Assembly (NCBI GenBank): GCA_045837725.1
Contig: JBEWZL010000202.1
Coordinates: 248,001 to 312,000 of the forward strand
DNA from: Vermamoeba vermiformis
Taxonomy: Eukaryota
DNA length: 64,000 nt
Reading direction: 5' to 3'
The notes below the pieces were generated by a model. The model was not told where the DNA came from. It made no database searches and saw nothing but the letters and a program-made list of their open reading frames with translations. The position numbers and the translations under genes are program-made. Of the stretch, positions 1 through 64,000 are shown one piece after another. How positions within the stretch are numbered: position 1 is the stretch's first letter; each line of letters opens with the position of its first letter.

Positions 1-2411
1 CTACTGCTATGGGCACGATGTTAGGTATAATACTTATATATATATGTCATGGCCGGGACCTATGATTAATATACGCTATTAATAGGCTCGAGCTTGTTCG
101 TGTGTACTGTAGTCGTTGGTCTCATTACATTGGTCTCAAAAAGTGCGGTGACCGTTACACGACGACCCTTCATTAGGTACGACAATATTTATATCAATTA
201 TTGGTATTATAGCACCTAATAATATGTATTATATTAGAGACGTATTGTTCTTCATGATCTCTGTAGTATTTTTGTTCCTCGTGTGCTGGGACAACAAGAT
301 CTACGTCTGGGAATCCGCCTCCTTGATCGGCCTATACATAAGGTACTACATTATTATATTAAATATTAATACACAGCTAATAGATCTCGTACCAATTTTT
401 CTATCGAAAACGCGATCCAACTTTTCGTACGAATTTCATTCTAATATTTCCTTTTTATAGCTACGTACTAGTAGTAGTAATTGCACGCATTATTTATCAA
501 CGAAGCAAGAAACAAAGAAAGCTAGAGAAGCGTGAGAACACTGAGGCTTCGTTGATTGCTAACGATAGTCTGCGTGATCGTGAAGACGGGCTGATTATTG
601 AAGACGATGAAAATAACAGCGCTGAAAAACGCGAAGTTGATCGAATGATTAACGGCGAGTCAATTGATGAGAATGAAGAAGTAGAGTCGTAAGTATTGAT
701 AGTTTATTATGCAGGGTTTCTTTCTGCGTATTAATTTTATATCATATCATATTATCAATTTATACACGTTATTAATATAACTTATTTATAGGGTTGATAC
801 TAGATCCGCTGAATTTGGTATATACTCGATAATCTCTTGTTTAAAATTGCTTAATTTGCTTTATCTTGAAATTTATGTATTATTAAGGCATTATGCTAAT
901 ATAATGTTGTATTAGATGCAAGAAGAAGACGTCGTACATTGGCGGCAAGATTTTTCCGCAAATTAGAGTACGGCGTGTCGTACTTCGCCAAGACTGGTGT
1001 GTTCATGAAAAAGAAGAAAAAGCACGTGGCTGAAGACACACATCAATTCAACGTGAACGCGTCTGAGAGTCAGTATTATGATGACGTGCATTATAAGAAG
1101 CGAACTTGGCCCGAGAAATTCCACGAGTACGTCCGGAAATTTTATTTTCTCGTTGTGCAGTTTGATTAATAATATTTCCTTTTTTAGCTATTTCCATACT
1201 CTTGGAGAATATTTTGATTGGTTTGAACAAGTAAGATGAATTTTTTAAAACGGATCGAGCCAACTTTAATTTTGTACAGGGCCCTAAGAATAGAATTTTG
1301 ACGATCATTGATAGTCCTCGATTGCTGGCGCAGCATTTGACCATTCATTACAGCGAGAGCGACAAATACTTCAGAACTTTTTACGTCTTGCAACCGATCT
1401 GCATTCCGTTGTTCTTTTTCCTCGTATTTGATGGTACAAATCATTTTATTATTTACGAACGAATAGTCATATTAATTATTGATAGCTTGGAGCTTTACTT
1501 GGTTAGTCCCCGGTCCTTTCTGGATTTGGATCTTGGGCCTTGGTGCATTGTTATCACTTGCAGTCTTCTTAACAACAGTGGATTATAAGCCACCCCCCTA
1601 TGAATGGGTACGTTCTATCAATCAGTACAATGCATTGGAAGTATTCTAACGTAACCAACATTGTAGGCATTTATCGTGTTTGGCATGCTCATGGCAATCG
1701 TGTGGATTTATTTGATCGCGGCTGAACTCGTTGGAATTATTACGGTAAGATATACCCGACGGCTTCTATCAATAAATGTAAAGGTACTAATGTCCGATAA
1801 TTACTATAATAGGCAGCGGGTCTGATTTTGGGTATCTCGAATGCAATCATGGGCTTGACGATTATAGCGTGGGGTAATTCTGTCGGAGATTCAGTCTCGA
1901 ACATTATTGTCTCGCGCAAAGGTCACCCTCAAATGGCTATTGCTGCCTGCACTGCTGCACCATTGACCAGTAAGTCCAATTTCATTTTCTTAAGAAATTC
2001 GAAAATTATGTTAACGGCGTTTATTTCAAACCCAAATTTAAACCTTAAAGCAAATAGAATTTTATTGAAACCATTTTCGATAAGTTAATTTGATTGATTT
2101 TTAACGAATTTTTTTTAGATCTGTTGTTAGGTCAAGGTATCTCAAACTTGTTGTTGGCCTTGAAGCGAGGAGGCGTCATATTGTTAGTTAATACGGCCGG
2201 AGAGAAGGTCTTGACTAACAATATGTTCTTAGCGTTCTTATTCTTAATGATTACGTTGTTATTGAATATTACGCTGATCCCGCTTTTCAAGTTCCAGTTC
2301 AAGAAACAATTCGGAGTTTTGTTGGTGGTGAATTACATTGCGTTTACAATTTTATCATTTTTGACCGAATTTGGATACTTGTTCGACAGAGAAATTTGGT
2401 TCGAACATTAG
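1..2411 (+). CDS. Cation/Ca2+ exchanger (CCX/NCLX-like), multi-exon, 5'-truncated
   Basis: Alpha-2 repeat GLTIIAWGNSVGDSVSN...GHPQMAIAAC, alpha-1 remnant GSSLFVCTVV near the window start, multiple TM exons, stop at 2409-2411. Confidence 0.9.
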
Positions 2412-2614
2412 TCATAACTTCCTTTTGACAATTGAATTCTTTTTGTAATATAGTACTCGACCTAATAAATACTATAACCTTTTATGTAACGGCCTAGTTT
2501 TAAGAGGAAATTTACGCAAATTCAATTTGGTGTTCAAACGCGAAAAAAACTTTGACACGTGTCATCGAACTTTAACGATTTACTATAGTTACAGTACAAA
2601 TAAGAGGTGGTTTT

Positions 2615-3435
2615 TTAGTTATTATTTCTATCATATCGCCTCATTTTGCTCCATTCTCTCTCATTCTGTTTGCGTAATCGTTTTTTATCGAGATTACGTT
2701 CAACTTGTCGTTCTTTTTCTTCCGCAAACTTAGCTTTTAAAATTGGCTCTTGTTGCTCTCTAGCATCTTCTTCTATATTTAGCAAATAATATGATTAGTA
2801 TTACAATCGATCATTATTATTTGAAAATTAATAGATTTACCTTGGTCTGCTTTCCTATTTAAATGATTAATAGCTGCTTTTGGATTATCGTTGGCAAGTT
2901 CCGGTGAAATTTCTAGTTCGTTGTTGCCTCGGACATTAATTCGGTATTGTAGAAATTTGCAATCTCTCCCGCAGCGGTATCCTTTTCGCGTGTCATGGTA
3001 CAAAAACATATTATTGAATGTCGAGGGCAGAGTCTTCAATCTGTTACACGAAGCATCGATCATCTCTAAGCCCAGTAGCTCCGCAAGGATTGCAGGTAAA
3101 GTTTCTAATCGATTGTGACTCACATCAATTTCTTTAAGGTTCTTGTTATCTGAAATAAATATTTATATTAGTACTATAAATTGTAACAAATAGTGCGAAT
3201 AGCTTCGCGTCAATTTCGGTATTGAAGATGAAAAAGATATTTGAATTGAGGTCAACTTACTCTTAAATAATTTATCTGGAAGCTCTGTTAGGTTATTATT
3301 ACTTAATACTAATTTTTCTAAGTGATGCAGGTTGAGAACTGCTTCTGGTATCTCGTCCAAGTTCTGGTAGCTCAGATCCAGTCTTTTTGTCTTCTTGCTG
3401 TCCTTTATTAGTAATTTTAATACTTCTGAATTCAT
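2615..3435 (-). CDS. Small leucine-rich-repeat protein (3 exons) with charged C-terminal tail
   Basis: LRR units RLDLSYQNLDEIP, KLVLSNNNLTELP, EIDVSHNRLETLP, MIDASCNRLKTLP. Last exon EEDAREQQ...RRYDRNNN*. Confidence 0.85.
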
Positions 3436-3723
3436 CTTGTGTCTTGTGCTTCTATCGTTTGAATATTATTTACAGCAATTATTGTTTCTCTTTTACAGGT
3501 GCTCTCGGGACCAAGATTGTGTCCTCTCCCTAGCGCATCTCGAGAATAAGTCAGGAATTCCAGTGAACATCTTAAATATTTCTTATAGTGAATCAAGAAA
3601 GAAAAAATGCGACTTAAAATAATTATTTCGATGTTGAAGCCAAGAAACGTCCACGATTTCGAGATACGGTAAGGATTTGGATCCGGATGCACCCAATTCG
3701 TTACTTCTTCCGTGCATAATATT

Positions 3724-4584
3724 TTATTTAACTTTCTTGACCTTATCTATCTTTTTGTTTGGCTTACTGGTACCAGACAAAGCTCGATAAATGTGACGCA
3801 ACAAGCCAAAAACAATAAGGACGATGCCGATCGCGGCAAAGAACCATTTGATCAAGTTGTCAATGTTGCCCATCATAGCCAAGTTATTATTCTCCGTATT
3901 GTCTTCCAATTGATCGGCTCTATACTTTTGAAGCATGCGATATAGCGTGTAATTTTCCAGCATGTCAAATCCGAAGCAAAATACCGGGATCAGCACCACT
4001 TTAGTTCCTGGATAGAATATAGAAAACAAGCTGATAGCCCATAGGTTCATACTTTAATAGTAGAAGAGTGTTAGATTCGCCTTAAGTTTCAGGTAACGGC
4101 ATCTAAAAATGGATGCAGATCTTACAACAAAGGCATAAAGAAATCATAGCCTTCTAGATACACACGCTCGAATGCTGTTTGGAGTTCAACACCATACGAA
4201 AAGAATTGTCGAATATCCTGGCGAGAGAAACCAAATCGCAAATCTGGCACCTAATTTCATGAAAGCGTTAGAGTAATTATTTGATAATTTTCTTTCGTAC
4301 GAAGTAACTCAATATAATTGAATAGCAGCGTGTTTTTGCAGTTATATAAATTCGCTAAATTTTTAATCGATTAAGAAGGAAAACTACTAACCTGCTCTCC
4401 GTTCATTACAGGATCAAGCACTCTAGATTTGTATCTATAAATATATATTAGTATTTAAAAATGGTTTGATTCAATATCATTCGACTGACTCGTAGATCCG
4501 GTAGTTGTTAAACAGATACAAAGCGAAGAACAAAGCAAACAGCTTCCAGCTGCCGAGCTCATTAAGTGCTTTGACAATGCTCAT
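3724..4584 (-). CDS. Uncharacterised multi-pass membrane protein (PDLRFGFS...FDMLEN type)
   Basis: Four exons joined at GT-AG sites, hydrophobic helices, motifs VPDLRFGFS, YDFFMPLL, FDMLEN. Confidence 0.65.
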
Positions 4585-4781
4585 TTGTGGTGCTTTGGCT
4601 GTCTGTTTGAGAGATAGAAAACTAATTTTTGGTCCGTTATGGGACTGAATCAGCCAGAGCTTCTTAAACGAGAGTCAGCTCAGATCTGGTCAGCTAACTG
4701 AGGCAACTTGCCAAGCAAGCCTTAGAAACTCATTTTACTTTGCTGAATACCTCCGGTAGCTTATGTCATTGTTGCGGAATT

Positions 4782-4916
4782 CAATTCTTTATCCAACAGT
4801 CTAGTAAAAGAACTGTTTGAATAGAGTTGTATAATACATACGTTACCGAGCCCCGGCGCTCTCAGCGGTTGTTTTAATGCTGAGCGGTTTATTTCTCGCT
4901 AATGTGAGTCACAATT
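4782..4916 (+). ncRNA. Candidate two-hairpin (H/ACA-like) small RNA
   Basis: Hairpin 4782-4829, ANANNA box ATAATA 4831-4836, hairpin 4840-4905, ACA at 4911-4913 plus 3 nt; total about 135 nt. G-U pairs favour the + strand. Confidence 0.3.
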
Positions 4917-4920
4917 CGAA

Positions 4921-5976
4921 TTACAACTCGATTTTCTCTTCAAGTTCTGCATCTTCAGCAACTGCAGGCTTAGCAGCGGCCTTAGGAGGTCTCTTAGGAG
5001 GCATATGATGGCCAGAAGCGGCTTGTTTTGCTGCCTTTTGCTTCAATTGTTGCTTGATCTGGTACGCCAAAGTTAGTTCGTTACATCGGCTTCAAAAGCT
5101 TTCAAATATAATTTTGATGGTATATTTGAGTTGAATATTGATAATACTAACAAATATGCGTAAATTTTGCCTAGAAACGGAATTTTAAGCCCAGATCTGT
5201 CGCGTACCTCTTCGGGCAAACCTTTGCCGTCAAAATTGAACTGGCCCAAGTCAAGAGGAGGTTCATTTTTCAATAGATCGATCCACCACTTGAAGAACTT
5301 GGTGCTGAAGTAAGTTTGAACGTCTTTTTCAGGCGCTTTTGGGTTGTCAATCAAATACTGCACCATTTCGTCGAGGATCTTGTTCTAAAATCACGAAATA
5401 TTATGAAATAGTCGTATAATAACACGTTTGTATTTATATTACGTACGCCTGAGCTAACAAATGCGGGTTGCTTCGCGTTTTTATCGACTTCAGTTAATGA
5501 ATAGCCCATCTTCTCGGCTAATTGAACGCCCTACCATTTTAATAGGTTAACATGTGCTTTTATAAGCGGTATATACCATTTTAAGCTTAATAAATGCATA
5601 CCATATTGTCAATGTAACTCTCGATCGAATCTTGTAGCTGAGAGCATCTGCTGCGTTCAATCTTTCTGCCGACTTGTCTGCATTTTTTAAAAGCCTTTTC
5701 AGCATAGTCTACGCTGAATTGAAGGCATTCAACGGCAACTAAGATACGAATCCACTTAGTGACGTCACCAAAATTTATAATGTCATTAATTATCGCATTA
5801 ATATTAATAAAAATTCCATGCACGATTACTGTAATTATTGAACGATAAAAATAACGAAATCCATTGCTTTTGAATTTAACCGAACGAAAAAACGTAGATT
5901 TGGACGTGTCACTTGAGCAAAATAACGTACCAGCAGAGCAAACGATGAATACTACCAGCAAATGTATTAGTTTCAT
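4921..5976 (-). CDS. Orphan secretory-pathway protein with signal peptide and C-terminal KIEL (ER-retrieval-like)
   Basis: Five exons: MKLIHLLVVFIVCSA|VAVECLQF...DNM|GVQLAEKMG...|NKILDEMVQY...LPEE|IKQQLK...EEKIEL*, all GT-AG junctions in frame. Confidence 0.7.
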
Positions 5977-6126
5977 TGGCTTCGTGTTGGTGTGGGTGTT
6001 TATCACGGAAATAAAAAATAAACATTTTCGTCCATTAGCTCGCTTTGCACAGCACAAAAGCGAATTGAAGCTCGTGCATTAGTATTTATTACTAATATAT
6101 GAACAATTTTGAAGCTGATTAAGACG

Positions 6127-7878
6127 ATGAGTGGCTTGGTAAGCCCAGATCGATTTTTCGTCCTCAACAACAATTTTTAACGTTGTTTAACCATATTAGA
6201 CACGAATAATATTTTTATTACCATGATATCATAATTAATTTCCGATTTTAATTAATACATATCGTAGACCCTGCTTCCAAATGAGATTTGGTTCGCTATC
6301 TTGCGAAATATTAAGGAACCACTTCCTATTAATGGTGACAAAATTCATACATTCGCAATAAGATGCGCTCTGATGATGCTTGTTCGAGTTAACAAGCGGA
6401 TGCAGCAAATAGTTATGGATTACAGAGCGGCAACTCGACTGCCTAAACTCAGCCTCCTTGATAACTTGGGCAGTTATTTTGCTTATTATGGATATTTATC
6501 AGCGTTACAATACGCACGAGAAACAGGCTTAGAGATCTCGGCGGATGTGTGCGGCAAGGCTTCATTAGGCGGGAACTTAGACTGCTTAAAATACGCAGCG
6601 CAACATTGCCCTAAGATAGACAGTCGTGCGTGCACTAATGCAGGCATCAGAGGCTCGTTGGAATGTTTGAAATTTGCCCACGAGAACGGTGCTACTTGGG
6701 ACAACACTACGACTGCCATGACTGCCAGATATGGAAACTTAGAGTGCCTAATGTACGAGCACGAGAACGGCTGTAACTGGGACGAATGGACGACGGCTTA
6801 CGCAGCGGAGGGAGGGCACTTGGACTGCCTCAAGTACGCACGAGACAACCAGTGTCCTTGGACGATCAAAACGGCTAATTACGCTGCGAATCGCGGTTAC
6901 TTAAATATACTTAAGTATACCTACGAGAATCGGTGCAATTGGTCAGAAGACACGGCTGCTGCCGCGGCGAGATCTGGCAACTTGGAATGTTTGGAATATC
7001 TCTTCGACTATGGCTGTCACTGGGACGCTAAAGCTTCCAAAGAGGCTGCTGAAGCTGGCCAGTTCCACATACTGAAGTTTTTGCACGAAAACGGGTGTCC
7101 TTGGAACGAGACAGCATGCGCTGGCGCCGCTAAAAATGGCAACTTGGAAATGTTAATCTATTTGCACGAAAATGGATGCAAATGGAACGAAACGACTTGC
7201 AGTGCCGCTGCATCGAATGCACACCTTGAAATATTGCGATATGCACGTAACAATGGTTGCCCATGGGACGAAAACACGTGCACGAGCGCTGTATCAAATG
7301 GGTCATTGGCTTGCCTCAAATACGCTGTAGAAAATGGTTGTCCTTGGAGAGAAGTGTCCAAGTGCGCCGTCCGAGCAGCTGACAATGGTTTCTTAGAAAT
7401 ATTGCAGTATTGTCTTGAGCGTGGTGCTTCAAAAACAGATCCGCTGATCACGAAAAAACTAGCCATGAGGAATTCGTTGGAAGGCGTCAGATTCGCCTTC
7501 ACACTAGGGTGTCCATTAGATAGTTCGATATGTAGCGTAGCAGCTGAAAAAGGAAATTTACAATTGTTGAAGTTTGCTCACGAGAACGGATGTGTTTGGA
7601 CCGAAGAAACTACAATGCAAGCAGCGCTTAATGGTCATATTGACTGCCTAGAATATGCACACGAGAGTGGCTGCCCTTGGAACGAAGAAACGACGCTTGC
7701 AGCTGCTCGCAAGGGTCATCTTTCGTGCCTCATCTACGCTCGAGAAAACGGATGTGGCTGGTCGGCTCCTGCAGTTACTTACGCTTGGAACAATGGATTT
7801 AAGTATGTAGCTAGATATTGTATAGCTAACGGTTGCCCAGTTGATTTTTCGAAGCTTGTTAATTATCGACCAGAATAA
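6127..7878 (+). CDS. F-box + ankyrin-repeat protein (giant-virus-style GCPW repeats)
   Basis: Micro-exon MSGL (6127-6138), intron 6139-6267, then LLPNEIWFAIL...LVRVNKRMQQIV (F-box-like) and about 17 repeats of ~26 aa of type AAxxGHLExLKYAHENGCPWxxxT. Confidence 0.9.
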
Positions 7879-7938
7879 ATTTCTGTACTTTTTACTGCGG
7901 GATGTATTTTTTATTTGAGTCTGAAGTGAATAACAAAG

Positions 7939-10900
7939 ATGGACAAAAGAAAGAAGGACTTTGTTATGACCATCGACGAGGTCGATGTGGGTGATATAGA
8001 CGATGACCCAGAAGACGAAGAGTTGGAAATTAATAAGGTAAATCCCGATCCAGATCGCAAATCAAATCTTTTAACGCTAATTAAATTTGCAAAAAATGCC
8101 AAAGATACGTACAATAATATTCAAACGAAATTTGGAATATTAACGTCGCGATCCAACTTTCTCGATCGGATTCAGAATCTGTTTTTTAACAATTATCACT
8201 ATAAATTCAGTTATACGCTTACTAATATTCCATATAATTTTAGAAAGAAGGTTTTGCCTTCGATTTTGAAGACGCAGAACCTGTAGCGTCTGCATCTCCG
8301 TGGGACTTCGCGTCAGCCAAGAAAAAATTGCTAGCGCGCAATTCAGTAAGCCATTATATTTTTATATTAGAATAATTATTTTAATGCGTATTTTACTCCT
8401 AGATCCCAACTACTTCTGTAGATGAGAAGATCCAACGCCGGATCCAAAACAGAGCAAAAGAAGAAGAGGTAAGCACGACCCATTTCTTATAATTTTCTAA
8501 ATATTATGTAGCGCCTAAAGAAACAAGCTGCATTGCAAAAAGAAATCGACGAAGCTGAAGTCGAATACATGGGCAGTGTCAGTTTAGAAAGCGCATCTGG
8601 ATCAGATTCGGACGACGATGATGACGATGATGAGGACGGCGATGAAGAAGATGGCGATGAAATGATGGAGGAAGACGAAAATGATGACGACGATGCGGAT
8701 TCGGACGAAGATGAAAATGAGAACGGAGATCTCGATCAAAATGAATACGTTGGTAGCGACGGCGATAACGACGATGAAAATAGTGACGATGACGATGAAG
8801 AAGATGATGACGACGAGGATGAAGGCGATGATGATGATGGCGACGATGAAAATGGTGCCGCTGAAGATCAGCTCGAAGACATGCCTCAAAATGACGTCTT
8901 GAAGGACTTGCCGAAGCGAAAGGGCAAGACTAAGAAAGATGTAAGTATTTTGTCTATCAACTCATTCATCTGGCCTATATTTTTAGCGCATCCATAATTT
9001 TTTTTAACTGAACCATTGCTTCTTACGAAATAATAATATTATTCTTATAAAATGGCTTTCTAACAATTTTATTGCCCAATTAGACATTTTTCAGTGAAAG
9101 ACTGAGTGGTCCATCGCAAGACATGACTTTCGATGCGCTTCAGCTCTCCAGACCTCTATTGAAGGCTATTAACGAACTCGGTTATAAATCGCCGACTGTT
9201 GTCCAACAAACGACCATTCCTGTTGCTTTGAAGGGCTTGGACATTTGTGGTTCAGCCGTTACTGGATCTGGTAAGCCTACGAAACGTTTATAATTTAAAA
9301 AACAAATCGCTCTAAATCGTAATCTAACGATTCATATTAAAGGTAAAACTGCTGCTTTCGTTTTGCCTATTTTAGAACGATTGCTCTGGCGAGATCTTCG
9401 TCTTCCGGCAATTAGAGTTCTTATTCTCGCTCCTACTCGGTAATATTAAGCGACTATTATTATTATAGTATCTATATTAATATCGCATCACTAGTGAGTT
9501 GGCTATTCAATGTCACTCCGTCATTGAAAACTTGGCCAAGTACACGAACATTAGAGCCGCTTTGATTACCGGTAAATATTTGTTAATTTGGTATTATAGA
9601 GACCGTATTAATATATATGATACAGGTGGTATGGCCATTAAGCCTCAAGAAGTCGAATTACGCACCTTCCCGGACATTCTCGTGGCCACGCCTGGTCGTA
9701 TGATTGATCACTTGAGAAACACGATGTCGTTTGGTCTCGATAGCTTGGATATTTTAGTACTCGACGAGGCTGATAGGTAAGCATATTAAACGACTAAACT
9801 TATCATAACAACTTTTTCACCAAGATCAACTTTAAGATCCAATTTTTAAATTATTAGTTTCGGCTTAAAATTCGGTTTCATTTGTCATTAATATTTTTTA
9901 ATGTGTATTAGATTGCTTGAAATGGGTTTCTTCGAAGAAGTTGAACAAATTGTTAAGATGTGCCCGAAGAAACGACAAACCATGTTGTTCTCTGCTACTA
10001 TGACTGAACAGGTACGCTTAAAATATTGTATATTTATCGTGCAATATACTTATTCATCGTATTATTATAGGTCGATAAGCTGATCAAGTTGTCTTTGGAA
10101 AAGCCAGTACGAGTCTCAGTAGATCCGATGTTTCAAGTACGTTACATGAGCTATGTTCCTAGAATATTAGGCTAATATTATATTAATATCAGATGGCTAG
10201 AAAATTGACGCAAGAGTTTGTGCGCATTAAAGGTCCCAGAGAGCCCGAAAGACCTGCATTCTTATTGGCCTTGTGTACGAGAACTTTCAAGACAAAAACA
10301 ATCGTCTTTTTCCAACACAAACATACCTGCCATCAAATGAGAATTTACTTCGGTTTGGCTGGACTAAAGGCTGGTGAAATTCACGGTAACTTGCCTCAAG
10401 ACAAGGTAAGATCCAAATCCGGATTTAAAAAAAATTAAATATTTTTTCTAATATTTGTTTAGCGTTTGGAAGCCTTAGAAAACTTCCGTGACGGCAAAGT
10501 AGATTTCTTATTGGCCACTGACGTTGCTGCTCGTGGTCTCGATATCGTTGGTATTGAAACCGTTATCAACTACACTTTGCCTGGCAACATTCAAAGTTAC
10601 GTGCATCGTGTTGGTCGTACTGCTCGTGCTGGTGGTACTGGTCGTGCAGTGTCGTTGATTGGTGAAAAAGATCGTAAAATGCTCAAAGAGGTTCTGAAAT
10701 ATCAAGCCGCAAACGTACGTGTACACAACAACTTTAACTCATTTTTTCACAGTTACTAATAACATGTTTATCTCATTAGACGAAGCAAAGAGTGCTGCCT
10801 CCTGAGGCCATTGCTGAGTGGAAAGAAAAGCTCGATAAATTCCAAGAAGACGCACAGGCAATTATGAAGCAAGAGTCGGTTGAAAAGGAACTTCGAACAG

Positions 10901-11684
10901 CTGACATGGAGGCCACTAAAGTCAAGAACATGATCGAACACGAAGAAGAAATTTACTCACGACCCAAGAAGACGTGGTTCATTAGCGAAAGGGAAAAGAA
11001 ACAATTGAAAGAAGAGTCAGTCCGTCAAGCTAAGGGCGAGGCACTCAACAAAGAAGATGTTCGTGAGACTAGGAAACGAAAGCGCGCAGAAATGGAGGAC
11101 AAGAAGAAGCAAGGCGATTGGCAATCGAAGAAACGTCAACGATTGGAAGAACTTAAAGAAGGTAAGTCACTTTGGTCTCAAAGTTTGACACGTGTCAAAG
11201 TCCTTTTTTTCACACAATCATTGCCCTAACTTCATTCAAATCTCTCGTGCGCGGGCTTATTTGACGCGTGTTTACTGCATAGTTCCCATTTGAAATTTCA
11301 GTTTGACGTTTGTACTAATTGATTTCGTATTTAGCCGATAAGCTCATGAAGTCTGCCAAGAGAACAGCCAAGCCTATGTCCAAGAAAAAGAAGCTGAAGG
11401 ACATGACTGACAGAGATCTCCTCAGTCCGAGTGCCAAGCGCAGAATTGAAAAACAAGAACAGAAAGCCAAATCAGGACCCAAAAAGAAAGGCGGCAAGAA
11501 GTCTGGCTCTTTCAGCTCTGAAGTTAAAAAAGCTAAATATAACGAAGAGAAGACGTTTATTCCTGGTAAAAAGAAGGGCAAGTCCGCCTTCAAGTCAAAG
11601 AAGAGGTACGGTCATCAGATCTGACTTAAATTTCCTTCATATGTACTAATCTTCCGTTATTTTTATAGACATAAGAGACGTTAA
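7939..11684 (+). CDS. DDX27: DEAD-box RNA helicase DDX27/Drs1 (60S biogenesis)
   Basis: Acidic N-terminus, motifs [40 protein letters not shown], the DDX27-type segment [10 protein letters not shown], and basic tail FKSKKRHKRR*. Confidence 0.95.
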
Positions 11685-11966
11685 GAAGATAACAGATTTT
11701 GAAAGGCTACGGCTCCGTGTAACGAACCGATCTGCGAAAATAAAGTACTAAAACGATCGAATTACTGTAATTTTTCGTTGATCGCTAAACCCCGTCAAAA
11801 AAATAGAAGGAAGCGACGAATCACGTTTTCGAGCAATTATTATTAGTCGCCGTTGAACGTGTTATTCATCACGTGACTCGATGGAGATCAAGAATTCTGC
11901 TTCGTAATGAAACATATGTTATTGCTATTTAAATTTACACCTATGCACATTGTGCTCATTCATCAT

Positions 11967-12937
11967 TTACACTTTAAAATACTTATGCTTCAAAGCCTTT
12001 TTAGCCGTAATAAGTTTGGTCGGATCTGCACCAATGAGTTTCTTGAACAAGTTCGTTAAGACAGGTCGCTCTTTGTCGTTAATCTGCATACAGAATTGAG
12101 CCAAGTCATGTTGAGGCATATTAAAAGTGGGATAACGTTGAAAAATGTCAAGATCCAGCAACTAAAATGTTCTTATTAGCAACTGATTTGTACGAAGACC
12201 AAATTCTGGGCAATATCAGACATACCAGCTCCAAAAATAAAATACATGAGGCCCGCAAGTCGATTTCGCGAACTTCGTACTTAAAGTCGCGAGCATTTTC
12301 GGCTTCTTCAAAATTGGTCAAATAGATGTGAGGCTCAGTTCGTGTTTCGTTCCATTCCCACGTGATGCTGCTCGTGTCAACGTTGCAGTGAGCTATTTTG
12401 TGCTTGTGGCACCACGCTAGCGCCTGAAAAAAAGGATCGGAGCCGATTAGTTTTCGCGATAAAAGTACAATTATAATTTGTCTTACCTGAAATACCTGAC
12501 GCATTACCGTCTTGACATATGGGCGCAGTGTTTCACGACAAAAAGCGGTGTGTTTTCGTACAAGCAAGCAAGGATCATATGGGGAATATTCTGGGTTCGG
12601 GAAAATGCCAACCATATCCACAATGTGCGGACACTTCTTTTTCTTCACGTAGACATCGTAATAATAATAATCATATACGAGCCAAGTACCGTGTGGACAC
12701 TTCGTGAGTCTCTTCTTTGGATGTGCTTGGTTTGCAATTTCGTTGGATAATTGTGCTTCTCTTAAACGATCGCGAACTCTTGCAGCTTCCATTAATTCTC
12801 TACATTTATTTCAGTTAGTTATTTTATTTTGATTTTAAAATCCCTCGTCTTAATGCTTGCTTTAGTTTCGTAGAGAAAGTTGTACGGTTCGATCCCTCCA
12901 GCAATAGCTCTTCAACATCAGTGCTTACGTTTGCCAT
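11967..12937 (-). CDS. Protein-kinase-fold protein, probable pseudokinase (5' end uncertain)
   Basis: ALAWCHKHKIAHCNVD replaces HRD, IYLTNFE replaces DFG, and the C-lobe ends DPTKLITAKKALKHKYF. Confidence 0.7.
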
Positions 12938-13171
12938 TTGTTGTTGTAGCAGTTATCGTTCTAATTCACAAATGAAAGACAAAAATTGGACAAAATACAA
13001 GAAAAAAAACGGCTACAAAAAAAGTGCGGGAATTCGCTGCTACAAAAAGGTTAGGTTATGATGAACTATGAGTTTATGTACAAAGTTTAGTACTATACAT
13101 CGCTGAATTATAAATAAAGGTATATACATGTTTCAAAACTAGAGGTTTTGCGTTGATCCGGATTCGTAACA

Positions 13172-14767
13172 TTAATTCGCCGTTGAGGGAGTTGCTATTT
13201 CGGCATCGGCAGGTGATATCGCCTCCGCAGTAGGAGTTACGATAACGTGTTCGTCAGTGCGCTTGCTATCCTTGCTATCGCTAATAAAGACGGTAGATGC
13301 AGGTCTTGACATACTTTTTCCTGTTTGTCCAGATGACGAGCTCATTGGCTGCTTGACGTTCTTTTGGTAGGTCACCAATATAGCAATGCAATAAGCAAGC
13401 TCGGCGGCACGCATTAAAGCTTCTTGAATAATTAGATAAGCGGTGGATGCGATGATGTCTTGCGTGGCAGTAGAAGAGATGATAATCAAGCCGATTATAA
13501 TAATGAAGACTATGATCATAATGACGCTAACAGTGATGCCAAAGGTGTTGATCTGGACAAAATAAAAGTTTAACATTATTTTACCATAAAAGGAAAGTCC
13601 GCCAGTATAAACAATTTCCTCAGTTTGCGTTATTAAGAATAAAACCTATTATTATGTAATAATATGCCTGCTTTAGCTTACCTTTTTAATAACCTTCTTT
13701 CGCCTATTATCGATATCTTTGAAAACTTTGAGCTGACGACGCAATTTGGCACCAAAAACAAGCAAAGAAATAGTAGTGCTAAATAACAGAAGCAGTACTA
13801 TAATAAAGTAGACTATTTGAATGCCCACGCGCGCTACAGGCGAGGTTTGAGGAATGGATGTAAGAATGTCGACAATCAATTCCCAAATTGCAAAGCCAAT
13901 AGCGATCCATTTAAATGCACTTTTTAGTCTTTTAAGTACGGTTGCCATTCTCGGTTTCGTTTTTAAATAGGCAGCAATCCTACAAATAATTTCGTTAGGG
14001 ATGTCGATCCAAACGATTTAATTTCGCTAGAATCTAGCTACTCACCATAAATTGCAAACATATAATTGCATGGCTATCAATGTACTAATAGCGAAACCAA
14101 ACAGAATGCTTCCAACGACTAGATCCGCATTAATTAAAGTTGTCAGTCACGGGTTGTGCTTTAAAAGTGTACGATTTTTGTGTGTTTACCTTCGGGTACT
14201 GCTAGGACACGGCCATATTGATATAATGCAATATAGAATGCTCGTTCTAAAATACAAGTGTCAATTTAAAGTTAACCGCGCGGATGGACATCCGTCAAAA
14301 AATATTTCAATTTTAAAACCCGCTTACCAAATCCAAAGAATAATACCAATATAAATAGGGTCAATGTAGGCTTATTCACTTCTTTCCTCTTGAAGTTCTT
14401 GGCTTTAAACTATTTAAAAAATGATTTTTAGATCAGTATGCAGACACGTGCCATATTTCAAAAATATTTAAAAAATTCAGTAAATGATAATCGAGATCTT
14501 GTATATTAAGTTATCGCCTCTACTTACTAATTGAACGATGAGAATAATTGCCCAGATCATGATACCAATAAACGCCAAACAAAAAAATACTAAGTGGACA
14601 ATATAGTAGGTCCACAATCCATTATCAAATGCGTAAAAGAAGAGCGAACAATCGTCACCGATCCATCCGTCTCTACAATCGCAAGCAAGCGTCTCATTGT
14701 TACACAATCCGCCTTCGGTGCATCCGGAAACAACGCAATCATACGTGACCGTAGAATTGGTTGCCAT
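13172..14767 (-). CDS. EGF-domain-containing multi-pass (7TM-like) membrane protein
   Basis: N-terminal EGF-like CTEGGLCNNETLACDCRDGWIGDDC, followed by several TM exons and a Ser/Thr-rich tail. Confidence 0.75.
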
Positions 14768-15547
14768 AATAAATATAGCCGCGTGGTCTCCGCTTGAATG
14801 TAAAAAATAAAAGCAGCGGCGCAAGGTTAGCGAGATTTCTAGCGGAAGTTGCGAGTTCCACACAACAAACTGCCGCGTGGGAAAAATTTCGTTTTTGCGA
14901 CGATCAAAGACACAAAATAGTGGTGAAAGTGATAAATTATATTTCGTAAAAGTTTACGATGGCACGGATACAAAAATATCGGGCCCGAGAACGAACGCAA
15001 ATCCAAATCCAAATTCGCAACGGAATAAGAGGAGTTCCGCGGTATGACATGACAGATAAGATACGCATTAAATAATATTAATATGTGACGTGCATATCAT
15101 TGATATTATTTTATGATAGTAATTTGCTGCTTTACTGCTCGTAATAATTTTCATCCGTATCAAAAAACTCGTAGTATTTTATTCGCGATAAATTCCGAAC
15201 TAATTTATTCAAGAACATTTTGGTATATTCGGCGTATACTAATTTGAATGTCTTACCTGAATTTTGATGCTGGGTGCACATCCGGCTCGAGCCACAACGA
15301 ATTTTTATCCAAGCGAAACAAACATGTTCGGTACTCTAGCATTAATATTGCACGAGCTGTTACGCTTAATAAATAACAATACTGCATTAGCTCACGTGTT
15401 CCGTGGGTTCTACTAAAATTATCAAAAAATATCAAGACGTAACGGTTAAAACCTGTTGCACCGCTCAAATTAGCCATTAATTCTAATGACCCGATAGTAA
15501 TAAGCCACATATACTCCCATACATTAATACGAACTTAATAATCAACA

Positions 15548-17324
15548 ATGGAAGACAACAAAGCGAACGTAACAGCAGATTCCAAGGAGACCGAAAAGAA
15601 GGTTCTAGCGCTTGGCGATCGCATGAAGACATACGAAGCTACTACAGTACAACTGCTAGACCCGAAATTGCCGTTTATTATCAGATTGGATGATGAGTAC
15701 TAAATTAAATATTTATAGAATCCAAGACTTAAGTCTTTCTTTGTCATTTACTACAGCACAAATAGCTTCTAAATAAGGTTGCACCGAATTTTTCTGTATT
15801 TTTTTCAATTAATTGATTCATTTTTTTGACGTTGCTAAATCTGGGTTGTAGGTCACAAGTTTAGTACCTTTACTCGTGTATTCAGAAAGCCTTTCGATGA
15901 CAGAAGTAAGTGATCCGTTGCTTTTCGTGAGATCAATCACAACTGTGTTTTCGAATCTCGGATGCGAGCTACATCCGGCGAGTGATTCAAAACACAAATA
16001 TGTCTATTTCACTTACTAATGCCGTATAGTTACCAACGCCATGACCGAGACTGCAAAGCAATTGTTGCTAGAGTTCAATCCTGCCACTGTGTACACCTGC
16101 AGTGACGAGATCACGCTCATCTACCCCGTTGAGCCGTGGGACCCTAACGCACCAGTCGAAGAAAAAGACAAAGATGCGAAAGAGAAAGAGAAGGTCTTGT
16201 TTTTCAACGGCAAGATTCAAAAGATTGCTTCTCTCACTTCTGCGTACGCATCTGTCTGCTTCGATCGTGCTTTGAACAGCCAAAAATGGGATCCTGTTGC
16301 CGATGAGAAGGTAAGTATACTTATATTATTTTTATCCATAACGATTATGCACTTGTTGCTCCGTTGGCGAGATCGAGTTAAATACTTAAATTCTAGTTAA
16401 CTCCTTTTCTCTTGCTTACAATTTCTTGATTACTCGTGCAAATAATTATAAATACATATATACGTCTATTTATGGACATAATTTCGGCGAGCACGATTTT
16501 ATATCGAAAATTTACTTACCTCAAACTTCGTACAGATCATCAACTTGTTGGCGACTAAGAAGCCGTACTTTGACTCCCGAGTATTCAACGTACCTAGCAA
16601 CATTGAGTTGGTGGTAAGTACATTAAAGAGTGTATTATATCGACTAGTGTAAGCTCATTGTTACCGTACCAGAACAACTTGATCTGGCGCAGTCACTACG
16701 ATTTCAGACGCAACTCGATCTCCATCTACAGCAGACAATTCTTCTCTGACAAAGAAATGCACGGTGTTAGCTCTGCAGATTTGTTGAAGAAGATCGTCGA
16801 GGGTGGTCATCCTAAGTGGGAAGATCTGCCGGGCCACTACAAGTTTGGTATCTTTGTTAAGGTAAGTTATTGCTATAAATTTTATCTACTCGACACCTTA
16901 GTGGTGTTACTGATTTTTAAATTAATCTGGGGCTTTAAATAAGAGTATCGAGATCTTTTATGAGCACGTACTGGATCTCCATTGATCTTAAGTTTTAATG
17001 CCTAATTGTTTAGAATAATAACAGTTCTCAAAATAATCTATATACGCGTAGCGATAAGGTGGATTTACCATTTGAGCCTATTTCTGTACTAGCATGAATT
17101 CGGATCGGCAATTTGATCTAATTATTAATTTATTATAGAGAGAGAAGTACAACAAGGAGGTTGAAATTCCCGATCCCAAGGACAAGACCAAGACGAAGAC
17201 AGTGACTGCTACTCGAACTACTGAGCACGTGTCGAGCTTCGAGATTGAGAAGTACACCGAGGACTACGAGAAGTTTGTCATTGCGAAGTACGTGAACGAC
17301 ACTTTTGTATTCAAAAAGGAATAA
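15548..17324 (+). CDS. Thg1-like protein (TLP; 3'-5' RNA polymerase, tRNAHis guanylyltransferase family)
   Basis: LGDRMKTYE, IIRLD(G)HKFSTFT...KPFD, YTCSDEITL, FNGKIQKIAS, YFDSRVFNVP, NNLIWR. The first intron has a non-canonical donor. Confidence 0.92.
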
Positions 17325-17626
17325 ATATACCGAGGGACATGTACATGTTTACGATTAAATCCTTCCCTATTCGCATGTAATTTACTTTTAAAACAACTGG
17401 TTTTCAGTGAACGGCTGCCAATGTTAGCGAACTCACTGGTTGAGTCGCAAATAGCTTAACAATGTCTAATTTAGTTGCGGATGATTTGTTGAAGTCACAA
17501 TGGCTTAAGGCAAGATAATAATGGTGTTTATTGACTTCATCCGACTTTTTTCTGACGTGTACAAGACAAGAACACGACAAGTCAAAAGATGCAAATTATT
17601 AAATCAATACCAACGAGTAGTATACA

Positions 17627-20444
17627 ATGCGATCATTATTTAGATACGCATTTACGGCTCTGAGAAGCCAAAGTCAAAAGCGTGTTGGCTCACAATCGCT
17701 TTTTCTGACACGATCTGCTCGTCTTAACGCCGCCAAAAAAATTGTTTCAGCATCATTCAGATCAAACGCGTTACGATCGTTCCAGTTGAGCCCAATCCAA
17801 CGTAATAATGAGAAATTAATGCATCAGCGATTTTTGAATTAATTATTTTAAATTAAACAGAGCGATTTTATTCATCTGCTAATGACAATAAAACGGTGGA
17901 CCCACAGATTAGTAAGTACATAATATTTTGGTAATTTTAATTAATTTTGTCTTCAGCAGCGGATCTTATCGATCGTGCTTTTGCGGAGGTGGACATTAAC
18001 CCCAAACAAGCTCTTCAAATGTTTAATGAGCTGCACGAGACGATCGGCAATGATGAACGAGTTTTATACGGCAAAGGTACGGTCATCAAGATTTTTTCTG
18101 ATCCCGGATCTAATTTCTTTTTGCCAGCATCTGCTTTGTGTCGTTTGGATCGTGACAGCGAAGCACTTGAAATGTTAGATCAATTATCGGCCGCTTATCC
18201 AAATTCGCCTGTTTCCTCTCTCAAAGCCACGATCCACTTTCGACAAGTCCGTATTAAATTTTACTATTATCGTAAATTCCTTACTAAAACCTTGTTCATG
18301 AACAGGGAAATTTCGAGTTGGCGGCTGCAAATTATGAAGATGCAGCGGAGAGATTTCCCGACGACTTTAATATCTTAGCGCAGTTAGCCGAATCATACAC
18401 TCGCAGTGGCAGGGTTATGGATGCTTTAGAAACTTATGAAAAAGCGAATGAAATTAATCCTAATGATTCGTTGATTATCAATAACATGGGCTTGTGTTAC
18501 CAGCGGCTAGGACCGCAATACGTCAATGAAGTTTTGTCCCTCGCGCAACAAGCCGTAGAACTGCACCCTGAAAATGCTGAGCTGTGGAATAACCTTGCCC
18601 AGGCATATGAGAGTATAGGTACTTAATACCAGATATTTAAACGTTTCCACAACAATATTTTACCAAATTTGGCAAGTTTATTTTTTTTACGTATCTAAAA
18701 CTTGATTATTTTTTCAGGTGAATTAGAAGCAGCTCAAGAATTCTACGACAAAATGCAATCGATTGATGCTAATTTACCATTGGGTTCATATAATCATGCA
18801 TCGCTGTTGCTTCGCTTAAACAAACTTGACGAAGCCGAGAAAATGTTTTTAAAACTGACCGAACTCAAAGAAGATAATTTTAACCTTCGCGCTGGCGCAG
18901 TGCTAATTTCGATGTACTCCGTTCAAGTACGTAGGACCTATAATAGGATATATATTATTATGAGCTAAATATAGTAATATAGAAAAGAAATGACGAGGCG
19001 ATAGAACTAGCGAAAAAATTATTGAAATTTCACCCTTTCCAAGCCGTAGTTTTGTATTACTTAGGAAGAGCTTATATGACCAGTAATATCGACGAAGCGA
19101 TCAAACACTTAGAACACGCATTGAGTATTGACAGCGAACATGAACACGTGTTGGATGCATTAGCGAGTTGTTACTTTATTAAGGGACAATACGACAAAGC
19201 CGTTGAGTACTTTAAACGCACAAATACATTCGCAGATTCTTTGGGTAAGATTTAATACTAATTAGGAAAACTCTCAAATAATCGAATGAAATTAATTTTT
19301 ATCCTTCAAATAGCATATTTATTCTAATACTTATATTAAGTTCGCAACAAAACTAACTTGTTATTGTAGGTTGGAATCAAATGTTCGATGAAGCAGATGC
19401 GGTGATAGAGTTTTTGCTCAAGAAGGTCCCTGAGCGACACCGTGCGATCTACAAGGCAAAAATGAGTCTCAGCGCTCGCAAAAGAGATTACGCGGAGGAG
19501 TTTAAATGTTTCAAGAAGCTTTTGGAAGTTGCGACGGATCCAGTCGACTACGCTAACTTTTTGTTATTGAAGTATGCACAATATGAAATTAGAATATGGT
19601 ATTTTTGAGATACTAATATTATCGTAGTAACGACTTTGAAGGCGCTTTGAAAACACTGGATCAGATCCTGGTCGCTGATCCAGAGAGGAAAGATGCAGTC
19701 GTGAACAAGGCTATTGTGCTTATAGAATACGTATGTAATACCTATATATACTGTTATTGAATTCTAAGTTGGTAATATGTCATTCAGGGCCGTATAAAAG
19801 AAGCTGTAGAGTTACTCAATCCGAAGGATCCTTCGAAAGACTATTTTGGCGTCGATTATGCTGAGGTCTTAGCGGCAGGTTTGTCACGTGATGATAACTC
19901 GCTGGACTGGGCGGAAGAAGTTTGTTATGTTATTAGATCCAGATATGCAGCAAATATGGCGATGAGTGAAGTGCATCGTAGGCGAGGTAAGTATTTAACA
20001 TTTCTATATAAGGCAATGTCATCAAATTTACAATAATTTACAACGTTCTTCTCGAGCACGTCAAAATTTCCATTTTTAGTCCACTCGAAGTTCGCAAAAA
20101 AGTAATTTTGTTTTTTCAAAAAAACGTTTGCATTTCGGTTAGGGAATGAATAATAGGGATGTCTACATATAATATTACTAACGATCTCTCAAAAAATAGG
20201 CAATTATGAACAAGCAATGAAAAGTTGGAGGACGGCCCTTGCGATCAACAATAGCCGGTCAGATTATGTTTTTCCTGAAGCATTTCCGTACAGATTCTTA
20301 GAAATGCAACAACGAGCGAAGATATTGGAGTCTATGGGTGATCTTGAGGGAGCAATGAAAGAGTACGCCAGCGTGTTGGCAATTAATCCGTTGGATCTAG
20401 TGTCAAAGGAGCGATTGGAGGCTTTAAAAAGCAAATCTTCGTAA
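17627..20444 (+). CDS. TPR-repeat protein with predicted mitochondrial presequence
   Basis: Arg/Ser-rich N-terminus without acidic residues (MRSLFRYAFTALRSQSQKR...), many TPRs (e.g. ALETYEKANEINPND, AIKHLEHALSIDSEH), about 12 exons. Confidence 0.85.
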
Positions 20445-20679
20445 CAATAATCATGTAGCCCAAAAAATAGAGCCTTATTAAAAAGTTAGAAAAAAGACGG
20501 TACAATGCCTTTAAACGATAGATCTATTACTCGGATTGCATCAGAAGCTTAATCGGTAATATGTTCATAGTAAGCTATTTCCTTTTCCTTTCTGATGTTT
20601 CTTAGAAACAGGTATTACTAAATTAGGAAAATCATCTCAGCAGGCAGATTGATTAGAGAATCGAACGCTTTTTTCGGCG

Positions 20680-22628
20680 ATGTTGGTCACCATGAGCACA
20701 AATCACATTAGATATATATTAGGTGCTCTATTGTTGTGCATAGCCTTAGCCAGTGCTCAACATCACCATGGTAACCCGGATACGAATGGCAATACTGACG
20801 GAGAAGGTGGCGGTGCTGCTATGAAGTACAAAGACGCTGGTTTTCAGCTCGGTGTTCGTTCAGATGGCTATGCTTGCGAAGGTAAGCATTTTTAAGTAGT
20901 ATTTTTGATTTTATTTTTACGTAGAAGAATTTTTTCAATTATTCTCTAGGACTTAATCGATGAAAGGATCATAATCAATTCCAATAAAACGATCTTAAAT
21001 AAGCCGAATACTAATTTTCAAATTTTCGCTAGACAATCTGATGACTCCCGACGGCCCCAATCATCATGCTTCGCACATGGTATTAGAAAGACCTCAAGAA
21101 TGGGCTTACTTTCATCCTTTCCGCTTGTTCTTTTGCGGAGTTACTTCTGTTGCGCCTATTTCATACGAGATGCGGTTCGAGATCGAAAACAAATCCATCG
21201 CCCAGTTTTCGCAATCAGACGGCTACAATCCAGTTCGAACAGTTAACTGGGTGGCTCATGTTTGTGCTGAAGGCAACGTGGATGATCCGATCTGTTGGGA
21301 TAAGGTACATTTTTCGTTTTTTCGTTTGTACTGACTACGATTTCGGAACAGATCCGTAAAACTCAAGCTGTCCTGGTGTGTTTAGAGTCCGGAATGACAA
21401 AAGTTAATATTAATTTCTATTTCCCTGGTTCAGGTTCGTATTATTTTAAATTTTGTACCGGATGTGGTTTTCATTTTTTCTTAGGCGAACGTGCGCACAC
21501 TAGCTTTCATCTTCTTTGTAAAGGCACTGATTACGATCGATTGTATTGGCAGAACCCTGCTTGGGGCCATTGGTTGCCTGGATTCGGAACTTTTATCGGC
21601 TACACTTTGATATTAATGCTCGAACTCGGCATTATTAAGGCCAATAATTATAAGACTAATAATGACGTCAGCACCAATAAGAAAGGCGACAAAATTAAGC
21701 GAATCTCCGTTGAATCGAATGATTCCAACAGCGGACAAGACGACCCGACAGGACTCGACGGAGTTGCTCTTGATGATAATGATGATCTTATAGTATCTAA
21801 TATTCGTAGAGATCATAGTACTGGTCCTCTAATCCGCTTGCTTCGCCGTTTTAAAAAAATGGCGAAAAAAACTTGGATGATTTTAGGCTTAGAAAATTTT
21901 ATTCTCGCCGCTACAGGACTTGGTACGATCAAAACATATTCGATTAATATACATATATATATTGACGTTATTATAGGTCTTGTTGTAGCACATTATCCGA
22001 CCGGCGATACTGCGTGGTCGGATCCGTTCAATTTGATGCATTTCATGCTCGGCGCTGCAATGTTAGTGATGGGTCTCGTAGGCACATTATTCAACACTAG
22101 TTATATGGCTAAGGTTACATTTAACTTCACTGTCTCATTGACGTTGATTATGCTCGGTATTATGATGAAACACCATGATCAAGAGGACGGGTTGGTCGGC
22201 CTCGTGCACAATGTCTTCACATATGGTAAGACTACTATAGTTAAATATTTATACTAGGTCCCGGCTATAACACATATTAACGAAATATACTTGATATTGT
22301 GTCATGCATTCTTACCAATAATGTCGATTTAGGCATCGTCTTAAGCGGTTTGTTCAAAATGATTAGCAACTTCTTGCCGACATTCAAGCTGTTGTTTATT
22401 CTCAGTGGGTTATGGGCCACATTCACGTTAGGACTAGGAGCGCCGTCATGGATGATCGCGTTCACCGCGATGGGCTTAATGGATGTGACTTTTGCAATTT
22501 TCACGGGATTCATCTGCATCACGTGGATGTGTTTGTGGGTACTCGTTGGCTATCTCATTAACAAACGGCGCGAGTCGATTTACTATCACTCTCTAAACGG
22601 AGGGTCAATTGAATTGCAAGCACTGTAA
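20680..22628 (+). CDS. Signal peptide + luminal domain fused to a TMEM45/DUF716-like His-rich membrane domain
   Basis: WGHWLPGFGTF resembles the TMEM45 GHxLPG motif; further TM His motifs NLMHFM, KHHDQ, LVHNVF; N-terminal signal peptide. Confidence 0.65.
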
Positions 22629-22743
22629 AATCGATAAAATAACTTATCAATCGTTGTATCATCTCGTGTATTTATTATACAAGTCGTTTTGTTTACAATC
22701 GGTAGGAAAAATCAAACACGTGGTTGTTACTAAAGCACTTTGG

Positions 22744-23694
22744 TTAAACGTGATAGAGTTTGCGGATCTCCTTCAGCCTGGTAATCACTTGAAGTATATT
22801 CGGCCGTTGATTTGGATCTGTTGCGCAGCAGTCTAGGACTAATTGACGCAGCTCTATATCACTGATTTTGTCGGTAATGCGTTTTTTACGATGCAATTCC
22901 TCCAAAATGGGTAGTCTGGCATTGGTCAGCATTTCGTACACGATTACGCCAAACCTAAAGTTTGAAGGTTATAACATAATATGATAATAACGGAGTGGTT
23001 AGAACTTACGAAAATATGTCGACTCTCTCGTCGTAGACCTCTTCAGCCATCATTTCCGGTGGCATTGCAATGCCTATTGTCCCGATCACGGTCTGCGGGA
23101 CAACGTTAGGCTGTTGAAAGATTGCTTTCCCGAAGTCACAAATCTTCGCTCGTTTTTTGTTCCGATGCAACTGCTTATTTCATGAATAATCCGATCCAAT
23201 GAATTCGAATTCTAGCGCTTACCAACACATTTGAACTCTTCAGGTCTCGGTGAATTACTTGCTGGGAATGTAGATAATGTAGTCCTTTGGCAATATCGAG
23301 GGCAATTTGTATGACTTCGGAGCTTGACATTTTGACGTTTTGCTTAAATAGCAAATCTTCGAGCGAACCGTCCCTCATGTATTCCAAAATAAATATTAGA
23401 TTGTGATTGTTGGCTTGCGGATCCGTTGTCACTCCCATCAATGTGACGATGAACTTGTAACGCAGACGTCTACCAATGAAAGGTTAAAGTAAATTATATC
23501 AAAGTATATATTACGTACATTAATATTTTTGCTTCTTGCGAAATATTTTCTAGTTTTGTCGAGCTTTTCAGAGTTTTTAAAGCTACTTTAATCTCATTCC
23601 ACTCGGCAAGAAGCACTTGGCTAGAACCTCCTTCGCCAATTGAGGAAACTTTTGTTAAAGTGCTGAATGGCACTTCTAATGCATCGGATGACAT
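22744..23694 (-). CDS. Tyrosine-kinase-like (TKL) protein kinase
   Basis: IGEGGSSQV, VALK, HRDLKSSN, KICDFG, DIFSFG, DPNQRP. Start codon tentative. Confidence 0.9.
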
Positions 23695-24313
23695 AATCTG
23701 GGCAATCAAAAAATGATGCGAATAGTAAACTCTTTAAGTTCCAGAATATCTTGAGGACTGTTAATGTGGTTAGTTCGGCATGGTATTTGAATTTTTATAC
23801 TTTGGACCTCACCTGTGAATTTTTAGCATCTCGACGAAAATTCAGCTAATTTAACACAAGAAACGAATCATGGCATTTTAAAACATTGACGTTTGGAATA
23901 TCGATGGTAAAATTCTACGTGTGAACTAACAATCCGGGTTGTGAATTGTTGGGATGCTTCGTTTGACTTTTCGGACCCCGTTTTTGGCAATAAACAGAAT
24001 TCGTTTACTGTGTCAATAAAAACAATCTAGTGTTAGATGGAGTATTAAATTTCCGGAACAGGTAATTTTCAATCCCACCAAAACTCAAATTTTCTGAGGC
24101 ACAAAAATTAAATTAAGGCATTAGCTTAAACAAAAAATTGAAACTAGGAATTTTATCCCCCGATAAATACTGCTACCACTTTACGTAGATCTTGAGGTTG
24201 TTGCATTTTCGAGACTTGTTGATGGGATTGCACACGGGCGATATACAGTGAAAGTATGTTTAGTACAGATAAGGCACGTTTATTGAATTACGTACGCTGT
24301 TTATTATGACTGT

Positions 24314-26586
24314 TCAATACCGAGTCTTCTCAATAATTTGTTGTTCTAATCTCTCATACCGCGGTAACATCTGTTTGTAGATTTCGTGGGCTGTGGGATT
24401 CGGATCCGTCGCTTTGTGGTACCCCGAAGATTGATCGATCACACTAGTAAATGGTACGAACCTAATTATACCACGTTAATAATTAGCTTTAAATTAAACA
24501 GTCACGCATACTTATTTTCTTTTTCACATCTCCATCCGTGCAACGCTCTATAAGCTGCGCCTAAACTGGCACTATTGGCCTGATCCTAAATATTTCCAAA
24601 TTAGGAAATAGTTATATTTAACAAATGGACGTACTCCAACGAACACTGGCACGCCAAACACGTCGCTAATAACTTGCAAAATGTGTTTGTTCTGCGAGGC
24701 ACCACCCGTGCAAATGATTCTGTTCGCGACCTTCAAGCCAAGTTTCTCACAATGTAATAGCATCGACAAGAACTGGCTCTCGACTACAGCGCGAGGGTAA
24801 TATTCGTGACTAGGGAACTGTTCGATTTGCTTGTCATGGGCATCGAAATAATGACGACCAGCCTTCACTCGAGGCGTGATTTCAGCGTCCTAAAAAAACA
24901 TTAGAAATTATCTTTTTAACTTATTTGTCCTTGTAATTATGAGTAGACGGCACTGGTAATAATATAATATAGCTTTAAATACCTGGAAATAAAATCCAAT
25001 GTGTCCGTTGTTGCCGGCAGGAGTGTGTTGAAGAATCTCGTTGAACTTGGTCCACGAGCTTTCTGCAGCGAAATTTCGAACGGCTTCACGTGTCAATGAT
25101 CCGTTCTTATAACAAATAAGTGCCATAAAGCTATCAGGGTCAATCGGGTTACAAAAAATGTGTCCTTCTTCGCCGGATGGCTTTGGATCACTTGACGTTC
25201 CGAACAATGTATCGCTCGTGCCCAATGAGATCGCCAAATCTCCCTATAATAAATCAATTAATCCTTATGTACTAGTTAATGTTTCAAAGTGGAATAAGGT
25301 GAAAAATTTGGATCTGGATGTACTTACCACTGCGAGTTTCAATGCAGCCAATGAACACGGGTTGTCTCCGCTGCAAGTAATAACAGAACAATCCTTGTTG
25401 AACTTGTATTTGTTCACAAAATACGACGAGACCTTGCCTGCCACAGAGTGTGCAAGTTTGATCTGTTGAAACGATCGTTAGTCAAAACTTCTATACAAGG
25501 AAATAGTAATATAATAATATTATGGGACGTTACCTCGCCTAATTTAGTCTTCAGGTCTTCGCCGATTGTATCTAAGATCTTAGGCACCCAATCCTTCGTG
25601 TGCAAGTCCATCACGTTCATGCCAGATCCGTCAGCAGGGTCAATAGGTGCGTAGTCGCCAATAAAGATCGAGCACAAGAACGAGCTCACTAATGATATTC
25701 GTTCAGTTTCGTTGTAAGCGGCTTCTTGCGTAGCTCGGATCTGCAACGGTTAGATCTCGATCAGATCAAAATTTTGACTTGTGCTTACCTTAGCGATTTG
25801 CTGGCCAGTAAAACGTTCGTAGCACCTTGAACCAGTGATGTGAGCAACGTTCTCAGGGCCGCCCATCACGTGCTCGATCTTCTGACAGTACTCGCTGGTC
25901 GAGCTGTCCATCCAGATCGGGCTTTGTTGCACGCTCAACAAATTGTGTTCTTTGAACTGCTCTAACAAAGACTTGTTTGCGTCGAGTCCTTGAAGGTGTT
26001 GACGTGCTCCTTTGCGCCAGTACACGCTGCCATGTTGTTGGCCTGAACCCGAAGCAGCAGCAATCTAACAATAGAACTATTAGTTTACAGGCACCAAGCT
26101 ATAAGAAAACTCGCATTGCGTAATAATATATTATATTTGTATGGTAAATATATATTCTGTATATTATTAAGAAAGGTTACCTTATCGAAGGGCAAGTTCG
26201 TTTTTGCAAGACGATCCAACAGTAAGTCAAGAGCTTCAACCCACATCAAAGTTGGTGAGGTCACGGATAGTCCATCAGCACCACGAATAGCACCGCCTGC
26301 ACAATGTAACTTGGTTATTGGAAGGTCTCCAAATCACATTTGGTAATAATTTTTATTTCGGTTACTATCGCACGAATAGCAAGAACAGCCGCTTAAATAA
26401 ACAATAGCTCGTGTAACATAATTTTTAAAAATATTGTAGATAATTACCTTGAGTCCTGTAATGAGGAAGATCCGCTTCGAAATTAACTAACGTCTCTTGA
26501 ATAACCTTTGCATTAACATCAATAACAGTGGCTTTCACGGATTGCGTGCTTAAGTCAATGCCCAAAAATAAATCTGTTGCTGCCAT
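24314..26586 (-). CDS. XYLB: Xylulose kinase (FGGY family)
   Basis: FLGIDLSTQS, SGQQHGSVYW, SPIWMDSST, ITGSRCYERFTG, TERISLVSSF, DGSGMN, GDNPCS, ISLGTSDT, CYKNGSLTRE, TGGASQN. Confidence 0.95.
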
Positions 26587-26658
26587 TTCGTTTTGTGGTT
26601 CAGAAAAGTATCAAAATTTTCGATCTACATTTTTAAGCAAATAATCCAACGAAACACC

Positions 26659-27617
26659 ATGGATAATGTATTTATAGAAAAATGGAATTTAATTACTGCG
26701 GGATTTAACCTTCCGCAGGAGCTTGGTAGTAAATGGTTGAAGATCAGTAAGTCACGGTCTTTAATTTCCCTTGCAATATTTTAAATTACTTTCTCTACGT
26801 AATATTTCAATAAAATTATGGACAAATATATGCGCCGCATATTTTTCCGAATTTAATTTAATTTTCTAGTTTGGGATCATTACGACGAGCCTTGGCGCTA
26901 TTACCACACGACGAATCACATTAAAGAACTCTTCAAATATTGCGATAAATATAGCACCAACCTAAATAATACGCTAGTCGTCGCTCTAACGATATTTTTC
27001 CACGAGTAAGTTTTCAGTACGTCAAATTCCAGTTCTAACATTTGTAGCGTTATTTACGAGCCTAAAAAGAGCGATAATGAAGAAAAAAGCGTTGAATTAT
27101 TCCGAGAATTCGGTCGAGAAGCGAAATTGGTATTAATCAATCATTTTCTTATTGATAACTTTCCATACTAACGTTGAATTTCAGAATGAAGAAATTATAC
27201 AAAAAGTCAGCACCTATATTATGAATACTAAGTCTCATAGTACCATGTTAAGCAGTGATTCAGATTTGCAATACTTTTTAGGTGCGATTAATATTTAAGC
27301 ACCCTTTTTCCAGATCTAATTTTTGCTACAGATTTCGACTTGAGCATCCTTGGACAACCCACGGAAGGTATATTAAGCTCAATAACTAACTTAATATTGA
27401 TTTTAACGACTTTGTAGTCTATGACCAGTACGCAGAACACATGCGCAAAGAATACATTCACGTGCCCGATGATTTGTTCAAGCAAGGCCGAACAGCGATA
27501 TTAATCAAATTATCCGAAAAAGGAAATATTTATAAGACGGAAGAATTCAAGAAACTGTACGAAGACCAAGCAAAATTGAATATGAAAAACGAGATCGCAA
27601 AATTAGCTTCATCGTGA
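26659..27617 (+). CDS. HD-superfamily metal-dependent phosphohydrolase (COG4339-like)
   Basis: YDEPWRYYHT, IFFHD|VIYEPKKSDNEEKS, FLDFDLSILG, YAEHMRKEY, QGRTAIL; six exons. Confidence 0.9.
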
Positions 27618-27627
27618 ATAACAATAT

Positions 27628-29622
27628 CTAATTAAGATATCTATATTGTTGACTATTGTTCGTTTTATTTTAATTTTAATCGACTTGAATCAATGTGCTC
27701 TTGAATAGCATACCGCAGAAAATCTTTCTTTGGATGTAAATAATAAAACGTCAATAAAAAACGCTTTGACGCATTTTCTTCTGCTTGTACTTTCGTCGCC
27801 GCAAACGCTATAAATAAAAAAAAACGTTATTAAACGAAAATAATTCAAAAACTAACGGATCCACGAGAACCTACCTTTCGCAAAAAATTTCTTTGATACG
27901 ACTGTAATAAATGCTCGCCAGCCATTCGGTTCTTCTTTGTATCTATATTGTAATAGTAATTAGTATAATTGCCTTATAAACCTTTATATGCGTGACGTAC
28001 GTAAAGTTTGGCTTGACATTTAATGCCTCGAGCATGTCAATTAAACTCGCTTTGTAGCTCTCTAATGTCACGGATAAATGAATGTACGGCATAATTTCTC
28101 TATTTTGTGAGTTCAGCAGGTAGAACGGCTCTTCGCTTGTCTAAAAAAATCAAAAAATAAAGGTCAAATGAGTTTTGTTCGAACTTAAAATTGCTTGTAA
28201 TAACAAATCAAGGTCAAATAAAATAAATAAATAAGACTTTAAATTAAATCATTAACGGTAATATGTTAACATACCACTGAGGTTCGCCGCCATAGAATGC
28301 ACTTTAAAACAAAATTTCTCGCCACTTGCTCTCCCTGTAGAAAATTATTAGAAGCTAATTATACGCTTATTTAAGTTACTTACGCATTGTTTATCTATTA
28401 TAGCAAGTAATTGTATTATTGACTTGCTTAGTATTCGTTGTTTGAATGGTAAAACGTTCTGTACGGTAGATCCGGTGTCTTGAATGGTAATCAACTTATG
28501 TAGTCCAATATTAATAGCTCTATTATACAAATGCAACTGCGACGAAAACTTCATGACGCAGTACGCTATTGAACTTTGTGGTAGATTTGGGTACAGATCC
28601 GCTAACGCTTCTGATGCGTATTTTTTAAAACAAGCTTCGCCTATGGTTCCGAAATAATATTATATTTCTATTTGCTAATTTAATTAATTAATATTATGAC
28701 TTACCATCGCGATAATATTCGAGGCCAAGACCAGAAGTCCAAGCTAGGTATTTGCCTGACTGTTTAATCGTAGGCCTCAACGTCATTAATTTTTGTACGA
28801 GCTCTGCATCTAGAGTATCCAAGCCAAGCGATTTTAAGTGATTTGTAATGTCTTCAATCGAACCTACAAAAAAATTGTAATTATTAGTCTGAGGCTCGAT
28901 AATAATAATCTTATAGATGTGCCTATGAAATGTCATTTGATTCAATAGCGGAGTTAGAGTAAACAAAATGAATTCAGTTGAAGAAATTTCCTCCTAACTC
29001 CGAAGATCTGTAGGATCGACAATTGAAAGCAATCTCGATTTATGAGCACGCTACATTATATGAATAAATACTTACTTAATGAGCAATATTCTTCAGGTTT
29101 ATCTGTATTATCGAATTGTCTATCAATGTCCTCCGGAGTTAATTTTCTTTTTGCAACGTGTAACGCTTCTTTCTCAATATCTTTAACGTCTTGAAGTCCG
29201 TCTATTATTGGTGTATTTGGTTTTTCCATTGGTGATAATTTTTGTTTCGCTTAAAAATGACACGTTAATGTTGGGTGATGGATCGAGATCGTCTCTCAAA
29301 AAAATTAAATTAATCTAATTATTAACCAATAATTATTTAACCACTATTTTATACTAATAAAAGGCACATTAAACATGCTAGGATTTATTGGTGAATTTAA
29401 CGAATTTGATCGGGAAAAATGACGTCACGTTTAATCGCATGATAACCTACCTTGTCTATATAACATATCCATAATAATGCCTTTTTTTTGCTCGAGCTTC
29501 TGTACAGGTTTTGATAAAACCAGCTTTGGTTTCGGTGGAGAGGGAGGAGCATCTGATGAATAATGCCGCCGTAGGCACGCACGACATCGTTGCCTCAATG
29601 AACGAACCGCTATTGATAGCAT
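27628..29622 (-). CDS. MRPL44: Mitochondrial degenerate RNase III + dsRBD protein, probable mitoribosomal mL44
   Basis: Presequence MLSIAVRSLRQRCRACLRRHYSS; RNase III-like GEACFKKYASEALADLYPNLP lacking the ExLGD signature; dsRBD-like YKASLIDML...AATKVQAEENAS. The 3' end is 27628 if a last intron is spliced, 27609 if not. Confidence 0.6.
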
Positions 29623-29997
29623 TTGTGTTACAAATATGGATGCGAAGCAGGTAAGGACAAAATTCTAATCCTATCTTTTTTTCGTAACGAAATTTAATTC
29701 TAAAGAACTAGAATGAATGTTCGAGTAGCGCTACCTGTCTACTGGGCGAATTATTATATAATTAAGCTATCTTAAGTGGAACGAGCAGATGTGAACTATC
29801 CGGGGAGATTTCAGATCGTGTTGCGACCAATTCCCGGTCCAGTTTTCAAAATTGCGTGTTTGCTAATTGAGCACAGAATATTCGTCGTTTGTTTGAATAG
29901 AAGATAATTTATCTTGATACTTCACTTTTGTTGTGGTAATAACAAGCCACAAAACGGTTTTTTGATCGCGATCTTGATCTTGGCCCAATTTTCTTTT

Positions 29998-31318
29998 ATG
30001 GCTGATAATAATACAAACAAACCGTCTCAAATTCGGCCAGTAGCCGCTCCACCGCAAGCTGCTCCAAAGAAGGCCGCACAGCCTTCTCCAGCGAAAGTCG
30101 CACCAACGCCTGCTACTAAGCAAGCAGCCAATCCTCCTAAAGCTGCCCCTAAAAAATCTACCAATCAGAGCCCCGCAACCTCTGCAGGTGCCCCGAAAAA
30201 GTAAGCGCATCTAATATTAAAAATTAATTAAAATTGGTTTTTATCATTAATTCACTTTTATAACCATAATGCCACTGAAGCAAACCATAACAAATACTAA
30301 TAATTAATAACAATAATAATAAGGCGCATGGCTGACTGATTAACAAAGGCAAGCAGCGCAACCGAAAGTCCCTGCGCCGGCAAAGAAAGAGGATAAATCA
30401 TGCTGCGGACGTTGGAATAGACTTAGTGGCTGTGGAAAGTTTGGCTTGCTTTGGTATTTATTTTGGTTATCGCCATTTATTTTAGAAGGATCCATCTGGC
30501 TCATTGCTATTGGCGTGCTGATACCGATTGGCTTTGGATTCGGATTAATCAAACATAAGCTGCCTATACTATGGTTTATTATCGTAGTGATTGTTAATAT
30601 CGGAGGTTTAGCGGATTTGACAGCCGACATTTGGCTTTTGTTACGAACACTACTGTACTATATGACAAACTACAAAGTCAATCCGTTTGGCGAAATGACT
30701 CATGAAGAGAGCTCACTCTTCTTCATGCGATTGATTGCAACACTCGTGACTGGCGTTCCAAGCGTGATCTTCTTGTTTTTCATGAAGTCGGATGCGTGGG
30801 CTGCTTTTACTGGCGAGAAGAAAGCCAACGTAGCGCAATCAAGTGCAAATGGCGCAGTAGCAATCGTTCTCATGATTATTTGGAAGTTAGCAATGATTTT
30901 TGCTCGCGTTACGATTATTTGGCAGATCTTCAAGAGTCTGATCAAGCACAAGAAAATCACAGAGGAGACGGAGAAAAACACAAAATTCTGGGAAATAGCA
31001 GCTACATTAGAAGTACTATGGTCAGCTATTCCGTTAGGAATTTTAACAGCCTTTGAAGCATTTTATTTCGAAGACCTCTCGCACGTGACACCTACGAAGG
31101 TCTGGGAGCTCATTAAATTAGGAGCTCTTGCTATAGACTTGATAGGTGTCTCATATTTCTGCTATTTTGAGCTATTTGGACTCAACAAAACCGTTCACAA
31201 GTGTCTGGGTGAGCACAAGCATCATGATGCAGCGATCAATCAATCCTCAGACGAAAAATCACCTTTAATCGTCGAGAGCAGTAGCAATGTATTAGCACCT
31301 AGTGATTCAAATGTATAA
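29998..31318 (+). CDS. Multi-pass membrane protein with P/A/K-rich N-terminus, possibly XK-related
   Basis: Two exons; LADLTADIWLL and LEVLWSAIPLGIL loosely resemble the XK-family DxxxD and ExxxExxPQ helices. Confidence 0.6.
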
Positions 31319-31570
31319 TTAAAGCATAGAAACGAATAAAACAAACTCTAAAGATCAGATTTGTCATTTTTCTGCAGACTTGCGGCCTTAAGCCTCACTT
31401 ATAAGTGCACTTTATATCATTTAATCATCGAAATAGGATTTTGTACAATGTTCGCTCGGGTAATCACGTTTCTGTGAATGGTTTGTATTTGAAAACAGAA
31501 GCAGCTGATTAAATTGATTTTGCAAACGATTGAATAGCACAATATGACCTAACTATAATATTATACTACT

Positions 31571-34500
31571 ATGTCATCGACGCAAACAGCAATTACTATT
31601 GCAGCTTCCACGTCGATAGCAACAGCGCTGCTGATCTACCTGCTACTTCGTCCAAAGAGGAATGATGTCATCGGACCGGAATCAGATCTAAGAAGGTCTG
31701 ACGATGGAAGAAAAATTCAAGAGGATTCACTTAATCGGCGGAGAGCAGCTGTGCTAGGTATAAAATTATTTTTTCAGATTAGATTTCGAATCTGCTTCGA
31801 ACTAAACGCGCCTTATTCGCACAATATTTTGAAATTTATTGCACACGAAATATTATAGCATTTATTCTGCGTTTTAATTATTATTCTTTCATTTTGAATT
31901 TTTGCGGGCGCTGACGTTGCTTCAAATTTACATAAATAATAATTCATTTAATAGCAAAACCTCTTCCTGAATTGGAACACAAGAGAGCTGAAGAATCTGA
32001 TGACCAAGAGGAAAATATTTATGCGGATGTACCTCGCGATCACAAAAAAGAAGCAGGCCACGCGACTGACAATACAAGTGGCGCTGCAAAATATTCTTCG
32101 AAAAATTTAAGGGTAATTATTCGCTTAGCACAGCTTTTATCGCACTAACCGAAAATATTGCGGATCTTTTTTGAAAACTCCGCGAGCTGCTTTTAATAAC
32201 AATATAATATTTAGTATTATCAACAATCCTATGATACCGATGGAATTGTATTTAAAGAACCCGTGATCCCGAAGAATATTTATCGAGGCTATTCGTCTCA
32301 TTTCCCTGACAGGTAAGTCTTTATTATTTAATTCGGATAAATTCAATTCAATTTGCGCGACCTTCCTTACGTAAACAACATTACTATTTTAAGCGATTTT
32401 CGGAAAGAATATCATTTTAATTGAAAATTTCTTATTTTCGGACCGATTGTAAATTCTCATCGAAATTCTAATACTATTAAACTTATATATAACCATATTG
32501 CTTACGTTATTTTTGCATTTGCAGTACGAGCGATCAAGCAGTATTTCCTAATAATGAAGTCAATGTCAAACGACTCGGCGATTGGAACAAAAGATTTCAA
32601 AGCTGCATCAAAAAATTGAACACATTTACGCTATTAACACCGCTGCAAGAACGATTGGCCGTGAATTTAGATCTCATGCACTTGGCACAAGATTTTATTT
32701 ACGCTGCGACTACCTACGGAAAGATCATTATTTCCGAGTATTATTTGCCGCGTGCCAAGAAAACTATTAAACCTTGTTCAGAGCTCCCCGGCGTAAGTCT
32801 AAAAATAGTACTATTAATTGTATATATATTAACCTATTGTAGCTCATGGGCGGTCAAAAGTTCATCGTGCACAACATTTTGTTCAAGTTTGCAGTCGATT
32901 ACAACGGCTTATTTGGCAATGATTACGCGGCAGCAAAAGCAGCTGGAAATGAACTACGAGGATTGATCAGTTATTTTAACACGGGCATTTCTGACCTCAA
33001 CGTGCCTTTGATGGCCCTGGTCGATTACCGCGGCTTCCGGTTGATTGCTATGTCAATTTTACCCGTGGGAGAAGAGACTATTATCTACGGCAGCTGGTAT
33101 GTTATCATTCATATCGATATAGGCCATATACTTATTATGTAATATAGTGACGCTGGTCGAAACATTCATGCCAACAATGAAGAGTTCAACGAGTTGATGA
33201 AATTAGCAGCCAAAAAATTGAACTTAAAACCGCACAGATGTCGCGTGGCATTGCGTAAGAACAAGCCGAAGACACGAATGGACTCGAGGACACATATCAG
33301 AGGAGCTTCGTCTGACTCACGACACGGCTCTGGAGATTTCCGATTCGGTTCATCTCCCGCGCGAGATACAAGCTCTAATACCTCGCCGTTGCCAAGCCCA
33401 AAGGGAAATTACACTAATGCTAATGGCTCGGAAAAATATAACGACAATGCATTGACGAGCAGTCAAAGTTCATCTGACGCAGATGTCTACGAGACACCAA
33501 TGTTGGCTCGCAGTTACTCTTCTGAAGACGAGTTTGACGAGGGCACGGATTTTTTGTACTCGCCTGCTGATTTGGAAGGGCACAAAGGCCGCGTAAGTCA
33601 CGTGCTCGAAATTACTTTGCGTAACTCTAACACTGACCAATGACAGGACGGCAAATTCTACTTGTTGGACTTCAGTCGTGTGTTGCCTCCCGAGACTCCT
33701 AATCCTCAGTAAGTCATTGAAAAATATTCTTATTTCACCGTGAGTGGATGCTGATCCGTTTTCACATCAGTTTCAAGAACAGTCATCTTTCAAGGTTGCT
33801 TCGTCCCGAATTTGTACAAACTTACCCGAAGCCACTTTGTCCCGATGCTTTTAGCGGTTTCATGAAAGGTATGAAGGTCAAACTTTTTTCAACCATTTTT
33901 TTAACTTTTTTATTTGCAGAGGATGGTGAGGAAAATCTTCACAATTCAGAGCTGAAAGAAGCCACCAATCACTTGATCAATGTGCTTGTGCCTAAATTTG
34001 CTAAAGCAGACTTGGTCAAGTTGATGGCCGATGCACGTGAACAAGGCCGTTTGACGGAGTTCAGATTGACCGAGACTATTCACAGCGTTGGTATTAACTG
34101 CAGATACATCGGCTTGTTGCGAAAGAACACCGAAGACCCTGAGTTCAAGCGCATAATGTTGATTGAAATGTTGGCACGTGTCATCAAGAACAATTTGCGC
34201 TTCAAACTACGCGAGAAAATGAAAATTTTGCGATTGCCTCTGGAAGAGCCCTACAGGTACATTATTATTACCCATAACATATCCCATATTAATTTTTTAT
34301 ATAGACGATTGGTTATCGACTATTTCAACCTTGTCTTTGGTAACACGAAAAATTCTGACAGCTACTGGGACGACTTTTTGAAGAAAGATTTGTTGATCAA
34401 TTTTCCGGCGTCCCTTCACACCGCAGAAGCTACAAAAGATCATCACTTAAAGCCACGTGTCACTGAGCTTAAAGTCAGCACTGTCGTCGATCAAAAGTTC

Positions 34501-35335
34501 ATGAACTGTTTGTTCGAAAAAGTGCGCAAGATGATGGCACTGGCCTTTACGAACAGACAATACAACTTTAACTTGGAACAACCGTTTGATGATACAGACC
34601 TTGATACTATAGGCGAGCGCGTGAAGCATATGAATATCATGGCGCACGCACAAGGCTTTTTCTATCACATGAAAGGTCTTATCAACCGCGTCGATGACCC
34701 GTTGAACGCGCAAAAGTTTTACGAAACGGCTATTGGCAAGTTCGAGGAGGCGTTGGATGCTAACCCTAACAACAAAGAGGTACAGTATTAATTATATAGT
34801 AAGTTATACTGACCGTTGACTAACCGATGGATCTGACAGATCTTGTTGAGCATTGCGTTGACTTGGATGCTTTGTATTGAAGAAGAGATGAAGCTTAAAC
34901 CTACTCATAATGAACGAGAAAAAGTACTTTTTACACGCACAGACCCTCGTGTCAGAAAGGCTGAAGAATATTCTTTGCGGGCTATTGCAGCTGAACCCAA
35001 ATATGGTAAGTGATTTCAGTACGACCAACGAAAAATTTATATTTCATTCATCAAGATAATGTATCTCGTATGACATTACGACTGACCCATAATAATTTTT
35101 AGACTCGTTCTCGTTGTTCAGATACGCACAATTTTTGGAAAAGTGTGGCGATCTGGAAACAGCGGAAGATTATTACTTGATGGCACTTGAAGCGGATCCA
35201 AACAATGCAGGTTGCTTGCATTGTTATGGTAATTTCTTGTCTGAAAGAGGCTTGGAAGAAGAAGCTGAGAGCTTTTATCTGCGGTCTTCGAAGAACACGA
35301 TCGGTCAAAAGTACATGCCTGAATATTACTACTAA
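31571..35335 (+). CDS. Clu-domain protein with N-terminal TM anchor and C-terminal TPRs
   Basis: DFIYAATTYGKIIISE, GGQKFIVHNILFKFAVD, AAKAAGNELRG, LVDYRGFRLIAMS, ADLEGHKG, YLLDFSRVLPPE, LLRPEFV, HSVGINCRYIG; TPRs at the end. Confidence 0.9.
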
Positions 35336-35751
35336 GCGAGATCTGCTCTTGGAACTCACCGGGTAATTGCGAATTATAGCATCAAAATTAATGTATAAAT
35401 CTTTCAATTGTACAATTTAATATTATTTTTAAATAACACCAAGCGTTAAAATTTTCCGGATTTGACATGACGGATCTAATGAATTATTTACTTTATCAAC
35501 ATAATATATCTATCAAAACTACCATAGATTTTTATTCCGTGTTTATCGGATGATTGAAACGCTTTACTAAATTTGGAATTTCGTCCGTTTCAAAATATCA
35601 CGTGCTGAACCCTACAAAAGCGTTTAAAAATGACATTCTGCATTCTGTTAATCAGTAGTGACCACATGAGGTCACATTTATATACTTTTTATTTTTGAAG
35701 TCCGTATGAAGCCACGGATATAGCGGATCTAATTATTTTAAACAATTTTGA

Positions 35752-37098
35752 ATGGATCAACCAACAACGTTAATTATTGCAAACGATGTGCTTGGTTGGA
35801 TAGGCTTCGTATTGTCAGTGCTACTAGTATGTCTATATGCAATCGACGATAATTACCGCCGATTTCCGTGCTCGATCTACTTGTACTCTTTACTCAGCGC
35901 TGCGATCGTATCGTTTGCAATTCCACTTGGATCTGCAGTTAATCATGTCAATCTTGATGCAACTAATGGCATAGATATTACTTGTAAAGTCCAAGGTAAG
36001 CTATAAAGCCGTTCTTAAAAAATTAGTCTGACCACATCTGCTAGGCGCGATATTTAATTTCGGAATCATCTCATGGCCAGTTTGGATATTGATCGAAAGT
36101 ATTCAAGTATGCTATATCATATATGTATCGATTCGTGCTCATTCTCTGTTTAGGTATTCCGGATGTTGGTTCTCAAAACTTTCGATCAGAATCCAAGAGC
36201 GATCCACAGCGTGATGGCAATCGTTGGCTTTGGTGTACCAGCTGGAATAACGGTTTTGATAGCATGTTTAGATGCTACCGTACCAGGCACGCTTTGGTAA
36301 GCCTGGATCCTCAAACGTTTTAATTCACTGAAAATTCTTTTTCTTTGATCCGAAGCAATCTCAGCGTAAATTTAGTTGAATTTGTATATTCATGGAATAT
36401 TTTACTTAGGTGCATGCTCGATAACCGCAGCTGGGGCTTTGTTGTCCAAGAATGCTGCCTACTTGGTGCATCCGCCGTTTCAGTTGGTCTCTGCATTGCG
36501 ATCATAGTAAATCTGGTAAAAGTAAGCATTACAACAAGCTAATTAACAGAATTTCTATTCAAATTATAATTGTAACGAGAAGTTTTGAGTCAAAAGATCC
36601 GGTACAAGATCTAACCTAAGTTGATTTCAGTTGGAACATAAAGTGCACGATGAACGCAAACAAGCAAAAGAAAAAGAAGACGACAGCACTTCAACCGAAT
36701 TCAACGTCGTTTTAGCTGTCGAGCTACGTCTCGCCGTCTTCGTATTTTTGACGCTTTGTGTCCACTTGGCCTTCACAGTCTTAGGCGTATTAGCTTATGA
36801 AGATAACAAGTATGTAACATTAATTCAATTTTTTAAGCTGTTCTTAAGTAACACTCAAATTTTTAGCTTCACTAACGAAGGCAGATGGATCACGCGTTCG
36901 ATCTTCTTTCATGTTTGGATTTTCTTGCATATAATATTATACGGTGTACGACATGAGCCGTTTGGAGCTGCTAAAAAGAAGATTTTGACGATATACATTC
37001 GCTACACGGTCAAAGTGCCGCATCCAGATCCAGATGCCGATCCTGAAAAAGGCTCGCCGAAGGGTACGGCAGCGGATCCGAACAATTTAAAGCGATAG
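35752..37098 (+). CDS. Orphan GPCR-like 7TM protein
   Basis: TM1 followed by YRRFPCSIY, TCKVQG at the start of TM3, ECL2 WC split by an intron, and further TM exons. Confidence 0.7.
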
Positions 37099-37239
37099 TA
37101 ATACCGTACTATTAACCACTGTAAATATTGTATAAAGCCATCCTTGACAAGTTTTTAACCAAATCTGCAAAGATCTGTTTGTAAAAAGCGAATTTTTTTC
37201 TGCTAATTTTGCAATCCAATTCGAAACTAAGCACCACAT

Positions 37240-37604
37240 ATGAAGCGCCTATTCTCTCAGACTGTTCCGCCTCCTCCTAAACGAGATCCGCGCAAAAAAC
37301 TCAAAGTTGAGCAACCAGAAATTTGCTTCGATGAAATGGACGTGGACTCCAACGAGGAAAATTCAAATAAAACGTAATGATTACAATATTTATCAATATT
37401 TTACTGACAATGATTCATTTAGCATGATTGTTCAAGATTGTGATCGAGAAGGTACTGTCCTGCGGTTGCTTCCATTATTTGTTTTCTTTGCAATATTTAA
37501 TTGGCGTTTTATTAGATATCGAATATGATGCATTTGGTGTGCAATGGAACGAGCCTCCCAGAGGCGACAAACGAGCTCGATCCTCTAGTTCAGCTTCACT
37601 GTAA
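37240..37604 (+). CDS. Small hypothetical low-complexity protein (3 exons)
   Basis: MKRLFSQTVPPPPKRDPRKKLK...; two GT-AG introns keep the frame to SSSASL*. Confidence 0.5.
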
Positions 37605-37748
37605 AGTCAGCTTCTTCGTAAAATGCATATTATTAAAATAAATAGTCGGTAATAAACTAAAATAATACATCCAATTTTATTATTGGCTAAGGTACAAATA
37701 TTTCGAACTTTCGGGTGGGGTACCAAAAGTTGAAAACTCGGTACGTAA

Positions 37749-38978
37749 TTATTTTGCGCTATTCTCGCCCCACAGAACTTGCATACCAGTTTGACTGTCA
37801 AATAGGTGCGCATGTTTCTCAAAAAATTGCTCTACGGTGGTCTGTTGATCTCGCGGCAAAAACTCATCCAACAACGAGGCGCCCTGTCTGTCCATTTTGC
37901 CTTGATTAAAGACCTCTGCCATGGCTGACAAATGTTGCACCGCATAGGCGTTCAGCGCTTGAGATGCAGCTTGAGCCCAAGCCTCGATCGGTACGCAGGT
38001 GAACGAGATCTGTTTTCCAGTAATTCTTGAAGCAATTTCGTAGTGGTCTTTCCACGAGCCAGTGTTAGAAGGAGGACCTGTAAGAGGTATTTTACGGCCA
38101 AAGTAAGGCTCTGGGTTCATTAAAAGCTTTGAAATGACCACTCCCAGATCTTCTGCCGCAACTGGTGTCTATCCGATAGCCACATTAGTAACGATATACT
38201 ATATGCACGTATATATTACAGATAGTTGTAGGTATTAAATTAAAGCTATTTGGCTACTTACGTGTTTGAATTTCGGATCAAACGGAACGAAGGCTGCTCC
38301 ATGAAGAATGAGAGAAGGACCAGGAAATACTAAATAGTTTTCCAAGAAGAAATACGGATTGATATGAATGACGCCAATATCAGCCCATTCAAACACTTGT
38401 TCTGAGAACCAATGATCTCGGCTCATTTTGCTTTTAACGTCGAAGCCCGCCTACAATAAAAGAGATTTTATTAGCGTCAATATTAATGTAATGAATATGA
38501 AGTACGATTGAAGGTGATTTCAAAGTCCAGAAAAAGTAATTGGATTCGTACTCTTGGACATACATCAATAGTCGCAGCTTGCGACATATTAACAAGGCCT
38601 TTGATGCCCTCTTCTTTCGCGGCACGAGCCATAATTATCGATGCCTGCACTATGCCATCTCGAACTGGAAAACAGAAGTAGATTCGTTTGACTCCCTTGG
38701 AAACTCGATTAGATCAATGCAAGATACCTTATCTATACTGCCAACGTTACCTTTACGGCTTCTCTAACGGAGTTGTAATCGAGCATATCACCCTTGAAGA
38801 TTTCTACGTCTCCGGGCTGGCCAATGGCGGACAAGCGAGTGGATCTGCCGTCGAGAGTGCGCACTAACGCTCGAACGCGATAGCCATGTTGTACTAAATT
38901 CTTTATAGTATGGTAGCCTGTAGATCCGACTTGGCCTGAAGCACCGGTGACGAGGATCAATGGTTTTTGTTGCGACAT
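37749..38978 (-). CDS. NmrA-like atypical short-chain dehydrogenase / NAD(P)-binding protein
   Basis: ILVTGASGQVGSTG, VRALVR, GDMLD, HWFSEQVFEW, FFLEN, PVAAEDLG, LTGP. Confidence 0.88.
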
Positions 38979-39600
38979 TGTTGAGTCTTCTTTAGCTTAG
39001 TAATTTTGTGCTTGTATCGCGCCCCCAAAAATTGTATTTATATTTTCTCGGCTTTAAGGCCTTCCGCGGCAGCTCCGTCAACAAGGAGGCAAATTAAATG
39101 ACGGAGGGAGGCAATTTTGATCCGTCGCTCCATCATTTTCTGAATTTGGCATATTCTAACTACACTAAAATAGGCATCATAAATATCTTTTCAAAGGAGT
39201 TATTGTAATTCGTGGAGTTACCTCATCTGAGATGCGAGTGATTACTGCGCGCTCGACATCAGAAGAAGCCGACGACTAACTATTTCCATTGCAGCATGAC
39301 GTGTAATGCGCGAACTATTTTAATACATTTTTGCTCGTGTTCTGAATGGTTCTAACTTGTGCTGATAAGGGACGAAGATTCGTATAAAGTTTCAACGGAT
39401 AGTTTTGTTCTTTTTCTTTAATTATTGTCAAGACATGACAACTACGTATTGCGCGATAATCCTTCGGAGGTGCTCCTTGATATTTATTTCGTATTTATTG
39501 CATTGAAAAGTTCAAAAATCTTCAAACCACGATAAAATGCTTCAATCGCACCAAAAATGATAGTCACTTGACACAAATTGAGTATTAAAAGCATAAGAAT

Positions 39601-41961
39601 ATGATTTGGCAAGTACTACTGGTAGTTGTTGTTGGTTTGATCTTGCGAAGCTATTGGATCAGCACGAAGCGAATGAGATCTGTTCGTCTTGTCAATCCAG
39701 AACAACATCCAGGAAAGGTACAAAATTATATTGCTCAAATAACAAATAATCAGCCGTTCTAATAATTTTATTTTGATATTAATATTTGGATCGCGCCAAA
39801 CTTGATTTTAGTGTCGCCAACTGTAGTTTAACTATTTAAAGCATATCATTTAATGCATTAAATTTATTATGGCAGCATCATAATACTAAGTCTCTATTAT
39901 CTAACGAACAAAATTTTAAGCCACTGATCATGCCTTACGAAGACATGCTTGTTTCTGTATTTAGGTTTATTAAACGAATATTAAGCGGTTCGGTAAGTAT
40001 CTATATTCTTATTTTCACCATTTATCAGCGCTAATCAACGTATTCTATAGACTGAGAGCGATTACGAGTTTTCACCAAAGTTAATCTCTAAGTGGCAAAA
40101 CAGGTACGTAGTATTAAGTACTATATGTTAGTATAGCTCGTATTAATAAAGATGGAATAGTATTCACTCCTTTCAAATGGCTTTTTTCGGCATTCCAATG
40201 ATCGCGACTTGGGATCCGCAGATCATCCGCGAAGTAGCCAGGTAAGAGTTAAACCTTCTAATTACGGTATATAGTTCTACATTTTCGCAATATATTTGAA
40301 AATTTCCGGGATCCAAATAACCTAAGCAATTACTAATTTTTTGTAACAGCAACACGCATCAGTTCGGCAAAGGCAGTAATCTCGGCTTGATCTCTGATCG
40401 CATTATAGGACAAGGTATTCTATTGGCTGATGGTGAGCGATGGTCTAAACAACGAAGAGTAAGTGCTGCTCCACATCCACGAGCGGATATGCGTGGGTAC
40501 TAACCCTAATGGATAGGTTATGAATCCTTCGTTCAAATTTGCAAGATTAAAGGCTATATTTCCTATTTTCGTCGAAACTACTCATTTGCTCATCAACGCG
40601 TTGAAAAACGAAATCCGCGAAGGAAGATCGACTCTGAATCCGTTCCCTTTATTATCAAAGGTGAGTAAGAGTGCCGTAAGATGCTTATTTTGTACGAATT
40701 ATTCACTGATAATGCCTAGATGACGATGGAAGCGATCGGTAAAGCTGGATTCGGATTCAACTTTGGAAATTTCGACAAAGAACCGTCCTTCGAACTTAAA
40801 TCGTATCAATTCATTCTCGAAAAGTTTGCAGATCCGAAGTATTTCTTTGGATTCGTCGCTAAGCTGCCAACGAAAGAAAACAAAATGCTTGAAGAATCGT
40901 TCAAGTCTTTCAACAAGCTTATTACGGATCTGATCGCGAAGAAACGTGCCATGCCGCAAAAAGAAGGTAATATTTTATATAATTATACGGCAACTAATGG
41001 CGTCGGAGTGCAAATAGACCTTCATAAAGTATTTATAAGGCGTTGGCTAAATTTCTTGCAGGCGAAGAAAAAGATCTGTTACAAATGTTAATCGCGGCTA
41101 CTGACGAAGGCGATAAACTTACTGACGAGGAGCTTATTCATAATGTCAACACATTGTTTATTGGAGGACAAGAAACCTCTTCAGCAAGTAAGCATCCAGA
41201 TTCATGAATTTCAAATCCGCAAAACGCTCTTAGTTAAAACTCGTACAATCATCATTAGGTTTAACGTGCACGTTATATTTATTGGCAAAGAATAAGGAGT
41301 ACCAAGAGCAAGTCCGAAATGAAGCCAAAGAGTTTTTGAATGGTCGTGATCCGGAGTACGCTGACATTGCCAAGTGCCCACTAATCAACGCAGTAGTCAA
41401 AGAATCACTTAGGATCTATCCCCCTTTAATAGGCTTCTCGCGCATGGCTACAGAGGATTGCATCGTGAATGGCTACCACGTGCCCAAAGGTACCATGTTC
41501 AGTCTGCTCACAATTGCCGTGCATAAATCTCCCGAGTATTACGAGGACCCTGAAGCATTCAAGCCTGAACGGTGGCTCGTAAGCGATGAAAACGAGAACA
41601 AGATAAACAAGGCTTGGATGCCTTTTGGTGTCGGTAAGGCCTTGCTCGTGTGACAGATCAAAATTTATGCAAACAGCTGCTCATGTTTATCGCTTGAATA
41701 GGGTCTAGAACGTGTATAGGCAATCATTTTACCATGCTGCAAATGAAGTGTGCTTTATCAATGCTAATCCAACAGTTCCAATTCATCGAGACCAGCGAGG
41801 TACGTCACAAAACCAAACTTTTCTCTGACTCTGCGATGACCTTCTTAGTGCCAGCTATATAAACAACAACAACTAACCTTGCTTATGTTTAGCTCAAGTT
41901 CCGTCCGTCAATCGCGCTAAAGCCAGTGGACTCATTCACGATCGGTTTCGAGTTGCTCTGA
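39601..41961 (+). CDS. Cytochrome P450
   Basis: N-terminal TM, WSKQRR, I-helix GGQETS, ESLR, FKPERW, heme motif PFGVGSRTCIG spanning an intron. Confidence 0.95.
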
Positions 41962-42368
41962 TCTGAAGTATGAAAGCAAATACGAATACAACTAGTGCTG
42001 GCATATCGAGGCAAATGGCACGAAGTAATATAAATTGTTATGGAGCCGTGAGTAAACTCAATGTTCTTCAAATATCCCAAGTTACATCCAACTGACGCAT
42101 GTCAAAAGCGTGTCAAGTAAGTTTTCATATCTTCCTATATATCCGCAGTGACTATGGCATGACTTAGCCAGCATTATCGTTGTCACTAAGAAGCATTGTT
42201 AAACTATGCAATGCAATTCCAAATGTCAAAACGTCATTTCAGGCAAATCAAGCCCTGATTGACCTGCTTTCTGGACAGAAGACATAAATAGCCGGATAAA
42301 TTTGACAGTCGCTAAAATCATTTTTCAAGTCCTTCTAACGACCACAAGGCTCATTTCCCTCAGTCAAC

Positions 42369-43055
42369 ATGAAATCCGTTGTTTTCCTTGCTTTGATTGC
42401 CTTCGCCCTCTTCTCCGTTGCTTCTGCTCAATTCTTGAGCCAAGACGAGGCTGAAGAACTTCTTTCTAACGCTGGTAAGTGTTTATTTTTAGTATTAAAA
42501 TATGCCTATGATAACCAAATTGTTAAACAATTAGCATCCGTTTTTTAACGCTTACACTCGAAATTGAATCAATGCGAGTTTACACATTTTAATATATTTA
42601 TAGGTATCACTTGGACCTCAGGTGGTGGCTGCACCGACAGAAACAACCGTCGCTGCACTTCATTCGAGAACATCCGTGAAAACACCGTCAATGGTATTAT
42701 CGCCTTCACCCAAGGCTCTGGATGCGATGTTGTCATTACTGGTGGAACTGAGGTAAGTCACATTGTCATATAAATTAAATGAATGCGAACGCTATCAAGA
42801 TGGATCTTAGATTAGATTTGGGAACTTCAATTTTTAATGTTTCTTTATCAGACTGGTCACTCTGGTGGTCCTAACTCTCGCTCTCACTGGAACGGCTACA
42901 AAGTCGACATTAAGTTCTCTGATTGCGTTGACGACTACATCACTAGCAACTTTGGTTACATTGGTGTTCGATCTGACGGCGCTCCTCAATACAGATCCGC
43001 TGCTGGTAACATTTACGCCAGAGAGAGCAGCCACTGGGACATTCTCTACAACTAA
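42369..43055 (+). CDS. Secreted small protein with LAS/M15-Hedgehog-type Zn motif (putative cell-wall peptidase)
   Basis: Signal peptide MKSVVFLALIAFALFSVASA; ITGGTE|TGH...SHWNGYKVD...ESSHWD; three exons. Confidence 0.8.
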
Positions 43056-43760
43056 ACTAAGCAGTAAATGGCTTAGTTCGGCTGTCATGTCCGAGCTAGA
43101 ATAAATTGTACTTTTGAGTAACGTTGCTCTACTTCGATAATTCCTGTCGCTATATGCTAGACGAACTTAGGCAAAGTTAGTTCGCGGCTAGTATTCTCGG
43201 ATTAATTACGTGTGGATTTAAGACCACGTTGAAGTACCGTGTCCCAGGGTAACTTTGGAGTCCGGATGTGCTGAACCTAGAGTACTCCAGGCTATTTGCA
43301 CAACGACTTCATCTACTGCTTCGCAACCACTCAATGTGAGAGGCAATATATAGCGATATTGCAGCTTTCTTGTCGAGATACCGCTACCTCGATCCGTATG
43401 TACGAGAAAAATTTTTAACACCACAACTTTCATCTCCCTCGTGCCTTTTCCTGCATCTTTCAGAAGTGAAGTTACAGTAGTATTTTACATCGTTTCGTGC
43501 AGTTTGAACGGAATAGCACGAGAAAGAAGGGCGTTCGATTTGTTGAACTTTTTTGTTACATCCAAAGCTAACAATACCACAAAATAGTCTAGTAATTCTA
43601 CGAGTAACATGAACTACACTGGTCGTAGAATTTGGTTGCAAGTTCTACCTTCATGGAAATTGCATCCAGCAAGAGAGTGCAATGCTTTTAGATCGCACGT
43701 GTCGTTTTTAGAATCATTGAGCCTGTCCCATGTTTATACTATTGCCACAAAGAAAACGGA

Positions 43761-45793
43761 ATGCAACGAGCCATTTATTTATTGGTCAGTAATTATTTTG
43801 CATTATTTTTTATTAACCCGTAAATTATCGTTTTAGATTCTGGCTTGGTTCATTTCAGATGCTTGTTCGTTGGTCGTTATTTCAGAGACATATGGAAATG
43901 TTACATTTAATACTCCCAATCACTTCTATAACACAAGCTTTTTCGTGCAAGCTCCCATTAAGATCATAAATCCAACAGCAGATTGTAATTTATCCGATTT
44001 CGAGCCGTTAAATGGTTATATAATCGTAAATACGGTATTTTCCAATCGATTATGCAATTTGGGCACTTGGCGCGAGCATGGAGTGTTGGTAAGTAATTTT
44101 ACGGATCCGAAATAACGCCAGTTTACGCAACAATCCATAAAAAATTACTAAATTTTGAATTTTAATAGGCAGTGATACTTATTGGATCTGATTATGATGT
44201 GCCTGCTGGCTATCGATACATTTGGGCGTTTATAGATCAGCCTCATTTACCTTTTGGCGAGATCACGCTGAACGTAAGCAATAATTTTGCTTATTATCAC
44301 TTAGTATATGTTTTTATGCTATTATATAGCCTATCCAGATCCAAATTATTTAATTTGAATTGGCACAGGACATTTCTCGGTTACAAGATCTGTTAGCAGT
44401 TGAACCAAACGTAACAGCTATATTTCAAAGTGGAGGTATGTCATGATTTTAGACAAACGATTGCCGCACTTGGATCGATACAAGTTGTAAAGAGTTTATC
44501 AACTTAATTCTGTGTACACGTACGGTCACCTAGTGATAATAATTGCAAGTGTTATTTCAGATCGTAATGAATGGAGAGAATACGCGCAAAGTACTGAACA
44601 AACAGCCCTATTAATATGTACTATAATATTATCATTTGGAGCAGCAATAGTTTCGTCGTTCATTCTTGCTCAACGAATCCGACGTACTGGTAAGAAGAAC
44701 AAGATCGTTACGCGCGACTCCTTTGCAAGTTATACTAATATAAATATTAATAGGCGCTGCAATGGCACTAGATAAACTGAGTTTGGGCCTCGTAACAGTT
44801 TCATCGTTGGATGTTTGTGCAGCGATGATTTTTTATCTCGTGCGACATCTGACGGATCAGATCGGTTACTTTGAAGTCTTCATAATGTTTTTAGTATTAT
44901 CTGATGGACTACAGCTAATAGCATGCCTCGCTATTTCATTTTATTGGTAAGTTGGAACGATCTCGTGAACGTGCGTGCACGCGATCTGCAGCCACTAAAT
45001 TTACATCCAAAAGGGTCTTATTATAACGCTATTATTATAGGCACCATCTAATGAACGACCTCAATAAAACTCCGAACAAAAAAATTCCGAAAAAGATCGC
45101 TGTGCCCTTGTTTATTGCTGGCGCGGTACGTGGATCCTCGGATCTCGTTTGGAAATTACGAGCCTTGCTTAGCTTTGTATACTAATTTTAGATATATAGA
45201 TCATTGCGATAATGTTAATAGTGCTTATTATCGCTATTCCAGTGCCAGCAGCTGATTCGACCACAAAAATTGTTGCGCCGATCTCGTACATTATCATAGC
45301 TATGGTAGGTCACCATAATTTCAATTAATACCAAAACTCATATTAATCTATACTACTAGGCTATTACTATCGGATGGCTCGTGTTCGGCAGCAAGCTGTA
45401 CAAATATCTGAAAAAGAGCTCGGAGCTTTCTGACGGCAAGAAAAGTTTCGTCAAAGATGCAAGTACCGATTATATCGCACTATTAATATTATAATACTAA
45501 TATATACGATACCTACAGTTGTCTACTAAGATCATTATCGCTTCAGTGATGTTGTTCGTGACCCGCATCTTGGAGATCGTGTGGACGATCTGCATTCTTG
45601 TATTCTCACCACGATCAATTCTGATATCGATGGTATATTTGCAGCACTGATGCTCGTAGCAACAAATGTAACGATTGCAATGTTCTTCAAGCGACCAAAC
45701 AGCTCTCAAAGAACTCGGACACCTGAGAACAAGGACTCTGGATCCGCTCCTCTGACAACAACAGCGCACAAAACTCCAAGATCTGACTTGTAA
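43761..45793 (+). CDS. Extracellular (PA-like) domain + 7TM membrane protein, with apparent frameshift near 45638
   Basis: Signal peptide, PA-like AVILIG...HLPFGEI, multiple TM exons, GC-AG intron 45459-45518. Confidence 0.65.
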
Positions 45794-46485
45794 TAATGTT
45801 AGCGAATATTTTTTGAACGATTATATAAGAATGAAAAATCGGTCGCAACAAAATTAACATAGTACTACTTTGAGTACAAAGTCAGTATTGCAAGAAGATC
45901 ACGTATGAAGGATCGAAATGCCTCCTATATTTCCGTCACTCATACTGTATTGAATATCGAAGGAACACTTGGTGCTATTTCGTGGATTTCGATTTATATT
46001 CACGCGGAAAAACTAAAAATGGTAAGAACTCGATGACAGTAATGGATTTGGATACGATTCTTAATTTAAGGGAAATTTCAATAACGGAATTATTATCCAA
46101 ATACATGCACAATGCCGGTACGTTTCTTGAAAAGTTTGAGACCTCATTTTGAGATTGACAGTCGTTCGCTCTTGCCTACCAAACACTTACCATGTTTACG
46201 CTTAAGAAAGAGTTGTTTAATTCTTTAGAAATATGTGCCTTCGCCGCTCGTTGACTTTCGATTGACTTAATTGCCAGCTCCGGGAGGCACCAGAACGCTG
46301 CTACCCCGCTTCATAGGGATAAATGTTAGGGGCAATGAAAACATGTGCGGAATAACGCGCAGAAAAAGTATATTCCTCGGTATCAGCCATGAATAGACTC
46401 GTCACGTGAAATCACACATAAATAACGAAGCAATTTCAATTCAAAACATCATCTTCAACCTACTCAACACAACACTACATACTCA

Positions 46486-47514
46486 ATGCTTACTACTATG
46501 GCTACAAACGATGTCAAGCCCAGTGGCGCAGGTCTGCTGAGGTTCGAAACTCGCGACACCACAATTAAGGCATCCGCCAAGGAACCTGTAGTTCCTCCTG
46601 GTGTACAACTCACTGGAGCGCCGCTCTTATGGAAGCAATCCATTGCTGGCAAAGGCATCGTTGTCGGCGTGATCGACTCTGGTATCGACCGAACGCATCA
46701 CGATCTGCAAGGCCAAGTGGTGATTGCTCGAGATTACGTGAAAGATAATGCCCCGATAAGCAACTGGAATCTCCATGGAACTCATGTGGCTGGAACCATT
46801 GCTGCCAAAGGAAACATCATGGGCGTTGCTCCTGAAGCCAAACTGGCTGACTACCGTGTCCTTGGCTTGGACGGCAGTGGCAATGTCGATGCCATCACAA
46901 TGGCTATTCGTCAAGCTGTCGTCGATGGCTGTCACATCATCAACTTGAGTCTTGGATCTCCTTCTGACTATCCGCCGATGCACCAAGCGATCAAGTACGC
47001 CGTGTCCAAGAACGTATTGGTGGTGGCCGCTGTTGGCAACAGAGGTGACGGCAAACCAACCACCAGAGAAATAGACTTCCCTGGTGCCTATCATGAAGTG
47101 GTTGGTGCTGCTTCAGTCGCGTACGATCAAGCGACTGGCAAGCTGCGTCCTTCTGATTGGTCCGACACCAGCGAAGAAGTCGACGTCTGTTCAGTCGGAG
47201 AAAACGTTCTTTCGTGTGCCCCTGGCGACAGATACGTAGTCATTTCTGGCACGTCCATGGCCTCGCCTCACGTGTCTGGCTTTGCCGCGTTGCTTCTTTG
47301 CAAAGCGAAGATGAGAACTGACTTGTCAATGATCCCCGAAGAAACGCTGTACAACATGGTGAAGACGACTACTGTTGACACTGGAGTACCAGGAATCGAC
47401 GTTGCTACTGGCGCCGGATTCGTCACGTTCTATCCTGCTATGCCAGATCCGTCCACTCTCAAGTCTCAACCCAACCCGCAAACCGTCGCTCAGATGTTGA
47501 ACACGGCGGCGTAA
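46486..47514 (+). CDS. Subtilisin-family (S8) serine protease, intronless, resembling intracellular subtilisins
   Basis: Triad motifs VIDSG, HGTHVAG, GTSMASPHV; INLSLG; AAVGN oxyanion Asn; no signal peptide or I9 prodomain. Confidence 0.95.
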   Translation: MLTTMATNDVKPSGAGLLRFETRDTTIKASAKEPVVPPGVQLTGAPLLWKQSIAGKGIVVGVIDSGIDRTHHDLQGQVVIARDYVKDNAPISNWNLHGTHVAGTIAAKGNIMGVAPEAKLADYRVLGLDGSGNVDAITMAIRQAVVDGCHIINLSLGSPSDYPPMHQAIKYAVSKNVLVVAAVGNRGDGKPTTREIDFPGAYHEVVGAASVAYDQATGKLRPSDWSDTSEEVDVCSVGENVLSCAPGDRYVVISGTSMASPHVSGFAALLLCKAKMRTDLSMIPEETLYNMVKTTTVDTGVPGIDVATGAGFVTFYPAMPDPSTLKSQPNPQTVAQMLNTAA

Positions 47515-47936
47515 AGCGTCGGTGGAGCTGCACGTGCAGAGAGATCTATCTTCTTCCTCACGTCTGCTGAAACAAACATTGATTGTTAATAACGATATTG
47601 TTACTAAAGATAAAAAGCTCTCCAATTACTTTTAAGAACCGAGTAAGTGCTTACCATTTACAAGCCTGAGAGCTATGAATATTAAAAACACCATCAACAA
47701 GTCCTCCTCGGCCTCGAAGGAAGTGTGGTATGTCAGGAGAAGTCGATGGTTGATCGGGTTAAGTGTTTTATTTATTGATCGAGTATGATGCAGCTAAATA
47801 AACGAGAGCTCGCTTATTGCTGGCACCCTCCTTCGAGTTGCTTAACAAAATTTTAGTTAAATAAGGTTTTCGTAATGTTACATCGTTATTGGATCGGCCA
47901 AAATTACTGACAGAAAATATCGCAAGACCAAGCGCT

Positions 47937-50900
47937 CTACCATTGTTGTGGAGGAGGTGCGCCACGTCCAGGCATCATCATCTTCTTAGGACCGCCAGGA
48001 CCGCCCATCATTTTCTTGGGACCACCGGGACCAGGGCCTCCCATCATCTTCTTTGGGCCACCAGGACCAGGGCCTCCCATCTTCTTAGGACCGCCGGGAC
48101 CAGGACCGCCCATCATCTTCTTGGGGCCGCCAGGGGTAGGACCGCCAGGCATGGGTCGCTTGGCTGGGCCACCTTGAGACACCGGGCCGTTGTTGGCAGG
48201 CGCGGGTCTGTTAGCGCGATCGCTGCCGTAGGTGTCGGCGTAGTTGGTCTGAGACACGACTGGCTTCTCGGGCTCGCGAAGGTTGGGATAGGCATCGCGA
48301 CCAAGACCAGGGCCGACGAGGATCTTCTTGCTCTTGTAGATACCTCCTTCGGGTGCCTTGGGGCTGGGAGTCCAGATGTACTTGACCTTCTTGCCCTTGA
48401 GACCAGTCACCATCATTCTATTAACGTTTGATTAGCTATCAGTCCAAAAACCAAGTGGATCAAGATCTACTTACTGATCGGAGAACTGAACGTTCAAGTT
48501 GGCGTTGAACTTCAACAAGACAGACAAGACTTCAGTCTTCTTGCGGACCTCGAAGAGCTCGTCAGTTTCAGTGGGGCTAGGAGGCACAGTGATCATCATC
48601 CAGTTGTCAGACAAAGTCGACAATGTGACGGACTGGACTTGAGTGGGCTCAATACGACGAACAGCGTTCCAAATGAAGGGCTTGGTCTTCTTAGTGTTCT
48701 TGTCCTTGTTAGCTTGCGCTTCAATAAACCAGATGTACTGTTGCGAAATGACAAGCACTCGTCGAACTTTCTTGGCCTTGTCGAGACCGTAGCACGTGTC
48801 AGCAAAGTGGACCTTGACGTCTTTGCCGACAATAGACTTGAGACCAAAGTTCTCGCGGTAGTTGATGTAGTCAGTGTTGAACGGTCTATCGAGCGACAAT
48901 CGTCTTCTGTCCTTGCGACCGCGCAACTTGTCGTTGACGTTCTTCTTGAGCGTGTAGAAGTAGTAGTCCATCGCGTACTTCAAGAAGAAGCGTTGGATTC
49001 TGTTAGCGTACGTGTACGTCTTGCGCTCACGAAGCTCTTCCAAGCTGAAGACGGTCTCAGGGGCACGCACGAAGATCTTGGTGTTGCCGGGCGAGTAAGG
49101 CTTAGTGCTCGCGTCCAACTGAAGTGACTCGAGAATGGCCAGCGCACCTTCCTTGTAACGGCCAGACCAAGCATCTGGGGGCCAAGTCTTGTCGCAGCAA
49201 ATAGCGTAGCGGAAGAAGAACTTGTCGTAGAACTGACGGAAGGCGTAACCAGCACGACGAACCTTGACGTTCTCCAACAGACCCAAGTACTTGACTTGAT
49301 GCTCCACACGCGTGGTGTCGAAGTCGTTGGCGGCCTTGCGATCGTTAGGCTTGATGCAACGAATGTAGTGCGGGTGGCAGCGAGACAAAGCGTCGACAAG
49401 TTCACCGATCGACTGCTTGATCTTGAAGCCGGCAGTGGTGGGCTTGCGCTTGTCGTCAGCGGTCTTGGACTCGGGGAACAAAATAGGGATCAACCAGCTG
49501 TTGGTGGATTGCGACAAGTTGATCAAGTCGTTGTAGAGCGTGTCCTTGTTCTTGTCAGTCATGCCGTCAGTGTTGTACTCGACATCACCGGCATAGTGCT
49601 TGATGATGAAGCAGCCAGAGCGTTGAGCCATGCCAAAGTGAGCGTGTTGCGAGTGGTACTCTTGCAACTTGCCCAAAAACTTCTCGTCCGTGCCCTTAGG
49701 GAAGTTGCACGTGTCGTCCAAAAGCGTCAACACACCAATAGGATCTTTCTTGGACTCGATCAAGTCGCAGCAAATCTTGTTGTTGAAGAACTTGATGGGC
49801 TCCCATTGAATGTTCTCGCGCTTGTACTCTTCTTGCTCTTCTTTCAACGTCAAGTTGATGAAAATTTGTTGCAATTTTTCATTGACGTAGTTAATGCACA
49901 GCTGTTCGAAACCGTTTTTCTATATTAAGAAAGTCATATTAGTACTCGTAACTAATGTTTTGTATCGTGCTTGAGACTCACCTCGAAGATCTCGAATCCG
50001 TAAATGTCGAGAATACCAATCATGATGTAGCTAGGGTCGTCAATGAAGCCCAAGACTTGATTGACACGTTGCACAATGTAGTCGAACAAACGGGAGTAAA
50101 TAGCCTTCGCAAGGGCGTCACGGGAGTAAGTAGCGCCAGCAGCGTCTTGAGGCACTGAATAGACAGATCCACGGCCAGCAGTACCAGTCGAAATAGTTCT
50201 GCAAATGCATTAATATCGAGTAGCCGGCGGGTACATCTCATTCATGAAAAAACGAAATCGATATGTGAGGTAGATTACCTGGTGCAAATGGCGGTAGTGA
50301 CCGATTGCGCATCCGTTTGGAACAAGTACGCGAACATGTCCACGACGCCAGGGTCCGCGATTTGAGCCTCGTCTTTCGCGTTTTGAGTGAAAGTGACGTT
50401 GCCGAGCCACAGAATGCAAGACAACAAACGGAAAATTTCGTACTTTTCTTCCGCTGAGAAGCCCATAGTATCCATGGCTTGCTGTTAATTATAATAATAT
50501 CCATTAGTATACTGCACTCATGGCATATTTAATCGATAGTGAGCTCGTTAATCGAGAAAAAAAGTTCGCGGCATCTAGATTTGTTTTTCCGTACCTCAAC
50601 TTCTCTGAATTCTTCGGTGTCGTTCATGCCATCGACAGTGTAGCAAGCACCTTGGTTGAGGTAGTTATAGTAGCTAGCGTCTTGGAGTCTGAAATCGTCT
50701 GTTGAAAAGATCCAGTTAACCTCGGGTTCAGATGCGATCAGAAAACGACTTTAAATCGACTTACTCTTGTATTGGCTGTTAGAACTAGCAAGCAATTGGT
50801 AGAAGATGTGGAAACAGCGTTCGTTAGGGGTCTGGTAAACGACTCTAGACTTCTCCAACAAATCTGAAGTAGATGCGGTCAAGGATCAACAAAAAAACAA

Positions 50901-52458
50901 ATAGAAAGCTCGATTAGTTATCATTTGAAGTATAAGGATACAGTTGCTAATACGGCCACCACGAGGATCACCTCCTCTATCAAATTGAATCTCCATATAT
51001 TTCCCCTAAAAAATTTTGTTAGCCGGTCCACATCCAAACAAAATTATTCTTGAGCCTATTATAGACTACTAATATACTTACGAAACGTGATGAGTTGTTG
51101 TTACGAATGGTCTTAGCGTTACCAAAGGCTTCCAACAACGGATTGGAGCTCAAAATAATGTCCTTTACACGAGCCACATCCGCTGACTTGCCAGAGTGAG
51201 CAGCGATATACTAAAGCAAATATAGTACATTAGTATATGTTAAAGGTGTCTAGTACTATCCAATCAATCCCTTCTGAAAGCTAAATTCGATATTGAAAGT
51301 GACTTTGAATGAAAAATTTCAACGTTTAGACGGGGATTGAAATTGCTTGATGAAAGCTTAAATTAAATATGAAATGGCTTTATGAGCTTAAAATAGCTTT
51401 AAATTATTGAAATAATTGCAAATTAAATGTTTTCAAATGGGTGAGTTGAATTTTGCCGAAGATTTTTTAGCCGTTATTAAAGAATTTTTTAAATTGCACC
51501 AGATCGCGCTAGAATTCGTGCTCCATTGTCTGTATAATACTTACTTGCATAATAAATTTAGATGCTTCGGTTTTTCCTGCACCAGATTCACCACTGGATT
51601 TGCCCGTTAGTCAAAGATCTCAAAAGATACGATAGATTGACTTACCTAATAATAACGCACTGATTTTCTTCATCAGCTAACATAGTACGGTACATATCAT
51701 CGGCTAAAATAGCGCTAATTAGTGATTCATTCGGATGCAGATGCCGACATTTCATTTTTTCAAATCAAATTCAGAATTGAATAAAAGCAATATAATACGA
51801 AATAATATGAGCACTAATAATATTAAATACGTACCAAGTGCGAAGACGTGAGGCGGCATCTCGTAACGGTATTTACCACGATAATCTTGCAATGTACGCT
51901 CAATAAAGAGACCCTTAATTTGCTTGAAAGGGTTCATAGAAATCAACACATGGCCAATATATGTCTACGAAAAATGTCAATTAATTGCGCATATTAAAGA
52001 AGCAGATCCGTTATAAAATTTCGGTAAAAATATCTTCGAGAAATTAAGCTCTAGGATTATATAATCAGCTCCAAACCATTTTTATAATTATTTGGGCTTA
52101 TAATAATATTTAATACTGCAAGTACTCACGTAAATAATGTCCTTTTCGTAACGCTTCTTCAAGTTTTCGACGATGCCTTCGTTGGAGATTTTGGTTAACA
52201 TAACCATGTCGTCAATACCATGACGACTAGGAAATTCCTATAATAATAATGCTATAAGTTTATTGGAGCGCTAGAATCTTTTAGAGAGGTAGATTCGCAT
52301 CACGAAAAAAAATCGTTTGCCTACGTTATCCAAAATAATACTCGCAAAGAAAATTTGAATGTAGTGCGATAAACACACGTATAAATAATATTTTAAGGCC
52401 ATTGATTATTCAAATTGAAGATTTTCTTGCAGATTCAGATTCCATCTCCTCTTACCAT
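47937..52458 (-). CDS. MYO1: Class I myosin with TH1 and Gly/Pro/Lys/Met-rich tail, no SH3
   Basis: [59 protein letters not shown]; tail of [12 protein letters not shown] repeats ending PPPQQW*. ATG micro-exon at 52456-52458. Confidence 0.95.
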
Positions 52459-52941
52459 TTTCGTTCACTTCCTCTTGATTTCTTTTTGATATTAATTACA
52501 ATAACCTCTTTGAGTCGAAGGTAAGATAATAACAACAAAATAACAAGTGCTCTTGTGAACGAGAATCTTTTGCAATTAAAAAAATCGTCTTTCGAATTGT
52601 CACGGCAGTCAAAAAAAATTTGACCAATCAGTTGCGAGCCTGCGCAATCTCCCACGTGCTAGACTGTACCGTACACAGTACGTTGACCCAACCGTTGATC
52701 TCAAAATGGTCAATTATTGCCTTTTCAGAACTTTGGTGCCTACATCCCTCGTCCTACATCATTTTGACACGAGAGAATCTCGACAAAAGGTACTCAATCT
52801 TGAGCTACTCTCCACGGGCTACTTATTGAGTAATATGCTGACAGTATAGGTGATACGCCGAGATTTTTTTGGACTTGTTGGCAGCGGAAGAAAAAAGCAA
52901 CAAAATAAATCTCAATCAATTAACACGCACAGAACACCACC

Positions 52942-53725
52942 ATGTCCACCGACGTTCAAAACGCTATTTTTGCATCAGCCAAAGCTGGATATGATGACGA
53001 TATTAAGGAATTGTTGGCTAATCCAAAAGTAGATTGGAAAGCCAAGGATGGCCTCGGAAATACCCCTCTTCATTATGCCGCAGGTATTTACTCGTTATTT
53101 ATATGCGCACGATCGTGAATTTATCGTGCAGCGTAGTAATTTAATTAAAATAAAGCGGGTAGAATTTTAACTGAAATTGAATATAGGTGCTGGTCACGCT
53201 GGTGTCGTAAAATTGCTTTTGGACGCTAAGAAGATCGACATTAATGCTCAAAATAACTCTGGCGATACTGCTGCTCACAAGGTAAGGAAATATCTGGCAA
53301 ATCTAATTTTTTGTTCAGTTCGTTTTTTCAATTTGCTTACAGTAATATTATTATATAGGCTGCTGGTAAGGGCCATATTGCCGTTGCTAAGTTGCTCGTA
53401 GCTGCTGGAATTAATCTCACGCTTAAAAATGCTGACAACAAGTGGGCCAAAGATCTCGCTCACAATGGTGATCTCAAAACTATTTTGGAGCCTGTCGTTG
53501 AACGTAAGTACAATATAAGCAATATTCAATAATGATAGTATTTTTATCAGCTTTTTACGGGACTTACAGATCCCCAAAAAAAATTGCTGACATCCGCGTT
53601 CCATTACATTTAGCGATCGATGCTTGTTATTAATGATATTATGTATAGTCGATTTAGGATCAGAAGATGAAGAAGAGAATAAGAGCGAGGAAGACGAAGA
53701 TGAGGACGAGGAAGACGATGGATAG
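52942..53725 (+). CDS. Small ankyrin-repeat protein with acidic tail (OSTF1-like, lacking SH3)
   Basis: GNTPLHYAA|GAGHAGVVKLLL...NAQNNSGDTAAHK|AAGKGH...; tail SEDEEENKSEEDEDEDEEDDG*. Confidence 0.85.
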
Positions 53726-54314
53726 ATCTCAAAAAATCAGCTAAACAACAAATAACTCGCGACAATTATATTATTAGTAGTAATTATTAATATGAAGGTA
53801 ATTAATTGTCGATTGTCATATCTAATCAAAACTCTTGTATTATTTACATTAAAAAAAAAATCATCGAAGATACACGTGTACCCTCGACTTTAACGGGCTT
53901 AAAATATACTACATTGCTACTTGTAGGTTCACTTTAGCTCACTCATAGTAGTGCTTGCCTACTATAAGCATTTTGTACTCATTTTGTTCCAACAAAGATG
54001 TTACTAAGATAGAACCATAAGGTTGGATCCAACTCTACGATAGATTGTAAAATCGGTAAACGGCCGGATCTGATTCTCTTGATCCTTTAGTACATGGAAC
54101 AACTCTTAATTAATTAAAGTAGTTCTACACTTATTATAACGACAGCTTATGCTAATTCTGTACGTTATTTGAAAATTCATTCTGCGATTTTTTGTTAAAA
54201 TCTTCGCACGAAATTTTGGTTATTATTTCCACTGTTTACTAGTATAGACCACATATTAAATGCTAATATAGAATAAAAAGTCTATATTTTCAAGTTTAAG
54301 ACCAAGCTAAAGAG

Positions 54315-56505
54315 ATGGAGGCCAAACAACAAAAGCAAATTGACGACGAATTGGTCGAATTATTTAATTATTATTCTTCTTATGAAGACTTGCCTGCTAG
54401 TAGACTAGGCAAAGATGATTTAGTAAGTAATAATCGAGCGAAATTGTGAACTGACGGATCTAATTTTCAAATAATTCCGGTTTATGTTAAAAAATTGAAA
54501 TTAACCGTCGGATTAATATCAATATGCTATATTAAATATTTACAGTTATATTAACCTATTCCGTTGCTTAGCTCTTCTTGATCCAAGATCGTTGCAACGC
54601 ATATTTCTCGAGAGACCATATAATTCATCTGATACCAAACAGAAATTATTGCGAGACTTATCCACCTCAATTTATATTCATGGGAAGCCTTAACTTCGAT
54701 GTAAGTCACTTGCAATGATTTTTTCATGATCCATCCAATTTTAGCAAAATCGGATCTGACTTTCCTCAAAGGACTCGAAAGAACATGACGCGGAAAAGGG
54801 TGAAAATTTATCACTACAATTAAAGCACGAGCAAAATGCACGAAAGTTAGAAAAAGGAATGGAGATCAGCAAAAATTGCCGAGTTCATCAACGATTTCCA
54901 GGTCAGATCCAAATCAATTCTTCTAAAATACACAAATATTAATTTAATCTATTAGTGCCTGTAATATTATTCGGCAAAAAGAATATTTGCCGGTCAGCAA
55001 GTCTTTCAGAAGCCGTCGAAATTTTTTATCGATCAAAAACTCAAAATCTGTAAGTCCCATTTTATTAATTTTATCAATTTTATTCTAATTTTATTAGCGA
55101 TCGAAATTCTTCGAGGACGCAGCACAGAAAAATCGACGTTAAATGGTTGAAAATTTTAAAAGTCAAACATATCGTGGATCTGATGGTCAAAGATACGTTC
55201 CAAGTGTAAGTCTAATACTACCATATTTATACATTACTATTATATTAACTAAATGCGTAGTCTCGGTATCGCTCTTTACGCATCTGAAAAAGCTAACGAA
55301 CAACACCGATCCAATTTTAAAATCAATGGATTGCCGTACCCAGGCGTCGAATCATTTGAAGACTTTATTGAACGTGTAGAGAAGCGTAAGTACTATAATT
55401 ATATACATATAGTGAACTTATATTAAGATCTAGTATTAACATGTATTATCGAAAAGTGAATGGTAAACCAATGACCACGCAATTTTGGCAAAGAATTCCC
55501 GCGCCAATTACATTGTCCATGCCTTATCAACTGCCTAAGCCTAATGATTGGAGTGCATATAGAAGTTGGAATATAGGTACGAACAGCTATACCGTGGATC
55601 TTAAGATCTGGATCCGAATCTGTTTTCGGACCGGTGGATCTAACGACATTTTTTATTCTTAGTGCAACTCACACAGAACTATATTCGATACATTATGCAC
55701 CTGCTACACGACCCCGATGAGGAAGCAGGTCTTTCATTGCACTGTATCTCAGGTATGTGTCGTACATGACGCGTCAAAACGCTTTTTCAAATCACGTGAA
55801 AATTTTACACGGCAGATCTACCTACTTTGAGTTCATTGTTACGGACTTTCGAAATGTTAATATTGAGTTTATTAGGTTGGGACCGAACGCCATTGTACAT
55901 ATCATTACTTCGTATTCTATTGTGGGCTGAAGGTCTCGTCCACCAGTCGCTGGATGTGGATCAGTTGCTTTACTTGACCGTCGCTTATGATTGGTTGTTA
56001 TTCGGGTACGCATCAAATCCAGTTATAATTACTATAGACTAACAATCTATTTAGACATAACTTGGTGAACCGATTGAACAAAGGTCGTCAGATCTTTTTT
56101 TTCTGTTTTTGGGTGTTGGACTACTTGAAGGACGACGATTACAGCTACGGATACGAATTGCAGTTGAAGAACATGAACTGGGAGGCTGGAACATACACCG
56201 GCGTCGCTCCTTATGACATGCCCAGTACACCTGCGACCGACGGTGGAAATTCAACTAATACCAATAGTAACAATACCGATGGTGCTGATCAGACACAAGA
56301 GAGTTCGAGCAGCAATCCCACGAGTCCTCGTAGTCCTAGATCCGTCATCGGTGAATTGAATTCTCCCGAACGACGAAGAGAGCGAAAGAGACGCTTAGAA
56401 GCGATCAGAGCCAAGTTCATGCGACTCTACAACGTGCATATTCATCCTAAGTTCAAGGACAGAAAAAACATTGTCAAAATATTGTTAAATATGCTTCCGC
56501 AATAA
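54315..56505 (+). CDS. MTMR14: Myotubularin-related protein 14 (phosphoinositide 3-phosphatase)
   Basis: RFPVPVILFGKKNICRSASL, IVDLMV, ASEK...LPYPGVE, catalytic HCISG|WDRTPLYISLLR, AYDWLLFG, IFFFCF. Confidence 0.93.
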
Positions 56506-56605
56506 ACAAGCTAAAATTGCTCACGCAGTTTTTTTTAATAATAATGTCTTTATGTACTATTTAAATTAGAAACAAATAAATAAGGGGATTGTCAGGGTTT
56601 ACATC

Positions 56606-59600
56606 TTAGTTCTTCTTCGCACTGAAGCCAAACTTGATGCCACCGCTGGTCTTAGCTCCGCCAGAGACCTTAGCATCACCGCTGGTCTTGACACCAACGG
56701 ACACCAAGCTTGGCCTTCTTGGAAGAAGAGCTGGAGCTTGAAGACGAGCTAGAGGAGCTCGATGAGGACGATGATGACGAAGAGTCAGAGCGCTTGATCT
56801 TGACGTCGCCGCCGGTCTTAACTCCCAAACCGACGTTAGCAGAACCACCAGTCTTGACTTGAGCATCGCCACCGGTCTTAACTCCCAAACCGACGTTAGC
56901 AGAACCGCCAGTCTTAACGCTGCTGTCTGCCTTGACATCAGCACCAGTGTGGACCTTGGCGTCAGTGTCGGCCTTGACCTTGACATCACCACCAGTCTTG
57001 ATTCCAAAACCACCGTTAGCGTGGCCGTCTCCGTGAACCTTAGCGTCGGTATCAGCCTTGACCTTGACATCACCACCAGTCTTCATTCCAAAGCCAGCGT
57101 TGGCATTGCCGTCTCCGTGGATCTTGGCATCGCCTCCGGTCTTAACTCCCAAACCAATGTTGGCGTTGTTGTCGGCCTTGACCTTGACATCACCGCCAGT
57201 CTTCACGCCGAAGCCAAGCTTGGCCTTCTTGGAAGCAGAGGAAGAGCTAGAAGAGGAGGATGAAGAGGAGTCAGAGCGCTTGATCTTGATGTCGCCACCA
57301 GTCTTAACACCCAAACCAATCTTGGCATCGCCATCGGTCTTGACCTTGACGTCACCACCAGTCTTGATTCCAAAGCCAGCGTTAGCGTCTCCGTGGATTT
57401 TAGCGTCGGTATCAGCCTTGACCTTGATGTCACCACCTGTCTTGATTCCAAAACCAGCGTTGGCGTTGCCGTCTCCGTGGATCTTGGCGTCGCCTCCGGT
57501 CTTAACTCCCAAGCCAACATTGGCGTTGCTGTCGGCCTTGACCTTGACGTCGCCGCCAGTCTTCACGCCAAAGCCAAGCTTGGCCTTCTTGGAAGCAGAG
57601 GAAGAGCTAGAGCTTGAAGAAGAGGATGAAGAAGAGTCAGAGCGCTTGATCTTGATGTCGCCACCAGTCTTGACGCCCAAACCAATGTTAGCATCGCCGT
57701 CGGTCTTGACCTTGACGTCACCACCAGTCTTGATTCCAAAGCCAGCGTTAGCGTGGCCGTCTCCGTGGATCTTGGCATCGCCTCCAGTCTTAACTCCCAA
57801 ACCAACATTGGCGTCGGTGTTCACCTTCATTCCAACATTGGCGTCTCCGTGAAGCTTGGCATCTCCGTGGATCTTGGCGTCTCCGTGGACCTTGGCATCA
57901 GCGTGCATGCCTGTGCCGACTTTAACATCAGCATCAGTCTTGGCCTTCACGTCACCACCAGTCTTTACTCCGAGACCAACTCCAAATCCGGCCTTAGCCT
58001 TGCCAGAGTGGCTGGAGGATGAAGATGAGGACGAGGACGAGGAGGAGGATGAAGAGCGATCGTGAGTCTTGACACCAACGCTAAGTCCAGCCTTGGCTTC
58101 AGGGACCTTAACGTCAGAACCAGCCTTGACGTTAACATCGCCACCGGTCTTAACACCAAATCCAGCGTTGGCATCAGTATCGGCCTTGACCTTCACGTCA
58201 CCACCAGTCTTTACTCCGAGACCAACTCCAAAACCAGCCTTAGCCTTGCCAGAGTGGCTGGAGGATGAAGACGAGGACGAAGACGAAGAGGAGGATGAAG
58301 ACGAAGAAGAGGAAGATGAGCGATCACGACCCATGCCAGCGCCAACCTTGACATCAGCGTCGGCTTTAATGTTGGTGTTTGAACCAGCACCAATCTTGAG
58401 ATCGCCGTCGACCTTGACACCTCCGTCGGCCTTGATGTCAGCACTAGCACCAGCCTTCAATTTCTTGGAGGACTTTTTCTTCTGGTGAGGAAGTCTCCAC
58501 TTTCTCTTCTTCTTGGTCTTGAGCTCGCCATCGCCGCGAGGAGAGACATTGGCATCGACATTAACTTCACCGTCGGCCTTGATTTCAGCAGAACTGCTAG
58601 CCTTCAATTTCTTGGAGGACTTAGATTTTTGGTGAGGAAGTCTCCACTTTCTCTTCTTCTTGGTCTTGAGTTCACCGTCGCCGCGAGGAGTAGTGATTGA
58701 AGCATCGGCATCGACATTAGCTTCACCATCGGCCTTGATTTCAGCGGAGCCGCTAGCCTTCAACTTCTTTGAGGATTTCTTCTTCTGGTGAGGAAGTCTC
58801 CACTTTTTCTTCTTCTTGTCTTTAACTTCAGCGTCCACTTTAACCTTGACATCAGTGTCTGCGCGAGGAGTAGTAACAGAAGCACTGCCACCAACGTTTG
58901 CCTTCGGGGTGCCAACAGACACATCAGCACCGACGCTGAGCTTAGCCTTATCACCATTAGAGGAGGATGAAGACGAGGAAGATGAAGACGAAGAAGAGGA
59001 GGAGGAGGATGAAGAAGAGCGAGAGTGACCAACCTTGGGACCCTTGACTTTAAGATCAGCATCACCATCGACCTTGATCTTAGCATCGCCGCCCAAGCCG
59101 ACCTTGACATCAGCGTCACCCTTGATCTTGAGATCAGCGTCACCCTTAGGGGTTCGCGGAGTAGTGACCTTCATGTCGCCATCAGCCTTGACCTTTACAT
59201 CGGCGTCAGCTTTGATCTTGATGTCGCCTTCAGCCTTCGGTTTCTTGCCGCCAATCTTGGGGAACTTGAACTTCTTCTTGTCTTTGCCTTCACCAGACGA
59301 GGATGAAGAAGACGAAGACGATGATGATGAGTCATCGAGACCGCCACCAATCTTGGGACCTTTGACTTTGACATCGCCACCAGCCTTGACCTTGGCATCG
59401 CCACCAAGACCAACCTTGATATCAGCATCGCCTTTAATCTTAGCATCGCTATCGGCCTTGATCTTGAGATCAGCGTCACCCTTAGGGGTTCGTGGAGTAG
59501 TGACCTTCATGTCGCCATCAGCCTTGACTTTAACATCAGCGTCAGCTTTGATCTTGACGTCGCCTTCGGCCTTGGGTTTCTTGCCACCGATCTTGGGGAA

Positions 59601-62600
59601 CTTGAACTTCTTCTTGTCCTTGCCTTCGCCAGAAGAAGACGATGAGGAAGACGAAGATGATGATGATGAGGAGTCTTCGAGACCACCACCAATCTTGGGA
59701 CCTTTGACCTTGACATCACCACCAGCCTTGACCTTGGCATCGCCATCAGCTTTGACCTTGGCATCGCCACCGAGACCGACCTTGATATCAGCATCGCCTT
59801 TAATCTTAGCATCGCTATCGGCCTTGATCTTGAGATCAGCGTCACCCTTAGGGGTTCGTGGAGTAGTGACCTTCATGTCGCCATCAGCCTTGACCTTTAC
59901 ATCGGCGTCAGCTTTGATCTTGACGTCGCCTTCAGCTTTGGGTTTCTTGCCACCAATCTTGGGCAACTTGAACTTCTTCTTGTCTTTGCCTTCGCCAGAC
60001 GAGGATGAAGAGGACGAAGATGATGATGAGTCATCGAGACCACCACCAATCTTGGGACCCTTGACCTTGACGTCTCCTCCAACTTTGATCTTGGCATCAC
60101 TGTCAGCCTTGATCTTGGCATCACCATCGGCCTTGACCTTGAGATCGACGTCACCTCGAGGAGAGGAGACCTTAACGTCAGCACCAGCTTTGATGTTGGC
60201 GTTGCTATCGGCTTTGACCTTGACATCAGTGTCGGCTTTGAGCTTTACGTCACCTTCAGCCTTTGGCTTCTTGCCACCGATCTTGGGGAACTTGAACTTC
60301 TTCTTGTCCTTGCCTTCGCCAGAAGAGGACGACGAAGAGGACGAAGATGAAGACGAGGAGGAGTCGAGACCACCACCAATCTTGGGACCTTTGACTTTGA
60401 CATCGCCACCAGCCTTGACTTTGGCGTCACCACCGAGACCGACTTTAACGTCAGCTTTAGGCTCGTTAACCTTGATGCCGGCATCGGCCTTAATCTTGAC
60501 ATCAGAATCGGCTTTGACCTTGGCATCGCCACCAAGACCAACTTTGACGTCGGCCTTGGGCTCGTGCACCTTGGCATCAGCATCCGCCTTGATCTTGGCA
60601 TCACTGTCAGCTTTGATCTTGACGTCGCCTTCAGCCTTGGGCTTCTTGCCACCAATCTTGGGGAACTTGAACTTCTTCTTGTCTTTGCCTTCGCCAGAAG
60701 AAGACGATGAAGAGGATGAAGATGAAGACGAGGAGGAGTCTTCGAGACCACCACCAATCTTGGGGCCCTTGACTTTGACGTCTCCTCCAACTTTGATCTT
60801 GGCATCGCCATCAGCTTTGACCTTGGCATCGCCACCGAGACCGACCTTGATATCAGCCTTGGGTTCGTGAACCTTGACGTCAGCATCAGCCTTGACCTTG
60901 ACATCACCACCAAGGCCAACCTTGACATCAGCCTTAGGCTCATGGACCTTAACGTCAGCATCAGCTTTGGCTTTAACATCGGCATCGGCTTTGATCTTGA
61001 CGTCGCCTTCGGCCTTGGGTTTCTTGCCGCCAATCTTGGGGAACTTGAACTTCTTCTTGTCCTTGCCTTCGCCAGACGAGGATGAAGAAGACGATGATGA
61101 TGAGGAGTCATCGAGACCGCCACCAATCTTGGGACCTTTGACTTTGACATCGCCACCAGCCTTGACCTTTGCATCGCCACCAAGACCAACTTTAACATCA
61201 GCCTTGGGCTCTTTGACTTTCACATCAGCATCGGCTTTGATCTTGACATCACCGTCGGCTTTAACCTTGACATCGGCATCGGTCTTGACTTTTACGTCAC
61301 CACCAAGACCAACCTTGACGTCGGCCTTGGATTCCTTGACTTTAAGGTCAGCATCGGCCTTGATCTTAGCATCGCCATCGGCCTTGACTTTAATATCAGC
61401 GTCAGCTTTGATCTTGACGTCGCCTTCAGCCTTGGGCTTCTTGCCACCGATCTTGGGGAACTTGAACTTCTTCTTGTCCTTGCCTTCGCCAGAAGAGGAT
61501 GAAGAGGATGAAGAGGAGGATGAAGAGTCGTCGAGACCACCACCAATCTTGGGACCCTTGACTTTGACATCGCCACCAGCCTTGACTTTGGCATCGCCAC
61601 CGAGACCGACTTTAACGTCAGCTTTAGGCTCGTGAACCTTGACACCAGCATCGGCTTTGATCTTGACATCGCCATCAGCCTTGACCTTGGCATCGCCACC
61701 AAGACCAACTTTGACGTCAGCCTTGGGCTCGTGCACCTTGCCATCAGCATCAGCTTTGACCTTGGCATCACCACCAAGACCAACCTTGACATCAGTCTTG
61801 GGTTCCTTGACCTTGATATCACCATCTGCTTTGATCTTGGCGTCACCTTCAGCCTTCGGTTTCTTGCCGCCAATCTTGGGGAGTTTAAACTTCTTCTTGT
61901 CTTTGCCTTCGCCAGACGAGGATGAAGAAGACGATGATGATGAGGAGTCATCGAGGCCACCACCAATCTTGGGACCCTTGACTTTGACATCGCCACCAGC
62001 CTTGACTTTGGCATCGCCACCGAGACCGACCTTGATATCAGCCTTGGGCTCGTGAACCTTGACGTCAGTGTCAGCCTTGACCTTGGCGTCGCCACCCAAG
62101 CCAACCTTGACATCAGCCTTGGGCTCTTTGACTTTCACATCAGCATCGGCCTTGACCTTGGCATCACCACCGAGACCGATCTTAGCATCTCCGCTAGCCT
62201 TGACATTAGTGTCACCACCAGCCTTGATCTTGGCATCACCACTGAGGCCAACCTTGACGTCAGCTTTGGGTTCTTTGATTTTCAAGTCAGCATCGGCCTT
62301 GATCTTAGCATCGCCATCGGCCTTGACTTTAACATCAGCGTCAGCTTTGATCTTGACGTCGCCTTCAGCCTTGGGTTTCTTGCCACCAATCTTGGGAAGC
62401 TTGAACTTCTTCTTGTCTTTGTCTCCACTCGAAGAAGACGATGAAGAGGATGAAGATGATGACGAATCATCGAGGCCGCCACCAATCTTGGGACCCTTAA
62501 CTTTGATATCGCCACCAGCCTTGACTTTGGCATCGCCACCGAGCCCAACTTTAACATCAGCCTTGGGTTCGTGAACCTTGACATCAGCATCGGCCTTGAC

Positions 62601-64000
62601 CTTGACGTCGGCGTCGGTCTTGATCTTGGCATCGCCACCAAGACCAACTTTGACGTCAGCTTTGGGCTCTTTGACTTTCACATCAGCATCGGCCTTGACC
62701 TTGGCATCACCACCGAGACCAACCTTGATGTCGGCCTTGGGTTCCTTGACCTTGACGTCGGCATCAGTCTTGACCTTGATGTCAGCATCGGCCTTGACTT
62801 TAACGTCAGCGTCGGCTTTGATCTTGACTTCGCCTTCAGCTTTGGGTTTCTTGCCACCAATCTTGGGAAGCTTGAACTTCTTCTTATCTTTGTCTCCACT
62901 CGAAGAAGACGATGAGGACGAAGATGATGATGAGGAGTCGTCGAGACCACCAATCTTGGGACCCTTGACTTTGAGGCTGCCATCTCCCTTGATCTTGGCA
63001 TCGCCACCCAAACCAACCTTGACGTCAGCTTTGGGTTCTTTGACTTTCACATCAGCATCGGCCTTGACCTTGGCATCGCCACCGAGACCAACCCTGATGT
63101 CGGCCTTGGGTTCCTTGACCTTGATGTCGGCGTCGGCCTTGACTTTTACGTCAGCGTCAGCTTTGACCTTAGCGTCGCCACCCAAGCCAACTTTAATGTC
63201 AGCTTTAGGTTCCTTGACCTTGACGTCGGCATCGGCCTTGACCTTGGCATCACCACCCAAACCAACCTTGACGTCAGCCTTGGGTTCGTGAACCTTGACG
63301 TCAGCATCGGCCTTGACTTTGGCATCGCCGCCTAAGCCAACCTTGATGTCGCCACCGGCCTTGATCTTGGCGTCGCCACCCAAGCCAACCTTGACGTCGG
63401 CTTTGGGCTCTTTGACTTTCACATCAGCGTCAGCCTTGACCTTAGCATCGCCACCCAAGCCAACCTTGACGTCTGCTTTGGGCTCTTTGACTTTCACGTC
63501 GCCACCAAGACCAACCTTAACGTCAGCCTTGGGCTCTTTGACCTTGACGTCGGCATCGGCCTTGACCTTGGCATCGCCGCCTAAGCCAACCTTGATGTCG
63601 CCACCGGCCTTGATCTTGGCATCGCCTGAAGCTTTGGCTTTCTTGTCTTTGTCGCTTGATGAAGACGATGAGGAAGAGGATGAGGAAGATGATGAAGACG
63701 AAGAGTCCGAACGATCACGACCACCTCCAAGACCAACTTTTACTTTAGGGGCCTTTACTTTGACGTCAGCGTCAGCTTTGACCTTGGCATCACCACCGAG
63801 ACCGACCTTGACATCGGCTTTAGGCTCGTGAACCTTGACGTCAGCATCGGCCTTGACTTTGGCATCGCCACCGAGACCAACCTTGATGTCGCCGCCAGTC
63901 TTGATCTTGGCATCGCCACCAAGACCGACCTTAATGTCAGCCTTGGGCTCGTGAACCTTGACGTCAGCATCGGCCTTGACCTTGGCATCACCACCCAAAC
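56606..64000 (-). CDS. Giant low-complexity AHNAK-like repeat protein with poly-Ser tracts (5'-truncated, >2440 aa)
   Basis: Uninterrupted ORF of about 7.3 kb with synonymous variation between repeats; units KVKADADVKVxEPKADVKVGLGGDA, 10x Sn-G(E/D)-(G)KDKKKFK(F/L)PKIGGKKPK, 3x KWRLPHQK. The natural-looking end lies in a shifted frame (stop at 56606). Confidence 0.9.
56620..64000. repeat. Degenerate coding tandem-repeat array (hierarchical 6-aa, ~25-aa and ~110-170-aa units)
   Basis: Recurring + strand words such as ccttgaccttggcatc, gccaccaatcttggg and aacttgaacttcttcttgtc throughout. Confidence 0.95.

What the first reader, a model, noticed from the sequence alone, without database searches (positions are those of the whole stretch)
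15683..15860. Catalytic motif of the Thg1-like polymerase depends on a non-canonical AT-AG intron
Seen: exon 1 ends ...AGA TTG GAT G (15692) and exon 2 begins GT CAC AAG (15852), which together give RLDGHKFSTFT. The intron therefore starts ATGAGT (15693), a GTGAGT donor with A at +1, and ends TTGTAG. The nearby GT at 15697 gives a frameshift and stop, and the donor is not U12-type (no ATATCC). Established: the RxDG Asp is a metal ligand in Thg1/TLP enzymes. Possible explanations: a genuine non-canonical donor limiting expression, donor rescue by A-to-I editing, a null allele, or an assembly error. Two apparent frameshifts elsewhere in the window keep error plausible.
Basis: partly seen in the sequence, partly recalled or inferred. 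Interest (0 to 1): 0.7.

Follow-up and report, generated by a model that had tools for sequence, protein, structure and literature searches.

The report
Broken splice donor in amoeba TLP gene
In this amoeba genome the first intron of a reverse-polymerase (Thg1-like) gene begins with AT where four related lineages have a G first, and the only RNA from an identical strain is spliced at a wrong site nearby, so this is most likely an ordinary splice-site mutation that cripples the gene.

Summary
A six-exon Thg1-like (TLP) gene lies at 15548-17324 (+). Only a junction 15692|15852 rebuilds the conserved RLDGHKF motif, and that intron starts ATGAGT and ends TAG. The other four introns start GTAAGT.

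The intron position is old. RNA reads of a 5-10% divergent strain join exactly there (46 and 42 reads). Genomic read-through ORFs of 4 of 4 relatives read RLD-G-K, so they have G at +1. The A is therefore derived.

It is probably real. The read-through ORF ending RLDDEY* is also on a separate 1,186-nt NCBI-sourced contig. Independent contigs match the window with no differences over about 1.6 kb.

The only RNA identical to the window (run X8, one contig, depth 6.5) skips the AT donor. It uses a weak GT donor at 15778, keeps at least 38 nt of intron sequence, and has a TAA in the TLP frame just before the junction.

Best reading: a lineage-specific G-to-A donor mutation with cryptic-donor splicing, giving a null or strongly reduced allele. 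Accurate AT-AG splicing at a low level is not excluded. Editing rescue is unlikely, and the intron is not U12-type. The DNA base in raw reads was not checked. Ordinary; low interest.

The parts
15548..15692 (+). Exon 1 of the TLP gene (ATG to the first base of the Gly codon of RLDG)
   Evidence: All 48 residues are identical to the start of the transcript-derived protein P0011.
15693..15698 (+). Non-canonical donor ATGAGT (A at +1, G at +3)
   Evidence: In 4 of 4 relatives the genomic read-through ORFs read Gly-Lys here, so +1 is G and +3/+4 are AA (P0013, P0014, P0015, P0016).
15693..15851 (+). Intron 1 as defined by homology (159 nt, AT..AG), phase 1 in the Gly codon
   Evidence: The junction position is confirmed in RNA of a divergent strain (46 reads in X22, 42 in X24). 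The acceptor position is the same in the 83% relative L001.
15701..15703 (+). TAA that ends the exon-1 frame if the intron start is retained (51-aa product ending RLDDEY)
   Evidence: The identical 51-aa ORF is P0012, on an NCBI-sourced 1,186-nt contig.
15740..15777 (+). Intron-1 segment present in the spliced RNA contig of run X8. It holds a TAA at 15774-15776 in the TLP frame.
   Evidence: table 8 record 9.
15778..15783 (+). Cryptic donor AAG|GTTGCA, joined to 15852 in the X8 RNA contig (skips 74 nt, GT..AG)
   Evidence: table 5: 1 contig, depth 6.5, 36 letters on the shorter side. Sequence context.
15833..15851 (+). 3' end of intron 1: a CTAAA branch-like motif about 13 nt before TTGTAG
   Evidence: read by eye. 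Introns 2 and 5 of the same gene have CTAAT at a similar distance from the acceptor.
15852..15905 (+). Exon 2 (GHKFSTFTRVFRKPFDDR)
15906..16029 (+). Intron 2, GTAAGT..AG, 124 nt
   Evidence: Junction 15905|16030: 33 reads in X22, 31 in X24, and the X8 contig.
16030..16310 (+). Exon 3, which carries the SDE carboxylates
   Evidence: Pfam Thg1, E 2.9e-8. Alignment to 4kgk.
16311..16535 (+). Intron 3, GTAAGT..AG, 225 nt
   Evidence: Junction reads: 78 in X22, 73 in X24, and the X8 contig.
16536..16613 (+). Exon 4
16614..16672 (+). Intron 4, GTAAGT..AG, 59 nt
   Evidence: Junction reads: 43 in X22, 50 in X24, and the X8 contig.
16673..16861 (+). Exon 5
16862..17138 (+). Intron 5, GTAAGT..AG, 277 nt
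   Evidence: X8 contig joint, and 35 (X22) and 26 (X24) reads with a few divergent letters at the joint.
17139..17324 (+). Exon 6 with stop TAA

Best explanation
The gene encodes a Thg1-like 3'-5' RNA polymerase (TLP) of an amoeba that is Vermamoeba vermiformis or very close to it. Its first intron sits at a conserved position, between the metal-binding Asp and the Gly of RLDG. It is an ordinary U2-type intron that started GTAAG in the ancestor. In the lineage of this window the first intron base has changed from G to A (inferred from four relatives).

A U2-type intron with A at +1 and G at its last base is poorly suited to exon ligation, which relies on a G-G contact between the first and last intron bases. 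That rests on the literature and was not tested here.

The mature RNA seen from an identical strain is instead made from a weak cryptic GT donor 85 nt downstream (shown by one RNA contig). That RNA keeps intron sequence. If transcription starts at the normal place, the reading frame ends after 51 residues (RLDDEY*). A TAA also lies in the TLP frame directly before the new junction.

Full-length TLP is therefore not made from that RNA. The allele is null or strongly hypomorphic (inferred). The rest of the gene is still intact, so the change is recent, or one of several alleles, or tolerated.
For: 1. Only the AT-AG junction restores the conserved protein.

2. The junction position is genuine. 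RNA of a strain only 90-99% alike reads Leu-Asp-Gly-His-Lys across it, with 46 reads in X22 and 42 in X24. These counts are comparable with the other four junctions, which have 26-78 reads.

3. In 4 of 4 relatives with genomic read-through ORFs, the residue after RLD is Gly and then Lys, which requires G at +1 (P0013, P0014, P0015, P0016). The A is therefore derived.

4. The A is seen twice. The exact 51-aa ORF ending RLDDEY is on an NCBI-sourced contig of 1,186 nt, a different record from the window's contig of at least 64 kb.

5. Local assembly accuracy is high. All 4 X8 contigs laid (815 nt) show 0 differences. 4 of the 8 listed X4 pieces (810 nt) also show 0 differences.

6. X8 record 9 is identical to the window and is spliced at introns 1 and 2, so it is RNA. 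It joins 15777 to 15852 (GT..AG). It is the only X8 contig that reaches the 5' edge of exon 2. No X8 contig shows 15692|15852.

7. The cryptic isoform has stops at 15701-03 and 15774-76.

8. The G-G contact between first and last intron bases, and its A-C equivalent in AT-AC introns, is described in PMC11585973 (passages). Cryptic 5' splice-site activation after donor mutations is described in PMC6280755 (passages).
Against: - No raw DNA reads of the window's own sample were laid, so the base at 15693 rests on assembled records only.
- The near-identical metagenome run X4 covers 15693 with one contig. Its two differing letters in 15533-15743 were not displayed, and X4 has one A>G change somewhere. 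X4 may carry G.
- The cryptic junction rests on a single short contig (204 nt, depth 6.5) from one run. X8 has no contig over exon 1, so a minor correctly spliced form could have been lost as a low-coverage branch.
- The X8 contig stops at 15740. It could come from transcripts that start inside the intron, rather than from exon 1 reading on into the intron.
- The gene shows no other damage. Compared with three relatives it has only one lineage-specific amino-acid change (Thr to Ser). That fits a gene still in use as well as it fits a recent loss.
- Whether the second record (P0012) is independent of the window's sample is unknown.
Confidence: 0.58

Rival explanations
1. A working U2-type AT-AG intron. 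The A at +1 is real, and the spliceosome still removes 15693-15851 accurately in a useful share of transcripts. Full-length TLP is then made at reduced level, and the cryptic form is a by-product.
For: - Positions +2 to +6 (TGAGT) and -1 (G) still fit the donor consensus.
- The rest of the gene is intact, with one lineage-specific conservative change.
- Human U2-like AT-AG junctions without signs of editing are reported (PMC4176328, passages).
- AT ranks third among non-canonical donors in reporter assays and RNA-seq (PMC6280755, abstract).
- X8 coverage is too low to exclude a minor form.
Against: - No read or contig from a strain identical to the window shows 15692|15852 (0 of 4 X8 contigs).
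- No full-length protein identical to the window's model is among the 9 members of its 90% cluster, or among the 3 hits of the exon-3 search.
- The search for short proteins over residues 20-140 returned 15 hits. I read 9 of them, and none spans the junction with the window's residues. The other 6, at 37-50% identity (87% for P0018), were not read.
- The contig through the exon-2 edge follows the cryptic donor, although that form should be the less stable one.
- A first-base A with a last-base G disrupts the contact used for exon ligation (PMC11585973).
Confidence: 0.2
2. Base-call or assembly error. The true base at 15693 is G, the donor is GTGAGT, and nothing is unusual.
For: - The +1 base was not checked in raw DNA reads.
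- The runs of the possible source sample are small (23-211 million letters).
- X4 has one undisplayed A>G change.
Against: - The same read-through ORF with Asp (GAT) is on a second record.
- Independent contigs show 0 mismatches over about 1.6 kb of this locus.
- An identical-sequence RNA run avoids this donor and uses a weak cryptic one. That is expected for A at +1 and unexpected for GTGAGT.
Confidence: 0.1
3. Rescue by A-to-I editing. The +1 A is deaminated to inosine in the pre-mRNA, the spliceosome reads it as G, and splicing is then normal.
For: Three human AT-AG junctions show A>G mismatches consistent with editing (PMC4176328, passages).
Against: - No inverted repeat covers the donor; 0 of the 11 pairs found in 15300-16300 includes 15693.
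- The 221-nt stretch around the intron folds less well than its shuffles (z +2.1; 199 of 200 shuffles fold at least as well). There is no duplex substrate.
- The identical-strain RNA uses another donor.
- From memory, not from a call: ADAR enzymes are an animal family.
Confidence: 0.02
4. The cryptic form is a regular alternative transcript, from a start inside intron 1 or as regulated unproductive splicing. It would exist in all lineages and be unrelated to the +1 A.
For: - The X8 contig ends at 15740 and X8 has no coverage of exon 1.
- In another lineage with a G donor, a 1,246-nt transcript contig yields only an ORF that starts at the Met in exon 3 (P0007). That hints at 5'-disrupted transcripts there too.
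Against: - In X22 and X24, 0 reads show the 15777|15852 joint, against 46 and 42 for the normal one. This is weakened because intron sequence of that strain may be too divergent to be laid.
- The segment carries no ATG, and a TAA closes the TLP frame.
Confidence: 0.1

Closest known systems
Donor-site +1 G>A mutations with cryptic 5' splice-site activation (as catalogued for human disease genes)
   Same: A canonical donor at a conserved intron position is changed at +1. Mature RNA is made from a weaker GT nearby, and the result is a premature stop (PMC6280755 passages).
   Different: This is a natural variant in a free-living amoeba lineage. It affects the first intron, so exon skipping is not an option. 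The evidence is one RNA contig, not an assay.
Recently derived U2-like AT-AG intron of primate ACTR10 (Parada et al. 2014, PMC4176328)
   Same: An AT-AG intron whose relatives have GT at the same position, so AT is derived (passages).
   Different: The ACTR10 junction is supported by transcripts of the species that carry AT. Here, accurate use of the AT donor is not seen.
U12-type AT-AG introns (Sheth et al. 2006, PMC1557818)
   Same: The terminal dinucleotides are AT and AG (Table 2 of that paper).
   Different: The donor ATGAGTAC does not fit the ATATC motif given for minor-spliceosome donors (PMC6280755). Relatives have GTAAG. The intron's other signals look like those of its U2-type neighbours.
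Bacterial-type Thg1-like proteins, e.g. Bacillus thuringiensis TLP (PDB 4kgk)
   Same: Best solved-structure match (E 1e-21 over residues 21-257 of P0011). R28, D30, H33, F34 and the SDE carboxylates align (PMC3701042).
   Different: A eukaryotic nuclear gene with five introns and a Lys/Glu/Asp-rich insert after the SDE motif. Substrate and cell compartment are unknown.

Membership tests
Thg1/TLP 3'-5' polymerase superfamily (Pfam PF04446) | Thg1 catalytic domain | tested here: met
   Window exons 2 and 3 hit PF04446 (E 0.012 and 2.9e-8). The near-identical full-length P0011 hits it at E 3.1e-27 over profile positions 2-130.
Thg1/TLP 3'-5' polymerase superfamily (Pfam PF04446) | Three conserved carboxylates (BtTLP D30, D75, E76) | tested here: met
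   RLD aligns with R28-I-D30, and SDE with the D75/E76 position, in the 4kgk alignment. Residue roles are from PMC3701042. In the window the Asp is in exon 1 and the SDE in exon 3.
TLP branch rather than bona fide Thg1 | Closer to TLPs than to eukaryotic Thg1 | tested here: met
   4kgk (TLP) E 1e-21, against 5xox (tRNA-His guanylyltransferase) E 3.9e-5. No tree was built.
TLP branch rather than bona fide Thg1 | Template-dependent 3'-5' addition activity | not testable with these tools
   Needs an enzyme assay.
U12-type (minor spliceosome) AT-AG intron | Extended donor motif (ATATC at +1) | tested here: not met
   The donor is ATGAGTAC. The motif is as given in PMC6280755.
U12-type (minor spliceosome) AT-AG intron | U12 branch-site motif close to the acceptor | tested here: inconclusive
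   TGCTAAAT lies about 13 nt before the AG. It resembles the CTAAT seen in the GT-AG introns 2 and 5 of the same gene. The U12 consensus used for comparison is recalled, not taken from a call.
U2-type GT-AG intron carrying a +1 substitution | The same intron position has G at +1 in relatives | tested here: met
   4 of 4 genomic read-through ORFs read RLD-Gly-Lys.
U2-type GT-AG intron carrying a +1 substitution | Loss of normal junction and use of another donor in carriers | tested here: inconclusive
   One X8 contig uses 15778, and 0 of 4 X8 contigs show 15692|15852. Coverage is low, and the DNA of X8's strain was not seen at 15693.
A-to-I edited AT-AG intron | Double-stranded RNA around the edited A | tested here: not met
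   No inverted repeat covers 15693, and there is no stable fold.
A-to-I edited AT-AG intron | A>G mismatches at +1 in unspliced RNA of the same strain | not tested
   No RNA reads over 15693 from an identical strain were available. Intron depth in X22 and X24 was 0.

The most novel reading that the evidence does not exclude
The A at +1 is fixed in this Vermamoeba lineage. The intron is a functional U2-type AT-AG intron, removed accurately without editing often enough to keep an otherwise fully intact, strongly conserved TLP gene in service. That would be a natural case of the major spliceosome tolerating an A-G pair of terminal intron bases.
Probability: 0.15. Interest if true: 0.55.

Novelty: new member of a known kind. 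Interest (0 to 1): 0.27.

Why it matters
If the main reading holds, this is a natural knock-down or knock-out of one 3'-5' RNA polymerase in a Vermamoeba strain. In Dictyostelium, depletion of each Thg1/TLP gene causes a growth defect (PMC5041481, abstract). A strain that tolerates the loss could help find what this TLP does.

For annotators it is a practical warning. Gene finders that require GT or GC donors will truncate or mis-model this gene.

Beyond that it is an ordinary splice-site variant.

Tried and rejected
- Canonical alternatives for intron 1. All 26 in-frame GT/GC-AG combinations delete the motif.
- U12-type intron. The donor motif does not fit.
- Editing rescue. There is no duplex at the donor.
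- Genomic DNA of relatives covering the donor. The metagenome scan gave 1 locus, L001 (83% relative). It starts inside intron 1, so only the acceptor position could be compared. Genome contigs gave 0 relatives and 0 pattern matches. Viral contigs gave 0.
- The whole genome is not held. No genome-wide survey of AT-AG introns and no search for TLP paralogues was possible.
- Rfam found nothing in the window at gathering threshold.
- Earlier notes of this scan: nothing for this genome or sequence. Two word hits concerned Ostreococcus introns and were not relevant.
- A search for short proteins spanning the junction in the window's own lineage listed 15 hits. I read 9 of them; none spans the junction with the window's residues, and the other 6 were not read.
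A Pfam pass over 101 of the 134 ORFs of at least 90 aa showed ordinary split eukaryotic genes.

Full report
**What is in the sequence**

The stretch 15548-17324 (+) holds a six-exon gene:

| Exon | Coordinates |
|---|---|
| 1 | 15548-15692 |
| 2 | 15852-15905 |
| 3 | 16030-16310 |
| 4 | 16536-16613 |
| 5 | 16673-16861 |
| 6 | 17139-17324 |

Introns 2 to 5 all begin GTAAGT and end AG. They are 124, 225, 59 and 277 nt long.

With these borders the frame is open for 310 codons. It is identical at 301 of 310 positions to the transcript-derived protein P0011, at 296 of 310 to P0009 and at 298 of 308 to P0001.

I tested every GT or GC donor between 15560 and 15850 against every AG acceptor up to 15900. 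There are 26 in-frame, stop-free combinations, and none keeps RLDGHKFS.

**What the gene is**

- Pfam Thg1 (PF04446) matches exons 2 and 3. It matches the near-identical full-length relatives at E 3e-27 to 5e-28.
- The best solved structure is the Bacillus thuringiensis Thg1-like protein 4kgk (E 1e-21). True tRNA-His guanylyltransferase (5xox) scores only 3.9e-5, so the gene is of the TLP type.
- In that alignment the R and D of RLDG fall on R28 and D30 of BtTLP, and the H-K-F on H33/F34.
- The structure paper states that D30 and D75 coordinate the two magnesium ions (PMC3701042, passages).
- The intron therefore does sit one base after the codon of a metal ligand.

One member of the same 90% protein cluster carries the EukProt label Vermamoeba vermiformis (P0009). 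The next relative found is a Physarum transcript at 45% identity. The window thus comes from Vermamoeba or something very close to it.

The surrounding ORFs are ordinary eukaryotic genes. They include an ankyrin protein, a DEAD-box helicase, a TPR protein, a kinase, CLU, a P450, a subtilase and a myosin I.

**The intron position is old and its donor was GT**

RNA reads of two runs with the same species label as the possible source sample (X22, X24) are only 90-99% like the window, so they come from a divergent strain. They join exon 1 to exon 2 at the predicted place. There are 46 and 42 reads, reading Leu-Asp-Gly-His-Lys with a synonymous GAC for Asp. This is on a par with the other four junctions, which have 26-78 reads.

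A metagenome contig of an 83% relative (L001) has the same acceptor position and phase, but begins inside the intron.

The protein collection holds short ORFs called on genomic contigs that run from the start codon into the intron. In four relatives they end RLD-G-K (P0013, P0014, P0015, P0016). Gly needs G as the first intron base, and Lys needs AA at +3/+4. The ancestral donor was therefore G-N-A-A-R, most simply GTAAG.

The window's own ORF ends RLD-D-E-Y-stop (GAT GAG TAC TAA). Its donor differs from the relatives at +1 (A for G) and at +3 (G for A).

Of the 37 codons changed at the 40 displayed positions between the window and the X22/X24 strain, 29 are synonymous (46 further positions were not displayed). 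The gene is therefore under purifying selection in the group.

**Is the A real?**

I could not look at raw DNA reads of the window's sample. Reads were laid on two RNA runs, one metagenome run and one run of unknown kind. Three things speak for a real base:

1. The exact 51-aa read-through ORF is on record from an NCBI-sourced contig of 1,186 nt (P0012). That cannot be the same record as the window. Whether it is an independent isolate is unknown.
2. The window agrees without a single difference with all four contigs of X8 (815 nt) and with four of the eight listed pieces of the metagenome run X4 (810 nt). Local error is therefore low.
3. RNA of an identical strain behaves as if the donor were dead (next section).

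One point against: X4 covers 15693 with one contig that has two differing letters somewhere in 15533-15743. Those rows were not displayed, and X4 has one A>G change in all. X4 may carry G.

**What the RNA of an identical strain shows**

Run X8 has another organism label and is of unknown kind. It gives four contigs with no difference from the window. Two of them are spliced at introns 2, 3 and 4, so this is RNA.

The contig that reaches the 5' edge of exon 2 (record 9, 204 nt, depth 6.5) does not come from exon 1. It joins 15777 to 15852, a GT..AG skip of 74 nt from the donor AAG|GTTGCA, and continues upstream through intron sequence to 15740. None of the four X8 contigs shows 15692|15852, and none covers exon 1.

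In that RNA a TAA (15774-15776) lies in the TLP frame directly before the junction. If the transcript starts at the normal place, the frame from the ATG ends at 15701-15703 after 51 residues. The next in-frame Met is in exon 3, behind the RLDG motif.

Full-length enzyme cannot come from this form.

**Mechanism proposed**

In U2-type introns the first and last bases (G and G) pair in a non-Watson-Crick manner for exon ligation. AT-AC introns keep that contact as A-C (PMC11585973, passages). An A-G combination does not.

From memory (Parker and Siliciano 1993 and related work, seen here only as citations), +1 G-to-A mutants still allow the first step and stall before the second.

Weakened donors commonly shift splicing to cryptic GT sites (PMC6280755, passages). 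The picture in X8 fits this. I therefore read the locus as a lineage-specific donor mutation that makes the allele null or strongly hypomorphic.

| Step | Status |
|---|---|
| The sequence | shown |
| Conserved intron position | shown |
| G at +1 in four relatives | shown |
| Cryptic junction (one contig) | shown |
| Stops in the cryptic form | shown |
| The A causes the shift | inferred |
| Transcripts start at exon 1 | inferred |
| No useful amount of correct mRNA is made | inferred |

**Rivals**

- **A working AT-AG intron** remains possible, at about one in five. The rest of the donor is good. The gene has no other lesion and only one lineage-specific conservative change. U2-like AT-AG junctions without editing exist in human (PMC4176328), and AT is the third most used non-canonical donor (PMC6280755 abstract). 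No call gave direct support, though.
- **An assembly error**, at about one in ten, is weakened by the second record and by the X8 behaviour.
- **Editing** is unlikely. No inverted repeat includes the donor (0 of 11 pairs), and the region folds worse than its shuffles.
- **A regular alternative transcript starting inside the intron** cannot be excluded. The X8 contig ends at 15740. A 5'-disrupted transcript ORF (P0007) also exists in a lineage with a G donor.
- **U12-type splicing** is rejected on the donor motif.

**Verdict**

This is a splice-donor variant of a known kind in a conserved TLP gene. It is of modest interest unless accurate AT-AG splicing is shown in the carrier strain.

Noticed in passing
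window 56679-63998 (-): A single open frame of at least 2,440 codons runs off the window's end, in a region of about 50% G+C against about 38% elsewhere. Only low-complexity Pfam matches were found (Cornifin-like, SR-25-like).
   Followed up: no
window 46426-49919: A subtilase ORF (+, 362 aa, E 1e-49) and a myosin-I ORF (-, 482 aa, Myosin_head plus TH1) form long uninterrupted frames in a block that is richer in G+C than its surroundings.
   Followed up: no
window 16161-16195 (exon 3): The Lys/Glu/Asp-rich insert after the SDE motif varies in length among lineages. One X4 contig lacks 3 nt at 16175, and the relatives P0001, P0011 and P0018 differ here by one to two residues.
   Followed up: partly
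relatives P0025, P0026, P0021: In more distant TLP homologues called on genomic contigs, RLDGHKF is read without interruption. The Asp|Gly intron therefore seems confined to the Vermamoeba group. An intron after the ...PFDE(R/N) position appears shared.
   Followed up: no
P0007: A 1,246-nt transcript contig of a lineage with a normal G donor yields only an ORF that begins at the Met of exon 3. Transcripts with a disrupted 5' part may therefore occur there too.
   Followed up: no
window 16864-17137 (intron 5): One X4 DNA contig leaves the window's sequence at 16864 and rejoins at 17137. Intron 5 seems largely replaced or deleted in that near-identical strain.
   Followed up: no
window 32493-33640 (+): The CLU (clustered mitochondria) domain is split over three ORFs with gaps of about 50-70 nt. 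These look like short introns, not frameshifts.
   Followed up: partly

Follow-up and report, generated by a model that had tools for sequence, protein, structure and literature searches.

The minus strand of a 64,000-nucleotide stretch of Vermamoeba vermiformis DNA (the window) carries part of a giant, undescribed gene which, as read from its sequence, is real, intact, single-copy and under selection, and whose full-length product would be a basic protein of about 2,800 aa and about 280 kDa. The genome is of Vermamoeba type, its SSU rRNA being matched by both primers for the genus. A LIM domain at the N terminus, encoded outside the window to which an earlier note on this DNA was confined, is the main functional clue, and the protein is best read as having a structural role in the cell cortex; we give an even chance to the specific proposal that this amoebozoan protein is cytosolic and links the plasma membrane with the actin cortex.

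Five small exons (44-124 nt each), located 680-1303 bases past the window end, encode the protein start, one LIM domain and a Ser/Val/Ala linker, and a sixth carries the repeat body. The five introns (54, 59, 77, 52 and 54 nt) are predicted to be spliced in frame, all with GT-AG borders, and all lie beyond the window, such that the earlier description of a gene with no intron in view holds inside the window but not for the gene. An upstream ATG ~60 bases before the chosen start was rejected as it splices out of frame, although a few extra N-terminal residues are possible. Within the window the long frame spans 56676..63998 (minus strand, 2440 aa, 5' end open) and in the genome exon 6 is a 2649-codon open frame; the reported length of more than 2440 aa stands. 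The reported end of that frame at 56606 does not, as it stops at 56676 and the final codons are read in a different frame. A short-read contig from run X1 lacks four letters at window position ~56700, which gives a single frame down to the stop at 56606. The features are listed below, with exons 1-5 in the numbering of L011 (G000:C202:304001-314000) and all others in window positions.

L011:9303-9238, minus strand: exon 1 of the gene model
L011:9183-9140, minus strand: exon 2 of the gene model
L011:9080-9006, minus strand: exon 3 of the gene model, LIM frame
L011:8928-8805, minus strand: exon 4 of the gene model
L011:8752-8680, minus strand: exon 5 of the gene model, with 1 extra letter in the assembly
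56606..64000 within the window, minus strand: exon 6, the whole repeat body, ~8.0 kb, starting 625 bases past the window end (L011:8625)
62937..64000, minus strand: zone A, 8-9 residue words GLGGDAKV, KADADVKV and KEPKADVKV, with periods of 8, 25 and 33 residues
59019..62936, minus strand: zones B-C, ten modules, each a Ser tract, KKKFK(F/L)PKIGGKKPK, an alternating body and VKGPK
58320..58958, minus strand: zone D, three KKK(R/K)KWRLPHQK clusters (58782-58817, 58626-58661 and 58479-58514)
56679..58256, minus strand: zone E, Gly-rich C-terminal repeats with G(F/L)GVKTGGD and HGD words, a period of 20 and four further Ser tracts
56697..56703, no strand assigned: apparent frameshift, interpreted as an assembly insertion of four letters that the short-read contig lacks
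56606..56675, minus strand: true C-terminal codons and stop, ending GGIKFGFSAKKN

The spliced model satisfies the LIM pattern C-x2-C-x16-23-H-x2-C-x2-C-x2-C-x16-21-C-x2-(C/H/D) at aa 14-65, with eight zinc ligands at canonical spacing. Exon 1 alone had no Pfam match, while the exon 3 frame aligned with positions 25-49 of Pfam LIM (E 5.8e-4, 20.5 bits), a half domain below the 22.9 cut-off, and 16 of its 17 PDB matches, all weak (E 0.024-9), are to proteins that we take by name or identity to be LIM proteins. This finger occupies the N terminus, where the earlier note had suggested looking for a PDZ-like domain or signal peptide. No PDZ match was obtained in the Pfam scans, which covered the window ORF and a set of upstream frames (exons 4 and 5 and the initial ~209 codons of exon 6, as judged by reading them, are low-complexity linker and repeats), and the same library detects PDZ in the AHNAK-like protein P0025 (E 7.7e-6). 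With a highest 19-residue hydropathy mean of only 0.64, the giant protein has no hydrophobic signal or membrane segment. Its layout recalls that of Dictyostelium LimE, which marks F-actin and consists of a single N-terminal LIM and a Gly-rich segment (PMC13064307). The likeness, one of architecture by description rather than LimE sequence alignment, extends to an amoebozoan host and one N-terminal LIM followed by Gly-rich repeats, but the giant protein has no evident coiled-coil tail, and its own tail, in which Ser tracts and basic clusters are set, runs for ~2,700 residues.

Hydrophobic/charged alternation in the repeat body is far above chance: the 504 V/I/L/F/M residues form no adjacent pair, against 105 +/- 8 in 500 shuffles, and hydropathy autocorrelation is -0.57 at lag 1 and +0.63 at lag 2. 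The window ORF is composed chiefly of K (20%), G (14.8%), D (12.5%), S (12%), A (10.6%) and V (10.4%), and the repeat body has no Cys, 0.2% Gln and 2.9% Pro; the GRAVY of the protein is -0.65. Motif counts agreed exactly with those first reported, as did the composition and alternation in kind: KKKFK[FL]PKIGGKKPK occurs ten times (from 62841-62885 to 59235-59279), each 4-5 residues past a Ser tract, and KKK[RK]KWRLPHQK three times, each 10-18 residues downstream of a TPR/SPR site. The window holds 11 [TS]P[RK] sites, which bears out the reported TPR/SPR motifs, and TPRTPK occurs in the last three modules of zones B-C. Ser tracts number 17 in the window (11-21 Ser) and 18 in the whole gene. The C-terminal zone, called G/H-rich at first, is indeed rich in Gly (19.7%), but at 2.7% His that label overstates His.

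Searches of protein, metagenome, viral and prokaryote sequences found no ortholog, in agreement with the earlier suggestion of an undescribed protist giant. A word-indexed search of near-length proteins gave six weak matches among 7,990 scored candidates, the best a mite protein (E 1.2e-14), while shorter proteins searched with the WRLPHQK region gave one unrelated match in 8,000 and longer ones (up to 5,000 aa) one match at E 9 in 5,065. The full HMMER scan returned 97 matches (best E 4.8e-12), none with the LIM pattern and mostly AKAxAD-type low complexity, and for both matches tested the reversed query scored equally. Two of 471 metagenome stretches matched (L020 and L021), as did none of 85 viral contigs and one of 65 prokaryote genomes, the last through a short unrelated PKAEG repeat; Atlas unnamed clusters gave no usable match. 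In the giant gene's own genome, all matches (37/37 and 11/11) fell within the gene itself. The openly accessible portions of the literature yielded no description of an AHNAK-like or LIM-repeat giant amoeba protein, although supplementary gene tables might mention one.

A likeness to AHNAK and periaxin, proposed in the earlier note, goes beyond composition but stops short of family membership. The junction words VKGPK..G.LD and FK(F/L/M)PK.G.K.PK stand in the same order in the giant protein and AHNAK-like proteins, with identities of 25/43 to L020 (a mite-type repeat), 24/43 to mite P0001 and 23/53 to P0085. Both also have recurring basic-hydrophobic peaks and avoid adjacent hydrophobics (3 pairs/345 in P0025 and 22/603 in P0085). 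Local scores against AHNAK-like proteins were 127-168 forward and 69-110 reversed, with none of 100 class shuffles reaching the forward values. From these alignments the likeness at module junctions appears real, directional and beyond composition, without database-scale significance, the junction profile reaching no more than 8-20 bits (E values of 72 to 2.6e5 for the size of the library). In a repeat-HMM comparison the animal profiles (P0025, P0085, P0001, L020 and L021) scored 12-127 bits mutually and only 5-11.5 bits with the giant protein. AHNAK-like proteins were reached by phmmer at E 9.7e-9 and 4e-4 amid 95 other low-complexity matches, and the nearest Atlas clusters were AHNAK (0.80, 0.77 and 0.76), a lead only. 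The FKxPK-type motif, described at first as vertebrate, occurs as well in the mite protein and at a further metagenome locus of animal-like character.

The AHNAK gene places a small N-terminal domain on small exons ahead of a single giant repeat exon (PMC10682155), a plan shared with periaxin and matched by our gene, though not family-specific, and AHNAK is actin-binding and membrane-located (PMC10682155, PMC2171952). The differences are substantial: a LIM head rather than PDZ; 8-9 residue words with a 25-residue period rather than Pro spacings of 5, 7 and 9 in units of 60-186 residues; long pure Ser tracts; less Pro (3.9% versus 8-10%) and Met (0.2% versus ~3%) than AHNAK-like proteins and more Ala (12% versus 1-4%). 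Convergence on an AHNAK/periaxin-like way of working is more likely than shared ancestry. We consider it unlikely that the junction is an ancient membrane-binding module from the amoebozoan-animal common ancestor, fitted to different anchors, with vertebrates using PDZ, this amoeba LIM and invertebrates still other domains; if true, no AHNAK-type giant scaffold would have been found outside animals before this one, and its regular, stripped-down module with a built-in Ser switch would make AHNAK repeat function directly testable. Either outcome would be informative. The role and fold of AHNAK/periaxin central repeats are poorly known, with two regions of the periaxin tail described as of unknown function or significance (PMC7072810). 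The combination of shared junction motifs, alternation rule and exon plan with a LIM head and Ser tracts suggests a simple rule, in which basic-aromatic patches set at intervals along a long chain tie membrane to cortex. On the evidence of one gene in one genome, the giant protein is a candidate cortex scaffold of a common water amoeba.

In the proposed tether, the LIM domain would dock, like LimE, on F-actin of the cortex or on a partner there, and the tail (contour ~1 micrometre) would be mostly flexible spacer, with Asp offsetting Lys everywhere but at 13 basic-hydrophobic clusters that may together bind inner-leaflet acidic lipids with high avidity. A basic-hydrophobic scan (window 19 and cut 0.6 from PMC6960411) placed 13 peaks of 0.87-1.24 exactly on the 10 + 3 motifs, the highest in zone D (1.13-1.24), and 11 peaks reached 0.9 compared with 1.95 +/- 1.4 in 200 shuffles. 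The scan is permissive, given that its total of 18 peaks is fewer than in shuffles (33 +/- 6) and a control myosin frame has 8, and only a fraction of such sites bind lipid (PMC6960411). Modification would fall on the Ser tracts ahead of ten clusters and on TPR/SPR ahead of the other three, where phosphorylation could cancel charge and release the chain. Such charge switches have precedent in phospho-regulated polybasic binders including MARCKS and Lgl (PMC6020718), which by description likewise have basic and aromatic clusters with adjoining Ser/Thr sites, whereas the giant protein has thirteen clusters on one chain and Ser sites mostly flanking rather than inside them. We infer phospho-regulation; the alternative is O-glycosylation of the Ser tracts, where O-fucose, enriched in often homopolymeric Ser/Thr stretches (PMC11507795), or O-GlcNAc may compete with phosphate.

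There is a modest chance that the tail is instead a stacked beta-solenoid, forming a stiff or self-assembling structural fibre hinged at the Ser tracts, with 25-residue rungs of three short strands, small hydrophobics inside and Lys/Asp ladders outside. Strict alternation and the periods of 8 and 25 would suit such a fold, and a single-sequence model gave 16 short strands (residues 181-310, pLDDT 51-64) that matched parallel beta-helices (best Z 9.1, rmsd 2.9, 134 aligned), but Z 7-9 is near the tool's stated background and reflects only a commonplace beta-helix arrangement. That model also had a mean pLDDT of 50.5, a pTM of 0.33 and no residue at pLDDT 70 or above, while a model built with a 12-row module alignment was almost wholly coil (pLDDT 48.6, pTM 0.24); the hydrophilic GRAVY and the predicted disorder of the L-periaxin tail (PMC7072810) argue in the same direction. 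The two models are both low-confidence and mutually conflicting, and the solenoid in one of them conflicts with a purely flexible chain.

The 13 clusters can be read equally well as putative nuclear localisation signals. LIM domains also occur as nuclear adaptors, and Nopp140 alternates Ser tracts with Lys-rich stretches, much as the segments between the 18 Ser tracts here are net-basic (+4 to +28). It nevertheless seems quite improbable that the protein is a Nopp140/treacle-like scaffold of the nucleus or nucleolus, imported through KKKRK-type clusters and carrying marks set by CK2 or a nucleocytoplasmic O-glycosyltransferase. AHNAK is nuclear in some cells (PMC2196192), O-fucose labels amoebozoan nuclei (PMC11507795) and a profile search found PF13844 above cut-off on two contigs of this genome; against this, the tracts contain almost nothing but Ser, S-x-x-D/E sites number just 17 in the entire protein, and such a scaffold would account neither for the LIM head nor for the alternating hydrophobic body. 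The sole similar Pfam match, SR-25 (33 bits, cut-off 40), rests on a Ser tract and was rejected as compositional.

A dehydrin/LEA-like cyst stress protectant, coating membranes through Lys-rich segments, is very unlikely. The protein is hydrophilic and Gly/Lys-rich with Ser tracts preceding Lys clusters, as in plant SK-type dehydrins, whose K-segments are proposed to bind membranes via charge and hydrophobicity (PMC5415607). Dehydrins are defined by at least one K-segment, with an S-segment of 4-8 Ser and conserved upstream residues (PMC5415607), whereas here the best K-segment score (BLOSUM 26/77) lay below the shuffled mean of 27.5 (max 38, 30 shuffles), the Dehydrin Pfam family gave no match at E <= 1, the S-segment upstream pattern had 0 matches and the Ser tracts are longer. 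A far larger, 280 kDa protein with a LIM head is likewise unlike a dehydrin, and the link drawn in the earlier note falls. Two other Pfam matches were rejected: DUF2207 as compositional, and Cornifin/SPRR, a family of Pro/Cys/Gln-rich octamer repeats, whose over-threshold match (E 2.6e-24) lies on KVxEPK words in a body of contrary composition.

An assembly artefact or decayed repeat with no working gene can scarcely be credited: none of the contigs listed spans the whole gene, the assembly has two frameshifts and clear RNA cover is absent from runs X17 and X19 (from a diverged strain, with reads placed at 90% likeness, of which 92-93% run on into unlike sequence, and with a depth of 0 in many repeat bins), but both frameshifts are gone in X1 short-read contigs (four letters, depth 359.5/359.5; one letter at L011:8692 in exon 5, depth 400.8/400.8) and five GT-AG introns join in frame. 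Repeat copies compared in four blocks gave dN/dS of 0.042-0.116, and 0.039 and 0.079 on codons outside those used to choose the copies, which shows purifying selection on the protein. The Ser tracts use mixed TCN codons, and the longest exact internal repeat of the gene is 110-119 nt. In X5, a water metagenome of independent origin, contigs match parts of the gene with 1-15 differences.

On the minus strand, the long reading frame of 2440 codons ran through 56676..63998 and was still open where the window ends; it lies in a stretch of 50-53% GC, whereas most of the window is near 39%. The motif counts of an earlier note were reproduced (ten KKKFK(F/L)PKIGGKKPK, three KKK(R/K)KWRLPHQK), alongside 11 [TS]P[RK] sites and 17 Ser tracts in the window frame, and the reported hydrophobic/charged alternation proved extreme, with no adjacent pairs among 504 large hydrophobics compared with 105 +/- 8 in 500 shuffles. 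The protein body is built of words of 8-9 residues (periods 8, 25 and 33 across the first 1,660 residues, 20 at the end), and the last zone, described as G/H-rich, is Gly-rich rather than His-rich, as His makes up only 2.7% of it.

The lack of introns held within the window, whereas beyond it five introns (54, 59, 77, 52 and 54 nt, all GT-AG) and five small exons precede the big exon, which begins 625 bases past the window end. The gene model encodes 2798 aa (280 kDa, pI 9.6) with 18 Ser tracts, and depends on corrections at two sites, of a single letter in exon 5 and of four letters close to the C-terminus. Contigs of short-read run X1 were without those numbers of letters at both sites at full depth; as X1 may be the source sample, it corrects the assembly and is not independent. 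The repeat number could be off, as none of the contigs listed extends across the gene. At L011:8692-9931, in the locus holding the upstream exons, the assembly carries several insertions of 1-6 letters that short-read contigs lack, and frameshifts that appear elsewhere in this genome may therefore also stem from misassembly.

A LIM zinc-ligand pattern fits residues 14-65, and exon 3 alone matched Pfam LIM positions 25-49 (E 5.8e-4, just below the cut-off), ranking 54th of 57 LIM matches genome-wide. The N-terminal domain is thus LIM rather than the PDZ-like domain considered earlier, with no PDZ match among the frames scanned, and neither a hydrophobic signal nor a membrane segment was seen (highest 19-residue hydropathy mean 0.64).

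PDZ defines AHNAK/periaxin (PMC10682155, PMC7072810); the giant protein has LIM in its place, and AHNAK-like proteins also differ from it in composition and unit length. One module aligned to AHNAK-like proteins P0025 and P0085 and mite protein P0001 with scores of 127, 147 and 168 (reversed 69, 73 and 110), equalled by none of 100 shuffles keeping the hydrophobic/charged pattern; two simple AKAxAD proteins scored about the same forward and reversed, yet above every shuffle. Likeness was concentrated at the module junction, identical to the repeat of metagenome locus L020 at 25 of 43 aligned residues. With a junction profile, five AHNAK-like sequences took the top ranks among 106, a set collected by similarity to the giant protein and not a neutral background, and a sixth candidate, P0008, ranked 11th. 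This profile gave AHNAK-like sequences 8-20 bits, for which the E-values start at 72 when scaled to the library, and four animal repeat profiles scored the giant protein at 5-11.5 bits, equalled by class shuffles in two of the four. Directional junction alignments, low bits and differing composition together indicate a directional, motif-level resemblance; that much of the earlier AHNAK/periaxin comparison stands, but family membership does not, and filing the protein as AHNAK was rejected. On sequence, repeat homology with AHNAK appears doubtful; the protein probably works like AHNAK/periaxin. The literature listings searched named no paper on an AHNAK-like or LIM-repeat giant protein of an amoeba, and the LIM-headed giant repeat protein is apparently undescribed so far.

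In a basic-hydrophobic scan, the 13 highest peaks coincided with the ten and three basic motifs, and 11 peaks reached 0.9 compared with about two in shuffles; total peaks were fewer than in shuffles, because Asp balances Lys outside the clusters. Ten clusters lie 4-5 residues past a Ser tract and the other three 10-18 past a TPR/SPR site. Scan window and cut-off followed PMC6960411. In MARCKS, Lgl, Numb and Miranda, clusters of this kind attach to acidic membranes until phosphorylation detaches them (PMC6020718), and Dictyostelium LimE, an F-actin marker, has a single N-terminal LIM domain and a Gly-rich segment (PMC13064307). By analogy, the clusters would bind acidic membranes as MARCKS-type clusters do, and the preceding Ser tracts or TPR/SPR sites may form a built-in switch, modification freeing the chain. 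The LimE likeness, peak positions, MARCKS-type precedent and adjoining sites point to a multivalent membrane-to-cortex tether with such a switch, to which we give an even chance. The mark need not be phosphate, since nucleocytoplasmic O-fucose in protists also targets homopolymeric Ser/Thr (PMC11507795) and two contigs of this genome carry matches to glycosyltransferase-41:

G000:C232:464666-466387, glycosyltransferase-41 (OGT/SPY-type)
G000:C77:274516-275466, glycosyltransferase-41 (OGT/SPY-type)

A single-sequence structure model (317 residues) predicted short stacked strands, best at 181-310 (pLDDT 51-64), resembling parallel beta-helices (Z up to 9.1). A rung with three sides could accommodate the three-word, 25-residue period. 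A second model, built on a 12-row module alignment, was nearly all coil; both models are of low confidence, and a solenoid fibre is unlikely. A nucleolar scaffold resembling Nopp140 is less probable still. A dehydrin-like protectant is very improbable: the K-segment is the defining feature of dehydrins, which have Ser tracts of 4-8 (PMC5415607), and the dehydrin link drawn earlier failed, the best K-like stretch being no better than shuffles and a Pfam dehydrin match absent, which rules out membership, though the protein may have a protective role in cysts. That the gene is an artefact rather than a working gene is scarcely credible; between copies of the repeat, 31-51% of synonymous and 2-7% of non-synonymous sites have diverged (dN/dS 0.042-0.116; 0.039 and 0.079 on codons left out when picking copies), and Ser tracts are encoded by a mix of four TCN codons.

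The gene was single-copy in two protein searches of the genome, and contigs of water metagenome X5, the one environmental run compared, matched eight pieces of it with 1-15 differences among the matches listed. Reads of two RNA runs showed 13 differences within about 110 bases of the neighbouring gene, so both runs represent a diverged strain. On the giant gene they mostly resembled Ser-tract cross-matches, with many bins empty; within LIM exons 2 and 3, each run contributed only 3-10 reads at the places listed, and their differences could reflect an ortholog or another LIM gene.

No ortholog was found in protein databases, metagenome contigs, viral contigs or prokaryote genomes. Two of the 97 full HMMER scan matches were AHNAK/periaxin-like by KFKMP repeats (P0025, with a PDZ match, and P0085, without one, labelled by its motifs), and none carried the LIM pattern; of ten inspected in full or part, all but P0025 were simple low-complexity matches. 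The nearest Atlas clusters were named AHNAK (<=0.80), a level reached by one third of shuffled proteins. The metagenome scan gave two loci, L020 and L021. The L020 repeat is nearly identical in kind to that of P0001. The giant proteins of L020:2355-10685 and P0001 are both mite-type, their AHNAK-like repeats being ~60 residues long, and P0001 showed a weak IQ match and no PDZ; AHNAK-type repeats occur beyond vertebrates. Closest in layout to the giant gene's modules was L021:2328-8105 (JAAUXT010053401.1). Its AHNAK-like repeat exon of 1925 codons had no informative Pfam match and shares the element order of the giant gene, in which KAPK-type words precede short Ser tracts, then clusters of Lys, then LPKF-type words. 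About 1.8 kb downstream on the same strand lies an exon that we take, by motif, to be HSPA12-like, without confirmation in the Pfam scan; it suggests an animal, in which an Hsp70-like domain may be joined to a tail of AHNAK type.

The genome (43.3 Mb, 309 contigs), in which the window occupies G000:C202:248001-312000, has an SSU rRNA exactly matching both Vermamoeba primers, with no match to the Acanthamoeba primer at <=3 mismatches (primers from PMC7028243), and is therefore amoebozoan. Its other features included the following.

Neighbouring genes and other genome features
Window 6268-7878, plus strand, intron-free ankyrin-repeat frame (536 codons, C.W repeats), presumably of a type known in giant viruses and their amoeba hosts
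Window 32493-34791, plus strand, Clu/eIF3-p135-like protein exons
Window 46426-47514, plus strand, intron-free subtilase (Peptidase_S8, E 1.2e-49)
Window 47937-49919, minus strand, class I myosin, TH1 domain and Gly/Pro-rich tail exon
L009:3739-4821, minus strand, upstream neighbour, 360-codon frame
L022:2227-2567 (G000:C11), group I intron RF00028 in the SSU rRNA gene (2310 nt), 103.9 bits
G000:C309:33071-34564 and 55063-56556, a pair of small-subunit rRNA matches with equal scores, oppositely oriented

By eye, the L009 frame looks like a diverged translation-factor GTPase tail, without support in the Pfam scan, and the rRNA pair on contig C309 probably reflects either the inverted repeat of an organelle genome or a duplication made in assembly.
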